The notes beneath the pieces were generated by a model that saw only the letters and a list, made by a program, of their open reading frames with translations, ran no database searches and was not told the DNA's origin. A stretch of 64,000 nucleotides of DNA from Spirochaetia bacterium (GTDB taxonomy: Bacteria > Spirochaetota > Spirochaetia > UBA9216), in NCBI GenBank assembly GCA_963675665.1, contig OY776510.1, positions 2,176,001 to 2,240,000 on the forward strand, in the 5' to 3' direction. Of this stretch, positions 1 to 64,000 are shown piece after piece. The number at the start of each line of letters is the position of its first letter. Positions within the stretch are counted from its first letter, which is position 1. The position numbers were made by a program, and so were the translations under genes.

Positions 1-699
1 CAAAATCCGGTACTTATACCGCCATACAGTATCAAAACTGTAATGGGTGAATATACCAACAACAGTACCCAGTTCCTCGACGGGAAACTGACTGAAATGC
101 CTCCGATGAGCGGGGTGCAGAAAATGGTTCTGCCCGAACCGTGGGGCGAAACATATTTTATGCATTCGCAGCATTCGGAACCGCTTACGGTCCCGTTTGC
201 CAAAGGAATCAGGGAGAAAGGAATTAAAGAAATGACCTGGCGGCTGAGTCTTCCTAAAGAGGAGGACCTTACCTGGAAAGCGCTGGTCAGGGCAGGTTTT
301 AATGCTGAAGATAAACCGGTCCTTGTAAACGGAGTTGAAGTGAAACCTGTTGAACTGCTTGAAAAACTGGTCTACCGAAACATCGAAGAAAACAGTGACA
401 GTATTCCGGACCAGGAAGGGTATGAAATTCACTTTGCAATAGGAAAAGGAGTAAAAGCCGGCAAAAATGTTACTGCAAAGTGTACTGTCACATCGGGACC
501 GGACCCGTTATATGAAGGTTATAACGATGCCGGAACATCTATGAACTGTTCAATAGGAGCCCAGCTGCTTATGAGGAATCAGAGTATTCCCGGGGTATGG
601 GGACCTGAAGAGTATTATGATGTTGCTGAATATTTCGCTGAGGTAAAGAAAAGGCATTTCAAGGTTGAAATGGAGATAATAACAAAACGCGCTTTTTAG
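1..699 (+). CDS. Saccharopine dehydrogenase-family protein, C-terminal part (5'-truncated by window edge)
   Basis: Frame is open from base 1 (QNPVLIPPYSIKTVMGEY...); HSEPLT and C-terminal PGVWGPE motifs are typical of the saccharopine dehydrogenase C-terminal domain. Confidence 0.7.
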   Translation, partial: QNPVLIPPYSIKTVMGEYTNNSTQFLDGKLTEMPPMSGVQKMVLPEPWGETYFMHSQHSEPLTVPFAKGIREKGIKEMTWRLSLPKEEDLTWKALVRAGFNAEDKPVLVNGVEVKPVELLEKLVYRNIEENSDSIPDQEGYEIHFAIGKGVKAGKNVTAKCTVTSGPDPLYEGYNDAGTSMNCSIGAQLLMRNQSIPGVWGPEEYYDVAEYFAEVKKRHFKVEMEIITKRAF

Positions 700-703
700 A
701 TCC

Positions 704-735
704 AATCCCCGAAACTATTTTGTACTTCGGGGATT
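704..735 (+). terminator. Stem-loop just after the saccharopine dehydrogenase-like gene
   Basis: AATCCCCGAA-N12-TTCGGGGATT perfect inverted repeat 4 nt after the stop. Confidence 0.55.
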
Positions 736-829
736 ATTAAAATTAAGGGCATAGCATAACCGACAAGATAGAACTTTCAGTATAAGCAAAGCAGTTGCAG
801 TTCAGGTCCAATAAATAAAAGATGTCATT

Positions 830-858
830 AAAAAAGGGGAAGCAGGTCCTGCTTCCCC
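830..858 (-). terminator. Rho-independent terminator of the ferritin gene
   Basis: GGGGAAGCAG-GTC-CTGCTTCCCC hairpin preceded by an A-run (U-tract on the minus strand), 19 nt past the ferritin stop. Confidence 0.8.
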
Positions 859-877
859 ATATCGGCGTTTAATAATT

Positions 878-1417
878 TTACCCTGCAACCGGCTGTCCCA
901 TTATGGTCGGAACTGCCAGAACAGACAGGGCCCGGCCTGCCAGTTCGTTATCAAGCTGGTAGAGGGCGTTAGAACTGTCTTTTATTCTTTTCAATTTTGC
1001 CAGAATTACATTGGCAGAATCTTCCTCTTCAACCTGCTCGTCGACATACCACATCAGAAAACTTTCCGATGCATAATCTTCAAGTTTTCGTGAAAGTGTT
1101 ACAAGTTTATTGATTCTGCCGGTAATGTATTCTTCATGTTTTACAACGGCGTCGAAAAGCTCAACGTATGAACCCCAGGTTGTGTCCGGTCCTTCAATAG
1201 GTTGCAGAAGGGCTTTTCCTCCCCTTTCAATTAAAAAATTGAAGAACTTCATTGCGTGCATGGTTTCTTCCATATATTGGCATCTCATCCAGTTTGAAAA
1301 ACCAGGCAGATTTTCATCATCAAAATAGCTTGCCATTGACAGATAAAGGTAGGCTGAAAACATTTCGGCGTTTATCTGATCATTGATAGCATCCTGCATT
1401 TCTTTTTTTATACTCAT
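878..1417 (-). CDS. ftnA: Non-heme ferritin
   Basis: INDQINAEMFSAYLYLSMA, EETMHAMKF, WYVDEQVEEE ferroxidase-centre motifs. Confidence 0.93.
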   Translation of the reverse strand: MSIKKEMQDAINDQINAEMFSAYLYLSMASYFDDENLPGFSNWMRCQYMEETMHAMKFFNFLIERGGKALLQPIEGPDTTWGSYVELFDAVVKHEEYITGRINKLVTLSRKLEDYASESFLMWYVDEQVEEEDSANVILAKLKRIKDSSNALYQLDNELAGRALSVLAVPTIMGQPVAG

Positions 1418-1486
1418 ATTTTTCTCCTAGAGTGTTTTGTTAAAATATACTAGCAGGACTCCTTTCCAGCAAGAATTATATATAAA

Positions 1487-2314
1487 TTATTTTATACTGC
1501 CCATTGTAAGCCCCCGAACAAGGTGTCTCTGGGATATTAAGCCGAATATTATCAACGGTAAGACAGTAATTATTCCGGCGGCGCTCATGGTCCCCCAGTC
1601 AACGGATTTTTCGCTTACGAACATATTTACCAGAACGGGGAGGGTCCTTGTTTTATTGCCGCTGAGAACAAGAGCAAAAAAGAATTCATTCCAGACAAGC
1701 AAGGCGCAGAGAACTGCGGTGGCGGCAAAGCCGGGCGCTGCAAGCGGAAGAATTACCTTCCGGATAGCCGTCAAACGTGAACACCCGTCCACTACGGCGG
1801 ATTCTTCAATTTCCACCGGTATTTCGGCGAAGAATCCCCTCATCATCCAGATAACAAAAGGGACTGAAAGAAACGCGCCCATGCTGATCAATGCTGTGTA
1901 TGAGTCTGAAAGATTTAGATTTTTTGCAAGGAGAAAAAACGGAAGAACAAGCACAACAGGCGGTGTCATCCTGGCAAGCAGCACAAAGATCATAACCGCT
2001 GTTTTGCTTTTCATACGAAAACGTGCAAGGGCATAAGCCGTAGGCGTTCCGACTAACAACGAAATAAATACCGCCATAACGGTTATATAAAAGCTGTTTA
2101 GGAAACATCCGGCGAATTCGCTGTTGGAAAAAAAGGTTTTATAATTGGCAAGCGTCGGGCTGAAACCGAACCAGAACGGTTGAAACTGGGCTGCTTTAGG
2201 TTTAATCGATGCAAAAAGAATCCAAAAAATGGGATAAAGGGTCCATACAAGCATAAAAACAACAATAAAGGCATACAGAATTCTAAGTCCGATTTTATTT
2301 TGATTTCCTGTCAT
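1487..2314 (-). CDS. Carbohydrate/nucleoside ABC transporter permease (MalG-like)
   Basis: Six hydrophobic segments; EAA loop EESAVVDGCS; WNEFFFALVL. Confidence 0.9.
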   Translation of the reverse strand: MTGNQNKIGLRILYAFIVVFMLVWTLYPIFWILFASIKPKAAQFQPFWFGFSPTLANYKTFFSNSEFAGCFLNSFYITVMAVFISLLVGTPTAYALARFRMKSKTAVMIFVLLARMTPPVVLVLPFFLLAKNLNLSDSYTALISMGAFLSVPFVIWMMRGFFAEIPVEIEESAVVDGCSRLTAIRKVILPLAAPGFAATAVLCALLVWNEFFFALVLSGNKTRTLPVLVNMFVSEKSVDWGTMSAAGIITVLPLIIFGLISQRHLVRGLTMGSIK

Positions 2315-3192
2315 TCGACGCCTACCTTCTTAATATATATAAGGGTGAAAAATAATGCGATAAACATGGTCAGTATCCCGACGGTCCCTGCAAGTCCCAT
2401 TTCATATGACTGGAAAGCCAGCCTGTAGCCGTAAAACGACAAAACCTCGGATGAAGCGCCGGGACCTCCCCCGGTCATTATACTCACGGTATCGAAAATC
2501 CTTAAAGCGGTAAGGGTTCGTATAACGACCGCAACAAGTATGGAGGGTTTTAAGAGAGGCACGGTAATTTTCCAGAACCTCTGCCATGCGTTTGCGCCGT
2601 CCATGACAGCCGCTTCGAAAGGATCAGTCGGCAGCGCTTTCAGCCCGGCAAGGGTTACCAGAACAACAAAGGGAGTGAACTGCCAGATGTCAACAAAGAT
2701 AAGGACAGGAAGAACGGTATGAGGATTTGCAAGCAGCGGCATTTCAATAAGTTTTCCCATGCCGATATTTCTGAGAAGTTCAGGAATGGGCCCGAAGGTG
2801 TTGTTAAGAATAAATTTCCAGGCAAAGCCAACCACAACCGGGGCCATCATGAAAGGAATAAGAAATACGGACTGGATGATATTGTGGCCCCAAAAGTTAA
2901 GGTTCAATACAAGCGAGATTACAGTTCCGAGAACCATCTCTATAAAAACCGCTGCTATGACGAATACAAGCGTGCGCCCGATAGTTTCCCAGGTGAAGAA
3001 ATCACGCAATACTGCAACGTAGTTTCCCAGTCCTGTAAACCTTATTCCCAAATCGGGCCTGATTAAAGACCATTTGAAAAAGGTGATGCCGATTGCATAT
3101 GCAAGGGGAATAATAAATATGATGAATAAAAATAGAAGCCCCGGCAGAAGATACTTGCCGGCTTCGATTCTTTCACGTTTAATTTTCATCAA
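2311..3192 (-). CDS. Carbohydrate/nucleoside ABC transporter permease (MalF-like)
   Basis: FTGLGNY, DIWQFTPF, EAAVMDGANAWQRF EAA motif; 4-bp overlap with the next permease. Confidence 0.9.
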   Translation of the reverse strand: MMKIKRERIEAGKYLLPGLLFLFIIFIIPLAYAIGITFFKWSLIRPDLGIRFTGLGNYVAVLRDFFTWETIGRTLVFVIAAVFIEMVLGTVISLVLNLNFWGHNIIQSVFLIPFMMAPVVVGFAWKFILNNTFGPIPELLRNIGMGKLIEMPLLANPHTVLPVLIFVDIWQFTPFVVLVTLAGLKALPTDPFEAAVMDGANAWQRFWKITVPLLKPSILVAVVIRTLTALRIFDTVSIMTGGGPGASSEVLSFYGYRLAFQSYEMGLAGTVGILTMFIALFFTLIYIKKVGVE

Positions 3193-3208
3193 TATGTTTT
3201 CTCCAGTA

Positions 3209-3233
3209 CGGCTGCCGGAATGCCCGGCAGCCG
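3209..3233 (-). other. GC-rich intercistronic hairpin after the solute-binding protein gene (likely mRNA stabiliser or attenuator)
   Basis: CGGCTGCCGG-AATGC-CCGGCAGCCG perfect 10-bp stem between the SBP and permease genes. Confidence 0.6.
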
Positions 3234-3243
3234 CAGTTGATTA

Positions 3244-4608
3244 TTAATAATACCCGTTTTCTTTAAGCAGTTTCTCAGTCTGTTCGGCAGCTTTGCCCAA
3301 TGCTTCTTCAGCGTTCACGTTTCCGATCAGGAAATCCGATACCGCCGGAGCAATATACTGATTTACTATTGTCATCCCTTCGGGGATGAGGGGAACCATC
3401 GGTGTGGGGACACAGGTGCCGAGGGCTTCCTGGAAGGGTTCAATCCAGGGAAGTTCGTTTACAAGATCAGGGTCGTCAAGAGCGCTCAACCTGGTCGGGA
3501 TTGTTCCCGTCGGAGCTGCTTCGGCAAACTGCTTTGCTTCCGTGACATATTTTATCCATTCGAGGGCAGCTTCCTTGTCAGTTGCATCGGCTGCTACGGC
3601 GAATCCCCATGATATATAGAGCCTCGGACGTTTGAGATCAAGAGCGTTTTCCGGTTTTGGAAATCCGGTAAAAGAAGCTTTGCCGACTACGCTGGAGCTT
3701 TCGGTGTCATTTACATGAAACATTGCAGTGGTCCATAATTCGGCCATTGCGCTTTTCCCCATCTTGAATTCCGTAAGAGCTTCCTGGAAATCATAATTCA
3801 GAGCTGCTTTATTTGTATATTCAAACATAGCCTTCATTTCATTCAGGCTTTCGATGCCCTCAGCGCTGTTGAAAACAGGTTTCATATTGTCGTCGAGAAG
3901 ATTCCCGCCTCTTGCCCATAATCTGTTCATGAAATGGGTCGCCAGGAAAATGCTTCTTTTTCCCATAAGGGTTACGCCGTAGAGTTCCGGCGGCCGGTGA
4001 AAGAACTCGGCAATATCGGCATACTGTTCCAGACTTTTCGGCGCCGCCAGTTCATATCCGTATTTTGCTTTGAAATCGTCTTTTTCTTTCGGGTCTTCGA
4101 AAAGATCCTTGCGGTAAACAACTCCCCCGACCTCATTCATATAGGGAACGAAGTAAAGCTTGCCGTCAAGATAGGAACTTGAGAGTCCCGGCATGTCTTC
4201 AGACAGCGACGGTTCGTTATCAACAAATTCATTTAACGGTTGAATATAGCCTGCATTTGCAAGAGCAGGGTACCACAGCATGGAAACATAGGGCACATCA
4301 AACCCCGCCTGCCCGCCGGTGAAATTCAGCATCAGCTGATCGAAATAGTTTGCGTACGGGTGCTGGGTTATCTCAAGATGAATGCCCGAGTCAACCTCAA
4401 AGCCCCCCATCCTGGTTTTCCATGCCTCGGTATGCGAACCCCTTTCGCTGACCAGTCTCAGAACAACGGGATCGCCGCCGGCCGCGGAATCAGGTGCTGC
4501 TGCTTCCTGGTTTCCTCCGGCGCTCAGGTTGAAGAGTCCCCCTGAAACAAGAACCATTGTCATGGCAATAAACATCAATGACTTCAAACACTTTTCTTTT
4601 TTATTCAT
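3244..4608 (-). CDS. Extracellular solute-binding protein (family 1, sugar/nucleoside ABC)
   Basis: Signal peptide ending SAGGNQEAA (spirochaete style); YRKDLF, PKSLEQYADIAEFF motifs. Confidence 0.88.
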   Translation of the reverse strand: MNKKEKCLKSLMFIAMTMVLVSGGLFNLSAGGNQEAAAPDSAAGGDPVVLRLVSERGSHTEAWKTRMGGFEVDSGIHLEITQHPYANYFDQLMLNFTGGQAGFDVPYVSMLWYPALANAGYIQPLNEFVDNEPSLSEDMPGLSSSYLDGKLYFVPYMNEVGGVVYRKDLFEDPKEKDDFKAKYGYELAAPKSLEQYADIAEFFHRPPELYGVTLMGKRSIFLATHFMNRLWARGGNLLDDNMKPVFNSAEGIESLNEMKAMFEYTNKAALNYDFQEALTEFKMGKSAMAELWTTAMFHVNDTESSSVVGKASFTGFPKPENALDLKRPRLYISWGFAVAADATDKEAALEWIKYVTEAKQFAEAAPTGTIPTRLSALDDPDLVNELPWIEPFQEALGTCVPTPMVPLIPEGMTIVNQYIAPAVSDFLIGNVNAEEALGKAAEQTEKLLKENGYY

Positions 4609-4639
4609 ATCTCCCTCCGAAAAAATTGTTTTGGTTATT

Positions 4640-5476
4640 TCAAAAACTGAAGTTTTTAAAAGTTACATTTGATTTTTGCCTTTCTGACTGAAAGGCCCTG
4701 ACTGCTGCGTTAAGAGCTATTTCAATCGATTTGTCGACTCCGCCTGTGACGGCGTCGCTCTGAAAATCCTTTACTGATAAATCAACCTCGTCGCCGGCGG
4801 CCTGCAGGTACCTGTTTGCATAAACGGTCCCGATCATGGCGGTTGAAACACCGCGCAGGCTGCCTATCACCATTAAGGCCGAGGCTTCCATCTCCATCGA
4901 GATGACGCCTTTTCTGTTCCACTGGTGAAAATATTCCTGTGAACGGCTGAAAAAGGCCGAATGGGTCCAGTTGACTCCGGTATGGAAAGAAACGCCTGTT
5001 TTTTTCGCTTCTTCAACCAAAGCCGAGTAAAGAAAGGGATCGGCAACAGCGGGGTAATTATCAGGCACGTAATACCTGGACGCTCCGTCATCCCTGATAC
5101 ATGCGAAAGGAATTGAAAGATCTCCCTTTTTCATGCCGGGCTGCAGCGCGGCAACACTGCCCACGCGCACAAGGATTTTAGCCCCGATATTTATTAATTC
5201 TTCATATACTATTGAAGCTGCGGGTCCCCCCATTCCGGTAGATGTTACTGAAACCGGCGTTCCTTTATATTCTCCGGTATAAGTTATCAACCCCCTGTTT
5301 TCCATTATCTTTTTTGCGGATGTCATTTTGTCTACGATTTTCAGCACTCTGCCCTGATCTCCCGGAACTATAACAATAGGGGCAATGTCTCCTTCAGCAC
5401 ATTGAATATGGTATTGTTTTTGTCCCTCAAGTCCGGTCCCTTCAAGGTAGTTGATATCAGCCATCCAGCTTTGCAT
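4640..5476 (-). CDS. Nucleoside phosphorylase (uridine phosphorylase-like, PNP_UDP_1)
   Basis: QYHI, VPGDQGRV, STGMGGPAASIVYEEL, RVGS, MEMEAS motifs. Confidence 0.88.
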   Translation of the reverse strand: MQSWMADINYLEGTGLEGQKQYHIQCAEGDIAPIVIVPGDQGRVLKIVDKMTSAKKIMENRGLITYTGEYKGTPVSVTSTGMGGPAASIVYEELINIGAKILVRVGSVAALQPGMKKGDLSIPFACIRDDGASRYYVPDNYPAVADPFLYSALVEEAKKTGVSFHTGVNWTHSAFFSRSQEYFHQWNRKGVISMEMEASALMVIGSLRGVSTAMIGTVYANRYLQAAGDEVDLSVKDFQSDAVTGGVDKSIEIALNAAVRAFQSERQKSNVTFKNFSF

Positions 5477-5491
5477 GTTTACCTCCTTCTG

Positions 5492-6247
5492 TCAGAAATG
5501 TCTTTTCCTCACGACCAATAGTTCAAACCGGTTTGTATCTATATAATCAAGAGAGAACATGATTGCTCTTCCTGATTTATCGTAATATGTTTCTTTCAGC
5601 CGCAGAACGGGCGCGGAGTCCGCGACCCCAAGGGCGTTTGATGTTTCGGGGGTTGCTTCAATTGCTTCTATTTGGGCAACAGCATGTTCAACCCCGGATT
5701 CAGTTTCTTCGTCTATTATTTTAAAGAGGCTGTCGCCCCTGTCGCCGTGTGTTTTTATTTTTGCAATGAAGTCTTCATGCTTGTTTTTATACAGATCGGG
5801 ATTGATGTAGCTTATTCCAAGGACAATCTCTATTTCATCAGCAAGGTAGACCTGTTTGACCTCAATTACACTCGTTTCCTTTTCAAGATTTAAAGCGGTC
5901 AGTATCTTTTTATCGGGCTTGATTAAATTTATTCTCTGTTCCTTGAAGCCGGGTTTTTTGCCCATTGATGTTACAATATTCTGAATACCGTGCAGATTAT
6001 TCAATGCCGTAACGGCGGAAGCCCTCTGCCGGTTAATGAATGTCCCGACTCCCTGTCTCTTAAAAAGGATATCGGATTTCTCCAGATTCTGAATTGCTTC
6101 CCGGACAGTTGAGCGGCTGACGCCCATCTGTTTGGAGAGATCCGTTTCGCTCGGAAGCGGTTTTGTCTGGTCCCATTCCCTTATCAGTTCAAGCAGTTCC
6201 TCCTGAACGAGAGTGTACAGCGGTCTTTTGGTTCCTATCTTGTTCAT
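5492..6247 (-). CDS. GntR-family (HutC/UTRA) transcriptional regulator
   Basis: LPSETDLSKQMGVSRSTVREAI...RQGVGTFI winged HTH plus UTRA domain. Confidence 0.92.
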   Translation of the reverse strand: MNKIGTKRPLYTLVQEELLELIREWDQTKPLPSETDLSKQMGVSRSTVREAIQNLEKSDILFKRQGVGTFINRQRASAVTALNNLHGIQNIVTSMGKKPGFKEQRINLIKPDKKILTALNLEKETSVIEVKQVYLADEIEIVLGISYINPDLYKNKHEDFIAKIKTHGDRGDSLFKIIDEETESGVEHAVAQIEAIEATPETSNALGVADSAPVLRLKETYYDKSGRAIMFSLDYIDTNRFELLVVRKRHF

Positions 6248-6262
6248 TTTCCCTTCCAGAAT

Positions 6263-6313
6263 ATGTCGTTAGTCGTCTGACGACATTGTAGATCCGTTAT
6301 ATTATGCTGTCAA
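6263..6313 (-). promoter_or_regulatory. Sigma70 promoter (TTGACA-17-TACAAT) with overlapping palindromic operator for the GntR/nucleoside operon
   Basis: Minus strand -35 TTGACA (6313-6308) and -10 TACAAT (6290-6285); palindrome ATGTCGTTAG-TCGT-CTGACGACAT at 6263-6286. Confidence 0.7.
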
Positions 6314-6466
6314 GAAAAAGATCGGAAAAGTTGCTGTTAATTGATTTTGATTTGGATTATTAAAATATAAAAAGTGGTAACATTAATGCGTTCTGAATTT
6401 GTTGGATTTTTATAGAATAAATTTCTTTCACGAATGTAGAATATAATATAGGCTCTCATTCAGGAG

Positions 6467-7393
6467 ATGAAAATGATTGAAATTCTTCATGTTTACAAAA
6501 GCTACGGTAAGGTCCGGGCGGTTAATGACCTTTCATTCACGCTTGAGCAGGGTGAAATCTTCGGTCTGCTTGGTCCGAACGGAGCAGGAAAATCAACAAC
6601 AATCAGAATGATCATGAACATAATCAATCCCGATTCAGGGCAGATTCTTTTTGACGGCAGAAATATTACAGAAGCAGACAAGGATAGTATAGGGTACATG
6701 CCTGAAGAACGGGGACTCTACAAAAAAGTATCAGTCGAGGAGCTGCTGATATTTCTTGCCGCGCTTAAGGGCTGTTCTGCTGCCGCGGCGGTTAAAGAGA
6801 TGGATTTTTACCTCAAACGGTTCGGCCTGTTCGAATGGAAAAAGAACATGACTGATGAGCTGTCGAAAGGAATGAGCCAGAAAATTCAGTTTATTTCAAC
6901 TATTCTGCATGATCCGGACATTATTATTCTTGATGAGCCTTTTTCGGGTCTCGATCCTGTCAGCGCCGATCAGATGAGCCTTATGATTGCAGAACTCAGG
7001 GATAAAGGCAAAACAATAATTTTTTCAACGCATATAATGGCCCACGCGGAACAGATATGCAATAAAATATGTATTCTGAAGGACGGAAGCGTAAAAACCG
7101 CCGGGACATTGTCTGAAGTAAAAAGCAGACACGGCAGGAATACGGTTGTTATCGATTTCGAGGGCCGCGCCGGATTTATTGAAGAATTACCGTTTGTGCA
7201 GGAACTTATCCAGTGGCCGGGCTCGTGTGAGGTCTTGTTGAAAGATGAGGCTGATGCCGAACAGAAATTGCTTAAGGCGGCAGTCGATAAACTTAAGATA
7301 AGCCGTTTTGAGGTTCAGCGTCCCAGTCTGCATAAAATTTTTGTTGATCTGGCCGGAGAAAACGGACAGGTTCCGGAGGACAGAAATGAATAA
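6467..7393 (+). CDS. ABC-2 type exporter ATP-binding protein (NatA/YhaQ-like)
   Basis: GPNGAGKST, LSKGMSQK, ILDEPFSGLD; C-terminal PSLHKIFV. Confidence 0.92.
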   Translation: MKMIEILHVYKSYGKVRAVNDLSFTLEQGEIFGLLGPNGAGKSTTIRMIMNIINPDSGQILFDGRNITEADKDSIGYMPEERGLYKKVSVEELLIFLAALKGCSAAAAVKEMDFYLKRFGLFEWKKNMTDELSKGMSQKIQFISTILHDPDIIILDEPFSGLDPVSADQMSLMIAELRDKGKTIIFSTHIMAHAEQICNKICILKDGSVKTAGTLSEVKSRHGRNTVVIDFEGRAGFIEELPFVQELIQWPGSCEVLLKDEADAEQKLLKAAVDKLKISRFEVQRPSLHKIFVDLAGENGQVPEDRNE

Positions 7394-8618
7394 ATTATGG
7401 GTAATGGTTAAATATAATTTCAGACGAACAGCAGCCAGAAAGAGTTTTATTGTACTTACAATAATAGGTCCGATCCTGATCATTGCTGTATCCGTCCTGC
7501 CCGGGTTGTTGACTCAACGAAGCATAGGGGCTGTTGCAGAAACAAGGGTAGCTGTTTACGGTGACGGAAACGGTCTGGCTGATATCCTGGTTTCTTCGGG
7601 TCCCGATTATCTGACGGTTTTCAGGACCGATGATTTTAATGCGGCAAGGGAAGAGTGTTTTGACGGAACTCTTGACGGTGTGCTTGTTCTTCCAGACAAC
7701 GCGCTTGAGGCGGATGTTCTGAGCTTTTACACCCGCGAAGGCAGCAATATTATAATGACCGAAACCGTCCGCAATACAATAGGCGGGATACTTACTCACC
7801 TGCGTGCCGCCGAAGCCGGAATTGAACCTTCGCAGGTTGCCAGGCTTACAGCTGTGCCGGAGTTTGATATTGTTCAGCTTAACCGCGACGGCGCGGACAA
7901 AGCCGGACAGGATTTCAATGATTTTATTTACACTGCAATTGCATTTATTATGCTGCTGTATATGACGACTTTGCTTTACAGCCAGATGATCGGCCGTTCA
8001 GTTGTCACCGAGAAAACCAGCAAGACTGTTGAAGTTATGCTGTCTTCGGTAAGACCTTCGACATTGATGATAGGCAAGATCGCCGGAATGGGAATTGCAG
8101 GAATTCTTCAGTACGCTGTCTGGATTGCCGTCTCGCTGCTTCTGATGAAGGTCGTCGGTCCGGCTCTTGATCTTCAGTTGCCGTCGCTGTTGTCGGCCGA
8201 CATGCTGGGTTATCTTATACTGTTTTTTCTTCTTGCGTTCTTTCTGTATTCCGGACTGTATGCAGTATGCGGGGCTCTGGCAGAGGACGAACAGAGCTAC
8301 GGCCAGCTTCAGATGCCTTTTATCATTCCGCTTGTATTTCCGATGGTTATGATTTCCTATCTGGTAATGAATCCCGAAGCTCCCGTTACGGTATTTATGT
8401 CGTTTTTCCCTCTGACTGCACCGATGACGATGTTCGTCCGCGTGATTGTATCGCCGCCGGGAATGCTTCATATTATTATCTGCGTTGCAATTATGCTGCT
8501 TTCCATTATCGCGGTAGCTGTCGGATCCGGGAAAATCTTCCGGACGGCAATACTGCGTACCGGGAAGAGCTTGAAGCTGATCGACGGTATCAGGCTGTTG
8601 TTTGAGAAAGACGATTAA
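7386..8618 (+). CDS. ABC-2 type exporter permease (NatB/YhaP-like)
   Basis: Start at MNKLW, overlapping the ATPase stop; VVTEKTSKTVEVMLSS, GKIAG motifs; multiple TM helices. Confidence 0.88.
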   Translation: MNKLWVMVKYNFRRTAARKSFIVLTIIGPILIIAVSVLPGLLTQRSIGAVAETRVAVYGDGNGLADILVSSGPDYLTVFRTDDFNAAREECFDGTLDGVLVLPDNALEADVLSFYTREGSNIIMTETVRNTIGGILTHLRAAEAGIEPSQVARLTAVPEFDIVQLNRDGADKAGQDFNDFIYTAIAFIMLLYMTTLLYSQMIGRSVVTEKTSKTVEVMLSSVRPSTLMIGKIAGMGIAGILQYAVWIAVSLLLMKVVGPALDLQLPSLLSADMLGYLILFFLLAFFLYSGLYAVCGALAEDEQSYGQLQMPFIIPLVFPMVMISYLVMNPEAPVTVFMSFFPLTAPMTMFVRVIVSPPGMLHIIICVAIMLLSIIAVAVGSGKIFRTAILRTGKSLKLIDGIRLLFEKDD

Positions 8619-8624
8619 GATATC

Positions 8625-9968
8625 CTATCTTCCCAATAATGCAAGGGCGGCTGTTGAGTTTAAGGGTTTGGAAAAGTAGTAGCCCTGAAAGGCTTCGCAG
8701 CCGCATCTTCGAAGAAAAGATAACTGTTCCTGATTTTCAACGCCCTCAATTACCGAGTTAAGACTCATTGTTTCCAGGAATCTCAACAGGGCTTTAAGCA
8801 AATCCGAGCTTTTCTGATCGCCGGGGACGGATGAGAGAAAGCTTTTGTCGATTTTAATTCCATGAATACAGAAATCCTTAATTTCTGATAATGATGAAAT
8901 TCCTTTTCCAAAGTCATCAATTACAACCAGAAAACCGGTTTCGGACAGTTCCGTAATTCGCGTACAAATTATTTCAGAGAAATCAAGCAGCCCGTTTTCC
9001 GTCAATTCAAGAATGAGCTGTTCGGGTTTTATCCTGTTTTTTTGAATCTTCTCCTGCAGATTGTGGATAAAATCACTCTTTATTATCTCAAACGGGGAGA
9101 TGTTGATTGATATATGACAGGTTTTTCCTAAAGAGTATTGGCATCTGTGAATAAATGAACAGCATTCTTCAAGCACAAAATCGGTTATTGTGCTTATCTG
9201 CCCCGTTTTTTCAAGAATCGGAATGAAGTATTCAGGAGATATTATGCCAAGTCTGCTGCTTTCCCAGCGAATCAGTGCTTCAAATCCTATTACCGAATCG
9301 GCAGAGTCTATTTGCGGATGAAATAAAACATGCAGTTCTTTCTTTTTAATTGCATTTTCAATATTGGTTGAAATATAAACTATGTGCTGTTTCAGCAGGC
9401 AGAATTCGGGGATATACTCCATAAAATGGTTTGAGTCGTTGAATGCGGCATAATCAAGGGCTATTGCAGCTTCTCTGTAAGTATCTGTAATGTCGGTATC
9501 GTCCGTATATTTTGCTATACCCATCCTGTAGATTGGAAGAATAGAGACGCCCTCAACAATCCTGACCGATCGGTTCAGAAACTGCGACACACGGTTTTTC
9601 AGGTTTTGCTTTTCATTAAAATCAATGCCGGCAATAACAATCCTTTTATCACCCGTTCTCCGGACTACTGCTGAATTACGGAATGCGTCTGCAAGTTTCC
9701 AAAGCAGTTTATCCTGAAAAATGTTTGAGTAATGGGGGGTATCAGTGCAGTCAAAAAGATCGAAGTTCTCAATTTCAAGGATTCCGATGCAGTAAGCATC
9801 AGCCTGATTGTCCGGTGCGTTCTTCAGAAAAGCAAGTTCATCTTTAATCTGGTTTAACACAAGGTTAAATTCGCTGAGAAATATTTTGCCGTAGTGGTTT
9901 CGTATCAGTTTTCTTTCATTACTGCATAATGAAATATTCCCGTCGCTCAAAATGCTTTTGTTTTTCAT
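8625..9968 (-). CDS. EAL-domain c-di-GMP phosphodiesterase with degenerate GGDEF-like domain
   Basis: FHPQ...FEALIRW, ELTE, IDDFGKGISS, KIDKSF, EGVE, QGYYFSKP; upstream GGDEF position reads RTGDKR (degenerate). Confidence 0.88.
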   Translation of the reverse strand: MKNKSILSDGNISLCSNERKLIRNHYGKIFLSEFNLVLNQIKDELAFLKNAPDNQADAYCIGILEIENFDLFDCTDTPHYSNIFQDKLLWKLADAFRNSAVVRRTGDKRIVIAGIDFNEKQNLKNRVSQFLNRSVRIVEGVSILPIYRMGIAKYTDDTDITDTYREAAIALDYAAFNDSNHFMEYIPEFCLLKQHIVYISTNIENAIKKKELHVLFHPQIDSADSVIGFEALIRWESSRLGIISPEYFIPILEKTGQISTITDFVLEECCSFIHRCQYSLGKTCHISINISPFEIIKSDFIHNLQEKIQKNRIKPEQLILELTENGLLDFSEIICTRITELSETGFLVVIDDFGKGISSLSEIKDFCIHGIKIDKSFLSSVPGDQKSSDLLKALLRFLETMSLNSVIEGVENQEQLSFLRRCGCEAFQGYYFSKPLNSTAALALLGR

Positions 9969-10102
9969 ATATTCCGCATCCTTTTTAAAAACCTTGATGA
10001 GGTAAAAGATATTGCAGATTATTTAGAAAATACCCGTCCGTTCAGACGGAAAAACGGACGGTAACTGTTAAAGTGATGCCGTATTACTTTTTATAAATAG
10101 AG

Positions 10103-12703
10103 CTATTCCAGGAGTCCCAGTTTTCTCGCTTCCATGGCCGCTTCGCCACGGCGGCGAACATCAAGTTTTGCGAATATCTGACGTGCATACCACCGGACAG
10201 TATTAATTGAAATATAAATGATCTCCGAAATTTCATTATTGGATGCGCCCTGAGACATCAGGTGCAATATCTGCAATTCACGCCCGTTGAATTTTTCTTC
10301 ATAACCGTGGATGGAAACTGTTTTTGCGCTATCTATCAGTCCGCGGATTTCATCGTCACTGAGCACTTTAAATGATGCATCCTGTTTCAATGTTGAGAAC
10401 GGATGCTGCTCTCCGGTTTTTCTTTTTCCTGAAGTTCTGATTTGCAGCCATTCGGAAAGGCCCAGGTCCCTGCATTCTGAAACCAGGCTGTTAAGTGATG
10501 ATTCGTCTCCTCTGATCATGGTTTCGAGGCTGCGAAGTTCCAGCGACTGATACGGTGAAAGTTGATATTTTTTTCTGCACTCTTCAATCTTCCGCAGACT
10601 GTTTTCAATATTACCCTGGTGCCAAAATGCCCAGCATTCTGCTATTACAGGTATAACTGCACCGATATCACCATGGTTCTCTACCGACTGCATCTGAAAC
10701 AGCCGGCTTTTCGATTCTTCCGGAGAGTCATACCAGCAGGCTATTTTTACCGCCCCGGCCATTACTATCATGCGGCCCCAGGGTGTGCTGCCGGCAAAGT
10801 GCAGTGCACGATCAATGTGATAGTATGCCTCTTCAGTAGAAAATACAGCAGTTATTTCTGCAGCGTATACATGCGCTAAAAGGATGATTTCATCGATACC
10901 GCAGCTTTCTGTCAGTAGAATTGCTTTATTTGTTTCATGTAATAAAGTGTTCCCGGTTTCTCGCCAGGATTTTAATCGAATTTCATTTATCCAGCAAAGC
11001 CCCCGGAAAGAGAATTCATCGCTTCCGAATTTTGTAATCAGTCTTCTGTGGGCGTCTGAAATCAATCCAAGGGCTTCATCCGTGCGGAGCAGATCACATA
11101 ATATATAGCTTGTGTTTGTATCAAGAAGAATTCCCAAATAGGCTGAAGAATTATAGAAATCATCCCTGTTATACTCCAGAAGTTCCCGGAGCGCTTTTTC
11201 AGGTTCTCCCTGCCATTGTATGGCGCCCAGATGAATAAAGGACAAAATCTGGAGTATGTCCGGGTATTTTCCGTCCAAAAGCGGCACAGCCTTTTCATAG
11301 AAATTAAGGAATTCTTTGAAAGATCCTTTTTTGTAAAAACTCGAATATGCTTTTGCGGCAAGGACTAATGCACGTTCTGCATCATCTGTCTCGTTCTGAT
11401 CGGTATCTTCAGGCAGTACCAAATCCTGATGCACCAATGTTCTGGTCCAGATGAATAATCCGTTTATTACCGGTTTTTTTATTCGTATGGATCCCGGTAT
11501 TGTTTCAATTAATTCCAGGAATTCAATAAATCGACCCGGACTGAACCAGTTATCGGTATCAGAAATGATAATTTCAGCAAGCTGATCGTAAAGGCCGTGT
11601 TCCGAGCTTAAAAGCGCCGCTTCTTCTGTTCTGCTTTCCCTGAGTAATGCTGAAATACTGTTTTTTATGATCTCCATGTGCTCCGGATCATTGTTAAGCA
11701 CGTAATTCTGAACGAGTTCTCTGAAAAATGCATCGAACTGAAAACAGTCTTCCCCGTTGCCGGTCCTGTTAACAAAGAAGCCCTGCTTTTCCAGATTGCA
11801 GAGCACAAGTCTGCATGTTGCTTTATCAATCTCGGGAGTTATTGAGGCAACCGATGCAACTGTTGCCGGATTCATGAAAACGGAGTTTGTGATAACTTTT
11901 CTTGCCGAAGAATCAAGAGATGATAGCAGTTCCGCCGCAAGATATTCCGTAAGCTTTGTCCCCTTAAGCAGGATATTCTTTAAAAAAAGTACAGGATCTT
12001 CCGTATCGGAAATTAACAGCCCTATGGTCTTAACGCCGGCAGGCCATCCTTTTACCCTGTTGTTGATGTTTTCACAGTCGTTTACAGTAATATTGGCATT
12101 GAAGGTCCTTAAAACCTCGGTGCTTTCACTAACACCAAGGCGGAGATCCTTTGGCCGAAATTCAAAAAGCCGGCCGTTGAGGGCGTATCTTGCCATTGCA
12201 AGCGAGGGGTTATGCCTTGTTAATATCCAGACGCGGAAATTGTGTGGGATGCTGTCCAGAAATATTTCAAATTCCTCAAGTGTCGGGCCGGAAAGCTTAT
12301 GAAAGTCGTCTATGACAAGGTTGCATTCTTCCTGTATTAAACAGAGGCAATTACATAAAGATATCACCGCCGAATCATGGTTGGTTTCTGATGATTCGAA
12401 CTGGAGCTTGAGTGTATCTGCCTGTTTCGGAATATCGTTTTTGAAAAGATCAATAATGGCCAGCCAGAAAACATTTTTTGCGGAGATGGCTCTTGAAACC
12501 GAAAGCCAGCGTACTGTATCTTTCCGGTTTTCAAGAAGCTGAAGGACAGTAATTGTTTTTCCATATCCTGCCGGGGCCTGAACATGAATGATTGAAGATT
12601 TGTCGGTTTTACTGCGCCATATTTCAAGCCCGGAACGCAAAACGGTTCCGGCAAGGTTCCCAAAAGGAGGAATTAATTTTATCACCGGATAAGGCTTATC
12701 CAA
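10103..12703 (-). CDS. MalT-like (LAL/STAND) ATP-dependent LuxR-family transcriptional regulator
   Basis: Walker A APAGYGKT, LVIDDFH, GWPAG; C-terminal LuxR HTH RELQILHLMSQGASNNEI...ISINTVR. Confidence 0.88.
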   Translation of the reverse strand: MDKPYPVIKLIPPFGNLAGTVLRSGLEIWRSKTDKSSIIHVQAPAGYGKTITVLQLLENRKDTVRWLSVSRAISAKNVFWLAIIDLFKNDIPKQADTLKLQFESSETNHDSAVISLCNCLCLIQEECNLVIDDFHKLSGPTLEEFEIFLDSIPHNFRVWILTRHNPSLAMARYALNGRLFEFRPKDLRLGVSESTEVLRTFNANITVNDCENINNRVKGWPAGVKTIGLLISDTEDPVLFLKNILLKGTKLTEYLAAELLSSLDSSARKVITNSVFMNPATVASVASITPEIDKATCRLVLCNLEKQGFFVNRTGNGEDCFQFDAFFRELVQNYVLNNDPEHMEIIKNSISALLRESRTEEAALLSSEHGLYDQLAEIIISDTDNWFSPGRFIEFLELIETIPGSIRIKKPVINGLFIWTRTLVHQDLVLPEDTDQNETDDAERALVLAAKAYSSFYKKGSFKEFLNFYEKAVPLLDGKYPDILQILSFIHLGAIQWQGEPEKALRELLEYNRDDFYNSSAYLGILLDTNTSYILCDLLRTDEALGLISDAHRRLITKFGSDEFSFRGLCWINEIRLKSWRETGNTLLHETNKAILLTESCGIDEIILLAHVYAAEITAVFSTEEAYYHIDRALHFAGSTPWGRMIVMAGAVKIACWYDSPEESKSRLFQMQSVENHGDIGAVIPVIAECWAFWHQGNIENSLRKIEECRKKYQLSPYQSLELRSLETMIRGDESSLNSLVSECRDLGLSEWLQIRTSGKRKTGEQHPFSTLKQDASFKVLSDDEIRGLIDSAKTVSIHGYEEKFNGRELQILHLMSQGASNNEISEIIYISINTVRWYARQIFAKLDVRRRGEAAMEARKLGLLE

Positions 12704-12765
12704 ATAGAATCCTGCTTTACTGTAATATGTGTCTCAGGTATCATAACACAGCATTGTAACAGTAT

Positions 12766-13488
12766 CTACATTTCTGTGCTGATTATGCGTTTTACATTTC
12801 TGGGGTATCTTGTATCCGCCGGGTTTTTTGAATAATGATATAAACAGACGGAATCTCCCCAGCCGATGCATTTCGGCTGAACCAATCCCAGGTTCAGCGC
12901 ATCAGCCTGGGCAAAATCGAAAATATTGCAATATGAGTACATCTCGGGAAGGTTGTTGTTTTTCATAAAAGTAATCATTGCGCATTGGGTACACTTAACC
13001 TCCAGTAATGGCGCGGGGTCATGTGAATATTTGAAAGCAAGATGAAAGGTGTCGTGGTTTTTCGATTCATTCATTTGCCTGCATGCCGGCTTCATAATTT
13101 TGCCGAAGAGCCCTGAAACAATAACTTTTCGCTGTATCCGTCTGAACAACTTTGGAGTCTTCAGAAAATTCATCAGGCAGATTTCATAAGTCAGACGGCC
13201 TATCTGGTCAACTGTCCAGCCTGCATCTCTCAATTCGGTGTGAGCTGCGGCCAACAGGCCCAGAACCGGCATCAAACCGTTAAAGCTGTTTCGATCTCCG
13301 CCCGGATGATAAGGCAATGTACCCGCAAGAATGTTGATACGAAGGCTGGTCCTGTACTGAAAATCTTCGGGAAGACTGAGCGTCGGATATTTCCTGCAGA
13401 TTTCGAGGTAGAGCGGCATATACTTTGACACAGTTCTATTCAGGCGGTTAGTTTTCTTTAGCCAGTAATCTGAAGTTATTGTTTTCAT
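12766..13488 (-). CDS. L-2-amino-thiazoline-4-carboxylate (ATC) hydrolase-family protein with N-terminal extension
   Basis: C-terminal TQCAM...YCNIFD...LGLVQPKCIGWGDSVCLYHY pattern of the ATC_hydrolase family; ATG at 13488 preceded by GGAGG. Confidence 0.7.
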   Translation of the reverse strand: MKTITSDYWLKKTNRLNRTVSKYMPLYLEICRKYPTLSLPEDFQYRTSLRINILAGTLPYHPGGDRNSFNGLMPVLGLLAAAHTELRDAGWTVDQIGRLTYEICLMNFLKTPKLFRRIQRKVIVSGLFGKIMKPACRQMNESKNHDTFHLAFKYSHDPAPLLEVKCTQCAMITFMKNNNLPEMYSYCNIFDFAQADALNLGLVQPKCIGWGDSVCLYHYSKNPADTRYPRNVKRIISTEM

Positions 13489-13668
13489 TAAAATGCCTCC
13501 GTCTATTGGATAGATGGAGTTAAATATAAGGCAGGCAGCGCCTTTGCGCACCACCCGATAGGACGGTTTTAAGTAACTGGCGATTACCGTCTTTTTGAAA
13601 GTATGATTCGGATGTAATCGGTATTAAAAATAAGGCTGCTTCCAATTCTGAATAATACGGAGATAAAT

Positions 13669-15279
13669 ATGAAAAAGCTTATGACATGTTATGAAAACGC
13701 AGGTATTATTATCCGCACCCGGGCAAAGCAGCTTTTTATTATTTTGCTGGCCATGTCCTGCCTTATGCCTGTTCTGATAATCCATGATCTGGTTCAGAAG
13801 GATTTTATCAATAGCGGACTGTCTTCGATGGTTCTTGCTTCATTTGTCCTGTCGATTCTTCTGCTTTTCAGGGGCAGGTACCGGGTATCCAGCATAATCC
13901 CTGTTATTACAACCGTGATGGTAACATTCATGCTTTCTCTTTCTTTGCCGATTGAGTCGCCTTTTCAGGTATATAATGTTGTTTTTTATATGATGATTTC
14001 CCTCCTGTTTACCCTCTCGGCAAGCGAATCGGAATTTCATTCGCTTGTCGTAGGGGTTCTGAATCTTTTGATCCTTCTCGGCATAGGCATTTTTAAAATA
14101 TATCCCCAGGTAAAATCCCTGACAGGAAGAAGCTGTTCGGAACAGGTTGTTGTTGCAACGGTACTGTTTGTTCTGGCCGGATTAATGGTTTTTATAACTG
14201 CAAGGGGAAATAAAATGGCGCTCGTCCGGATTGAAAAAACCAATTCTGAAAACAGGAAGATCATCAGAGAGATTATGGAGTTAATGACTGATTCGGAATC
14301 TTCGTTACAGATAACCAAAGCATTAATTGAAGAATATGGAAATATTAAGGAAAATGTAAGCCGGATCAGAACTCAGGTTTCTTCCTATAATTCAATTGCG
14401 GCGAATGTGCGGAATACTATGAATGAAGCCTTGTCCTCAATAGGTAATTCTGTCGAGCTTGCTGAAAGTTTTAATTTCAGGGTTGATGAGCAGAACGCCG
14501 TTGTGCAGGAGTCGACTGCATCAATAAATGAGATGTCCGCTTCGCTGAATTCTGTTGCGGCAATTGTAGAGGAGAGAATGAAAGCAATGCGCCGGTTGAT
14601 AGAAAAGGCTGAAACTGGAAAGTCTGAGCTTGATGCCGCACAGAAAGCGTTGCTGCATAATGCAAATCAAATGCAGAAACTTATGGAAATAAACAGAATG
14701 ATCAGTGAAATTGCAGGACAAACCAATCTTTTGTCGATGAATGCCGCGATCGAAGCTGCGCATGCAGGCGATATGGGAAGAGGGTTCGCTGTTGTCGCGT
14801 CGGAGATCCGAAAGCTTGCACAGTCAAGCACGGGTAATTCGCAGGTTATAGCGAAAGATATTGAGCTTATAAGCTCGGGCGTTAATGAAACCATTGAATT
14901 GACTGAGAGTGCGGAACTTGTAATTGAACAGATGAATCATGAAGTTCGGCAGGTCTGCAATGCTTTTGAAGAGATTAACGGATCAACTCATGAATTATCG
15001 ATAGGCGGTGATGAGATAGCCCGGGCAATGGCGGCGCTTCAGGACAGTTCGCGTTCTCTTCACGATGGGGTTATTGAAATCAGCGACGATCAGAACCAGG
15101 TCAGGAATGATGTCGGCGATCTCAGCAGATTGATCGATATTCTCAATGATGCTTCAGGAAAGATAACTGAAGCCGTTGAAGGTATAAATTCATCGATGAG
15201 CAGGCTGGAAAAAATTATAGACGAATCCGGCCAGCAGTCCGAAAAGCTGCATCAGGGAATAAGGTTGCTGGCTTCGTAA
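13669..15279 (+). CDS. Methyl-accepting chemotaxis protein with multi-TM N-terminus
   Basis: IAGQTNLLSMNAAIEAAHAGDMGRGFAVVASEIRKLA signalling hairpin; about six N-terminal TM helices. Confidence 0.93.
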   Translation: MKKLMTCYENAGIIIRTRAKQLFIILLAMSCLMPVLIIHDLVQKDFINSGLSSMVLASFVLSILLLFRGRYRVSSIIPVITTVMVTFMLSLSLPIESPFQVYNVVFYMMISLLFTLSASESEFHSLVVGVLNLLILLGIGIFKIYPQVKSLTGRSCSEQVVVATVLFVLAGLMVFITARGNKMALVRIEKTNSENRKIIREIMELMTDSESSLQITKALIEEYGNIKENVSRIRTQVSSYNSIAANVRNTMNEALSSIGNSVELAESFNFRVDEQNAVVQESTASINEMSASLNSVAAIVEERMKAMRRLIEKAETGKSELDAAQKALLHNANQMQKLMEINRMISEIAGQTNLLSMNAAIEAAHAGDMGRGFAVVASEIRKLAQSSTGNSQVIAKDIELISSGVNETIELTESAELVIEQMNHEVRQVCNAFEEINGSTHELSIGGDEIARAMAALQDSSRSLHDGVIEISDDQNQVRNDVGDLSRLIDILNDASGKITEAVEGINSSMSRLEKIIDESGQQSEKLHQGIRLLAS

Positions 15280-15281
15280 GA

Positions 15282-15785
15282 TTACCGCACGCTGTTCAGC
15301 AGGGACATTATTTCGTCTGCAATCTCTTCAGGTGTTCCGCCGATTGGAACTGTTATGCCTTCTTCAGGTTCTTCAAGTGTATTGAATTGCGACTGAAGCA
15401 GTTTCGGCGGCATGAAATGGTTTCTTCGTTTGTTTATCCTGTCGGATATCTCCTCGAATGAACCTTTCAAATAGATGAAGGCGCAGTGATCAATCAGCCC
15501 ACAGGTCAGGATTTCGCGGTAGCTTTTCTTCAGCGCCGAACACGCAATTACAGCGCCCGTTTCAATATTCTCTGATGCCAGATTATTCAGGTTCTCAAGC
15601 CAGCCCTTTCTGTCGGAATCGTTCAGCGGTATTCCGGCGCGCATCTTGCTGATATTGTTTTCAGGATGGTAGTCGTCTCCGTCGAAGAAAGGTAAATCCA
15701 GTCTGCCGGCAAGAATCTTGCCCACGGTGGATTTGCCGCACCCGGAGACTCCCATTATGTATAAAATCTTTACAGGATTATTCAT
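15282..15785 (-). CDS. gntK: Gluconokinase (thermoresistant, GntK/IdnK)
   Basis: MGVSGCGKST, DGDDYHP, GIPLNDSDR, ACSALKKSYR, HFMPPKLLQSQF. Confidence 0.92.
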   Translation of the reverse strand: MNNPVKILYIMGVSGCGKSTVGKILAGRLDLPFFDGDDYHPENNISKMRAGIPLNDSDRKGWLENLNNLASENIETGAVIACSALKKSYREILTCGLIDHCAFIYLKGSFEEISDRINKRRNHFMPPKLLQSQFNTLEEPEEGITVPIGGTPEEIADEIMSLLNSVR

Positions 15786-15872
15786 GTTTCATCCTGAGAT
15801 AGAGTATCGGAAATTTATTAAGGAATTTCAATATCGATAAACCTTGACAATGAAATTATTATATAGTAAATA

Positions 15873-16163
15873 ATGTATATGACTATCACTGAGAAAGCAA
15901 AAGGTCCCCTGAAGGAACTGTTTGACTCCCGTCCGGGAAATATCTTTACAGTATTTGTTCAGGGGTTTGGATGAGGCGGTCCGCAGATTAATATGGCTCT
16001 GGAAGAGTCCGATGAAAAACTGACCGCCGTTGAATATGACGGCCTGCCGTTCCAGTTTGAAGAACGCATCAAGCATATTTTCGAAAATATGGTAATAGAC
16101 TATATAGAAAGTTTCTGGCAGAAAGGTCTTGTTATCAGGACTTCCGTCGGGGGCCGCTGCTGA
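15873..16163 (+). CDS. HesB/IscA-like selenoprotein (96 aa, Sec at codon 34); not in the ORF track
   Basis: Reads MYMTITEKAKGPLKELFDSRPGNIFTVFVQGFG-TGA(15972-15974)-GGPQINMALEESDEKLTAVEYDGLPFQFEERIKHIFENMVIDYIESFWQKGLVIRTSVGGRC-stop; GFG-U-GGP...ALEE...IDY...G...C is the HesB-like signature; start may be ATG 15879. Confidence 0.82.
15995..16009 (+). promoter_or_regulatory. Bacterial SECIS-like hairpin
   Basis: GGCTCT-GGA-AGAGTC stem with a G-containing apical loop 26 nt downstream of the in-frame TGA. Confidence 0.65.
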
Positions 16164-16186
16164 TACAAAAACGGTTTTAACCGATC

Positions 16187-16209
16187 AACCAGCTTCGGCT
16201 GGTTTTTTT
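16187..16209 (+). terminator. Rho-independent terminator after the HesB-like gene
   Basis: AACCAGC-TTCG-GCTGGTT followed by a T-run; supports a + strand transcript ending here. Confidence 0.85.
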
Positions 16210-16282
16210 GTTATTCTGTTTTAACATTGAAAAAAATCGAATCACCATTTATTATGAATAAAAATCAGTTCAGGAATATGGT

Positions 16283-17137
16283 GTGGCAGAATTAAGAACA
16301 GACAAGCTTGTTTCCCCGGTTGTGAAATGGGTCGGAGGTAAAAGGCAGCTGCTGAAAGATATAGAACCTCACCTGCCTGAAGAAGTCCGAAACGGTAAGG
16401 CCGACTATTACGAACCTTTTATAGGCGGAGGCGCCGTTTTTTTTCATCTTCAGCCTAAGAGGGCAGTGATCAATGACAATAATGAGGAACTTGTTAATCT
16501 GTACAGAGTAATAAAGGATTATCCGTCGGAGCTTGTTGAAGATCTTAAAAAGCACAGTAATGAAGAAGAATATTTCTATGAAATCCGGGGACTCGACCGG
16601 GATAGAGAGACCTTTTTGAAACTCAATGATGTCGAACGGGCCTCCAGAATTATATTTTTGAATAAAACCTGTTACAACGGACTTTTCAGGGTGAACAGCG
16701 CCGGTGAGTTTAATACACCCTTCGGCCGGTACAGGAATCCCAATATTGTCAACGAAATTACAATCAGGGCGATACACAATTATTTCGTGAATAACGATGT
16801 AACAATACTGAACACGGATTTTGAATCGGCCCTTGAAAACATTAACCAGGGTTCCTTTGTGTATTTTGACCCTCCTTATGACCCGGTCTCCGACAGTGCG
16901 AATTTTACAGGCTATACAAAAGGCGGTTTCGGCAGGGAAGAGCAGAAGAGGCTTAAGAATGTCTGCGATATATTAAGCGATAAAGGTGTGAAGTTTTTAC
17001 TTTCAAATTCTGCCACGGATTTTATACGTGAACTATACTCTGATTATCACGTGGGGACAATCAAAGCCGGACGCGCGGTCAACTCGAGAACGGACAGGCG
17101 CGGAGCGGTTGAAGAAGTATTAGTGCGGAATTACTGA
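16283..17137 (+). CDS. dam: Dam/DpnM-type DNA adenine methyltransferase (orphan)
   Basis: KWVGGKRQL, EPFIGGGAV, LNKTCYNGLFRVN...FNTPFG, DPPY, LSNS (D12-class N6-MTase). Confidence 0.9.
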   Translation: MAELRTDKLVSPVVKWVGGKRQLLKDIEPHLPEEVRNGKADYYEPFIGGGAVFFHLQPKRAVINDNNEELVNLYRVIKDYPSELVEDLKKHSNEEEYFYEIRGLDRDRETFLKLNDVERASRIIFLNKTCYNGLFRVNSAGEFNTPFGRYRNPNIVNEITIRAIHNYFVNNDVTILNTDFESALENINQGSFVYFDPPYDPVSDSANFTGYTKGGFGREEQKRLKNVCDILSDKGVKFLLSNSATDFIRELYSDYHVGTIKAGRAVNSRTDRRGAVEEVLVRNY

Positions 17138-17274
17138 ACAATAATAATACCGTGAAAACCATAACATCTGTAACAGCGTGAAAATCAAAGTTTTACATTT
17201 CAATTCATTGATATTACTGAAACCTCAGAATTAATTTCCATAGCTTTATTGGAAAGAACAGTTACACCAAATAA

Positions 17275-17328
17275 ATACCTGTATAAACGTATATATGTAT
17301 AGACAGGTATACAGGTTCATGTTATAAT
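17275..17328 (+). promoter_or_regulatory. Promoter (TAGACA-17-TATAAT, TG-extended) with tandem HutC/GntR-type operator boxes
   Basis: -35 TAGACA 17300-17305; TGnTATAAT 17320-17328; boxes TGTATAAACG (17280-89) and TGTATAGACA (17296-305) match GT-N-TA-N-AC; flanked by inverted repeat ATACCTGT/ACAGGTAT. Confidence 0.65.
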
Positions 17329-17337
17329 CCAGTCTAC

Positions 17338-18882
17338 ATGGCAGACAAAAATTTTTTCCTGAGTATAGATCTGGGATCAACCGGCAATAAGATTGCTCTT
17401 GTAAATGAAAAGGGTGAATTTGCATGTTTCCGATATTTTAAAACACTTATAAAACATCCGAAGCTTGGCGAAGTGGATCAGGACCCTGACAATTGCCTGA
17501 AAGTATCAATGACGGGCGCCAGGGAGGTTATTGAAGAATCAGGTATTCCTGCGGAAAAAATAGCTGCAGTCTGTTTTACCGGCCAAATGGGCGGAGTGGT
17601 AGGTATTGATTCTGATTTTAATTTATGTACAGGTTACGACAGCCCCCTGGATACAAGGTGTAATAAATATATTGAATACCTTACCGGGAATTTTCATAAG
17701 GAATTATTAAGCAATACATCGGGTAACCCTACGCATGCTTCAAAAATGCTTTACTGGAAAAAAGAGCATCCCGATATTTATCGCCGGATTTTCAGGTTTA
17801 TCCCGTTATCATCATATGTGTGCGGAAAATGGTGTAACCATAAAGGTGAAAACGCATTTTATGATTACACAAACCTTTCATTTACAGGGTTAAACAGCGT
17901 GTGCGGGCTGGACTGGAACCCGGATCTTTGCCGGCTGTTTGATCTGGATGCCGGTAAGCTTCCTGAAATTGTAAAGCCCTGGGATATAGTTGGAACTGTG
18001 ACTGCAGAATGCTCAAGTATATCGGGAATAGTCCCGGGAACTCCCGTTGTTGCAGGGGCCGGAGATCAGCCGGCAGGTTTTCTGGGCGCAGGGATGGTCG
18101 AGCGGAATGCGGCAATTGAGGTTTCCGGCGGGACGTCTGTATTTTCCATAACATCCGATCGCTTTGTTCCGGATATTGAATCGGGCAGCATCGTCTATAT
18201 GAATTCTGTTTTTCCTGACCTTTATTATCCTTTGTCCTATGTAAACGGAGGGCAGAATATAAGATGGTTTATTGAAAATTTTGCCAAAGAGGAAGAAAGG
18301 CAGGCGGAAGTTGAAAACAGGGACATTCTTCTGATTCTCGAGGAAAAAGCTGCCGAAATAGAGGCGGGCTCAGGCGAGCTGTTGTTTGTCCCTCATCTTT
18401 CGGGACAGCACTGTCCGAACGTACCGGAGTTTTCCGGGGCATGGGTCGGCCTGACCTGGGGGCATACCCCAACTCACATGTACAGATCAGTTCTTGAAGC
18501 TGTTGCATACAGTCACAGGTGCGCACTGGTTCGCATGAAGCAGTTGTTTCCCGGTTTAAAGATAAAAACGGTAAGGGCAACGGGCGGCGGAAGTAAAAGC
18601 AGGTTATGGAACAGTATAAAGGCTGATGTTCTTGGAATTCCTGTATATACATTAAATCAGCCTGAAACCGGTTTGAAGGGAGTTGCCTTGCTTGCCGCAT
18701 ACGGAATCGGCTGTATTTCGGATTTAAAAAAAGCTTCCCTGGAAACATCCGTGATGCAGAATCAAATCGAACCGTCAAAAGAGAATGAGAAGATTTATCG
18801 ATATATGACGGAATCTTATAAAAACTGTCTTAATTGTCTTGAATTACATTTTAATAAAACAAAACTTTGGAGGAATTTATGA
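17338..18882 (+). CDS. FGGY-family carbohydrate kinase (xylulokinase-like)
   Basis: SIDLGSTGNK, FTGQMGG, GAGDQPAG, ATGGGSKSRLWNSIKADVLG. Confidence 0.9.
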   Translation: MADKNFFLSIDLGSTGNKIALVNEKGEFACFRYFKTLIKHPKLGEVDQDPDNCLKVSMTGAREVIEESGIPAEKIAAVCFTGQMGGVVGIDSDFNLCTGYDSPLDTRCNKYIEYLTGNFHKELLSNTSGNPTHASKMLYWKKEHPDIYRRIFRFIPLSSYVCGKWCNHKGENAFYDYTNLSFTGLNSVCGLDWNPDLCRLFDLDAGKLPEIVKPWDIVGTVTAECSSISGIVPGTPVVAGAGDQPAGFLGAGMVERNAAIEVSGGTSVFSITSDRFVPDIESGSIVYMNSVFPDLYYPLSYVNGGQNIRWFIENFAKEEERQAEVENRDILLILEEKAAEIEAGSGELLFVPHLSGQHCPNVPEFSGAWVGLTWGHTPTHMYRSVLEAVAYSHRCALVRMKQLFPGLKIKTVRATGGGSKSRLWNSIKADVLGIPVYTLNQPETGLKGVALLAAYGIGCISDLKKASLETSVMQNQIEPSKENEKIYRYMTESYKNCLNCLELHFNKTKLWRNL

Positions 18883-19721
18883 AATTTGGAGTACATTCAA
18901 TTTTATTCAGCGATTCGTTTCTTGAAAAGGATCTTCCTTTACTTGAAAAGTTGAAAAAGATGGGATTCGATACGGTAGAAATGCCGCCGTTTGATCAGGA
19001 AAACTTCCCTGCGTCAAAAGTAAAACAAATGTCTGAAGAGCTCGGCCTTGATATTAATATTGCTTACGGACTGGAACCTGAACACAATATAATTTCCCCG
19101 GATGCTGATGTCAGAAGGGCCGGAATTGATTTCACAAAAAAGCTTGTTGATATAAGTAATAAAGCGGGAGCAAAGATCTTTGGAGGAGTAATATATTGTC
19201 CCTGGGGATATACTACCGGGAAGGCCCCAACGAAGGATGAATGGTCCTGGGGAGTGGAAGGTTTCAGGGAAATTGCGGAATATGCGGCATCCGAGTCGGA
19301 TCTTGTTCTTTGTGTAGAACCAATTAATAGAATGGAATCACATTTCATCAATACGCTTGAAGCCGGTTCCCGCTTTGTCGAAGACCTTGGAATGAAGAAT
19401 GTTAAGCTTATCATGGATACATATCATCTCATCCGTGAAGAAACATCGGTATATGATTCAATTACTGCTGCAGGAAAACATATTGCCTATGTCCATTCAA
19501 ATGAAAACCACCGGGGCATTCCGGGTTCAGGTCTTGTGCCGTGGGAAGAGGTTTTCAGGGCATTAAAAGCGATTAATTTTGACGGATGCATGACTCTTGA
19601 ATCGTTTAATCCCAATAATGAAAATTGTGCGTCAATGGGTTGTATATGGCGCAAGTTGGCTGATTCTCCCGAACAGCTGGCAAGCGAAGGGCTCAAGTTC
19701 CTGAAAAAGATGGCGGGATAA
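18879..19721 (+). CDS. D-psicose/D-tagatose 3-epimerase-family ketose epimerase
   Basis: GGVIYCPWG, EPINRMESHFINT, DTYH...E, HSNENHRGIPGSG, ESF metal and catalytic motifs. Confidence 0.85.
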   Translation: MKFGVHSILFSDSFLEKDLPLLEKLKKMGFDTVEMPPFDQENFPASKVKQMSEELGLDINIAYGLEPEHNIISPDADVRRAGIDFTKKLVDISNKAGAKIFGGVIYCPWGYTTGKAPTKDEWSWGVEGFREIAEYAASESDLVLCVEPINRMESHFINTLEAGSRFVEDLGMKNVKLIMDTYHLIREETSVYDSITAAGKHIAYVHSNENHRGIPGSGLVPWEEVFRALKAINFDGCMTLESFNPNNENCASMGCIWRKLADSPEQLASEGLKFLKKMAG

Positions 19722-19727
19722 AAAGAT

Positions 19728-20846
19728 ATGAGCGAGAGTCGAACGGAGCACCCTTTCCGGATTTACGAATCAATGCGAAAAACTCCCGACCTTCTTGATG
19801 AATGCCTGGAAGGGAGCGTTTTACAGGATATTGAAGCTCTTTGTGCGGAATTCCGGAAGAGAAAAATCAACAGGATATACTGCCTGGGAACCGGCTCGTC
19901 ATTTCTTGCAGGAATAGCGCAGGCTTTTGCGTTTAGAATGATAACCGGGATGAATGCGGAAGCCTGGAACTCTTTGGAGTTCAGGCTTTATCTTCCTCCC
20001 GGAGTCGACAGGCATACGGCTGTTTTACTGAATTCCCATTCCGGGAAGTCTCCCGGAGATGTGGAAACAATAAAGAGGGCAAAAGCAGCCGGCGCTTTCA
20101 CAGTGGCGGTTACTGATATTGAAAATACCCCGCTTACCGAAAGCAGCGATTATTGTTTCCTCGGACCGGGCGGGGCAAAACACGAGATGCCTTCTACAAG
20201 GACCTATGCAACTGCGGTTTTCAGGGTACTGCAGTTTATCAATGCCCTGGGCCGGACTGACAGGAAGTCCGGTTTTCATGATTACGGCGAAGAGTTAAGC
20301 CGGATTCCGGGCCATATGAGGCAGTGTATTGATTTTTTTGATGAAAAAGGCCCTGAATATGCCGGAAAACTAAGCGGATTCTCAGATTTTCTGGTTATGG
20401 CGCAGGGTCCTAACCTGTCGACAGCCCAGGAAGCTGCGATGGGTTTGACGCAGGCTACCGGCCTGCCTGCCCAGGGATTTCTTCTCGAAGAATATCTCCA
20501 CGGCCAGATTCAGTCTCTGTCTGAAAAAGATGCGGTTATGATCATTGCTTCGCCCGGGCCGTGTAGCGAACGGCTTGCCGGATTTCAGAAAGTTGCGCAG
20601 CGAATCGGCGCGGAAGTATTTCTTTTTGCGCCTGAAGACAGCCCGGTATGTTTGGAAGCGAGAGATTGTATCGCCCTGCCGGGCGGTATTGATGAGGTGC
20701 TTACGCCGGTTTTTTACTGTGTTCCGTTCTGGTTTATAGGATACCATCTGTCCCTGAAATTCGGCAGGGATCCGGACCTTCTGAGCATGGGCACAAAGGA
20801 ATTTACGGAATCCGGACTTGCCCGGTATAAAAAGGAATTTACTTGA
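19728..20846 (+). CDS. SIS-domain phosphosugar isomerase/deglycase (GlmS/AgaS/FrlB-like)
   Basis: LGTGSSF, SHSGKS, STRTY, EEYLHG, C-terminal GRDPD. Confidence 0.8.
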   Translation: MSESRTEHPFRIYESMRKTPDLLDECLEGSVLQDIEALCAEFRKRKINRIYCLGTGSSFLAGIAQAFAFRMITGMNAEAWNSLEFRLYLPPGVDRHTAVLLNSHSGKSPGDVETIKRAKAAGAFTVAVTDIENTPLTESSDYCFLGPGGAKHEMPSTRTYATAVFRVLQFINALGRTDRKSGFHDYGEELSRIPGHMRQCIDFFDEKGPEYAGKLSGFSDFLVMAQGPNLSTAQEAAMGLTQATGLPAQGFLLEEYLHGQIQSLSEKDAVMIIASPGPCSERLAGFQKVAQRIGAEVFLFAPEDSPVCLEARDCIALPGGIDEVLTPVFYCVPFWFIGYHLSLKFGRDPDLLSMGTKEFTESGLARYKKEFT

Positions 20847-20864
20847 AAAATAAAGGAATAATAT

Positions 20865-22556
20865 ATGACATCTATACCTGAGACAAATTATGCCTGGCCG
20901 TTATTCGGCGCCGGGGTTGAAAACCTTGGAATTAACGGTGAACCGGAGCTCCGGAAAGTGGAAATGCCCGGGGACGATGAAATTCTTATCAGGCATGATG
21001 CAGTAAGCCTCTGCTACACTGATGTTAAGGAAATAAATTTCGGGAATACGCATCCGCGCCTCATCGGGCGGGACCTTAAAAAGAATCCTATTGTGCCCGG
21101 GCATGAGGTAAGCATGACTGTTCTGGCGGTAGGAAAGAACCGGCAGAAAGATTATGCGGTCGGTGAACGCTATGTTATTCAACCCGACGTCTGGTATCAG
21201 GGAAAGAGTGTACCGTACAGTTTCGGTATAGACGGCGCATATAGACAATACGCAATAATCGGCAAGGAAGTGCTTGATGGAGATGCCGGAAGCTATCTTA
21301 TTCCGGTTCCTGAAGGAATGTGCTATGCCGGGGCAGCCTTAACCGAACCGTGGGCATGCGTGGAAGCATCATACAGAATGAGATACCGCAACTCGCCTGC
21401 CGCAGGTGGAACGATGTGGATTTATTCTCCTTCGGTTCCCCGCGCAGGTTATACGACAGGCGGTTTGTTTAATCCTGAAGCGCCTCCGAAGAAGGTGGTA
21501 TGCACAGGCCTTCCCGATGATTTAAAAGACGGGATTGCAAAAATCTGCAGTAATCTTTCGGTTGAAATATTGGAAAAAACGGCTGAAGAAGTACTGTCTT
21601 CGGATTTGACTTTTGATGATATTCTTATACTTGATCCCGATTCGCAGGACGCCGCTTCGGCAGGAGGTCATCTTGCAAAGAATGGTATTCAGGTAATTTA
21701 CAGCGGAAAGGAAATGGAACCGGTTCCCATGGATTTGGGTCGAATCCATTATGATCATATCGTTACGATAGGATCCGAAAGTCTGAATCTGGAAGACGGT
21801 TATCGGGAAACAGAGATAGATCCTAATCTGAAAAAAGACGGAATCGCCATGATTCTGGGCGCCGGCGGCCCTATGGGCAGAATGCATGTTCAGCGGGCGA
21901 TAGAATCATCCAGCGGTCCGGGACTTGTGGTTGCGGTCAACAGAAGTAAAAAGAAACTTGATGATCTTATGGAAAATTTTGCTCCGCTTGCTGAAGAGAA
22001 AGGGGTGGAGCTTGTCGGAATAAGTCCGGAGGGCGATCCGGAGTATTATAAATCTGTTATCAACAGGGTAATGGATTCGGGCGGTTTTGATGATATAGAG
22101 GTGATGATATCCGATCTGCCGACAATTACCGACGCGTTCAAACTCCTGGCAAAAGGCGGAGTAATGAATGTTTTCGCCGGGGTCAAAAAGGGCACAATGG
22201 CCTCTTTTGACGTTAACAGGATTTTCGGCCCGATGAAAAACCGTCTGGTTGGATATTCCGGTTCGGGAATAGAAGACCAGATTTCAATAATTAATCGTTA
22301 CAAGGCGGGAGAACTGGAAACGAGAAGATCAGTGATTGCTGTCGGAGGAATCCGCCAGATTCCTGAAGGTGTGCGCGCAATGGAAGAATCAAGGTTTCCC
22401 GGGAAGATATTGATATATCCCGGGATCGAAGATTTTCCGCTGACGCCGATCAATGAGATTGGCCGGCTTCTTCCCGAAGTTTTTAACGCGCTTGAAGACG
22501 GCAGGGTATGGACTGCGGAAGCCGAGCGGATATTTCTGGAGGTTGCATCAAAATGA
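20865..22556 (+). CDS. Zn-dependent dehydrogenase, L-sorbose-1-phosphate reductase (SorE)-like, extended form
   Basis: DDEILIRHDAVSLCYTDVK, HPRL...PIVPGHE, LTEPWACV, LGAGGPMG, FPGKILIYP. Confidence 0.75.
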   Translation: MTSIPETNYAWPLFGAGVENLGINGEPELRKVEMPGDDEILIRHDAVSLCYTDVKEINFGNTHPRLIGRDLKKNPIVPGHEVSMTVLAVGKNRQKDYAVGERYVIQPDVWYQGKSVPYSFGIDGAYRQYAIIGKEVLDGDAGSYLIPVPEGMCYAGAALTEPWACVEASYRMRYRNSPAAGGTMWIYSPSVPRAGYTTGGLFNPEAPPKKVVCTGLPDDLKDGIAKICSNLSVEILEKTAEEVLSSDLTFDDILILDPDSQDAASAGGHLAKNGIQVIYSGKEMEPVPMDLGRIHYDHIVTIGSESLNLEDGYRETEIDPNLKKDGIAMILGAGGPMGRMHVQRAIESSSGPGLVVAVNRSKKKLDDLMENFAPLAEEKGVELVGISPEGDPEYYKSVINRVMDSGGFDDIEVMISDLPTITDAFKLLAKGGVMNVFAGVKKGTMASFDVNRIFGPMKNRLVGYSGSGIEDQISIINRYKAGELETRRSVIAVGGIRQIPEGVRAMEESRFPGKILIYPGIEDFPLTPINEIGRLLPEVFNALEDGRVWTAEAERIFLEVASK

Positions 22557-23548
22557 ATTATCGTACTCTTGGAAAAACAGGCATCAGGATAAGTGAACTT
22601 GGTATCGGCGGAGGAATGTTTCATCAATATTCCGAACAAAAGGTTAGTGAAGCCGTGAATATTATAAGTCACGCATTTGATTTGGGAATAAACTATATTG
22701 ATACCGCGCCGGCTTATGGCGACAGTGAAAAGGTGATCGGCGAAGTCTGTAAAAAAATAGAAGGCCCCTGCATTTTTTCCACCAAACTCGGGGGAAGACC
22801 GCAGCCTTTCCAGCCTCAGAACAAAAAGGCCCTTCGCAGTTCCTTTGAGGAAAGTCTGAAGCTTCTCGGTCGCAGTCATGTAGATATTTTATTTATACAT
22901 GAAGCCGACAGGCCCGGACAATATGACTGGTTTACCGATCGAAAAAAACTGGAAGGTCCCGTTCTGGAGCTTATTGACGATTTGAAGTCGGAAGGAGTAA
23001 TAAAATACTGCGGAATTGCGGGAACTACGGTTTACGAAATGATGAATCTGGTAAAAACAGGTCTCTTCGATGTATTGCTTACAGCTTTCAATTCAAGTCT
23101 GTTATGGCAGGAAAGCCTTCGGTACCTTATTCCTGAGGCAAAAAAAGAGAAAATGGGCGTGGTTATAGGTTCGCCGCTACAACATGGGGCTCTTGCCTGT
23201 TTGTATGAAGATGAAATAGAGAACGGCGCACTGTGGCTTTCCAGTCCCAGGCGCATGCAGTTTAAGAAGTTATATGAATATGTACGCGATCTGGATATGC
23301 CGATATCAGTTCTGGGTCTGAGGTATATGATGTCAAACCCGGATATTTCCTCTGTTCTTATGGGTGTAGGAAACATAAAAGAGCTTGAAGAGAATGCACG
23401 TACAATTAATGCCGGCCCGCTTGATGATGAAATCATTGAAAAGATAAACGAGATAGCTGATCTCGTACCGTTCAGACCATATGAAGAACCTTACAAGCTT
23501 CCGTTCGGCAGAGATTATACAGGTCCCGGACATATCGGAAAACTTTAG
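22553..23548 (+). CDS. Aldo/keto reductase
   Basis: YRTLGKTG, GINYIDTAPAYGDSE, STK, IHE; ATGA overlap with upstream gene. Confidence 0.9.
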   Translation: MNYRTLGKTGIRISELGIGGGMFHQYSEQKVSEAVNIISHAFDLGINYIDTAPAYGDSEKVIGEVCKKIEGPCIFSTKLGGRPQPFQPQNKKALRSSFEESLKLLGRSHVDILFIHEADRPGQYDWFTDRKKLEGPVLELIDDLKSEGVIKYCGIAGTTVYEMMNLVKTGLFDVLLTAFNSSLLWQESLRYLIPEAKKEKMGVVIGSPLQHGALACLYEDEIENGALWLSSPRRMQFKKLYEYVRDLDMPISVLGLRYMMSNPDISSVLMGVGNIKELEENARTINAGPLDDEIIEKINEIADLVPFRPYEEPYKLPFGRDYTGPGHIGKL

Positions 23549-23567
23549 GAATAAGCGAGAATATCAG

Positions 23568-24569
23568 ATGCTTGGATTATTTATTATTGAGAAGAATAAA
23601 CTTGGATTTCTTGAATGTGAGACCCCCGAGATAGGTGAATACGATGCTCTGGTCCAGACTATTGCATGCGGAATATGCAACAGCACTGACTGGAAGATAA
23701 TAGAAGGCCGATTTAAAAAAGGACCTTTCCCGATTTTATTGGGACACGAATCTGTAGGAAGAGTAATAAAAACAGGCAAAAATGTTCATAATTTCAGGGA
23801 AGGAGATCTGGTTCTGCGTCCCAGAATGTATGATAAAGATCTTTCAATACCCGGGAGCGTCAGGTTCGGAGGGTTTGCCCAGTATGCAGTTGTAACCGAT
23901 GTCTGGGCGCGTGACGGTGTTGACTATAATTCAATTCCCCATCCGCAGCAGAAAATCCCCGATTCGATATCGGCCGTCCAGGCGGCAAGCCTGATTACCT
24001 TGAAAGAGAACCTGAGTTCCGTAAAAAACACAAATGTCGGGCCGGGAGAATCTCTGGCTATTGTCGGTACCGGGCCTGTGGCTCAAACAATGGTTATCTC
24101 CGCAAAGCTGCTTGGAATATCACCGATTGCAGTGTTCGGAAGGCAGGAAAAGTGGGCTGATAAATTCATGAAACTGGGCGCCGACTGGTATGTTACCGGA
24201 TCCGAGTATCCTGATGATGTTTTCAGACTGCTTGATCGTGGAGGCTTCGATAAAGTTATCGAAGCCGTGGGTTCACAGGATGCGCTTACCAAATGTCTTG
24301 AGATTGTTAAAAATGACGGATTGATAAATCTTTACGGAATGCCGGCTGATGACGAGGCATATAACGAGGGAACTTTGAAAGATCCGCGAATCACAAGAGC
24401 CAAAGTCTCCGAAGCTGAAGCGCATGACGATATGCTTCGCTGGGTTGAGGAAGGCAAAATAAACCTTGACGACTGGGTTTCTCATGTCCTGCCGTGGGAG
24501 GAATATGAATACGGTTTTAAGCAGGTCAAAGAGAAAAAAGCTGATAAGGTAGTATTGAAAATTAATTAG
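23568..24569 (+). CDS. Zn-binding alcohol/polyol dehydrogenase
   Basis: ACGICNSTD, LGHESVG, GTGPVA. Confidence 0.87.
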   Translation: MLGLFIIEKNKLGFLECETPEIGEYDALVQTIACGICNSTDWKIIEGRFKKGPFPILLGHESVGRVIKTGKNVHNFREGDLVLRPRMYDKDLSIPGSVRFGGFAQYAVVTDVWARDGVDYNSIPHPQQKIPDSISAVQAASLITLKENLSSVKNTNVGPGESLAIVGTGPVAQTMVISAKLLGISPIAVFGRQEKWADKFMKLGADWYVTGSEYPDDVFRLLDRGGFDKVIEAVGSQDALTKCLEIVKNDGLINLYGMPADDEAYNEGTLKDPRITRAKVSEAEAHDDMLRWVEEGKINLDDWVSHVLPWEEYEYGFKQVKEKKADKVVLKIN

Positions 24570-24591
24570 GATAATTATTAAGGAGAGAACA

Positions 24592-24963
24592 TTGTATATA
24601 ACGGATATAAACGATCAAAAAGCAGTAATGACATCTCCGTCCGGCAATTCCATACACTGGATGCTTACAAAAGAAACAGGCATGCCGAATTTTGAATTAA
24701 GATATATTGAAATCCCGGCAGGAGGCCGGACCAGTTATGGTCAGCATGAACATGAACACGGGGTTTTTATTATCGGAGGGACCGGAGAAGTCCGGGGAAA
24801 GAACGGTTCCGGAGATTTTTCGGAAAAACTTGAAGCCGGAAAGGCGGTATTTATTCCGGGGAATGAAGAACACCAGTGGATAAACACCGGTGAAACGGTA
24901 TTGACAATAATATGCGTCATACCACCGGGTGCTGAAGATCAATTCAAACCTGATACGGTTTAA
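24592..24963 (+). CDS. Cupin-domain protein
   Basis: HEHEHGVFI...FIPGNEEHQW metal-binding cupin motifs; TTG start with AGGAG RBS. Confidence 0.85.
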   Translation: MYITDINDQKAVMTSPSGNSIHWMLTKETGMPNFELRYIEIPAGGRTSYGQHEHEHGVFIIGGTGEVRGKNGSGDFSEKLEAGKAVFIPGNEEHQWINTGETVLTIICVIPPGAEDQFKPDTV

Positions 24964-24980
24964 CAGGGAGTTTTTTTATT

Positions 24981-26147
24981 ATGCCAGTATTATTACAGTT
25001 TGGAGCGGGAAATATCGGAAGAAGTCTCTGTGCCAATATCTTTTCCGGCCTCGGATTTGAAATTGTTTTTGTTGATACTGATGAAACTCTGGTGAATTTG
25101 CTGAACGAAAAAGGTTTTTTTGAAATTACGGTAAAAGAGAATGAAGAATCTTTGATAAAAATAAGTCCGGTCCGGGCATTGTCGATAAAACAGAAAAGCG
25201 ATGTGGAATTGATGCTTAAAAGCGCTGATATTATATCTACCGCGGTCGGAGCCGGTAATCTTCAACATTTATTCCCGATATTTGCTGAAGCCTTAAATAT
25301 GCGTAAAGATAAGGTTAATATCCTTATTTGTGAGAATGTGAAGAATTCCGAAGAAATTTTTAGAAACGGCCTAAAAGAAGCCGGGTTTAAAAACTTTGAG
25401 CGGACAGGTTTAATAGGTACGGCAATCGAGAAAATGGTCCCGACAGTGCCTGCCGAAATCAGAGAGACGGATCCTCTGGCAACATGGGGGGAAAGTTATA
25501 ACATTCTTCAGGTAAACGCTTCTGCTCAATGCCGGCCTCTTCCTTCAAGCCGTGATATTGTTCCGGTAGGATCGCTGACTGAAATTTATGAAAGAAAGCT
25601 CTATATCGCCAATTTATGCCATACTTTGACCTCAATTCTCGGTTTTCTGAACGGTTATTCATTAATTGCTGATGCATTATCAGTGCCGTCTGTCAAGGAT
25701 TTCGTTAGAAAGGCGGCTGAAGAGTCGGCGCATGTGCTTTCTGAAAAGTACCCCGGTCTGTTCAGTGACCAACCGGCGGATGCGTATATTGCCCAATTTT
25801 TAAGACGGCTCGGGAATAAAGGCCTTAAAGATACTGTATACCGCGGAGGAAGAGACATCGGAAGAAAACTTGCCCCGGGGGAGAGGCTTCTTGGTCCGGC
25901 TGTGCTTTATTACGATGCATTTAACAAACCGCCGGATAATCTGAGCCGGGCTGTTGCTGCCGCTCTATATTTTGAGGCCCCTGATGAGAGCGGCCGGAGT
26001 TTTGAAAAAGACAGTCTTTTATGCAAAACTGTTGCGGAAAACGGAGTTGAGAGTTTTTTCAGGAATAATATAAATCTTGTCGGAAGGGATGGTTTGGTAT
26101 CCCGGATTGATTTCGAATACAGAAAAGGCAGGGAAAGTTTTAAATGA
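24981..26147 (+). CDS. mtlD: Mannitol-1-phosphate 5-dehydrogenase-family protein
   Basis: QFGAGNIGR, STAVG, ICEN, ERKLYIANLCH, GRDIGRKLAPGERL. Confidence 0.8.
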   Translation: MPVLLQFGAGNIGRSLCANIFSGLGFEIVFVDTDETLVNLLNEKGFFEITVKENEESLIKISPVRALSIKQKSDVELMLKSADIISTAVGAGNLQHLFPIFAEALNMRKDKVNILICENVKNSEEIFRNGLKEAGFKNFERTGLIGTAIEKMVPTVPAEIRETDPLATWGESYNILQVNASAQCRPLPSSRDIVPVGSLTEIYERKLYIANLCHTLTSILGFLNGYSLIADALSVPSVKDFVRKAAEESAHVLSEKYPGLFSDQPADAYIAQFLRRLGNKGLKDTVYRGGRDIGRKLAPGERLLGPAVLYYDAFNKPPDNLSRAVAAALYFEAPDESGRSFEKDSLLCKTVAENGVESFFRNNINLVGRDGLVSRIDFEYRKGRESFK

Positions 26148-27661
26148 GTGTAATGGGACTTGATATCGGCACAAGCGGATGCAAAGCTGTATCGATCAGC
26201 AGAGACGGCATGATTCTGGGGATAGCGCACAGGGAATACAGTTTTGATTCTCCATTTCCCGGCCGGCTTGAAATGGATCCTGAAGTTTTATGGACTGCTG
26301 TCTGTGAAGCTATTAAGGAAACATCGGAACTTTGCCTTAAAGATCCTGCAGAGTCGGTTTGTATCGCAACAATGGGCGACAGCTTCGTACCCGTGGATAA
26401 TAACGGAAGGCCGACAGGTCCGTTTATACTTGCATCGGATAACAGATCCTCCGAAGAAACCGGAATGCTTGTTGATCGGCTTGGAAAGAAAAACATATTC
26501 AATCTGACGGGGATGCCGCCGCAGCCAATAAATACGATAACCAAGATTCTGTGGATAAAAAATAAAAACAAGGTGTTGTTTGATGAAAGCCGGATGTTTT
26601 TATGCTGTGAGGATTTTATTATCGGAAGACTTACCGGAAAACCGGTCACCTCATATTCAAGCGCCAGCAGGACAATGGCTTTTGATGTTAACAGTAAAGA
26701 ATGGTCGGATGAAATACTTTCAGCGGCAGGTCTGAATCCTGAAGTTTTTCCGGAGGCTGTGCCGTCAGGCACCGTAGTCGGTATTGTAACTTCAGATTTG
26801 AGCTCCTCTGTTTTCATGAGCAAGGGTGTAAAAGTTGTTACAGGCGGTATGGATCAGACTTGCGCCACAATAGGGGCCGATGCATATGATAAAGGCCGTA
26901 TTTTGAATTCAATGGGTACTCTTGAAGTTCTGGCTCCGACCATCGACAGGGCAAGTATAAAGGGCGAACTGGCCGAGGGATTACTCGGCAAGGATTTTTC
27001 AGTCAACGAGCATGTTATCCCCGGCAAAGTTCTTATTATGGGATTGGTTATTAATGCCGGCTCCATAATCCGATGGTTCAGAAATGAATTTATATCGGGC
27101 GGTGAACAGGAATTTCTGGGAATGTTTGAGGGGTGTAACAAGTCTCTCACCTCTTTGCTTTTCTTCCCATATTTTTCGGGTCGCGGCACGCCGTATATGA
27201 ACCCTGACGCTGTCGGAATGTGGTGGGGACTTGATTTCAGTACGGGCAAAAAAGAGCTTTTTCAGGCGGTGCTTCAGGGCATCAGTTACGAGGCATATAA
27301 AAATCTTAATGCTCTGAAGGCGCTTGGAATTCCCGTCTCATCAATAACCTGTGTAGGCGGAGGCGCAAGATCACTGGACTGGCTGCAAATGAAATCCGAT
27401 TTGTTCGGTGTGCCTGTTAAGCAGAACCTGAATAATGATGCCGCGGGAATTGGCGCCGGAATACTGGCCGGGACGGCAATTGATTACTGGGATTCGCTTG
27501 AAACAGCAACGGCATTATTTACTTCAGAAGAAGAAACACTTAAACCTGATCTCGCCAAAACGGAAATCCTGAAAAAACACTATGAATTATTCGACGAACT
27601 GCATGATGCAGTCCTTTCAAAATATAAAAGGTTCAAGGAGGTATTGCCGTATTTGAGATGA
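26144..27661 (+). CDS. FGGY-family carbohydrate kinase (second copy)
   Basis: GLDIGTSGCKA, SSASRTM, GGMDQTCA, VGGGARSLDWLQMKSD. Confidence 0.9.
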   Translation: MSVMGLDIGTSGCKAVSISRDGMILGIAHREYSFDSPFPGRLEMDPEVLWTAVCEAIKETSELCLKDPAESVCIATMGDSFVPVDNNGRPTGPFILASDNRSSEETGMLVDRLGKKNIFNLTGMPPQPINTITKILWIKNKNKVLFDESRMFLCCEDFIIGRLTGKPVTSYSSASRTMAFDVNSKEWSDEILSAAGLNPEVFPEAVPSGTVVGIVTSDLSSSVFMSKGVKVVTGGMDQTCATIGADAYDKGRILNSMGTLEVLAPTIDRASIKGELAEGLLGKDFSVNEHVIPGKVLIMGLVINAGSIIRWFRNEFISGGEQEFLGMFEGCNKSLTSLLFFPYFSGRGTPYMNPDAVGMWWGLDFSTGKKELFQAVLQGISYEAYKNLNALKALGIPVSSITCVGGGARSLDWLQMKSDLFGVPVKQNLNNDAAGIGAGILAGTAIDYWDSLETATALFTSEEETLKPDLAKTEILKKHYELFDELHDAVLSKYKRFKEVLPYLR

Positions 27662-27724
27662 ATGTTGCGGGAAAAGAATTAAAAAAAGGGAAATGATGCG
27701 TAAGCATTATTTTTGGAAAAATTA

Positions 27725-28813
27725 TTTTTAAAAACACAGATGGAGGTGTTGATTATGAAAATCAAAATGGCATTAATTCTGGTTGCAGTGTGTTTTCTGG
27801 CGGTTTTTTCGGTATACGCAGGCGGCCAGCAGGAAGCGGAAAAGCCTGTAACAATGTGTACAGCCATCAAGTTTCTTGACAATCCGTATCATATTGACTG
27901 GATAGCCGGAGGCGAAGGATTTGCCGAAAGTATCGGAATGAAAGATATGATAGTAAACCAGGCCTCACAGGGAAGCAGTGAAAAGCAGTTGAACGATATA
28001 AAGGCCCTGATTGCAAAAACCGGCGGAAACGTCATATGCAATATAGATCCGAATCAGGCCCCTGATGTTGTTCCCCTGGCAAAGGCTCTTGAGGATGCGG
28101 GTGTATATTTTGTAACCTGGTGGAACAAACCCGATGATATCAAGGTATGGGACTATGACCACTGGGTATGCCATGTAACCTTTGACGGGGTATCGGCAGG
28201 CAAGTTTATAGCGAACAGTCTGTTTGACACCTTTGAGACTCCGGGCAAGGGAAAGATAGTAGCCCTTGAAGGCCAGCTTGCGAACTCTGCGTTTATTGAA
28301 AGATGGGAAGGTCTGCAGCAGGCGTTGGCAGAAAATCCCGGAGTAGAACTGGTAGCGTATGAGCCGGCCGAATGGGACAGGACGAAAGCCTTCGACAAGC
28401 TGTCGAGTATGCTGGTAGCCCATCCTGATATAGACGGGGTATGGGCGGCAAATGACAATATGGCGCTTGGAGCAATAGAAGCGCTGAGAGCAGCCGGTCT
28501 TGCCGGAAAGGTAAAGGTCTGCGGAGTAGACGGAACAGAAGAAATGATAAGAGCGATAGTTGCCGGCGAAGCCTGTGCAACGGCAGCTCCTGATGCGAAA
28601 TGGCAGGGAGGAATAGGTCTTTCCATGGCATATGCGGCAAAGAACGGCGAGCTTGATGTTGCGTCAATACCGAAAGAGAAGAGACAATGGTATGCTACAA
28701 TGGTAAATATAGACAGCAGCAATGCCCAGGAATGGGTAGAGACTGTAATCGAAGCGACACCCGAATATGACTGGAATGATCATTTCGGACGTTTCCTTAA
28801 AACAATAAAGTAA
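27725..28813 (+). repeat. Direct repeat copy 1 (SBP gene plus RBS region), near-identical to 36752-37839
   Basis: 1059-bp CDS and upstream TTTTTAAAA(A)CACARATGGAGGTGTTGA shared with the second copy 9026 bp downstream. Confidence 0.92.
27755..28813 (+). CDS. Sugar ABC transporter substrate-binding protein (RbsB-like), copy 1
   Basis: GGAGG RBS; AGGQQEA leader; DNPY, WAANDNMALGA, GVDG. Confidence 0.92.
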   Translation: MKIKMALILVAVCFLAVFSVYAGGQQEAEKPVTMCTAIKFLDNPYHIDWIAGGEGFAESIGMKDMIVNQASQGSSEKQLNDIKALIAKTGGNVICNIDPNQAPDVVPLAKALEDAGVYFVTWWNKPDDIKVWDYDHWVCHVTFDGVSAGKFIANSLFDTFETPGKGKIVALEGQLANSAFIERWEGLQQALAENPGVELVAYEPAEWDRTKAFDKLSSMLVAHPDIDGVWAANDNMALGAIEALRAAGLAGKVKVCGVDGTEEMIRAIVAGEACATAAPDAKWQGGIGLSMAYAAKNGELDVASIPKEKRQWYATMVNIDSSNAQEWVETVIEATPEYDWNDHFGRFLKTIK

Positions 28814-28870
28814 CCTTTATTGTTAAAAACAAATGATAAAGATTCATGATTTATCATGGATCTTTATCAT
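28801..28870 (+). other. Tandem hairpins after SBP copy 1
   Basis: AACAATAAAG-TAAC-CTTTATTGTT (28801-28824) and ATGATAAAGATTCATGAT-TT-ATCATGGATCTTTATCAT (28833-28870). Confidence 0.6.
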
Positions 28871-28905
28871 ATAAAACTGCTGAAGGGGGAAGATAAATTC
28901 GGAGT

Positions 28906-29913
28906 ATGGAAAAAATTATTAAAACTACAGGTAATCAGAATCCTTTCGGTTATCGGATAAAAAAATTAAGATCAAGTAATTATTTTGGCCCGGTAACAGC
29001 GCTTGTGTTTGTAGCGCTTTTATTTACAATCGGAACGAAAGGCGCTTTTCTTTCAATTGATAATATTCAGGTTATTTTAAATCTTGCATCTGTGGCAACG
29101 ATAATGGCGATTGGAAGTACAATTGTCATCCTCCTTGGGTGTATCGATCTTTCAGCAGAGGGCGTTCTGGCATTCACTGCAATTCTTTGCGGGTATTTAT
29201 TGAAGAATACGAGGAACGCATATGATTTGGGTATAGCAGCCTTGCCGCTGGTCATGGTTATAGGTGCCGGTCTCGGCCTTATCAATGGAATAATCACTAC
29301 AAAACTCAGGATTCCGTCATTTATTGCAACGTTGGGAATGATGTATACCGCTATGGGAATTTCCATAATAATGAGCGGCGGCGCTACTATTCCGGTACGG
29401 GATTCAGAACTGCAGACTTTTGTTAACGGCAGGATAGCCGGAATTCCGACGTTGTTCCTGATATCGGTAGCAGTGGTTATAGTAATCAATATTGTGCTTA
29501 AATCTACCAGATTTGGAAAGTCGGTATATGCTGTAGGCGGGGATGAAGTTCTTGCCAGGCAGGCCGGCATCAATGTGGACAGGACAAAAATAATTGTACT
29601 GGCAATTTCAGGCGCGCTCTACGGGATGGCTGCATTTTTCATGGTGACACGTTTGCAGGCTGCAAATCCCCAGATATCCAAAGGTATGCTTTTCCCCTCG
29701 ATAACCGCTGTTGTCGTCGGTGGAAGTTCAATGTCCGGCGGAATCGGTAACGCTACGAATGCGATAATAGGAGCGCTGATTGTTACCGGTTTGAATAACG
29801 GGATGGTTTTAATGCAGATAAATCCTTTTATTCAAGGGGCGGTAAACGGTGTTGTTCTTATAGCGGCAGTTGCAGCCACTATGGACAGAAAGAAAATCGG
29901 CAACATTAAATAA
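28906..29913 (+). CDS. Sugar ABC transporter permease (RbsC-like)
   Basis: GCIDLS, IPSFIATLG, AVGGDEVLARQAGIN, AVVVGG. Confidence 0.92.
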   Translation: MEKIIKTTGNQNPFGYRIKKLRSSNYFGPVTALVFVALLFTIGTKGAFLSIDNIQVILNLASVATIMAIGSTIVILLGCIDLSAEGVLAFTAILCGYLLKNTRNAYDLGIAALPLVMVIGAGLGLINGIITTKLRIPSFIATLGMMYTAMGISIIMSGGATIPVRDSELQTFVNGRIAGIPTLFLISVAVVIVINIVLKSTRFGKSVYAVGGDEVLARQAGINVDRTKIIVLAISGALYGMAAFFMVTRLQAANPQISKGMLFPSITAVVVGGSSMSGGIGNATNAIIGALIVTGLNNGMVLMQINPFIQGAVNGVVLIAAVAATMDRKKIGNIK

Positions 29914-29930
29914 CGGGAAAGGAGGACATA

Positions 29931-31454
29931 ATGAGTGAGATAAGCCCTGTATTGGAGATTAAAGGTCTTGTTAAATGTTTCCCGGGTGTAGTAGCGCTGG
30001 ATGATGTTGATTTTCATGTGGATCCGAATGAAATTCTCGGGCTTGTAGGAGAAAACGGCGCCGGAAAATCTACGTTAATGAAAGTACTTATCGGATTGTA
30101 TAAACCTGATTCAGGCAGTTATCTGATAAACGGAAAATCCGTTACAATGGAAGGTCCGCTGCAGGCTGTTGAGAGGGGCATCGGAATGGTCTTCCAGGAA
30201 GGTTGCCTTATACCGAATATGACTGTTGCAGAGAATTTATTTCTGTGCCATGAAGCAAAATTCAAGAGAAACGGTTTTATTAACACCGGGTTGCTGCACA
30301 GCGAAGCGGAGAAGTTGCTTGGGGAACTCAGTGTTGATGTAAATCCGGGAGCATATGTAAGGGATATAAGTCCTGCGTGCAAGCAGATGGTAGAGATCGC
30401 AAGGCTTCTATGGTTATCGCGTGATTCAGGGATAAAGAACCCGGTGCTTATTCTTGACGAACCTACAACAGTACTTCTTGATGATGAGATCCAGGTCCTT
30501 TTTTCCGTGCTGAAAAGTGTCAAGCAAAATGCCTCGATTATTTTTATTTCGCACCGCCTTGAAGAAATTCTGCAGCTTTCCGATCGGATTGTAGTTTTCA
30601 AAGACGGTAAATTTTCGGCGGAATTTACCGGAGATAACGCTACTATTGAAAAGATTGAAGAAAATATGGTCGGACATGAAATGGCTGAAGAGCATTATCG
30701 TGAAAGTGAGCAGAAAGAGCCGGCTGATGATGTAATTCTTGAGGTCAGGGAAATGTCCATGGAAGGATATTTCGATCCCATCAGCTTTTTCCTGCACAGG
30801 GGAGAAATCCTGAGCTTTGTCGGAGCACTCGGATCCGGTAAAGAGGAAGTCTGCCGCTGTATAGCCGGAATCCAAAAACCTGATAAAGGACATATTCTGA
30901 TAAATGGACGTGAGATCCGATTGGGGTCGACGAAGGCTGCCATTAAAGACGGTGTCGGCTACATTCCTATAGACAGAAGGCAGGAAGGTCTGGCCCTTCA
31001 GCTGGATGTAGCATCCAATATTAATTTTCTGATTTTGAAAAAAATGATAAAAGGATTTCTAATCAGCCCGGTAACCGAGAAAGAGTCTGCTGAAAAATGG
31101 ATTTCCAACTGCCAGGTAAAGACCCCGGGTATAAAAACACATTGTTCGAAGCTTTCCGGCGGTAACCAGCAAAAAGTGGTTATTGCAAAATGGCTGGCGG
31201 CAAATGTTAAGGTGCTTATTCTTGACCATCCGACAAGAGGAATAGATGTCGGAACCAAGGACGAGATTTATCACAGAATCAGAGAACTTGCAGAAGAAGG
31301 AATGGCGGTTATCCTGATGTCCGACAGAATTGAAGAAGATATAGGTTTGTGTAACAGGATGATTATGATGAAGGACGGAAAAATAACGAAGGAAATGAAT
31401 TGTCCTCCGGATAATAAACCGACTCCTCTGAACGTAATTGAATACATTGTTTAA
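29931..31454 (+). CDS. Sugar ABC transporter ATP-binding protein (RbsA-like, tandem NBD)
   Basis: GENGAGKST, ILDEPT, ISHRL, LSGGNQQKV, PTRGIDVG. Confidence 0.93.
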   Translation: MSEISPVLEIKGLVKCFPGVVALDDVDFHVDPNEILGLVGENGAGKSTLMKVLIGLYKPDSGSYLINGKSVTMEGPLQAVERGIGMVFQEGCLIPNMTVAENLFLCHEAKFKRNGFINTGLLHSEAEKLLGELSVDVNPGAYVRDISPACKQMVEIARLLWLSRDSGIKNPVLILDEPTTVLLDDEIQVLFSVLKSVKQNASIIFISHRLEEILQLSDRIVVFKDGKFSAEFTGDNATIEKIEENMVGHEMAEEHYRESEQKEPADDVILEVREMSMEGYFDPISFFLHRGEILSFVGALGSGKEEVCRCIAGIQKPDKGHILINGREIRLGSTKAAIKDGVGYIPIDRRQEGLALQLDVASNINFLILKKMIKGFLISPVTEKESAEKWISNCQVKTPGIKTHCSKLSGGNQQKVVIAKWLAANVKVLILDHPTRGIDVGTKDEIYHRIRELAEEGMAVILMSDRIEEDIGLCNRMIMMKDGKITKEMNCPPDNKPTPLNVIEYIV

Positions 31455-31471
31455 ATACAAAGGAGCATGGT

Positions 31472-32458
31472 GTGGCAGACGTTAAAATATCTGATATCAA
31501 AAAAGTTGGAGGGATTCGCAGGCTGGTTTCCGATTTGCCTACGATATATATTTCTCTTTTCATACTGCTGGTTCTGGTTGTAGTGCTTTATATAGGAAAT
31601 CACAGCTTCCTGTCAAAATATAATTTAAAGGTCCTTGCCGACGGAACAACTATTCTTCTGTGCGTAGGGCTGGGGCAGGTGTTTGTTATTCTGACAGGTG
31701 GAATAGATCTTTCTGTAGGCGGAGTGATGTCTCTTGTGGCGGTTGTTTTCCTGTCTACAGTAGAGCATATCGGTTTTGCAGCCTTTCCTCTTGCACTGGC
31801 AGTAGGTGCGGTCGCCGGGCTGATTAATGGAATTGTATATACGAAGCTCAGAATTCCCTCGTTTATATGTACTCTGGGGACAAACGGCATATTTGTAAGC
31901 ATAACATATTTAATAACCGCTGCGCCTATTTCGGCGCCTGGAAAGGTTCATCATTATCTTGATATTGTAAACGGCAAGATAGGAGGGTTTAACAACGGAT
32001 GGCTGCTGGCAGTTGCTCTTTTTGCAATCTTTTTCGTAATTCAGCGTTATACCTACCTTGGGAAAAAGATCGTTGCCATAGGCAGTAACGAACTTATGAC
32101 AAAGCTGTCCGGAATAGATGTAAATTCATCAAAAATGCTGGCTTTTATGTTGTCCGGGATAGGAAGCGCAGTTGCCGCAGTAATTCTGTCAAGTTACCTG
32201 TACAGCGCTTATCCAACTATAGGCGAAGTATATATTCTGGAATCGATAGCTGTTGTTGTTGTCGGAGGCACAGCACTTACAGGGGGTTCCGGAGGTATAG
32301 TGAATACTCTTGTCGGAGCTGTGATTATGAGCATACTAAAGAATGGAATGACTGTTATAGGGATTGATGTTTATGCCCAGCAGACCTTCCTCGGAGTTTT
32401 AATCATTCTTGCTGTAGCAGCTTCTTTTGACAGAAAAAAATTATCGTTTATAAAATAA
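31472..32458 (+). CDS. Sugar ABC transporter permease (second RbsC-like)
   Basis: GGIDLSVG, IPSFICTLG, AIGSN...LSGI, VVVGGT. Confidence 0.92.
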   Translation: MADVKISDIKKVGGIRRLVSDLPTIYISLFILLVLVVVLYIGNHSFLSKYNLKVLADGTTILLCVGLGQVFVILTGGIDLSVGGVMSLVAVVFLSTVEHIGFAAFPLALAVGAVAGLINGIVYTKLRIPSFICTLGTNGIFVSITYLITAAPISAPGKVHHYLDIVNGKIGGFNNGWLLAVALFAIFFVIQRYTYLGKKIVAIGSNELMTKLSGIDVNSSKMLAFMLSGIGSAVAAVILSSYLYSAYPTIGEVYILESIAVVVVGGTALTGGSGGIVNTLVGAVIMSILKNGMTVIGIDVYAQQTFLGVLIILAVAASFDRKKLSFIK

Positions 32459-32508
32459 TATTTCAGTAGTTGCGGTTTTATAGATTGTAAACGGAAAAGA
32501 GCATCATC

Positions 32509-32550
32509 GCCCCGGTACATTGCGGATTTTCAGTGTGCCGGGGTTTTATC
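32509..32550 (+). terminator. Probable terminator after the sugar ABC genes
   Basis: GCCCCGGTACATTG...CAGTGTGCCGGGGT stem (G-U pairs) followed by TTTTATC. Confidence 0.6.
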
Positions 32551-32682
32551 TTCAACAGAAATCCTGTAACTAATATCCAATAAGTCACATAAAACAATTT
32601 TCTTATGCTTTCGGGTCTTGTATTATGAAATGATTGTGCATAGAATATTCTACAAATCGATAAATTGGGAAAAGGGTAAAGT

Positions 32683-33894
32683 ATGTCTCTTAAATCGGAT
32701 AATCGTAAAGCAGTGCTTGATTTTCTTCGGTCAGGCAAAGAAAGCACAATAGCCGATATTGAGGATGAAACAAGAATAAGCAAGACCACATTAAAGAAAA
32801 TTCTTGAATATTTTATAAAAACTGACCTTGTGTCCTACGCTGGTAAAGGGAGTTCTACAGATGAAGGCGGAAAGAAACCGGATCTCTTTGTCCTGAATCG
32901 CAAGTACGGTTATGTTATAAGTATCTGCATTACGATGCATGATATTTTTTCTGCTGTCACAGATATGTCGAATCAAATAGTAAGAACAGACTCTATTCCG
33001 ATAAAAAAGAATGAACCTCTTGATAAAATTATAAATCATATAAGCAGTATTACGGAGCGGTATATACATCTTTCAGAAGACAATGAGAGATTGCTCGGCC
33101 TGGCCATAGGTTTCCCGGGTATCGCCGATGCCGGCCGCGGAATCGGATTGCTTGCTCCGAATTATCCGTCATGGGGAATAAACATTCCCATAAAAGAACG
33201 GCTGCTTGAAATACTTAAAATTGATTGTCCGATTTATCTGGAGAATGTAAATCGTTTTCAGGCAATCGCGGAAAAAGAAATAGGTATAGCGAAAGGTTAT
33301 AGTTCTTTCATGATAATTGAAGGAGGGTACGGCTTCGGTGGGGCAATATTTGATTCCGAAAATACCAGGCGGGGCGGCAACTTTCTGGCCGGAGAAGTGG
33401 GGCATATGGTTGTCGACCCGAAAAGCGAAAAACAGTGTACCTGTGGAGCTATGGGATGTCTGAACGCTCTTGTGAGAGTAGAGGACGTTATTGAAAAAGC
33501 TGTTCAGGGAGCGGGGCTGCGCCCTGAATCTGTTTTGTTTAAGGATCATGCTCCTGAAAATCTTGTTATAGAAGATATTTTTTCCGCTTCAAATGCCGAT
33601 GATCCGTTTGCCATGGAGCTTATGGATGAAGTTATCGACTGGTTTGCAATAGGAATCTCAAACTCTTATGCTGTTTATGATCCTGATTTAATCGTGCTTC
33701 AGGGCGTCTTTACCGGTGCCGGCGACTATTTTTTAAATGAACTGCGGAGAAAAGCTGAGAATATGGTTTTAAAAAGAATGAAAAAAGATTTCAAAATAGA
33801 ATATTCTCCTCTCGGAACTGAACGCGAGGTTGTCGGGGGCGCAACGCTTGTCTTGAGAGATTATTTCGAAAAAGAAAATCTGTACAGCGACTAA
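32683..33894 (+). CDS. ROK-family transcriptional repressor (XylR/NagC-like)
   Basis: N-terminal HTH with STDEGGKKP; GEVGH...CTCGAMGCL zinc motif. Confidence 0.9.
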   Translation: MSLKSDNRKAVLDFLRSGKESTIADIEDETRISKTTLKKILEYFIKTDLVSYAGKGSSTDEGGKKPDLFVLNRKYGYVISICITMHDIFSAVTDMSNQIVRTDSIPIKKNEPLDKIINHISSITERYIHLSEDNERLLGLAIGFPGIADAGRGIGLLAPNYPSWGINIPIKERLLEILKIDCPIYLENVNRFQAIAEKEIGIAKGYSSFMIIEGGYGFGGAIFDSENTRRGGNFLAGEVGHMVVDPKSEKQCTCGAMGCLNALVRVEDVIEKAVQGAGLRPESVLFKDHAPENLVIEDIFSASNADDPFAMELMDEVIDWFAIGISNSYAVYDPDLIVLQGVFTGAGDYFLNELRRKAENMVLKRMKKDFKIEYSPLGTEREVVGGATLVLRDYFEKENLYSD

Positions 33895-33949
33895 ATTTCC
33901 AGTGTATTGAAAGTTTTTTATGTTCTTAAGATATGGTTATGTGAGCAGA

Positions 33950-34000
33950 TTGTCAAACGGTTATAAAAACTGTTGACAAAACAGAAAACCGGTTTATAAT
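33950..34000 (+). promoter_or_regulatory. Sigma70 promoter (TTGACA-16-TATAAT) with inverted repeat overlapping -35; leaderless start
   Basis: TTGTCAA(33950)-N16-TTGACAA(33973); TATAAT 33995-34000; ATG at 34007 with no Shine-Dalgarno. Confidence 0.65.
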
Positions 34001-34006
34001 TTAATT

Positions 34007-34786
34007 ATGGACGTTAAAGAAATTAATAACATAGGTTGTGATATCGACAGGCTGTTGCGTCTGAAAACAAATTGTCTGGGTATAAAGTTTTTCAGAACCG
34101 AAAAGGACATTCCTGAAGATTTTCAGAGGTTGAAAGGCAGGAAGTCAATATGCATGCTAATCGGTTACGCACGGTTTCTGGAGATCCCGGCGGTTATCAC
34201 CAGAGATACCTACGCCAACTGCTGGCCGTCGGACATCTCTCTCGGGTGGGGTGAACTTCCAGCTGATGCCGGAGAACAGGCCAAAGGCTATGTAGCAGCA
34301 ACAGCGGAATCAGTTGAAAAAGCATTTTCCGAATTTCTTTCTCTCGACGGCAAATATGATGCGATAGGGGTTTCACCGCTTTCTATGATCACCGTTGTTC
34401 CCGACATAATTCAAATCTGGGGCAGCCCGCTGCAATTGATGATGATGGAATACGCGAGTACCTGGAACGGCTGGGATAAAATCAAACTTGAGTCCAACGG
34501 GCACGGGGCCAGCTGCTATGAAGTGTTGACGCTTCCTTTTTTGAAGAAAGAGGCCCGTTTCGCCCTGGCGGATAACGGTGATCGAAGACACGGGATGGCC
34601 AGGGATGAAGATATGATTATGGGATTTCCCGTTGAAATGCTTAAAGGTTTTCATGAAGGATTAAAAGCCCAGCAGAATGATATGAACGCTTTGCCAATTA
34701 TGTATGATTTTGACGCTATACCGTTTCCTGTTTCAAAGGAAACTCTGGCAAGGCGTTTTTCAAAATATGGTAATGAAGGGAATTAA
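34007..34786 (+). CDS. DUF169-family protein
   Basis: LRLKTNCLGIKF, SICMLIGYAR, PDIIQIWGSPLQ, ASCYE, DNGDRRHG...EDMIMGFP pattern. Confidence 0.72.
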   Translation: MDVKEINNIGCDIDRLLRLKTNCLGIKFFRTEKDIPEDFQRLKGRKSICMLIGYARFLEIPAVITRDTYANCWPSDISLGWGELPADAGEQAKGYVAATAESVEKAFSEFLSLDGKYDAIGVSPLSMITVVPDIIQIWGSPLQLMMMEYASTWNGWDKIKLESNGHGASCYEVLTLPFLKKEARFALADNGDRRHGMARDEDMIMGFPVEMLKGFHEGLKAQQNDMNALPIMYDFDAIPFPVSKETLARRFSKYGNEGN

Positions 34787-34787
34787 G

Positions 34788-35774
34788 ATGCAAAAACCAA
34801 AATTATTTACAATATTGCCTGATTATGTGGCAACACCGGACGGTATGGCGATAGCTGAAGACGGGGATCTTGTTCTGGCCTGTCCGAATTATGCCGATCA
34901 AAGCCTGCCGGGATGCATAATCCGGTTTGATGAAAATAAAAATATCAGGAAGTGGGTGGATGTCCCCGTACATCCCGAAACAGGATTAGCCTCTCCCATG
35001 GGCATAGCATTCGGTCCGGACCAGGACCTTTATATCTGTGATAATCAGGGATGGCCGGGAAAGTCTGAATTGCTGTTTAAAGGGCGAATACTCAGGCTTC
35101 GAATACGGGATGATAAGGTTGTAAAAACAACCGTAGTGGCGAACGGGATGGAACATCCGAACGGAATGCGTATAAGAGGTAATTATATCTACGTGACCCA
35201 GAGCATGCTGTCCAGGGTACAGGACCCTTCAGGCCTGCTGGTGAGTTGTGTTTACCGGTTCGGTCTGGATGAAGAGGGAATAGAAATTACAAATACGCTG
35301 GAAGACAAACATATACTGACAACAGTGCTTACTCACAATCCCGAATGCCAGTACGGACTCGACGGTATTGAGTTTGACCATAACGGTGATTTGCTTGTAG
35401 GTAATTTTGGCGACGGCGCGGTTCACCGCATCACTTTTAATGCCGACGGATCAGTCAGGGAAAACAAGGTCTGGGCAAAGAACCCGGAAGAGTTGAAATC
35501 TACCGACGGAATGATAATGGATGAGAAAGGGAATCTTTTTATAGCAGACTTTTCGGCCAATGCGGTGGCCAGGGTTACTCCTGACGGTAATGTTACAAGG
35601 ATTGCTGAAAGCCCCGACTGTGACGGCTTTGACGGCGGATTGGACCAGCCGGGAGAGCCAATAATCTGGAAAGACAGGCTGATACTTACCTGCTTTGATC
35701 TGGTTACTGACGACTACAATGTCAATACCCGGCACGAGATGCCGGCTACTATGGCCGAGCTGAAACCTGAATAA
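34788..35774 (+). CDS. SMP-30/gluconolactonase-like beta-propeller (sugar lactonase)
   Basis: Repeated blades TPDGMAI, PMGIAF, PNGMRI, LDGIEF, TDGMIM, DQPGEP. Confidence 0.78.
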   Translation: MQKPKLFTILPDYVATPDGMAIAEDGDLVLACPNYADQSLPGCIIRFDENKNIRKWVDVPVHPETGLASPMGIAFGPDQDLYICDNQGWPGKSELLFKGRILRLRIRDDKVVKTTVVANGMEHPNGMRIRGNYIYVTQSMLSRVQDPSGLLVSCVYRFGLDEEGIEITNTLEDKHILTTVLTHNPECQYGLDGIEFDHNGDLLVGNFGDGAVHRITFNADGSVRENKVWAKNPEELKSTDGMIMDEKGNLFIADFSANAVARVTPDGNVTRIAESPDCDGFDGGLDQPGEPIIWKDRLILTCFDLVTDDYNVNTRHEMPATMAELKPE

Positions 35775-35780
35775 AAAGAG

Positions 35781-35870
35781 GGGTAAGTTCGGAAAGCGAA
35801 AATTGCGTAACAAGAATTGCATAGCAATTAAGCTTTCCAACCTGCCCGCAGTAACCCGCAACCGTGCGGG
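35781..35870 (+). other. Structured intergenic element upstream of the SDR gene
   Basis: GGGTAAGTT-C-GGAAAGC...GCTTTCC-AACCTGCCC outer stem with inner AATTGC-ATA-GCAATT, then CCCGCA-ACCG-TGCGGG. Confidence 0.45.
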
Positions 35871-35891
35871 AATGTTTTACAGGAGATAAAT

Positions 35892-36686
35892 ATGGAATTG
35901 AATCTTAAAGGCAAAATCGCTGTAGTTACAGGGGCCACGAAAGGAATCGGTCTTGCTACTGCAAGAGGGTTTGCTGCAGAAGGGGCCCACGTGGCAATCT
36001 GCTCCCGAACCGGTAAGGAAGCTGAAGCTGCTGCAGAAAAGATTAAGACTGATTATGGAGTAAAGTGCATCGGAGTCCAGGCGGATGTCGTTAACAGTGA
36101 AGACCTGGATAAATTCATAAAAGAAGTTATGGCTTCTCTGGGCGGTATCGATATTCTGATAAATAACGCGGGGCTAGGCAGCGATGAGAAGATAATCTCC
36201 TCGACCGATGAACGATGGCAGTACTGGTGGGACCTTTCTGTTATGGCGGCAATCAGGTTGTCCAGGGCTGTTGTTCCGGTTATGAAAAAGCGCGGCGGGG
36301 GCGTTATAACAAACCTTGCGTCGATCTGCGGCAAACAGCCGATGTTTCACGAACCTATTTACGACACCGTAAAAGCGGCCCTTGTAATGATGTCAAAGTG
36401 TCTGTCCAACGAAATAATGCAGGATAATATCAGAGTGAACGCAGTGAACCCGGGACTTGTTAAAACCCCTGCATGGATGGACCATGTGACTGAAGATGCC
36501 GCCGCCCAGGGATTAAGTGTCGACCAGTTTCTCGAAAACATTGCAAAGGAATGGACTCCTATTGGGCGTTTTGCAGAACCCGAGGAAGTAGCTGATTTTA
36601 TAGTTTTTTTATGTTCGGAAAGGGCCAGTTACAGTGTAGGTTCTTCGTATTACATCGACGGGGGCTGGCTGAAGGTAACAAACTGA
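35892..36686 (+). CDS. SDR oxidoreductase, NADPH-dependent L-sorbose reductase (SboA)-like
   Basis: TGATKGIG, NNAGLGSDE, WQYWWDLSVMAAIRL, ASIC..QP..EPIY...K, FLCSERASYSVGSSYYIDGG resemble Gluconobacter L-sorbose reductase as recalled. Confidence 0.8.
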   Translation: MELNLKGKIAVVTGATKGIGLATARGFAAEGAHVAICSRTGKEAEAAAEKIKTDYGVKCIGVQADVVNSEDLDKFIKEVMASLGGIDILINNAGLGSDEKIISSTDERWQYWWDLSVMAAIRLSRAVVPVMKKRGGGVITNLASICGKQPMFHEPIYDTVKAALVMMSKCLSNEIMQDNIRVNAVNPGLVKTPAWMDHVTEDAAAQGLSVDQFLENIAKEWTPIGRFAEPEEVADFIVFLCSERASYSVGSSYYIDGGWLKVTN

Positions 36687-36751
36687 TTTTGAAATATGGG
36701 AGTTTATTTATTACCGGTTGATAAGTAAACGTCCATGAAGTCTATTAAAGG

Positions 36752-37839
36752 TTTTTAAAACACAAATGGAGGTGTTGAATATGAAAATCAAAATGGCATT
36801 AATTCTGGTTGCAGTATGTTTTCTGGCTGTTTTCACGGTATATGCAGGCGGACAGCAGGAAGCGGAAAAACCCGTTACAATGTGTACGGCCATCAAGTTT
36901 CTTGATAACCCGTATCATATTGACTGGATAGCCGGAGGCGAAGGTTTTGCTGAAAGTATCGGAATGAAAGATATGATAGTAAACCAGGCTTCTCAGGGAA
37001 GCAGTGAAAAGCAGCTGAACGACATAAAGGCCCTGATTGCAAAAACCGGCGGAAACGTTATATGCAATATAGATCCGAATCAGGCCCCTGATGTTGTTCC
37101 CCTGGCAAAGGCTCTTGAGGATGCCGGCGTATATTTTGTAACCTGGTGGAACAAACCCGATGATATCAAGGTATGGGACTATGACCACTGGGTATGCCAT
37201 GTAACCTTTGACGGGGTATCGGCAGGCAAGTTTATAGCGAACAGTCTGTTTGACACCTTTGAGACTCCGGGCAAGGGAAAGATAGTAGCCCTTGAAGGCC
37301 AGCTTGCGAACTCTGCGTTTATTGAAAGATGGGAAGGTCTGCAGCAGGCGTTGGCAGAAAATCCCGGAGTAGAACTGGTAGCGTATGAGCCGGCCGAATG
37401 GGACAGGACGAAAGCCTTCGACAAGCTGTCGAGTATGCTGGTAGCCCATCCTGATATAGACGGGGTATGGGCGGCAAATGACAATATGGCGCTTGGAGCA
37501 ATTGAAGCGCTGAGAGCTGCCGGTCTTGCGGGAAAGGTAAAGGTCTGCGGAGTAGACGGAACAGAAGAAATGATAAGAGCTATAGTTGCCGGAGAGGCAT
37601 GTGCGACAGCAGCCCCTGATGCGAAATGGCAGGGAGGAATAGGTCTTTCCATGGCATATGCGGCAAAGAACGGCGAGCTTGATGTTGCGTCAATACCGAA
37701 AGAGAAAAGACAATGGTATGCTACAATGGTAAATATAGACAGCAGCAATGCCCAGGAATGGGTAGAGACTGTAATCGAAGCGACACCCGAATATGACTGG
37801 AATGATCATTTCGGACGTTTCCTAAAAACAATAAAGTAA
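36752..37839 (+). repeat. Direct repeat copy 2 (SBP gene plus RBS region)
   Basis: Near-identical to 27725-28813; differences are almost all synonymous. Confidence 0.92.
36781..37839 (+). CDS. Sugar ABC transporter substrate-binding protein, copy 2
   Basis: Translation identical to 27755-28813 except S/T in the signal peptide (AVFSVY vs AVFTVY). Confidence 0.92.
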   Translation: MKIKMALILVAVCFLAVFTVYAGGQQEAEKPVTMCTAIKFLDNPYHIDWIAGGEGFAESIGMKDMIVNQASQGSSEKQLNDIKALIAKTGGNVICNIDPNQAPDVVPLAKALEDAGVYFVTWWNKPDDIKVWDYDHWVCHVTFDGVSAGKFIANSLFDTFETPGKGKIVALEGQLANSAFIERWEGLQQALAENPGVELVAYEPAEWDRTKAFDKLSSMLVAHPDIDGVWAANDNMALGAIEALRAAGLAGKVKVCGVDGTEEMIRAIVAGEACATAAPDAKWQGGIGLSMAYAAKNGELDVASIPKEKRQWYATMVNIDSSNAQEWVETVIEATPEYDWNDHFGRFLKTIK

Positions 37840-37841
37840 TT

Positions 37842-38609
37842 CTAAAACGGAACAGCAGTTTCAGTTTTTTGAAGTGTGAATGAAAACGAACATCTGTCGC
37901 CCCGGTACATGGCTGATGCATAATGTATCGGGGTTCCGTCTGTCAGATATGTAATTATCTGCATATGCTGAATGGGAGCTCCCTTTTTTATCTGAAGCAT
38001 CCGGGCTTCATATTCATCAGCGGTTATGGCATCCATAATTCGATCGCTGTGGCCGATTATATTACCGGTTAGACGTTCGATCAAATCGGCAAGTGATTCG
38101 TTCTCCATATCATATTCCAGAATACCGCTCATATTTTCTGCTGGAAGATAGTCTACCAGCAGAATCAGGGGGACATTGTCAACAATGCGGAGTCTTCTCA
38201 GTTTAATAACTTCATCATGTTCGTTGATTTGTAACTGTTTGCTTAAAAAAGTGTCACTGTTTATTTTTGCCGCTTCGAGTATGACGGTCCGGTGAACCAA
38301 CCCCTTTTTTTCCATTTCAGATCGAAAACTCTGGATTGTAAACAGGGAGTTTTGGGTAATTCTTGGGCTTGATACGAACGTTCCTCTTCCCTTTTCCTTG
38401 TATAGGTAACCTTCCGAAACAAGTTCCTGGATAGTCTGCCTTACAGTGGGCCTGGCCACATGGAAATGATTGCATAATTCCGCTTCAGAGGGAATGGAAT
38501 CTCCTAGTTTGAGCGTGGCTATCAATTCCAACAAAACTTCTTTTATCTGATAATAAATCGGAACCGGAGATGATTTATCAATATCAGGAAAATCAAGTTC
38601 TTTTTTCAT
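37842..38609 (-). CDS. GntR-family (HutC/UTRA) transcriptional regulator
   Basis: PIYYQIK, IPSEAELCNHFHVARPTVRQ, KGRGTFV, YRGDR. Confidence 0.92.
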   Translation of the reverse strand: MKKELDFPDIDKSSPVPIYYQIKEVLLELIATLKLGDSIPSEAELCNHFHVARPTVRQTIQELVSEGYLYKEKGRGTFVSSPRITQNSLFTIQSFRSEMEKKGLVHRTVILEAAKINSDTFLSKQLQINEHDEVIKLRRLRIVDNVPLILLVDYLPAENMSGILEYDMENESLADLIERLTGNIIGHSDRIMDAITADEYEARMLQIKKGAPIQHMQIITYLTDGTPIHYASAMYRGDRCSFSFTLQKTETAVPF

Positions 38610-38680
38610 ACTTAATTATATAATAAATTCAGGAATAGTTAAATGATTCATCATAAAAAAGTGAACAGCTTAAAGAGCCG

Positions 38681-39535
38681 TCAAACCCGCCACTCATCGC
38701 GTTTGGGATACCTGTAGTATTTCGGTATCCGGTAACCAAGCGTAAAAATAAGTCCAATTTTCCGATCTGCTGTTACCCCGGCTTTTTGTCTCAGCCTCCT
38801 GGTTATAAGCGCTGCTTCTGCGAACCCGATCATGCACGAGCCTATACCTCTGGCGTGAGCTGTAAGCATCATATTCTGCCCGGCAAGCGCGCAGTCGGTC
38901 CGTCCGAAGCGGTTTCCGACTGAAGTATCAGGGTAGGTGAGAATCACGACAGCCGGAGCGCCGAAGAAAAAAACATCAGCCTTTCCCGAAATAGTGTCGG
39001 TGATACGCTGATAGTAATCTTCAAGAAGAGGTTTTCTTGCATACCGGCCGAGTCCGAACATTTTAAGAATTTGCCTGCCTATGGGGTTTAATCCGAACAT
39101 TACCGCTTTCAGCAGAACTTTTGAGATCATTATGGAAACCCGGCGTACCTCATCGTTCTGAAGAACAACAGCCTTAACCTGGCGGCTGTTTGTTGCGGTT
39201 GCACTCAGGCTGCCGGCATACAGGATCGCATTCAAATCACCGGAACTGATTGATTCGGGTTTATAATGACGAACCGAGCGCTTGCTGTTGATAAAATGAT
39301 CGATTTGGGCTGGTGCTGTTGTCTCTGTATTGTCAGGGTATTCCGGGAGCGGGCTGCCGTCAGCCCTTACGGCATTAACCGGGCAGACCATCCCGCAGTG
39401 ACTGCATTCTATGCAGTTTTCAGCCTTAATAAAGGCAGTTTTGCCGATTCTGTCTATTGTAATAACTCCGGGAGGGCATTCTTTGGAACAGATTCCGCAG
39501 AAAGTGCACTTGTTTTGGTCTATTGTAAATATCAT
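38681..39535 (-). CDS. Nitroreductase with N-terminal 2x[4Fe-4S] ferredoxin domain
   Basis: CTFCGICSKECP and CIECSHCGMVCP; RSVRHY; AGQNMMLTAHARGIGSCMIG. Confidence 0.9.
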   Translation of the reverse strand: MIFTIDQNKCTFCGICSKECPPGVITIDRIGKTAFIKAENCIECSHCGMVCPVNAVRADGSPLPEYPDNTETTAPAQIDHFINSKRSVRHYKPESISSGDLNAILYAGSLSATATNSRQVKAVVLQNDEVRRVSIMISKVLLKAVMFGLNPIGRQILKMFGLGRYARKPLLEDYYQRITDTISGKADVFFFGAPAVVILTYPDTSVGNRFGRTDCALAGQNMMLTAHARGIGSCMIGFAEAALITRRLRQKAGVTADRKIGLIFTLGYRIPKYYRYPKRDEWRV

Positions 39536-39570
39536 GTTCTGATAATATCAGAAAAAACCAATCTTTCCAA

Positions 39571-39617
39571 CTTAACATATGTAAAATTAAATATTACACT
39601 CTTTACATAAGTAAAAT
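39571..39617 (+). promoter_or_regulatory. Tandem palindromic operator upstream of the dehydrogenase operon (candidate SorC/DeoR site)
   Basis: CTTAACATATGTAAAAT (39571-87) and CTTTACATAAGTAAAAT (39601-17): 30-bp-spaced repeats, each with a TTWACAT/ATGTAAA-like palindrome. Confidence 0.55.
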
Positions 39618-39671
39618 AATTGACTATAGTTAAGTAAGTATTATGAATATAAATATTGACAGGGGGGCTTT

Positions 39672-40628
39672 ATGAAGCTGTCAAAAGAAAAGCATAAAGA
39701 ACTGTATCTGAAGATGATGCAGACAAGAAGATTCGAAGAAACAGCAGCAAGATTGTTTGTTGAAGGAAAGGTGCACGGTACAGCGCATTTTTGTATCGGT
39801 GAAGAAGCCACAGGTGTAGGCGTTTGTTCTGCTCTTGAGGTTGAAGACTATATTCTTCAGACTCACCGCGGACATAACCAGGGCATCGGCAAGAATATGG
39901 ATATAAACAGAATGATGGCTGAGTTCCGGGGAAAAGAAACAGGCTACTGCAAGGGTAAGGGCGGATGTATGCATATTGCAGATTTTTCCGTAGGTTCGCT
40001 CGGTGCCAACGGTGTTGTAGGCGGAGGCATACCTATCGCTACAGGCGCTGCTTTGAAACAGAAATACAATAAAGAGAAAAACATAACTGTCTGCTTTTTC
40101 GGCGACGGTGCTTCGAATGAGGGCGCGTTTCATGAATCTCTGAACCTGGCAGCCGCATGGAAACTTCCGGTCCTTTTTGTATGTACAAACAACCAGTACG
40201 GTATGTCTACTTCGACAAAAATTTCTATGGCTATTAATGATATTTCTATCCGGGCGGCAGGCTACGGCATGAAGGGTATTAACCTTGATGGAAATGATGT
40301 AGTGAATATCTACAATGAAACGGTTAAAGCTAAAAAATACATACTCGAGAACGGCCCGATGCTTATGGTTCTTGAAACATACCGCTGGATGGGTCACTCG
40401 AAATCGGACGCCCAGCTGTACAGAACCAAGGAAGAGGTTAACGAATGGAAGGAAAAGTGTCCGATTAAGCGGCACAGGGAATTCCTTCTTGCCGAGGGTA
40501 TCCTGACAGAAGCTGAAATTGATGCACTTGATAAACAGGCGGAAGAAGATATCAAAAGGGCAGTGGATTTTGCGGAAAACAGCCCGGAACCGAAGATCGA
40601 AGACATCTTTGATGATGTGTATGCGTAA
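39672..40628 (+). CDS. acoA: TPP-dependent acetoin/2-oxoacid dehydrogenase E1 alpha
   Basis: HFCIGEEA, THRGH, GKGGCMH, FGDGASNEG...NNQYG TPP motif, TYRWMGHS. Confidence 0.85.
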   Translation: MKLSKEKHKELYLKMMQTRRFEETAARLFVEGKVHGTAHFCIGEEATGVGVCSALEVEDYILQTHRGHNQGIGKNMDINRMMAEFRGKETGYCKGKGGCMHIADFSVGSLGANGVVGGGIPIATGAALKQKYNKEKNITVCFFGDGASNEGAFHESLNLAAAWKLPVLFVCTNNQYGMSTSTKISMAINDISIRAAGYGMKGINLDGNDVVNIYNETVKAKKYILENGPMLMVLETYRWMGHSKSDAQLYRTKEEVNEWKEKCPIKRHREFLLAEGILTEAEIDALDKQAEEDIKRAVDFAENSPEPKIEDIFDDVYA

Positions 40629-40718
40629 AGTTATTGGACGTCCTTGTCCAATAACTTTCGAAGTTTGATTGCTGCGCTATCAAACTTCAATTATGCAGTC
40701 CTGTCATCCGTGACAGGG
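40627..40718. repeat. Three consecutive hairpins (REP-like/structured insertion) between the E1 alpha and E1 beta genes
   Basis: AAAGTTATTGGAC-GTCCTT-GTCCAATAACTTT; GAAGTTTGAT-N9-ATCAAACTTC; CCTGTCA-TCCG-TGACAGG. Confidence 0.65.
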
Positions 40719-40745
40719 ATCATTAGTATTTAGGAGTATTATTTT

Positions 40746-41726
40746 ATGAGAGAAATTACATATGCACAGGCGTTAAACGAAGCGATGAGCGAAGAAATGC
40801 GCGCCGATAAAAATATAATCTTTATGGGCGAGGACGTCGGAGTTTACGGCGGAGCTTTTGGAGTTTCAAGGGGAATGTTTGAGGAATTCGGTCCGGAAAG
40901 GGTTATGGATACCCCTATTTCCGAACTTGCAATAACGGGATGTGCCGCGGGCGCATCAATGACAGGTCTTATAACAATTGTCGAAATTATGTTCTCGGAT
41001 TTTATGACTCTGGCCATGGAGCAGCTTGTTAATCAGGCGGCGAAAAACAGGTTTCAGTTCGGCGGACAGGGTTCGGTTCCGATGGTCCTAAGGGCACCGG
41101 GCGGATCAGGTACGGGCGCTGCCGAACAGCACAGCCAGAGTCTTGAAGCGTGGGTCGCTCATGTTCCGGGACTGAAGGTAGTTATTCCGTCAACCCCCTA
41201 TGATGCAAAAGGGCTTCTTAAGACTTCAATCCGGGATCCGAACCCTGTAGTCTTTCTTGAGCAGAAGCTTCTTTACAGAACAAAAGGTCCGGTTCCCGAG
41301 ATTGGAGACGATTACACAATACCTCTCGGAAAAGCCGACATTAAACGTGAAGGCAAGGATGTTACCATTATTACCTACGGAAGAATGGTTCCCCGCAGCC
41401 TGAAGGTTGCTGAAGATCTTGCGAAAGAGGGAATTGACATTGAGGTTGTCGATATCAGATCACTTGTACCGCTCGATAAGGAAACCCTGATAAAATCCGC
41501 CAAGAAAACCGGAAAGGTCCTTGTTGTTCATGAAGCATGTCAGACCGGCGGGTTCGGCGGCGAGCTTGTAAGCGTAGTTGTTGATTCGGACGCTTTCTTT
41601 TACCTTGATGCACCGGTCAGGAGACTGGGCGGACTTGATGTTCCTATTCCTTATAATCCGAATCTTGAAGCACAGGTTGTTCCGACTGAAGAAAAGATAA
41701 CAGCTGCTGTCAAAGATCTTCTCTAG
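40746..41726 (+). CDS. acoB: Acetoin/2-oxoacid dehydrogenase E1 beta
   Basis: [33 protein letters not shown]. Confidence 0.87.
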
Positions 41727-41735
41727 GAGTATAAA

Positions 41736-43082
41736 ATGGCTGAAAAGATAATAATGCCTAAAACAGGTATGGCGATGGAAGAAGGGGTCATTATCGAATG
41801 GCTTATTAAAGAAGGAGACAAGGTTTCCCAGGGCGATATAGTAGCTGAAATCGAAACGGATAAATCTACCATGGAGCTCGAATCTGACTACAACGGAACC
41901 ATACTTAAGATACTATATCCTGCCGGAACGACTGTTCCGGTAGTAAAAACAATAGCCTGGATAGGCGAGCCCGGCGAAGAGCTGCCCGAAGAGGAAGAAG
42001 CTCCGGCGGCAGCACCTGCAGCTGAAGAAGCCCCTGTAAAAGAGACTTCTGCCGTGCCCGCATCTGCACCGGCTGCCGGTGTTCAGGCCGGAACAACCAA
42101 AGCCGAGTCTGTAGGCAATCGCGTGAAGGCAACCCCTGCAGCCCGCCGCGCGGCAGGAGAAAAAGGTGTTAACCTGGCGGATGTTCAGCCGAGCGGAAAG
42201 CACGGTGAAGTTCGTGAAGGCGATGTGCTGGCGACTCCCGCTGTTTCTGCTACCCCGCTTGCGGCCCGTATCGCAGCCGACCAGAATATATCTCTGTCGG
42301 GTATAGCAGGTTCAGGTTTTGCAGGCAAGGTTTTCAAGGCGGATCTTTCGGCACTGAGCAGTATGTCTGCTGCAGTTGAGGAAGGTTTTGTTCCGAATTA
42401 TGAAGACCAATATGTCAAGCTGACCCAGATTCAGAAGATTACCGGTAAACGCATGCTTCAGAGTCATATCGAAATCCCGGTTGTTACCGAAGATGCTAAA
42501 GCCGATGTAACAGAGCTTCTTGCAGTTCGGAAGAGCCTTAATGAATCGCTTGATGCAAAAATCTCAATTAACGATTTTGTCATGCTTGCGACAGCCCGTA
42601 TGCTCAGGCTTAATCCTAGAATGAATTCACAGCTTGCCGGAGATGATCAGCTTCTCTACAAGGGCAGAATAAACCTTGGAATGGCAGTAGCCACGCCGCG
42701 TGGGCTTCTGGTTCCGGTAATCAATGATGCCGACATGTATTCAATTACAGGTATGGCCGCCGCAACAAAAGAGATGACACTTAAGGGCCGGGATGGTAAA
42801 CTTCAGGCTGATGATATGGAAGGCGGTACGTTTACAGTTTCCAATATTGGAATGTACGGGGTGACTTCTTTTACGCCTATTATAAATCAGCCCCAGGCAG
42901 GGATCCTGGGAGTCTGCGCTATTGAAGATCAGCTGAAGATGATAGACGGCGAGATTGTAAACCGCAAGATTATGGGACTCAGCCTGACATTCGATCACAG
43001 GATAGTAGACGGAGCGGAAGCCGCAATGGCAATCAAGACTGTCAAGGATTTTCTTGAATCGCCGTTGACAATTCTTGCGTAA
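41736..43082 (+). CDS. acoC: Dihydrolipoamide acyltransferase E2
   Basis: Lipoyl motif ETDKST; two E3-binding repeats (ATPAARR, ATPLAAR); FDHRIVDG catalytic motif. Confidence 0.88.
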   Translation: MAEKIIMPKTGMAMEEGVIIEWLIKEGDKVSQGDIVAEIETDKSTMELESDYNGTILKILYPAGTTVPVVKTIAWIGEPGEELPEEEEAPAAAPAAEEAPVKETSAVPASAPAAGVQAGTTKAESVGNRVKATPAARRAAGEKGVNLADVQPSGKHGEVREGDVLATPAVSATPLAARIAADQNISLSGIAGSGFAGKVFKADLSALSSMSAAVEEGFVPNYEDQYVKLTQIQKITGKRMLQSHIEIPVVTEDAKADVTELLAVRKSLNESLDAKISINDFVMLATARMLRLNPRMNSQLAGDDQLLYKGRINLGMAVATPRGLLVPVINDADMYSITGMAAATKEMTLKGRDGKLQADDMEGGTFTVSNIGMYGVTSFTPIINQPQAGILGVCAIEDQLKMIDGEIVNRKIMGLSLTFDHRIVDGAEAAMAIKTVKDFLESPLTILA

Positions 43083-43095
43083 AACGGAGAAAAAA

Positions 43096-44529
43096 ATGGC
43101 TGAAAATAAATATGACGTAATCGTAATCGGCGGCGGTCCCGCCGGTTATGTTGCGGCCATCAAGGCCGCCCAGGTCGGCGCAAAAACCGCCTGTGTTGAG
43201 AAAGATATCCTCGGCGGAACATGTCTTAACCGGGGATGTATCCCCACAAAGAACTTTCTGAAAAGCGCCGACTTCCTTTACGAAATGGAAGAAGCAGCTT
43301 CGCGCGGAATAAAACTCGAATCGGATAAATTTACTATCGATATGCCGGCGGTTGTAAAAGCCAAGGACAAGGTAGTTAAAAAACTTACCGGTGGAGTCGG
43401 CACGCTGCTTAAGGCTAATAAAGTTGATGTATTTTACGGAAAAGGAATTGCCCGGTCAGCTACTGTTATACAGGTAAGTGGAGGAAAATCAGGCGATTTG
43501 ACCCTTAATACAGGTGCGATCATTCTTGCCGGCGGTTCAAAAGCTGTTAAGCTGCCCATCCCCGGCGTTGAAAGCGAAAGGGTCCTGACAAGCGATGAAA
43601 TACTAGATATTCAGGAAGTGCCGTCCGCACTTGCGATAATCGGCGGCGGTGTAATCGGTGTTGAGATGGCCATGGTTTTTGCGGCCTTCGGCAGCAAGGT
43701 TACCATTGTGGAACTTGAACCGGCCATTTTACCCTTTATGGAAAAGGAAGCCTCGGACCTTGTTCTTAAATCGCTTAAAAAGAAGGGTGTTGACGTAAAA
43801 ACGGGCATAAAACTTGAAAAGTTCGAAGAAACCGAGAGCGGTATAAAGCTGGTGCTCGGAAACGGTGAAACAGTTGAAGCTGACAAGGCCCTTCTTTCAA
43901 TCGGACGGAGTGCTGATTTGAGCTGTGCTGAAGGATTGAACATCAAGACCGAACGGGGAAAGATTGTTGTCAATGACGAAATGGAAACCTCGGTCAAAGG
44001 AATTTTTGCTCCAGGGGATGTTAACGGTCTGAAAATGCTGGCGCATGCCGCATTTAAAATGGGTGAAGCCGCTGCCGTGAACGCCGCCAAATATGCCGGA
44101 GTAAGTTCTGAAGAGGTAAACGGGCACGCGCCTGTAAAGGCCGATTTGCGTTATGTTCCTGCAGTTGTTTATTCTGTGCCTGAGGTAGCAAGCGTCGGAC
44201 TTTCTGAAGCAGCTGCGGCAGAAAAGGGTCCGATCGCCGTAGGTAATTTCCCTCTTGCGGCAAACGGAAGAGCGCTGGCGGCAGGGGCCCCCGAAGGATT
44301 CGTCAAGGTTATTATAGATTCCAAATACGGGGAGATTCTAGGCGTCCATATTGTAGGGCACGGGGCTTCTGAAATAATCAATGAAGCAGCCGCGCTCATG
44401 GCCATGGAAATTACAGCCCATGAAGTTGCAGAGATTATGCACGGACATCCGACGGTCTCGGAGGCTTTTATGGAAGCCGCCGCCGATGCTCTTGGTAAAT
44501 GTATACATTTGCCCCCAAAAGCAAAATAA
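43096..44529 (+). CDS. lpdA: Dihydrolipoamide dehydrogenase E3
   Basis: GGGPAGYVAA, GGTCLNRGCIPTK, HPTVSE. Confidence 0.95.
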   Translation: MAENKYDVIVIGGGPAGYVAAIKAAQVGAKTACVEKDILGGTCLNRGCIPTKNFLKSADFLYEMEEAASRGIKLESDKFTIDMPAVVKAKDKVVKKLTGGVGTLLKANKVDVFYGKGIARSATVIQVSGGKSGDLTLNTGAIILAGGSKAVKLPIPGVESERVLTSDEILDIQEVPSALAIIGGGVIGVEMAMVFAAFGSKVTIVELEPAILPFMEKEASDLVLKSLKKKGVDVKTGIKLEKFEETESGIKLVLGNGETVEADKALLSIGRSADLSCAEGLNIKTERGKIVVNDEMETSVKGIFAPGDVNGLKMLAHAAFKMGEAAAVNAAKYAGVSSEEVNGHAPVKADLRYVPAVVYSVPEVASVGLSEAAAAEKGPIAVGNFPLAANGRALAAGAPEGFVKVIIDSKYGEILGVHIVGHGASEIINEAAALMAMEITAHEVAEIMHGHPTVSEAFMEAAADALGKCIHLPPKAK

Positions 44530-44611
44530 AATCTTCGATTTTTATTTTGCTTACAGGAGCTTTTTTGACTGAAGACTGCCAAAAATCTCCATAAAAAATG
44601 AAGGACGAAAT

Positions 44612-45547
44612 ATGAGCAGAAGCCAGGATTTTATGGTGGAAATCGCCAGACGATACTATATAGATGAAATTTCACAGCAGGAAATTGCCAGAGAATATAA
44701 TCTGTCCCGGCCGACTGTTTCAAATATTTTAAAGCAATGCCGCGAAGAGGGTATAGTTGAGATCCGTATTCGCGAGAGTTCGGCCTTTTCTCGTGGATTG
44801 AGCAACCGCCTGCGCGATCGGTTCGGAATTCGAGATGTAATAATTGTTCCTTCCACAGAAGACCCTTCGGCGGCATTGAGCAGGGTCGGAGCCGAATCGG
44901 CAGCATTCGCTTCAGATGTGATAAAGGATGGTATGAAGGTCGGTATCGCATGGGGTACAACGCTGTTCCAGATGGTGCATCAGATGAAGCATCTGAACGT
45001 AGTCGATACCGAGGTTGTACAGCTTATGGGCGGTCTGGGCGCGTCCAATCCCCAGTATGACGGGGCCGATCTGGCGCGTGAACTGTCCAAGCTGCTGAAT
45101 GCCCGTTATTACCCGCTGCAATGCCCGGTGCTTGTAAAGAATACCGAGGTAAAGGAAATGCTGGTCTCAGAAAACGGTATACGCGAAACATTGCAGCGTA
45201 CAGGAAATCTCGATATAGCGTTTGTCGGGTTGTCATCAAATGATCCCGATAAATCGGCCCTTGTAAAAGCCGGATTTCTGACTTATGAAGAGGCTGAAGA
45301 AACCCTGCGCGCCGGGGCCGTAGGTCATATTTGCGGTTACAGTTACGGGGAAGAAGGTAAAATGCTGCCGCTGCCGGTTAACCACAGGATTATAGGAATT
45401 GAATTTGAGAATCTGAAAAAGATTCCCGAGCGTGTAGGAATTGCATGCGGCTCGGAAAAGGCGGATGCAATCAAGGCTGCCATGACAGGCGGGCTGATAA
45501 CCACCCTTATTACCGACGAATCGGCGGCATTGAGAATACTTAGCTGA
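44612..45547 (+). CDS. SorC/DeoR-family sugar-binding transcriptional regulator
   Basis: ARRYYIDEISQQEIA...SRPTVS...GIVEI; GIAWGTT; GAVGHIC; LITDE. Confidence 0.9.
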   Translation: MSRSQDFMVEIARRYYIDEISQQEIAREYNLSRPTVSNILKQCREEGIVEIRIRESSAFSRGLSNRLRDRFGIRDVIIVPSTEDPSAALSRVGAESAAFASDVIKDGMKVGIAWGTTLFQMVHQMKHLNVVDTEVVQLMGGLGASNPQYDGADLARELSKLLNARYYPLQCPVLVKNTEVKEMLVSENGIRETLQRTGNLDIAFVGLSSNDPDKSALVKAGFLTYEEAEETLRAGAVGHICGYSYGEEGKMLPLPVNHRIIGIEFENLKKIPERVGIACGSEKADAIKAAMTGGLITTLITDESAALRILS

Positions 45548-45624
45548 TTATTCATTCTACTTGCATTGTTTTACAAATGGTAATATCCTTTATATAAATT
45601 ATTACCGAAAACGAGGAAAAATAT

Positions 45625-46929
45625 TTGTTAAGATTAGGACTAATCGCTCCTGAATGGTCTCTGGAACGAATCCTTTCAGTTTCAGCTGAATATAAAGATA
45701 ATATCAAATTCTCAACTTTTAAATTTAACAGCATTAAAGAAATTCCCAAAATCATCGAAGCTGAAAAAGGTCATATCCATAGATGGCTTTTTTCAGGCCC
45801 GCTGCCATATTATATTTCAAAATATTACCTGCACAAAGATGAGGATCTTTTTTATTGCAGAATAACCGAGGCGGGACTTATGAAAAGTCTCCTTGAGGTT
45901 GCTTACGATCATAAAAGTTTTCTTCAGAAAATATCTCTTGATTTTATGGAAGAGATTGCTGATATGAATATGATCATCAGTGAGATAAACATACCTCGCA
46001 GTGATGTATTTATCTCATGTTACTCAGTCCCATTGGAAGAAGATGAGATATTTGAATTCCATTTTAAATTATGGAAAGATAAAAAAACCTGTTGTGCAAT
46101 TACAACGATACCTTCAGTTTATAATAGGTTAAAAGAATCGGGAGTTCCGGTTTATAATATTAAAGTTTCCAGTATGGAAATAAGACTGACAATAGAATTG
46201 TTGTTGGAAAAAGAGCGAAGCATGTATTTTAAAAATACACAGCTCGGGCTTTTAGCAATTGAGATTTCCAACTACGAATCTGTTGCTGAAAAGGCTATGA
46301 CGCCGTACAAGATGCAGCTTTTGGAATTAAAAATAAATAATCTGCTTTTGAATTATTGTGAACAAATAGACGGTTATATGGTTCCCAAGGGAAACGGCCG
46401 ATATGAGATCTTTGGCTCACGAGGTAAAATTGAAAGTAATATTCCATTGCTGAGTGCTGATATGGATAAAATCTCGGTTATCATTGAAGCAAAACTTGTT
46501 GCCGGTATCGGATTCGGTGATACTGTCTTCATCGCTCAGATAAATTCAAATAAGGCTTTAAATCTAGCAAGGAAGAAAAGCGGAATAATTATTCTTGACG
46601 GAGACGGCAATGTAATAGAGCAGGCGAATGCAAACGACAGAATATCATACAGCATCAGTTCTGACAATGCCGAGTTAAATAGATTGCTTCAAATTGCCAA
46701 TGTGGGTATCCGAACCTATAGAAAGATGTCAGCCTTGTCGGAGCATTTCGACGGAAACAGTTTTTCGGCACTGACGATAGCGCAGCATATGGGAGTTACT
46801 GATCGAAATCTTAGAAGAATAATCTCAGGGCTTTTAAAAGCAGGTTTGATTGTATGTGTAGGTGAGGAATCATCAGGAGAAAGGGGCCGGCCTGCGAAAA
46901 TATATAAGTTTTCGAATATTAGCAAATAA
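45625..46929 (+). CDS. Putative transcriptional regulator with C-terminal HTH (GRP motif)
   Basis: LFSGPLPY N-terminal motif; C-terminal IAQHMGVTDRNLRRII...GEE...RGRPAKIY; TTG start with GAGGA RBS. Confidence 0.72.
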   Translation: MLRLGLIAPEWSLERILSVSAEYKDNIKFSTFKFNSIKEIPKIIEAEKGHIHRWLFSGPLPYYISKYYLHKDEDLFYCRITEAGLMKSLLEVAYDHKSFLQKISLDFMEEIADMNMIISEINIPRSDVFISCYSVPLEEDEIFEFHFKLWKDKKTCCAITTIPSVYNRLKESGVPVYNIKVSSMEIRLTIELLLEKERSMYFKNTQLGLLAIEISNYESVAEKAMTPYKMQLLELKINNLLLNYCEQIDGYMVPKGNGRYEIFGSRGKIESNIPLLSADMDKISVIIEAKLVAGIGFGDTVFIAQINSNKALNLARKKSGIIILDGDGNVIEQANANDRISYSISSDNAELNRLLQIANVGIRTYRKMSALSEHFDGNSFSALTIAQHMGVTDRNLRRIISGLLKAGLIVCVGEESSGERGRPAKIYKFSNISK

Positions 46930-46944
46930 TTTAAAAGAAAAAGA

Positions 46945-47003
46945 TTGCGTATTTTTATTGGTTGTGTTATATTTAATTACGGTATAAATAAGGAAATATA
47001 CCG
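46945..47003 (+). promoter_or_regulatory. Promoter and palindromic operator of the ATC-hydrolase operon
   Basis: TTGCGT-17-TATATT (46945-46973, TG-extended); CGGTATA-N10-TATACCG (46980-47003); related GGTAATA-N14-TATTACC at 45579-45606 upstream of the regulator. Confidence 0.55.
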
Positions 47004-47025
47004 ATAAAAAATAAAGGAATTTGCA

Positions 47026-47517
47026 ATGGAAAATATAAATGATGTTCCAATGATTTTAAGGAGACAAATAGAAGCTTCCGTAATTGGACCTTTTTTTTCC
47101 AAATACTCAAAGGAGTTGGGATACGAGAATAATTGCGAAATTACAAAAGAGGTAATTTCAGGTCTTGCGAAAGAAGCCGGGGCTTCCCTTGCAAAAGCTG
47201 TTGGATTTAAAACACTGCTTGATATCAAGGAAAAAGTTAATCCACTTTTCAATAAAGGGGGAGTGCTGGAAATAAACTATAAAGAATGCTCCAAAGAAAA
47301 ATTGGTATTTGATGTAACAAAATGTGCATATGTAGAGATGTATAAAAAGCTCGGAATGGAAGATCTGGGATATCAATTATCCTGTCAGCGAGATGAATTT
47401 CTTTTTAAAGGAATGAATAGTAATATCAAATTTACCCGAACACAAACTTTAATGGAAGGCGGTAAATGTTGTGACTTCTGTCTTGAACTTGATAAAGAGA
47501 GCTTAGATGAGAATTAA
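47026..47517 (+). CDS. L-2-amino-thiazoline-4-carboxylate hydrolase-family protein
   Basis: RRQIEA, FDVTKCAYVEMYKKLG..DLG..LSCQRD, FTRTQTLMEGGKCCDF. Confidence 0.85.
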   Translation: MENINDVPMILRRQIEASVIGPFFSKYSKELGYENNCEITKEVISGLAKEAGASLAKAVGFKTLLDIKEKVNPLFNKGGVLEINYKECSKEKLVFDVTKCAYVEMYKKLGMEDLGYQLSCQRDEFLFKGMNSNIKFTRTQTLMEGGKCCDFCLELDKESLDEN

Positions 47518-48832
47518 TGACTGGTTCAACAGGAATTCTCATGAGCTTGTACGGCTTAGTGATGCAATCTGGGGTTATGCAGAGACAGCGCTGAATGAAA
47601 GAAAATCATCTAAATTGCTTTCGGACTTTCTTGAACAGCAGGGCTTCTCTGTAGACAGGAACATTTCAGGTCTGCAGACAGCTTTTCGCGCCGTATGGGG
47701 CAAGGGTGAACCTTCGATTGCTTTTTTGGGGGAATATGATGCTCTTTCGGGGTTAAGCCAGAAACCGCTTCCATATATTGAAAAAAACAATTCGTCCGAA
47801 AACGGTCATGGCTGCGGTCATAATCTCTTGGGAGTGGGAACTCTTGGCGCTGCTCTTGCGTTGAAGCATGTAATAGAACAGGAAAATATTGAAGGTTCTG
47901 TTTTTTTTTATGGGTGCCCTGCAGAAGAGACAATGACTGGAAAAATTCTTATGGAAGCTGACGGGGTTTTTGATGATCTTGATTTGGCGTTGTCCTGGCA
48001 TCCATCAACTGAAAACAGAGTAATGGAAAATGATTTTCTTGCAATGAAGACCCTTAGATATACATTCAACGGAATATCTGCCCATGCCGCTGCGTCTCCT
48101 GAAAAAGGACGCTCCGCTCTTGATGCTGTTGAGTTAATGAACGTCGGTGTTAATTATTTGAGAGAGCATGTCCCCGATGATGTAAGGATACATTATTCAA
48201 TAACCGACGGAGGAACTGAACCAAATATTGTTCCTCCTTTGGCAAAATCTCTTTACTATATCAGGGCTTTAAAATGGAAAACTGTAGAAGAAGTAGTGTA
48301 TAGAATTAATAAAATTGCAGAAGGTGCTGCTCTTATGACTGAAACAGACAATCAGATCGAGCAATTAACCGACTGCAGGCAGTTCATACATAATTCCTGC
48401 CTGGAAAGATTACTGCATGATTGTATGCTTGAGACTCCTGCACAGCGATGGTCCAGTGAGGATATCGATTTTGGAAAAAGAATTGGAAAAACATTGGATA
48501 AGAATAATTTGTTTGGAAATAAAGAGAAAGGTTTTCTTGATAATAAAGTTTATCCGTTGAGTGAAAACCGTCCTGTTTATTTTGCATCTACGGATGTGGC
48601 GAACGTGAGCTGGAAGGTTCCTACAGGGCAAATATGGACGAGTTGTGTTCCATTTGGTGTTCCGGCTCATACATGGCAATTTACTTCAAGTGTAGGTATG
48701 TCTATCGGTCACCGGGGAATGCTTTATGCCGCGGAAGTTCTGGCAAGGGTTTCGACAAGATTTATCGGGGATAAAAATCTTCAGGAACAGATTAAAAATG
48801 AGTTTTATAAGAAATTGAAAAAGCAGGGGTAA
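47507..48832 (+). CDS. M20-family amidohydrolase (AbgB-like)
   Basis: GEYDAL, GHGCGHNLLG, GCPAEE, WHP, GRSALDAVELM...LREH, STDVANVSW. Confidence 0.88.
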   Translation: MRINDWFNRNSHELVRLSDAIWGYAETALNERKSSKLLSDFLEQQGFSVDRNISGLQTAFRAVWGKGEPSIAFLGEYDALSGLSQKPLPYIEKNNSSENGHGCGHNLLGVGTLGAALALKHVIEQENIEGSVFFYGCPAEETMTGKILMEADGVFDDLDLALSWHPSTENRVMENDFLAMKTLRYTFNGISAHAAASPEKGRSALDAVELMNVGVNYLREHVPDDVRIHYSITDGGTEPNIVPPLAKSLYYIRALKWKTVEEVVYRINKIAEGAALMTETDNQIEQLTDCRQFIHNSCLERLLHDCMLETPAQRWSSEDIDFGKRIGKTLDKNNLFGNKEKGFLDNKVYPLSENRPVYFASTDVANVSWKVPTGQIWTSCVPFGVPAHTWQFTSSVGMSIGHRGMLYAAEVLARVSTRFIGDKNLQEQIKNEFYKKLKKQG

Positions 48833-48839
48833 TCCGAAT

Positions 48840-50123
48840 ATGAATACTAATGAATATAAGAAAATTATGTCCATGCTGTCGACAGAACTGGTTCCGGCAA
48901 CAGGATGTACGGAGCCCGGTGCAATTGCATATTGTGCTGCACGGGTTCGGGATTTATTGGGCGAAATACCTGAGAAAATTTATATTGATGTCAGCAGTAA
49001 TATTTTAAAGAATGCAAAAAGCGTCAGTGTTCCTGCAACCGGAGGTTTAAAAGGCATACAGGCTGCTGTTGCTGCCGGGATAGTCGCAGGTGATGCTTCA
49101 AAAGAGATGGATGTTATTGCGAATGTTCCTTCTGAAAAGATCAAAAAAATTCACGAGTATCTTGCTAAAGCAGATATTGAATTATCTATCCTTGAATCGG
49201 AATCAACATTGGAAATAAAAATAATCGGAATAATTAGAGAGCAAACTGCGATTGTGCATATTGTAGATCAGCATAACAACATAGTTTTTATGAAAAAAAA
49301 TGATGATATTTTATTGGACAATCTTTCCGGCAAAACTACACAGATAGGTGAGGAAGGGCGCTCGGATTTATCTTTGAAAGAAATTCTGGATTTTTCTGAT
49401 AATGTCCAATTGGAAGAAATCGAGAACATATTCAAGAAACAGATTTTATGCAATACAGCAATTGCTGAAGAAGGATTGTCAAATAAGTGGGGTGCCGGGA
49501 TAGGAAGACTGCTTCTCGACTCAAATGAAAACAATATCGAAGTTGAAGCCAAAGCATATGCGGCTGCGGGCTCCGATGCAAGGATGAGCGGCTGTGATCT
49601 TCCAGTCATTATTATTTCAGGATCAGGTAATCAAGGGCTGACTGCTTCACTTCCTGTCATTCGGTATGCAAAACATTTCAGAATACAGAAGGAAAAATTA
49701 TATCGGGCCCTGGCTGTTTCTGCTCTGGTTACATTACAGCAAAAAACCAGAATAGGAAGATTATCCGCTTATTGCGGAGCTGTAAGTGCAGGAGTCGCCG
49801 CCGGAGCAGGTATTGCATATATGCTTGACGGTTCTTTTAAGGCTGTATCGCAGACAATTAATAATGCGATTGCAATAATTTCCGGGACACTGTGTGATGG
49901 TGCAAAACCATCGTGTGCGGCGAAAATAGCTTCATCAGTAGAAGCGGGAATACTTGGTTTCAATATGTATCGAAACGGCAAAGGTTTTCAGGACGGCGAA
50001 GGTATTGTAATGCGGGATGTAGATAGCACGATTGATAATATAGGGATTATCGCAAGTATGGGGATGAAGCAGACAGATAAAATGATTATTTCCTTGATGA
50101 TACAGGATGAAAAGGTTTCTTGA
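48840..50123 (+). CDS. cyuA: L-cysteine desulfidase (CyuA/YhaM, UPF0597; serine dehydratase alpha-like Fe-S enzyme)
   Basis: PATGCTEP, SDARMSGC, SGSGNQG, GRLSAYCG, CDGAKPSCAAK. Confidence 0.85.
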   Translation: MNTNEYKKIMSMLSTELVPATGCTEPGAIAYCAARVRDLLGEIPEKIYIDVSSNILKNAKSVSVPATGGLKGIQAAVAAGIVAGDASKEMDVIANVPSEKIKKIHEYLAKADIELSILESESTLEIKIIGIIREQTAIVHIVDQHNNIVFMKKNDDILLDNLSGKTTQIGEEGRSDLSLKEILDFSDNVQLEEIENIFKKQILCNTAIAEEGLSNKWGAGIGRLLLDSNENNIEVEAKAYAAAGSDARMSGCDLPVIIISGSGNQGLTASLPVIRYAKHFRIQKEKLYRALAVSALVTLQQKTRIGRLSAYCGAVSAGVAAGAGIAYMLDGSFKAVSQTINNAIAIISGTLCDGAKPSCAAKIASSVEAGILGFNMYRNGKGFQDGEGIVMRDVDSTIDNIGIIASMGMKQTDKMIISLMIQDEKVS

Positions 50124-50159
50124 TTGTTAATAAGAAATTTTTATACATAGGAGAGTTTT

Positions 50160-51401
50160 ATGGTTAATTTTGAGAAAGGTGTTGGAACAAAGAATTTATT
50201 CAGAGACTTTAAAAAAGATGTGTCATTTAAATCCGTTACAAACGGACTTGTAGCTACAATTTTTATGATGACGTTTCTTGTGTTCTTTTGGGCTGTGCTT
50301 CCCAAATACGGTTTGGATTCATCATTGATGGACGGCTGGATTACCGGTTGTATGATGATAATGGGAATAGGAACTATTTTTCTGTCGGCTTATTATCGCA
50401 AACCTATTGGTCTGGCAGGTTCATTTGCAGGTTGGCTGTGTGCTCTGAATGCTTCAACTATATATACTCAGCCGGAAGTGTTTGCGGGCTGCCTTATGTC
50501 CGGTGTTATTCTGACTATTCTGGCATTCAGTGGGTTGATGAAGAAAGTCTTAAAGTTTCTCCCGACCCCGGTAGTAATGGGAATGATTGCGGGTTGTTTT
50601 CTCAATTACGGGCTTTATATTGTTAATCCGTTATCAGAAGAACCTTTTGTTGTGATTCTGATGATTTTGGCATATCTGGTTACCTCGAAATTCTCGAGGA
50701 GAATCCCCGGAGTTCTTTCAGCATTGATCATTGCAATTGTCTATTATGCTGCTTCAGGACTGGATTTCCCTCCAGTAGAAATAACGGCAAGATTGCCGAA
50801 TTTTGTGATGCCGGCATTTACGGCGAATTTTCCGAAAATTTTTATATCTCTTACCATACCACTAACGGCATTGGTTCTGGGAGCGGAGAATTCCCAGGCA
50901 TATGGTGTTTTGGAAACTGAGGAATATAATCCGCCGGTAAATTCAATGACCCTTGTTTCAGGTATAGGAGGTATACTTTCTGCTCTTCTTGGATCAATAA
51001 ACACAAACATTGCCGGGCCTTTAACAGCTATATGTGCATCACCTGATTCAGGGAAAAAAGAGGGACGTTGGACAGCCGTAATAGTATTGGGGATTTGCCA
51101 GCTTATATTAGCTCCTTTTTATGCGAGTCTTGTTGGTTTGATAGTTAGCTTTCCAAATACATTTGTTTATCTGGTTACAGGTTTATCAGTTTTGGGTGTT
51201 CTTGTTTCCGCTTTGATGGGAGCTTTTAAGACTAATAGTCATCGAATAAGTGGGGTTTTCGCTTTTTTAATTGCGGCATCCGGTATTAAAATGATGGGCC
51301 TTAGCGCTGCTTTCTGGGCTCTTCTTATTGGAGACCTTATCTATATCTTTTATGAGAATGGATTGAAGAAAAAAGAAAAAGAGGCGGCCTTAACTGTTTG
51401 A
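50160..51401 (+). CDS. BenE-family (benzoate/H+ symporter-like) transporter
   Basis: About 11-12 TM helices; YRKPI, PTPVVMGMIAG, GPLTAICAS, GLSAAFWAL. Confidence 0.8.
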   Translation: MVNFEKGVGTKNLFRDFKKDVSFKSVTNGLVATIFMMTFLVFFWAVLPKYGLDSSLMDGWITGCMMIMGIGTIFLSAYYRKPIGLAGSFAGWLCALNASTIYTQPEVFAGCLMSGVILTILAFSGLMKKVLKFLPTPVVMGMIAGCFLNYGLYIVNPLSEEPFVVILMILAYLVTSKFSRRIPGVLSALIIAIVYYAASGLDFPPVEITARLPNFVMPAFTANFPKIFISLTIPLTALVLGAENSQAYGVLETEEYNPPVNSMTLVSGIGGILSALLGSINTNIAGPLTAICASPDSGKKEGRWTAVIVLGICQLILAPFYASLVGLIVSFPNTFVYLVTGLSVLGVLVSALMGAFKTNSHRISGVFAFLIAASGIKMMGLSAAFWALLIGDLIYIFYENGLKKKEKEAALTV

Positions 51402-51506
51402 TAGGCTAAACATATATTAATTAAATAAGGAAAAGTGTTTCAGGGACACTTTCCCTTATTTAGATAATTTGATGATACTGAATTATAACGTGATATAATA
51501 TAATTC

Positions 51507-52025
51507 ATGAGAAAGAATATATTAATCATATTAATTTTTCTTACTCTGCCCCCAACATCTTTAATCGCTTTCGAAAAAAATAATGAGCGCCCGTGGGACC
51601 TTTCCGCTGAACTGTCGATGATGCTGACGCTGCAGCTTGACGTTGAATATTTCTTTAACGACAGTTTCGGATTGAAAGCGGGATTTGGAATCTCTCCGAT
51701 CGGACTGACGTGTTTTTCGTACAATGCGCTCCTTGTATATCATTTAAACCTTCCGACCGAACATTTTCAGCTTGATCTGGAAGCAGGTCTGCCGCTTGCA
51801 TATTTCGATTTTATTGAAGGCCGGTATGTCGACTGGGACCCGCTGATCGATGATCCGTTCTTCGGTTTCCTGCCGGGCGGCGGAGCTCTATTCTCTTACA
51901 GGTTCAATGAAGAACATGCCCTTGGCCTGCGGGCGGCTGCCGCTGTAATGTTTGAGCATCAGCGCGATACCGGATGGAAAACCCCGGGTTTTATACCGAT
52001 TCTTGCGCTTGTCTATAACTTCTGA
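51507..52025 (+). CDS. Hypothetical exported protein, possible small outer-membrane beta-barrel
   Basis: Signal peptide; alternating hydrophobic strands; ends in YNF (aromatic C-terminus). Confidence 0.55.
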   Translation: MRKNILIILIFLTLPPTSLIAFEKNNERPWDLSAELSMMLTLQLDVEYFFNDSFGLKAGFGISPIGLTCFSYNALLVYHLNLPTEHFQLDLEAGLPLAYFDFIEGRYVDWDPLIDDPFFGFLPGGGALFSYRFNEEHALGLRAAAAVMFEHQRDTGWKTPGFIPILALVYNF

Positions 52026-52082
52026 AAACCCTTAATGCAGTAGTATATTGAAAGATAAAGATAAATAGATTATCGTGATTTC

Positions 52083-52901
52083 ATGAATAAAAGAATATTC
52101 TCGGCCGTTATAATGTTCTGTATTGTTTCAATACAGGTTTTTTCCGATTCCGATAAACCGTTCTTCTATATCTCCGATACATCGCGTGGACTTTATGAGA
52201 CGGGAAAGGTTTATGAAAATAAATTCTATATCCTGTTCGGTGAGCACCAGAATACTGCAATCTCTCCGAATGTGTTCAACACTATCGGAATAGGACAGGA
52301 TATCGGCAATCTTGAACCGGTCAAAAAAATCGGGACCATGGAGCTCAGGTCGTATTATACAGTTAAATTACTTGTCCCGGCTTCGGCTTTTCCCGATGCG
52401 CAGGAGCCGCTGACCATCGATTTCTTTTTGCGGGGAGGTTTTAATGTGCAATACCCGATAACCGTCCCCGTCGGACCCGACCGCTTTGATTTAAAAATTT
52501 CGCCGTATCTTCGGGCGGAAGCAATACTCGGCCTTTTCCCGCAGATATATAATATAAGTGTTCAATCATTTTTTACTCTGAACAGCGGAGCCGAAGTTGC
52601 CGCGCAGTACAGCCTGACGGATGAAATCAGGCTTGGAGCGGATATATCAACATTTCTTATCGGAATGGATACCGGCCGCGACGGCTATAATAAAGATTAT
52701 ATTCCGGATATTGTTTTTTCTCATCCGGGGAATTATATCGATTTGAATCTGGAGCTGTTCGGCGAATTTGATTTTTCCAGGACAGAAAGTTTGAGGATTG
52801 GGTACGCCCATAACGTCAATTCATATTACGGCGGGACCTACTCGATGATAAGCGGAGACCACAGGATAGGGGTTTCCGTTCTCAGAAAACTGATTCGATA
52901 G
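52083..52901 (+). CDS. Hypothetical exported protein, possible outer-membrane beta-barrel
   Basis: Signal peptide (QVFS); Gly/aromatic-rich strands; directly upstream of the S41 peptidase. Confidence 0.55.
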   Translation: MNKRIFSAVIMFCIVSIQVFSDSDKPFFYISDTSRGLYETGKVYENKFYILFGEHQNTAISPNVFNTIGIGQDIGNLEPVKKIGTMELRSYYTVKLLVPASAFPDAQEPLTIDFFLRGGFNVQYPITVPVGPDRFDLKISPYLRAEAILGLFPQIYNISVQSFFTLNSGAEVAAQYSLTDEIRLGADISTFLIGMDTGRDGYNKDYIPDIVFSHPGNYIDLNLELFGEFDFSRTESLRIGYAHNVNSYYGGTYSMISGDHRIGVSVLRKLIR

Positions 52902-52911
52902 GAGGACGGGA

Positions 52912-54000
52912 ATGAAAAAATTACCTGTATTGCTCTTAACGGCAGTTCTTGTTTCCTGTATTCCTTATATAAACGACACATGGGATAATGATAAGGTTTC
53001 AACTTATGAATACCTCTGTGATCAGCTTGAAAACCATTATGTTTATTTTGATTATAAGAACCTTGATTTTACTGATATCAGAAATAATTACAAAAATCAG
53101 ATAGACAACGAAATGACCGACGAAGCCTTTTACCAGGTGCTTGAAAGCTTTATTTTTGAGCTTGAAGACGGGCATGCCAATATATTTACACCGTTTACCA
53201 CATCGCCGACCTATCCCTTCTTCATGGACGGATATGAAAAAAACTATGATGCAGAAGTTATAAGGGACAATTATCTGGATACAAATCCGGTTTACGGGAA
53301 GAGTATGATTAATAGCCTGATTGAGAGAAACGGTTCCGTTTACGGTTATATCTATTACGGTTCGTTTATGAATTCAGCAACTGTTTATGAAATTGAATAT
53401 ATTTTAAACAGGTTTCGAACGGCCGAAGTTAAGGGAATTATTCTTGATGTCAGAAATAACGGAGGGGGAGTGCTTGAAAATCCCCTGGTGCTGCTCAGTT
53501 ATTTCGGAGGAACTGCCCCGGGTACAAAAACCACAGTGCTGAAGGGTTGGCGCAGGGACGCTAAAGATATTTATACCGAGATTAACGGGATGGATTTTTC
53601 AATTGTATATTCAATCAGTTTTGATGTAACGTCCGATGAAAAGGTCTACAGGGGGCCGGTTGCGCTTTTGACCAACAGGTTGTCTTACAGCGCTACATCG
53701 TTTGCCGCGACCGCTTCAAAGGCTTTTGATAATGTAAAACAGATCGGCGGGAAAACCGGCGGCGGTATGGGGCTGCCTGTAGGCGGCACAATGCCGAACG
53801 GATGGACGTACCGGTTTTCAGGCAATGTGGTTATGGATTACAGGGCAGACAGCTATACTGATAACGGCTATAATTATGAGAAGGGCGTTCCCCCCGATAT
53901 TGAACAGGATGATGATCCGGTTACTGATGCAAATGACGAGATTATCGACAGGGCCATCCTTTGGCTTGACAGCGCGGAAGCTGCGGTTTTTACGGATTAG
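52912..54000 (+). CDS. S41-family (Tricorn/C-terminal processing) peptidase lipoprotein
   Basis: Lipobox LVSC; DGHAN, ILDVRNNGGG, SYSATS, GGKTGGG.G.P, GVPPDI. Confidence 0.88.
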   Translation: MKKLPVLLLTAVLVSCIPYINDTWDNDKVSTYEYLCDQLENHYVYFDYKNLDFTDIRNNYKNQIDNEMTDEAFYQVLESFIFELEDGHANIFTPFTTSPTYPFFMDGYEKNYDAEVIRDNYLDTNPVYGKSMINSLIERNGSVYGYIYYGSFMNSATVYEIEYILNRFRTAEVKGIILDVRNNGGGVLENPLVLLSYFGGTAPGTKTTVLKGWRRDAKDIYTEINGMDFSIVYSISFDVTSDEKVYRGPVALLTNRLSYSATSFAATASKAFDNVKQIGGKTGGGMGLPVGGTMPNGWTYRFSGNVVMDYRADSYTDNGYNYEKGVPPDIEQDDDPVTDANDEIIDRAILWLDSAEAAVFTD

Positions 54001-54628
54001 GGGGATAGAGAATTCTGATTCCGTAAATATTACGTGAAGCTCCTGTTCCCCATCTGTCAGTTACGTTGTATACATCTTTCAGGGTATGTTGATCGGGAAG
54101 TTCCGGATCATTCATTGTAAAGCCGTCTTTCTCATTCCAGCCTGTCAATACAATATAATGTGGAGCTGCCTGATATTCTACCTCGGCAATAACAGGGATG
54201 CCCTGTTCAAGATAGTATCTTATTAAAAGCAGATCAGCCGGTTGAGCGTTCCAGTCAAATCGGGTGTAGACCATTCCGCCTTTAAACCCGGCAAGCGCCG
54301 GCCAGTTGATATTAACCTTTCCGATATATGTATTTCCGTCCCAGCCGTCCTCAAAGCCGTTATTTTCCCTTAGCCAGTTATTCATTATTGCGGGAGTAAG
54401 ATCCTTGCTGAAAAAAAAAGATGTCACCATCGATATGCAGGTCAGCGCACAGCCGTGGGTTCTAATCGTTACTGATGATTTGTTGCCCAGTACTTCGTCT
54501 GCCCAGGCTGAATTCTTTCCCTGGACGTAATAAGGAACAGTTAAAGATGTGCTTTGTGTAAAAGCCTCAGGTGCCGGCATTGTCAGGAAAAGTATCGTAA
54601 GCAGTGATACGGTAAATTTAAATTTCAT
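53990..54628 (-). CDS. Secreted C39-like cysteine peptidase
   Basis: YYVQ, HGCALTCISM, HYIVLTG, MNDP catalytic Q-C-H-D pattern; signal peptide. Confidence 0.75.
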   Translation of the reverse strand: MKFKFTVSLLTILFLTMPAPEAFTQSTSLTVPYYVQGKNSAWADEVLGNKSSVTIRTHGCALTCISMVTSFFFSKDLTPAIMNNWLRENNGFEDGWDGNTYIGKVNINWPALAGFKGGMVYTRFDWNAQPADLLLIRYYLEQGIPVIAEVEYQAAPHYIVLTGWNEKDGFTMNDPELPDQHTLKDVYNVTDRWGTGASRNIYGIRILYPPNP

Positions 54629-54830
54629 AGTGAGAAATATATAACTGTAAACAGCAAATATCCATTTAATTTTATAATAATTAAAACCAAGAGGTTTCTA
54701 TCTTTCCGGGAACGTAGAATAAGAAATAATGTACATGTAATTGACCAAAAACCGGTAAAAAGGTTAAAAATCTGTATTGACAATGCTAATAAAGTGATCG
54801 ATAGTGATGCATTGATTGCTGGAGGCGCTT

Positions 54831-56663
54831 ATGGCAAAACTTGTAAAACAACCGGATATTTCAGAATTCAGGCTGCTGGATCGTAAGGAACCGGAACTTT
54901 TCCGGGAACAGTTTCCGTATTCGGAAGTCCCAAAGATTCTTTTTGAACAGGCGGCTTTGCTTCCGGACATGCCGGAAGATATATGGATTACCGATACGAC
55001 CTTCCGTGACGGGCAGCAGGCAAGGCCGCCGTATACTCCGAAGCAGATTGGCGATCTGTTTACCTTCATGCATAAACTTGGAGGACCGAAGGGAATTATC
55101 AGGCAGAGCGAGTTTTTCATTTACAGCAGGCGTGACCGGGAAGCCCTCGAAATTTGCCGTTCGAAGGGCTATGAATACCCCGAAATTACCGGCTGGACAA
55201 GGGCCAATTCCGACGACCTGCGGCTTGTAAAGGACCTCGGACTCGGCGAAACAGGTATCCTGACTTCGGTATCCGATTATCATATATATCTGAAACTTAA
55301 AACCACTCGCAAAAAAGCAATGGAAGATTACCTTGCCATCGTCAGGCAAGCGGTCAATATTGGTGTCAGGCCGCGCTGTCATTTTGAGGACATTACAAGG
55401 GCGGACATCTACGGGTTCTGCCTGCCGTTCGCTGCTGAACTGAAAAAACTTATGGATGAAAGCGGGATACCGGTTAAGATTCGACTATGCGATACAATGG
55501 GTTACGGCATATCCTACCCGGGAGCAGTCCTGCCGAGAAGCGTCCCGAAACTGGTCAACGCTTTCAGGCGGGAGATAGGCTATCCGTCGGAGCTTCTCGA
55601 ATGGCACGGACATAACGATTTTCATAAAGTACATGTCAACGGCGCAACCGCCTGGCTTTACGGTCTTTCGGCCCTGAACGCATCGCTGCTGGGTTTCGGC
55701 GAGAGAACAGGCAATCCGCCGCTGGAGGCCGCAGTTATGGAATACATCGGCCTCACCGGTTCTGCAAACGGAATGGATACCCGTGTAATAACCGAAATTG
55801 CAGAATATTTCGAGAAGGAAATCAATGCGGATATCCCGCCTAATTATCCTTTTGTCGGTATGGACTTTAATACGACCCGGGCGGGAATACATGCGGACGG
55901 CATCCTGAAAAATCAGGAGATCTACAATATCTTTGATACCGATCTTGTTCTGGGACGTCCGCTGAAGGTTACCGTTACCGACAAATCGGGCGCCGCAGGT
56001 ATTGCTCGGTGGCTGAACGAAAATATTGAGTCAGTTGTTTCAGGAAGCAGGCCTCCGATCGGAAAACGTGAACCGGGCGTCAGACCTATTGCCGAATGGG
56101 TCCAGAAACAATACGCCGACGGGCGCACAACCGGGATATCCCCGGAAGAGCTTAAAGCGCAAGCCAGGCATTTTATACCCTCTCTTTTTATTTCGGATTT
56201 TGAGGTTATTCAGCAGCGGGTTACGCAGAAGGCAATGAAGATAGCTGAAATGATCTCGGCGTCGCCCGATGTTCAGTCGCTTGTAGCCGAAAGGATGGAA
56301 CCTTACCTCGGCAGCATTGTCAAACGCGAACCGTCGATTCAGCTTCTTGCCGTTACGAACCTGAACGGGTACAGGATAAGCCAGGTTTATACGCAGCGCG
56401 GTGAAAAAGGCCGATTCCGAAGGCTCATGAACAAGGACTTCAACAAACATGACTGGTTCAGGCATGTGAAAGATACCGGCGAGGCCTACTGTTCGGGGTT
56501 GTTCCGTTCAATCTTTACTGATGAACTAATCATTACGACCGGGCTTCCGCTACGTGATAATGACGGCTGCATAAGGGCCATAATCGATATTGATTTCAAG
56601 TTCAATGCGCTTGTAATGATGCAGTCGAATATTCCCGACGAAATTCTTGAAATGAAGGATTAA
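54831..56663 (+). CDS. Re-citrate synthase-like DRE-TIM metallolyase with C-terminal Cache-like domain
   Basis: DTTFRDGQQ, SVSDYHI, CHFEDITRADIYGF, EWHGHNDF, GERTGN, TRAGIHADG; extension with DFNKHDWF...SIFTDELIIT. Confidence 0.8.
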   Translation: MAKLVKQPDISEFRLLDRKEPELFREQFPYSEVPKILFEQAALLPDMPEDIWITDTTFRDGQQARPPYTPKQIGDLFTFMHKLGGPKGIIRQSEFFIYSRRDREALEICRSKGYEYPEITGWTRANSDDLRLVKDLGLGETGILTSVSDYHIYLKLKTTRKKAMEDYLAIVRQAVNIGVRPRCHFEDITRADIYGFCLPFAAELKKLMDESGIPVKIRLCDTMGYGISYPGAVLPRSVPKLVNAFRREIGYPSELLEWHGHNDFHKVHVNGATAWLYGLSALNASLLGFGERTGNPPLEAAVMEYIGLTGSANGMDTRVITEIAEYFEKEINADIPPNYPFVGMDFNTTRAGIHADGILKNQEIYNIFDTDLVLGRPLKVTVTDKSGAAGIARWLNENIESVVSGSRPPIGKREPGVRPIAEWVQKQYADGRTTGISPEELKAQARHFIPSLFISDFEVIQQRVTQKAMKIAEMISASPDVQSLVAERMEPYLGSIVKREPSIQLLAVTNLNGYRISQVYTQRGEKGRFRRLMNKDFNKHDWFRHVKDTGEAYCSGLFRSIFTDELIITTGLPLRDNDGCIRAIIDIDFKFNALVMMQSNIPDEILEMKD

Positions 56664-56756
56664 ATCTTCTACGGAGTTATTGTAACCGGACTTTTAAGGT
56701 ATATTATGGAGCTTATTGAAGCTGTGTTTTTATAATTATATCAGTGAGTGTTATCT

Positions 56757-56788
56757 TATGACCGGAACAGGTCTTTTTTCCGGTCATA
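56757..56788. terminator. Intergenic hairpin
   Basis: TATGACCGGAA-N10-TTCCGGTCATA perfect 11-bp inverted repeat. Confidence 0.45.
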
Positions 56789-56858
56789 GCGGCGCATCGA
56801 TTTTTAAATAGGGATATATTATTTGATTTCAGGTTTATATATCATATAATTATATTGT

Positions 56859-59009
56859 ATGAATACAAAGAGTTCCGCTCTTACATTAATTCTAATAATC
56901 CAGCTGCTATTTTTTATTGTCTCTCCGGCTTATAATCAGGATGCTGCAGATGAAAAAGAAATAATACTTTTATTTCCGTGGCACGAAGTCCGCAGTTGGA
57001 ATTACGATTTCATGGACGGTTTTTATACAGTTTTGAATGAAAATACAGATATGAAAATCAGTTTTTCATTTGAACACCTTGAGATACCGTTCAGCTCTGA
57101 TCCTGCTGCGATTGAAGCTGCTCTTGAAAAGATGCAAATGATTAGGAAATACAATAACCCGGATTTAATAATCTCAACATTTCCTTCTGTTCATCCGTTA
57201 GTGCTGAATCAAGGTGAAGAAATATTCCCCGGTGTAACGAAGGTCTTTGTTCCTGCAACAAGGGAGCAGGCTGAGGAAATTAATAAGCTGCCTCATTCTT
57301 ATATCATTTCAAGTTCTGTTGAATATGCAACGAGAACGACATTAGATCATTTAAAAATGATCCTGCCCGATTTGGAAAACCTTATTGTTGTTTCCGGAGT
57401 TGGCGGAGGTGAAGAGTATTATCTTAATCTTTTCAAAAAAATTGTTGAAGAAACAAACCTTGGCGTCGAATTGACTTACTACAGCGGTCTTCCAATCAGG
57501 GATTTGGTTTTAAAACTTTCAATTCTTCCGGATAATTCTGCGATCTTTCTTCTTCCGAATACCAGGGACCTTGATAACAATATCTATACGACCGAAGAGT
57601 TGTTATCAAGTATTATAGAAATAGCGGATGCGCCGAGTTTCTCAACTGACGGTTCTTCTTTCGGTCAGGGTATTGTCGGGGGAGTAATGGTGAGTTCAGA
57701 ATATTACGGAAAATATACGGCAGAAGCTGTCTTTCATTTTCTTTCAACAAAAGAATGGCCGGATGATAATAATAGAGAGAAAACCATTGAAAAATATGAC
57801 TGGCGGGTGCTGCAAAAATGGGGTATTGATGAAGACCTTTTACCGGAGGGAAGCGAAGTCTCATTTAAAACAGAAACCTTTGTTGAAAAATACCGAATTC
57901 AGATTATGTTCATAACACTACTTATATTATTAGAGTCTTTTTTACTGATGATTTTATTTGTAAATCTGAATAAACGACGACGGATAGAAAGCCTTCTGAT
58001 AAATAACCAGGAATTGCTTGATAGAAGTCAGAAATCAGCTAAGGTAGGAGGATGGGACTTTGATATTGCCTCGGGCAGAATGTCATGTACAAAAGAAATG
58101 TTTAATATTCTGGAACTAGATCCGGAATCAAATATGACAAAAGAGATGTTTATTAATTTTTTTCATCCTGAGAGCCTTGAAAAAGTTGATGATGCCTTTA
58201 AAAAAATCATCGCAGATAACGTCCCTTTTGAGCAGGAAGTTCGCTTGATAACCGCCAGGGGAAATGTAATTTGGGTAAACAGCAAATATAAAGCTGTTGT
58301 TCAAGATGGAAAAACTGTTCGAATATCAGGGACCTTACAGAATATTACTGTCCGGAAAATTGCTGAATTGGAACATCAGAACTCTCTGAAAGAAAAGGAA
58401 ATACTTTTAAACGAGGTTCATCACAGAGTAAAAAACAATCTGAGTATAATGTCTTCGCTGTTGGAATTGCAGAAAGAAACGATAACAGACAGACCCATGA
58501 AGGAACTTCTTCTTGTTAGTCAGAACCGAATACTCTCTATGGCCCTTTTGCATGAACAGCTTTACAATGAACAAAACCTGCAATGCCTGACCTTTTCTCA
58601 ATATGCCAAACCTTTGGCAGAAGAAATTGTATCCAGTTATCATTATAAAAATCTTGATGTGAAAATTACTTTTAATATTATTGAACAGGAAGTTGATATC
58701 GATACTCTTGTTCCCCTTGGTATAATCCTTAATGAAATCATTTCAAATTCCATGAAACACGCATTTAATAATATTGAGAATCCGCAGATCGATATCAGTC
58801 TTAAGAAGAAACCAAATAATAGACTTGTTCTATCTATAAAGGATAATGGCACAGGTTTGGCTGATGATTCAATTCTCAATCAAAAAGAGACGATAGGTAT
58901 TTTACTGATCCGCAGTCTTGTTACCCAAATTGATGGAAAGCTTGAAATAATAAGGGAGCGTGGCACTAATTTTATTATCACATTTGGTTTGCAGATGAAT
59001 AGTGAATAG
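56859..59009 (+). CDS. Membrane sensor histidine kinase (periplasmic binding-like domain, PAS, HisKA_2)
   Basis: Signal/TM; GIVGG...YG...YDWRVLQKWG sensor domain; PAS (VGGWDFD); EVHHRVKNNL, NEIISNSMKHAF, DNGTG. Confidence 0.88.
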   Translation: MNTKSSALTLILIIQLLFFIVSPAYNQDAADEKEIILLFPWHEVRSWNYDFMDGFYTVLNENTDMKISFSFEHLEIPFSSDPAAIEAALEKMQMIRKYNNPDLIISTFPSVHPLVLNQGEEIFPGVTKVFVPATREQAEEINKLPHSYIISSSVEYATRTTLDHLKMILPDLENLIVVSGVGGGEEYYLNLFKKIVEETNLGVELTYYSGLPIRDLVLKLSILPDNSAIFLLPNTRDLDNNIYTTEELLSSIIEIADAPSFSTDGSSFGQGIVGGVMVSSEYYGKYTAEAVFHFLSTKEWPDDNNREKTIEKYDWRVLQKWGIDEDLLPEGSEVSFKTETFVEKYRIQIMFITLLILLESFLLMILFVNLNKRRRIESLLINNQELLDRSQKSAKVGGWDFDIASGRMSCTKEMFNILELDPESNMTKEMFINFFHPESLEKVDDAFKKIIADNVPFEQEVRLITARGNVIWVNSKYKAVVQDGKTVRISGTLQNITVRKIAELEHQNSLKEKEILLNEVHHRVKNNLSIMSSLLELQKETITDRPMKELLLVSQNRILSMALLHEQLYNEQNLQCLTFSQYAKPLAEEIVSSYHYKNLDVKITFNIIEQEVDIDTLVPLGIILNEIISNSMKHAFNNIENPQIDISLKKKPNNRLVLSIKDNGTGLADDSILNQKETIGILLIRSLVTQIDGKLEIIRERGTNFIITFGLQMNSE

Positions 59010-59054
59010 GAATTCGGAACATCCATTACCATACCGGCAGGATTGATTTAATAA

Positions 59055-60428
59055 TCAATCCACCCTGGCATGAATCCATCTGCCGGATTTATTTCCGAGA
59101 TGCAGAAGTATCGAGTGAAACAGCTGGTAAAGACCGAAGCCGAGCCATGCCATATTCACGCCCATTCCAAGAATGCGGGTTGATATAAATGTGAAGCCGA
59201 GAATGAAAACCACATTTGTTGTGAACTCGGAAAACAGGACGAATTTTCCCCATCCGTTTCCGGTGAAAACCATCTCAAAGGTAAAGCCCAGGATCTCAAA
59301 AAAGAAGAAGGCTGCAAAAAAGCGTAGCGCAATGGTTGCTGCTTCGAATGTCGGGCCCGGAGATGTAAAAATGGCGGCGACGCGGTTCGGGAAAAAGAAT
59401 ACCAGCACGAAAACAGCAAACCCGATTGCGGCGCCTGTAATATATCCTGCCCGCATGACGCTTTTGGCGGCGTTCCTGTCGCCGGCACCAAGTTCATTTC
59501 CTATAAGAATTGCAGCGCCGTGTGAAAATCCGCCGACAATTGTTTTATTGATTCTGTAAAACGACAGTACGATATGGGTAGCCGCAAGATATACCGCCCC
59601 GATATTTTCCACCATTGCTTCATAGAACAGCATGATCAGCATTGCAAGAATGTTCTGAACTGCGGGCGGAACGGCAATCCTGACAATGTTTTTCAGTAGT
59701 GCACCGTTAAATTTCCGGAAACGATAAAACCGGTACCTATTAATATATTCTTTTTTCAGGGTTATGCTTAGTATATAAATCATACCGATCCAAATCGACA
59801 GCAAAGAACCGATTGCGGCGCCTCTGATTCCCATTTGAGGCAGGCCCAGTTTACCGTAGATAAAAATATAGTTCAGCAGAATATTAATGCCGTTGGACAG
59901 AAAACTTGTTATCATTGAATAACGCGGTTTATGAATGGAACTGAAAAAGCGCATTATGATCTGCTGAATGCCGAAAGGAAAGAAAGACCACCGAAGAATT
60001 CTGATATAACCAAGGCCGAGATTAATGATGCCTTCATCATCAAGGATAAGATTAAACAGGGGTTTTGCCAGAAAAGAAAGTGTAAACGCAACACCGGCGA
60101 ATAACAGCGAAACAATAATGCCGTGATCCATTACAGTGCCGATATTTTCAGGTTTTGCTGTTTCGCCGCCGGAGCCAAGCCTGCGTGAAACAATCGCCTG
60201 AACCCCGTTTGAGAGCGGCCATAAAAAGGTATTCAGAACCCAAATAAACATTCCGGCGACAGCCAGCGCCCCAAGCTCCAGACTGTTTTCTCCCAAATGA
60301 CCCAGCATTATTGAGTCTGCAACCTGATGCGAATAATGTGAAAGGCGTCCGGCCAGAAGCGGTGTGCCTAATATGAAAACACGTTTAAGGTTATGTCTGA
60401 GTTGGTATTCGCTTCTCGTTTTTATCAT
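59055..60428 (-). CDS. MATE-family efflux transporter
   Basis: DSIMLGHLG, NILLNYIFIYGKLGLPQMGIRGAA, IGNELGAG; about 12 TM helices. Confidence 0.9.
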   Translation of the reverse strand: MIKTRSEYQLRHNLKRVFILGTPLLAGRLSHYSHQVADSIMLGHLGENSLELGALAVAGMFIWVLNTFLWPLSNGVQAIVSRRLGSGGETAKPENIGTVMDHGIIVSLLFAGVAFTLSFLAKPLFNLILDDEGIINLGLGYIRILRWSFFPFGIQQIIMRFFSSIHKPRYSMITSFLSNGINILLNYIFIYGKLGLPQMGIRGAAIGSLLSIWIGMIYILSITLKKEYINRYRFYRFRKFNGALLKNIVRIAVPPAVQNILAMLIMLFYEAMVENIGAVYLAATHIVLSFYRINKTIVGGFSHGAAILIGNELGAGDRNAAKSVMRAGYITGAAIGFAVFVLVFFFPNRVAAIFTSPGPTFEAATIALRFFAAFFFFEILGFTFEMVFTGNGWGKFVLFSEFTTNVVFILGFTFISTRILGMGVNMAWLGFGLYQLFHSILLHLGNKSGRWIHARVD

Positions 60429-60473
60429 TCGGCTATAATATTTAAATTCAGCATAACGGTCAACGGCAGAATT

Positions 60474-61718
60474 TTATTCTGAATCAAGTATTGCCCGTCT
60501 TAAAAGATTAAAGGCTGCGGCGGTGGAGCGCTGAATATTCATTGCCCGGTCTCTTCCGAATGTGAATTTTCTTTTCACAAGAAAGCCGGGACCTGCAGCA
60601 GCTATCCATACCGTGCCGACGGGTTTCTCTGCGGTCCCGCCGTCCGGTCCGGCAATTCCGGATGTAGCCAGGGCATAATCGGCGTTGAAAACCTTTAAGG
60701 CCCCGATAGCCATCTGTTCGACGGTTTCTCCGCTGACAGCACCGTAAGTCTCCAAAATCTCATGTTTTACACCGAGCAGTTTTTCCTTTGCTTCGTTTGA
60801 ATATGCCACTATTCCGCCTTTAAACCAGGCCGAACAACCGGGTATTGCTGTTATCCGCTGTGCGGCCGTTCCCCCGGTGCAGCTTTCAGCGGTAACCAGA
60901 TGCCCGGCCCGTTCAGAAATCATTTTCCCCGTAACTGATTCTATCGATTCATTATCGAAACCGTAGATATAATCTCCTGCAATATCATGAAGTGTTTCAA
61001 TTTCCTTCCGTAGTAAAGATTCCAGGGCGGTTTTATCAGCACCGCTGATACCAAGCCTGAGCCGGATCTGTCCAGGTGAGGGCAGGTAGGCTACGCTGAT
61101 TCTGCTGTCAATCGAATTTTCCCAGTCGGCAAGCCTTGAGGCAAGATGCGCTTCCGTTATTCCGGTAAACATGACGGTTTTATATATTATTTCCGGGAGT
61201 TTGAAAAAATCAGAAAGCCCGGTTTTTATATAGTCGGCGAATATTCCCTTCATTTCGCGCGGCACCCCAGGCAGGCTTATCACGATGTTTCCGTCCTTTT
61301 CAAACCACATTCCGGCGGCTGTGCCGTGATGGTTTCTGAGAATTTTGGCAGTTTCCGGCTGCATGGCCTGTTTGCGATCTATGTTTCTCATGGAAGAGCC
61401 TATTCCGCTGATAAATGTTTCAACATCTGCATAAACCTGCTCTGAAAAAACAAGCCTTGTATTAAAATAACCGGACAGAACCTTTTTTGTGATATCATCA
61501 TTTGTAGGACCAAGTCCGCCGGTTATTATGATAAGGTTGTTTTCCGGTAAAAATCGATCAAGGGCATTCCGAATTTCCTCTTCTGAGTCGGAGATTGATA
61601 TATGGCTGCGGATTGAGAAACCGATGGCTGTAAGTTCCGAGGCAAGCCATGCGGAGTTCGTGTTTATAACCTGTCCTATCAGCAGTTCGTCGCCTATTGT
61701 AATAATTGTTGCATTCAT
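60474..61718 (-). CDS. cinA: CinA-like competence/damage-inducible protein (MoCF + PncC NMN deamidase)
   Basis: IGDELLIGQVINTN, TGGLGPTNDDIT, LPGVPREM, AESCTGG, SGIAGPDGG..EKPVG. Confidence 0.93.
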   Translation of the reverse strand: MNATIITIGDELLIGQVINTNSAWLASELTAIGFSIRSHISISDSEEEIRNALDRFLPENNLIIITGGLGPTNDDITKKVLSGYFNTRLVFSEQVYADVETFISGIGSSMRNIDRKQAMQPETAKILRNHHGTAAGMWFEKDGNIVISLPGVPREMKGIFADYIKTGLSDFFKLPEIIYKTVMFTGITEAHLASRLADWENSIDSRISVAYLPSPGQIRLRLGISGADKTALESLLRKEIETLHDIAGDYIYGFDNESIESVTGKMISERAGHLVTAESCTGGTAAQRITAIPGCSAWFKGGIVAYSNEAKEKLLGVKHEILETYGAVSGETVEQMAIGALKVFNADYALATSGIAGPDGGTAEKPVGTVWIAAAGPGFLVKRKFTFGRDRAMNIQRSTAAAFNLLRRAILDSE

Positions 61719-61814
61719 GGATTCAGTATATCCTATTTGAAAAATCTTGCTAAGCCGGGGAATAATGTTGATTATAGGGTTGCCGATGTTTTATAATTAA
61801 TTCAAGGATAAACG

Positions 61815-63215
61815 ATGCATGATAAAAATCAGGATGCAGAGCATTCCAAAAAAGCGATTGAAATAAGCCCCGAACATTTCGCAAGGGTTCAGAGAATAAC
61901 CAGGATGGGGTCGTGGCGGCTCTACCTTGATACGGGCATGATAGAAGCAACCGCGGAAGGATGCAGGGTATACGGGATTGCCGAAGAGTTATTTTCCTTT
62001 TCAGAAATAAAGAAAATTCCTCTTCCGGAATACAGGGAAATGCTTGATCGTGCAATGGAGAATTTGCTGCAAGGTACGGCAGAATATGATGTTGAGTTCC
62101 GGATTAAACGGGCTGACGATGGTAAAATGCGTTATATCCACTCCGTAGCAGAATTTGATTCCGAAAAAAGGATAGTAACCGGAACAATACACGATATTAC
62201 CAGGCGAAAGGAAATTGAACTGGCCCTGAGCGATAAGGAGGCGAGATATCGCAGCCTCTTTGATAATTCAGTTTCGGGGCTTGTCTATGTTGATACGGAC
62301 GGAAGAATCCTTGAAATAAACCGAAAAATGCTTCAGCTGTTAGGTTCGCCGTCAATAGAAGAAACAAAGAAACTGAATATGCTGACATTCCCGCTTCTGA
62401 TAAAAGTGGGATTTTCCGCGGATCTGGAAAAGGTTATTAAAACCGGGAAAAGTCTTTCAAATTCAACAAATTATGTAAGTAAATGGGATACGACACATTT
62501 TCTGGAATACGATATTATCCCAATAAAGGATGAAGACGTTCTTCACGGTATTATGGTGAAGATCGAGGACATTACCCTGAAGAAACAGGCTGAAACAAGG
62601 ATAGAATCCCTGCTTAAAGAAAAGGACATTATTCTCAGAGAGGTCCATCACCGGATAAAGAACAATATGAATTCAATGGAGGGTCTGTTAAAGCTGCAGA
62701 TAGAAAACTCGCCGGATGATAACGTCAGAAAGGAACTGAAAGATGCTGTGGCCAGGCTCAGCAGCATGCGGATTCTTTATGAGAAATTATATCAGTCCGA
62801 AGACTTTATGGGAACTTCTTCCGAAGAATATCTTTCGAAACTTATAGATGATATTGCCGGTGTTTTTCCCGAAAGTGAGAATATTACAATCATAAAGCAT
62901 ATAGAGGATTTTATGATGCCCCCTGAAATAACATTTGCATTGGGAATTATAATAAATGAAATTCTTACAAATGCTCTTAAATATGCTTTTAATGTTGAAG
63001 GCGGAAATAAAGTAATTCTTGTCTCGGCAAACAAGAAAGACAATTCGGTAAATATTATGGTAAGGGACAACGGTGCAGGTTTTCCGGAGCCCGGAGAGAA
63101 ACCGCAGAGAGGATTCGGCCTTCAGCTTATCAGAATGCTTGCTGAACAGATCGGCGGAAAAGCAGAATTCCAGAATGACGGCGGTGCAGTTGTTTCAATA
63201 AAATTCGATATATGA
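61815..63215 (+). CDS. Cytoplasmic PAS-PAS HisKA_2 histidine kinase
   Basis: Two PAS domains (MGSW...GTIHDIT; YRSLFDN...EDIT); EVHHRIKNNM, NEILTNALKYAF, DNGAG, GFGL. Confidence 0.88.
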   Translation: MHDKNQDAEHSKKAIEISPEHFARVQRITRMGSWRLYLDTGMIEATAEGCRVYGIAEELFSFSEIKKIPLPEYREMLDRAMENLLQGTAEYDVEFRIKRADDGKMRYIHSVAEFDSEKRIVTGTIHDITRRKEIELALSDKEARYRSLFDNSVSGLVYVDTDGRILEINRKMLQLLGSPSIEETKKLNMLTFPLLIKVGFSADLEKVIKTGKSLSNSTNYVSKWDTTHFLEYDIIPIKDEDVLHGIMVKIEDITLKKQAETRIESLLKEKDIILREVHHRIKNNMNSMEGLLKLQIENSPDDNVRKELKDAVARLSSMRILYEKLYQSEDFMGTSSEEYLSKLIDDIAGVFPESENITIIKHIEDFMMPPEITFALGIIINEILTNALKYAFNVEGGNKVILVSANKKDNSVNIMVRDNGAGFPEPGEKPQRGFGLQLIRMLAEQIGGKAEFQNDGGAVVSIKFDI

Positions 63216-63251
63216 TCCTGTCCTAATCCAAACCGCCGGCAATCCTTCAGG

Positions 63252-64000
63252 CTAATCGCCGTCGAGCATATTCCCAAGGGCTCCCAGGATACTCCCTTCT
63301 CCCTGCCGTCGGCCGCCCTGTGCAGTGCCTATCTGCTTCATTATTCGGTCGGCAAGGCGTGCGAACGGCATACTCTGAAGCATTACAGTCCCTGTCCCTC
63401 GAAGTGTTGCAAGGAACAATCCTTCGCCTCCGAAAACCATTGATTTAAGATTTCCCGCCTGCTCGATGTTGTAATCGAGTTCGGGCGAAAAAGCCACAAT
63501 ACAGCCGGTATCAATTCTCAGTGTTTCGTTTCGAAGCTCTTTTTTTATAACAGTCCCGCCGGCATGAACAAATGCCAGCCCATTGCCGCGCAGTCTCTGA
63601 AGAATAAACCCCTCGCCGCCGAACAGGCCGGTACCGAAGCGTCTGTTGAATGCGATAGTGACTTCCGTACCGAGAGCGGCGCACAGGAACGCATCCTTTT
63701 GGCAGAGCAGATCTCCGCCGACGGATTTTAAATCAACGGGAATGATCTTGCCGGGGTAAGGCGCTGCAAAAGCTACCCTGCGTTTTCCGGCAGAACTGCT
63801 GTTTCTGAAATGGGTCATGAAGATTGATTCTCCGGTAAGCGCCCTTTTGCCTGCGCCGAGAAGTTTTCCCATTATTCCTGAATCGGCTTCAGTGCCGTCG
63901 CCCATCCTTGCCTCGAATGTTATTCCGTCTTCCATGTAATTCATTGCTCCGGCTTCGGCGATTACAACCTCGCCCGGATCAAGTTCTATTTCCACAATCT
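63252..64000 (-). CDS. TIGR00266/AIM24-family protein (5' end beyond window)
   Basis: [58 protein letters not shown]. Confidence 0.9.

Follow-up and report, generated by a model that had tools for sequence, protein, structure and literature searches.

The window analyzed here, a 64,000-nucleotide stretch from a Spirochaetia bacterium, contains five coupled genes that, on balance, probably form an operon for opening a 2-substituted thiazoline-4-carboxylate to an N-acyl-L-cysteine, which would be deacylated and desulfidated to pyruvate, ammonia, and H2S. The imported substrate is probably a ring-closed L-cysteine derivative, not ATC (the cyanide–cystine adduct). The carboxylate would be taken up by the BenE-type symporter; the ring C–S bond would then be hydrolyzed by a three-cysteine V4R-fold protein, as suggested by the founder of its family (PF14196) and by the gene neighbors; the amide would be cleaved by the AbgB-type M20D enzyme; and the oxygen-sensitive CyuA, firmly placed in its family, would eliminate H2S from the freed cysteine. 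Through two inverted repeats, the PrpR-like regulator likely governs both its own gene and the four-gene transcript. Since the substrate of AbgB is an aroyl-amino acid and relatives of BenE are found in clusters for aromatic acids, an aromatic acyl group is our leading guess, judging by these distant family labels, with formyl or acetyl as alternatives.

Table 1. Positions of genes and candidate regulatory features in the window.
Feature	Position	Strand	Description
Possible autoregulatory operator element	45570–45606		
Promoter-like TTTACA-17-TATAAA	45570–45598	+	read by eye; not called by scanner
Inverted repeat overlapping TTTACA-17-TATAAA	45579–45585 / 45600–45606	+	7-bp arms; by eye
Regulator gene	45625–46929	+	434 aa
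Likely operator element of catabolic genes	46945–47003		
Promoter-like TTGCGT-17-TGnTATATT	46945–46973	+	read by eye; not above chance by scan
Inverted repeat CGGTATA-10-TATACCG	46980–47003	+	by eye; downstream of TTGCGT-17-TGnTATATT
PF14196 gene	47026–47517	+	163 aa
M20 amidohydrolase gene	47507–48832	+	441 aa
CyuA-type desulfidase gene	48840–50123	+	427 aa
BenE-type transporter gene	50160–51401	+	413 aa
Hairpin after benE	51416–51468		23-nt arms, 87% complementary

The five coupled genes of the first-pass annotation were all recovered as open reading frames, and profile searches agreed with their families. From the regulator to benE, the genes are separated by 96 bp, an 11-bp overlap of the PF14196 and M20 genes (47507 vs. 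47517, as had been claimed), 7 bp, and 36 bp. The block had been called visibly AT-rich, with a GC and codon-usage profile proposed as a check; both fall below genome or regional values, but only moderately so. GC content is 0.385 vs. 0.433 for the genome (an equal or lower value is found in 70 of 879 stretches of the same size), and GC3 of the block genes is 0.28–0.35 vs. 0.444 ± 0.056, with 19 of the 336 long ORFs within the 0.5 Mb around the block equally low. The block is insertion-like and absent from the five genus mates compared; a search of 300 further genomes from this phylum gave no match to its transporter. Horizontal acquisition is probable, and the regulator, M20, and transporter genes probably most resemble those of Bacillota-type anaerobes. 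The closest homologues of the regulator (66%), PF14196 protein (72%), and BenE (86%) each lie on a 26,452-bp ENA contig, and further homologues of PF14196 (54%) and BenE (65%) each on a 22,699-bp NCBI contig; from these equal lengths, the homologues appear to share one contig in each case.

The desulfidase, scoring 199 bits with PF03313 (SDH_alpha), belongs by sequence to the CyuA-type [4Fe-4S] L-cysteine desulfidases and would have this activity. Its only PDB matches are to the L-cysteine desulfidase of M. maripaludis; the cluster cysteines C312, C352, and C359 align with C287, C329, and C336 of that enzyme, the Cys/Glu catalytic dyad (C23, E25) is kept, and R248, N264, and K362 are also present. 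According to the available part of the source, this dyad occurs only in cysteine desulfidases, serine dehydratases lacking it (PMC12647591). It is extremely improbable that serine or some other amino acid (e.g., from an oxazoline) is the end point of the pathway, with the Fe–S enzyme acting as a serine dehydratase: the Pfam label and the homology of CyuA to serine dehydratases would fit, but the CyuA-specific C23/E25 and the restriction of the PDB matches to cysteine desulfidase argue for the desulfidase originally proposed. As far as the available parts of the accounts go, the block resembles E. coli cyuPA, which serves anaerobic cysteine fermentation (PMC9040844), and M. maripaludis CyuA (PMC12647591) in having all catalytic and cluster residues and an importer and a regulator co-located with CyuA; it differs from cyuPA in two extra upstream enzymes and a BenE-type importer in place of CyuP, and from CyuR in its PrpR-N/GGDEF-like/wHTH regulator. 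Both CyuA copies of this genome adjoin PF14196 genes.

The amidohydrolase is assigned by sequence to M20D, AbgB/HmrA type, and is predicted to be an N-acyl-cysteine deacylase. It scores 238 bits with TIGR01891 (cut-off 154), has HmrA and Xaa-Arg dipeptidase as best PDB matches, and carries the CGH...EE...H...H motif set of this type. Identity is about 41% (41–41.7%) over 458 columns to the 481-aa E. coli protein in the AbgB position, whose gene was confirmed to adjoin abgT and which has the motif residues C103, H105, E140/E141, H165, and H388 in common with it. E. coli abgABT is the p-aminobenzoyl-glutamate hydrolase system, and an AbgAB cluster presumably carries both AbgA and AbgT. The block is like this system and the Bacillota abgT–M20 clusters in its AbgB-type M20D enzyme and abgT-cluster regulator family; unlike abgABT, it contains neither AbgA nor AbgT by ORF list and profile search, and has PF14196, CyuA, and BenE.

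The first-pass annotation had proposed a route from ATC through N-carbamoyl-L-cysteine, which would make the AbgB-type M20 enzyme a carbamoylase; this now seems quite unlikely. The profile search gave no match of the M20 protein to TIGR01879 (carbamoylase), the type to which we take AtcC to belong. Compared with the PF14196-neighboring carbamoylases of Klebsiella and Sinorhizobium (TIGR01879 395 and 466 bits), whose loci were chosen by layout as stand-ins for a Pseudomonas-type ATC locus, it shows 16–19% identity, no meaningful BLAST match, and a different metal-ligand motif. Carbamoylase-paired PF14196 proteins, moreover, lie apart in the tree, in a proteobacterial region. The ATC route is favored by the founding member of PF14196, reportedly a purified ATC hydrolase; by conserved residues common to the window protein and carbamoylase-paired members (32% identity to the protein of the Klebsiella stand-in locus); by two carbamoylase-like genes elsewhere in the genome; and by racemase-family genes at Treponema loci and at the Sinorhizobium carbamoylase locus. 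To our knowledge, PF14196 has one characterized member, studied on an industrial substrate.

In Pseudomonas, according to the available part of the source, DL-ATC is converted to L-cysteine by an ATC racemase, the L-ATC hydrolase AtcB, and an N-/S-carbamoyl-cysteine amidohydrolase, and the product is then lost via a desulfhydrase (PMC10821248). Measured against this partial description, the block is similar in placing PF14196 beside an M20-superfamily amidohydrolase and in the predicted conversion of cysteine to pyruvate, NH3, and H2S. It differs in its AbgB-type enzyme instead of a carbamoylase, in having no racemase ORF within 45625–51401 by ORF list and profile search, in its in-operon Fe–S CyuA and BenE-type transporter, and in its spirochaete host.

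The PF14196 protein matches the family model with 109.1 bits (cut-off 28.1) over positions 1–144 of 145 and is predicted to be a thiazoline ring-opening enzyme, probably metal-binding. Its fold is of V4R/H-NOX/TRAPP type (Foldseek and VIA matches to TRAPP, MopR/PoxR/DmpR, and H-NOX; best Z 9.9, rmsd 4.1 over 141 residues), and it has the three cysteines (C100, C120, C149) on a V4R/H-NOX-like fold described for the family (PMC5847659). Among 38 aligned PF14196 sequences, C100, C149, and D123 are invariant, C120 and R122 are at least 90% conserved, and besides the cysteines, conservation extends to R13, E16, R122, D123, and R138. These conserved residues, the immediate flanking of the gene by oxidase and aminoacylase genes in several alphaproteobacterial operons, its overlap with the M20 gene here, and the founder, reportedly a purified hydrolase according to a citing paper, make it unlikely that the protein binds a small molecule or metal without catalyzing a reaction (as a V4R-type accessory or sensor), with M20 and CyuA scavenging N-acyl-cysteines or cysteine dipeptides directly. 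Such a role would nevertheless agree with the best fold matches, which are non-enzymatic ligand binders, with the many PF14196 homologues that have no catabolic neighbors, with the dipeptidases among solved relatives of the M20 enzyme, and with regulator homologues in AbgT/M20 clusters without PF14196. The sensor-like fold, as well as the dipeptidases that are the closest solved relatives of the M20 enzyme, also runs against the pathway reading in general.

PF14196, an amidohydrolase, and a cysteine-degrading enzyme recur together in unrelated bacteria with non-orthologous partners. This recurrence and the CyuA residues agree with the unit logic of import, ring opening, amide cleavage, and desulfidation proposed earlier; the neighborhood conservation expected along with it holds for this trio, including Treponema, but at most of the PF14196 loci examined no partners of this kind are present. 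A tree of the family places the window protein in one group (support 0.87) with P0002, P0003, and Treponema loci L044 and L048. The latter two, its nearest relatives with readable context, each contain an AbgB-type M20 (40–41%), CyuA (43–44%), and a racemase-family gene, in an order unlike that of the block. In Agrobacterium and Azospirillum, PF14196 accompanies an M20 aminoacylase, a PLP Cds1-like desulfhydrase (562 bits, cut-off 600), and a pipecolate-oxidase-like FAD enzyme; in Sagittula and Pseudosulfitobacter, a SufS-like class V enzyme takes the desulfhydrase's place. The alphaproteobacterial sets with oxidase and aminoacylase sit on plasmids. Other arrangements are PF14196-CyuA-M20 (L224), oxidase-CyuA-amidohydrolase-PF14196 (L096), PF14196-CyuA without M20 (L013, L201), and, in this same genome, PF14196 with D-aminoacylase-like, D-cysteine-desulfhydrase-like, and RidA genes (L014). 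Among 18 hand-picked plasmid loci, a carbamoylase is seen in seven, none of which has the oxidase, while seven others have the oxidase, with an aminoacylase in six by tblastn and in the seventh by annotation; hence, the kind of partner probably depends on which acyl group is released. An amidohydrolase and a cysteine-degrading gene together accompany PF14196 in 2/64 genome loci, 1/80 metagenome loci, and 2/80 spirochaete regions (one locus belongs to two sets; 17, 47, and 17 loci, respectively, are shorter than 10 kb). Neither CyuA nor AbgB-type matches occur within 1.5 kb of 25 Synergistota PF14196 homologues.

The transporter is assigned by sequence to the BenE family of secondary transporters (PF03594, 200.3 bits, cut-off 27; TIGR00843, benzoate/H+ symporter BenE, 160 bits, below the 203.4 cut-off), and no solved-structure relative was found. 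The regulator, of an unnamed family, has only weak, below-cut-off Pfam matches, to its C-terminal winged helix; its model (pLDDT 82) suggests a PrpR-N-like sensor (Foldseek target TM 0.80) and a GGDEF/cyclase-like middle domain, with Foldseek matches also to GGDEF domains. PF14196 and CyuA are absent from all 38 loci of BenE homologues (28–41% identity) and from all 12 loci of Bacillota regulator homologues, which lie beside M20 genes in 7/12 and beside AbgT in 3/12. Conceivably, a single insertion combines two modules that act on different substrates, one abg-like and directed at aroyl-amino acids (regulator, AbgB, BenE), the other directed at cysteine (PF14196, CyuA), as could be read from the regulator-family and AbgB-type genes together in Bacillota abgT clusters (L421), from the PF14196-CyuA loci lacking M20, and from the full five-gene set, met in no other genome read. 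We consider such a patchwork highly unlikely, given the recurrence of PF14196, AbgB, and CyuA in another order in Treponema, the translational coupling of the block genes, and the contig apparently shared elsewhere by regulator, PF14196, and BenE.

Conversion of thiazolidine via thiazoline and N-formyl- or N-acetyl-cysteine to cysteine is known chemistry, and the available parts of the sources describe thioproline/thiazolidine detoxification via PutA and N-formylcysteine (bioRxiv 2020.03.19.981027, PMC4222106) and deacetylation of N-acetylcysteine by B. subtilis M20 enzymes (PMC12757645). As in these routes, the proposed pathway would recover cysteine from ring-closed or N-acylated forms by M20 deacylation; unlike it, they use a proline dehydrogenase side activity or acetyltransferase/lyase steps, and those parts of the sources name no dedicated thiazoline hydrolase. 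Neither an oxidase nor a racemase is encoded in the block, and the genome lacks both a proline dehydrogenase (Pro_dh match) and a close homologue of the alphaproteobacterial FAD oxidase; hence, the block genes alone could not activate thiazolidines.

More broadly, and with considerable doubt, PF14196 proteins might be widespread thiazoline hydrolases at the core of a modular, so far undescribed pathway for unmasking cysteine. In aerobes, an imino-acid oxidase, aminoacylase, and PLP desulfhydrase would act on thiazolidines (cysteine–aldehyde adducts, e.g., thioproline); in Pseudomonas-type loci, ATC would be the substrate and a carbamoylase the partner; and the spirochaete operon, as the anaerobic branch, would ferment 2-aryl-thiazoline-4-carboxylates, from salicyl-thiazoline siderophore fragments or nitrile–cysteine adducts, through N-aroyl-cysteine. 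BenE would then gain its first heterocyclic substrate, and a lone AbgB a cysteine-amide substrate. The repeated pairing of PF14196 with differing amidohydrolases and with aerobic PLP or anaerobic Fe–S cysteine-degrading enzymes suggests a physiological role that can be tested, namely to recover cysteine held in thiazoline/thiazolidine rings or to burn it, and candidate substrates for AbgB and BenE proteins that stand as orphans. If true, it would add a non-sulfate H2S source in anoxic habitats and a dedicated pathway for steps that have been attributed to proline dehydrogenase side activity or non-enzymatic hydrolysis. The cross-phylum pattern is more valuable than the single operon, a modest finding.

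The block had also been credited with its own promoter and palindrome. Promoter-like boxes and inverted repeats are indeed seen by eye in both intergenic gaps (Table 1), the two 7-bp-arm repeats having GGTA...TACC in common; however, scanning and folding do not exceed chance. The scanner reported 22 promoter-like sites, against 19.1 ± 5.2 expected by chance, and made no + strand call in the two gaps; neither gap is more stably folded than its shuffled versions (z −0.39 and −1.24). The upstream element may be an autoregulatory operator, and the second is likely the operator of the catabolic genes. The strong hairpin after benE (z −3.94; 0/200 shuffles fold as well) is likely the terminator.

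The five ORFs that the first-pass annotation placed in the block are confirmed in position and lie on one strand, with intergenic distances of 96, −11, 7, and 36 bp. Four of them match Pfam or NCBIfam profiles, namely PF14196 (ATC_hydrolase, 109 bits), TIGR01891 (M20 amidohydrolase, 238 bits), PF03313 (199 bits), and BenE (200 bits), in gene order; only weak winged-helix matches are seen for the first. We consider it fairly probable that these genes form a general route from import to H2S, in which a 2-substituted thiazoline-4-carboxylate would be opened by the PF14196 protein to an N-acyl-cysteine, released as cysteine by the M20 enzyme, and degraded by CyuA. What the analysis shows directly is the identity of the genes, the catalytic residues of CyuA, the subtype of the M20 enzyme, and the recurrence of the gene set; the reactions, the substrate, the regulation, and the horizontal origin are all inferred. 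Each part of the block belongs to a known family. The literature searched (largely open-access, judged from titles and abstract openings) contains no description found by us of this gene combination or of the oxidase-containing operons discussed below; the topics covered were hydrolase pathways for thiazolines or thioproline, substrates of BenE/ydcO, and AbgB in relation to N-acetylcysteine.

Coordinates, content, and suggested reading of the block and of loci compared with it
Feature	Location	Strand	Content	Reading
Block	window 45625–51401	+	Regulator, PF14196, M20, CyuA, BenE genes	
Regulator	window 45625–46929; also L421, L424, L425	+	Family without Pfam model, often beside M20 and AbgT genes of Bacillota	
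Directly upstream	window 39672–45547		E1-alpha, E1-beta, E2, E3 genes and sugar-binding regulator (named by inspection)	2-oxoacid or acetoin dehydrogenase complex, by inspection
Downstream of benE	window 51507–54628		Four ORFs of secreted/membrane type	
PF14196-like match	window 12832–13044	−	Weak (24.5 bits, below cut-off); 285-codon open frame	
Second CyuA locus, own genome	L013:1048–11937 (G000:C1 about 3796000–3807000); related L433, L434, L201:6949–14401		GntR, Liv-type ABC importer, UroD-like enzyme, FGGY kinase, two PF14196 genes; then shikimate-kinase-like gene, RidA, CyuA, third PF14196 gene	Suggests breakdown of a sugar- or ketone-cysteine adduct
Own-genome locus	L014:4430–10380 (G000:C1 about 1989400–1995400)		TetR, GntP-like transporter, PF14196, D-aminoacylase-like hydrolase, D-cysteine-desulfhydrase-like PLP enzyme, RidA	May be a D-handed equivalent of the operon in the window
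Treponema sp. OMZ 840 locus	L044:9992–13765		PF14196, arylmalonate-decarboxylase-family gene, membrane protein without Pfam match, BAAT/acyl-CoA thioesterase-like gene	Pointing to acyl-group handling
Oxidase-linked loci	L033:4175–10450; L096:1779–14351		PF14196 adjoining ornithine-cyclodeaminase/mu-crystallin and DAO-family oxidase genes; also aconitase X (L033), split CyuA and amidohydrolase (L096)	Putative proline-analogue breakdown
Fusion locus	L015:5810–7683		TetR gene, then PF14196 domain fused to transglutaminase-like domain (378 aa)	
Plasmid operons (Sagittula, Pseudosulfitobacter, Agrobacterium, Azospirillum, Ochrobactrum)	L384, L385, L386, L387, L389, L393, L397		Conserved operon in which PF14196 accompanies a pipecolate-oxidase-like FAD enzyme and an M20 aminoacylase; mostly with ABC importer and Cds1-like or SufS-like PLP enzyme; RidA in some	Candidate dedicated thioproline/thiazolidine catabolic pathway

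The window M20 enzyme has HmrA and Xaa-Arg dipeptidase as its best solved relatives. It shares 41% identity over 458 columns, together with the motif residues, with the 481-aa E. coli protein adjoining abgT, which we take to be AbgB; AbgB acts on aroyl-glutamate. Its identity to carbamoylases is 16–19% and the motifs differ, and, together with the family profile, this leads us to reject the carbamoylase reading of the M20 enzyme. The overall logic resembles that of the Pseudomonas ATC pathway, but the block has neither the carbamoylase nor the racemase, two of the features that define it. We regard ATC itself as a quite unlikely substrate.

The window CyuA carries C23, E25, C312, C352, C359, R248, N264, and K362, and its solved relatives comprise only the M. 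maripaludis L-cysteine desulfidase. The three cluster cysteines are common to CyuA and serine dehydratases, and the Cys23/Glu25 dyad is described as restricted to CyuA (PMC12647591). Since the window protein has the dyad as well as the cluster and other listed residues, the objection that the Fe–S enzyme is a serine dehydratase falls; a pathway end point of serine type is very improbable, and the predicted cysteine desulfidase of the first-pass annotation is retained.

In the thiazoline reading, the PF14196 protein would hydrolyze the C–S bond of a 2-R-thiazoline-4-carboxylate to N-(R-carbonyl)-cysteine, and the partner amidohydrolase would be expected to suit R. With R = NH2 the product would be the carbamoyl compound, as outlined for Pseudomonas (PMC10821248); with R = H or methyl, formyl or acetyl compounds, which are described from thiazolidine oxidation. 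The block contains no oxidase, and neither proline dehydrogenase nor a close oxidase homologue is present in the genome (which has two unrelated DAO-family genes), so the imported compound is probably a thiazoline or an N-acyl-cysteine already. AbgB and BenE, whose relatives lie in aldolase, UbiD, and molybdoenzyme clusters, both hint that the acyl group might be aromatic, but as family labels they are distant.

An alignment of 38 PF14196 sequences shows conservation of three cysteines and of R13, E16, R122, D123, and R138. A PDB sequence search with the window protein gives nothing significant; its predicted model (pLDDT 94) resembles TRAPP, phenol-sensor V4R, and H-NOX domains, a likeness noted for the family by Galperin et al. 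(PMC5847659). Given such matches, catalysis cannot be concluded from the fold by itself, and this modeled similarity speaks for a non-catalytic protein, which we regard as unlikely. A tree of 132 sequences places the window protein in one group (support 0.87) with two proteins from Treponema as well as P0002 and P0003.

PF14196 matched 85 plasmid records, 18 of which, chosen for variety, were examined. An amidohydrolase is present in 14 of these loci: seven have a carbamoylase without an oxidase (with an intact racemase gene in one and a PLP cysteine desulfhydrase in another), and seven others a pipecolate-oxidase-like FAD enzyme and an M20 aminoacylase (with a Cds1-like desulfhydrase in three and a SufS-like enzyme in two). 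The former fit ATC and the latter thiazolidines; the window and Treponema loci make a third type, AbgB with CyuA. L224 and L096 are anaerobe-type versions carrying CyuA, and the exchange of a PLP desulfhydrase in aerobes for CyuA in anaerobes fits the oxygen split described for CdsH and CyuA (PMC9040844).

Elsewhere, an amidohydrolase and a cysteine-degrading gene accompany PF14196 in only 2/64 genome loci, 1/80 metagenome loci, and 2/80 spirochaete regions; the last set comprises 79 regions covering 81 of 98 matches outside the own genome, with near-duplicates and some weak rows excluded, plus one region from the relatives search. Across the sets, L044 and L190 are the same place, and many contigs are short. 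PF14196 was found in 15 of 349 scored Clostridia genomes (two more were unscored) and 25 of 121 Synergistota genomes, where such neighbors are mostly absent within 1.5 kb: one locus is paired with a carbamoylase, three have an M20 gene on the opposite strand, and none has CyuA within that distance. In the Bradyrhizobium loci that were counted as having a nearby M20 gene, an opposite-strand gene intervenes and coupling is improbable. The association is thus recurrent and real, but most of the family lacks it, and some members must have other substrates or roles. That the block is a patchwork of modules working on different substrates seems very unlikely.

The own genome has six PF14196 matches above the cut-off. 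Three flank the second CyuA in a locus that also holds RidA and a sugar kinase and that is kept, from the UroD-like gene on, in two genus mates; in a variant of it from Treponema, CyuA is accompanied by PF14196, Liv ABC, and genes named on inspection as dihydroxyacetone-kinase-like. Another sits with the D-aminoacylase-like and D-cysteine-desulfhydrase-like enzymes and RidA. Both Treponema loci (L044, L048) have a divergent MarR–AbgB–CapA–CyuA unit and a racemase-family gene.

By predicted structure and profile matches, the putative regulator combines a sensor domain resembling that of PrpR with a GGDEF-like domain and a winged helix. Among the 12 loci examined for the 13 homologues found, an M20 gene is seen in seven and an AbgT transporter in three, PF14196 or CyuA in none. 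A PDB sequence search with BenE gives no match; its homologues (38 loci examined) adjoin acetaldehyde dehydrogenase/HMGL-like aldolase, molybdoenzymes, UbiD, or acyl-CoA ligases, and none of these control loci has the partner classes of PF14196 loci. The nearest homologues of the regulator, of PF14196, and of BenE each lie on a contig 26,452 bp long, and those of another PF14196/BenE pair each on a contig of 22,699 bp; from the shared lengths we infer that they are co-located.

Similarity between the window and four genus mates breaks off at the stop codon of the regulator upstream of the block, and within the next 1.5 kb of those genomes none of the five block proteins occurs. In the samples of kin genomes searched, some of them incomplete, the PF14196 protein matched 0/5 genus mates and, always weakly, 3/60 relatives; BenE matched 0/300 other genomes of the phylum, compared with 36/351 in a Bacillota-centered sample and 9/121 in Synergistota. 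M20 matches in three of five genus mates are at 39–42%, with the other block genes absent beside them, and CyuA matches in 4/10 family genomes are nearer to the L013 paralogue than to the block CyuA; named regulator homologues are from Bacillota. Because of the junction, the lack of PF14196 matches in the genus mates and of BenE matches in the phylum sample, and the Bacillota-type regulator and BenE matches, the block is probably an insertion, and probably of horizontal origin. The last two genes upstream are kept in four genus mates and hence older than the insertion; none of five genus mates has a match to the protein at 52912–54000, so variability may reach beyond benE.

The AT-richness noted in the first-pass annotation is present but moderate: block GC is 38.5% vs. 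43.3% for the genome, with 70/879 windows equally low, and third-position GC of its genes is 0.28–0.35, equally low in 19/336 long ORFs nearby. Promoter-like hexamers and two inverted repeats with 7-bp arms can be read by eye in the gaps before and after the regulator gene, but scanning for promoters and folding the palindromic sequences give no excess over chance there. Inverted-repeat search and folding reveal a strong hairpin closing the 3′ end of the block.
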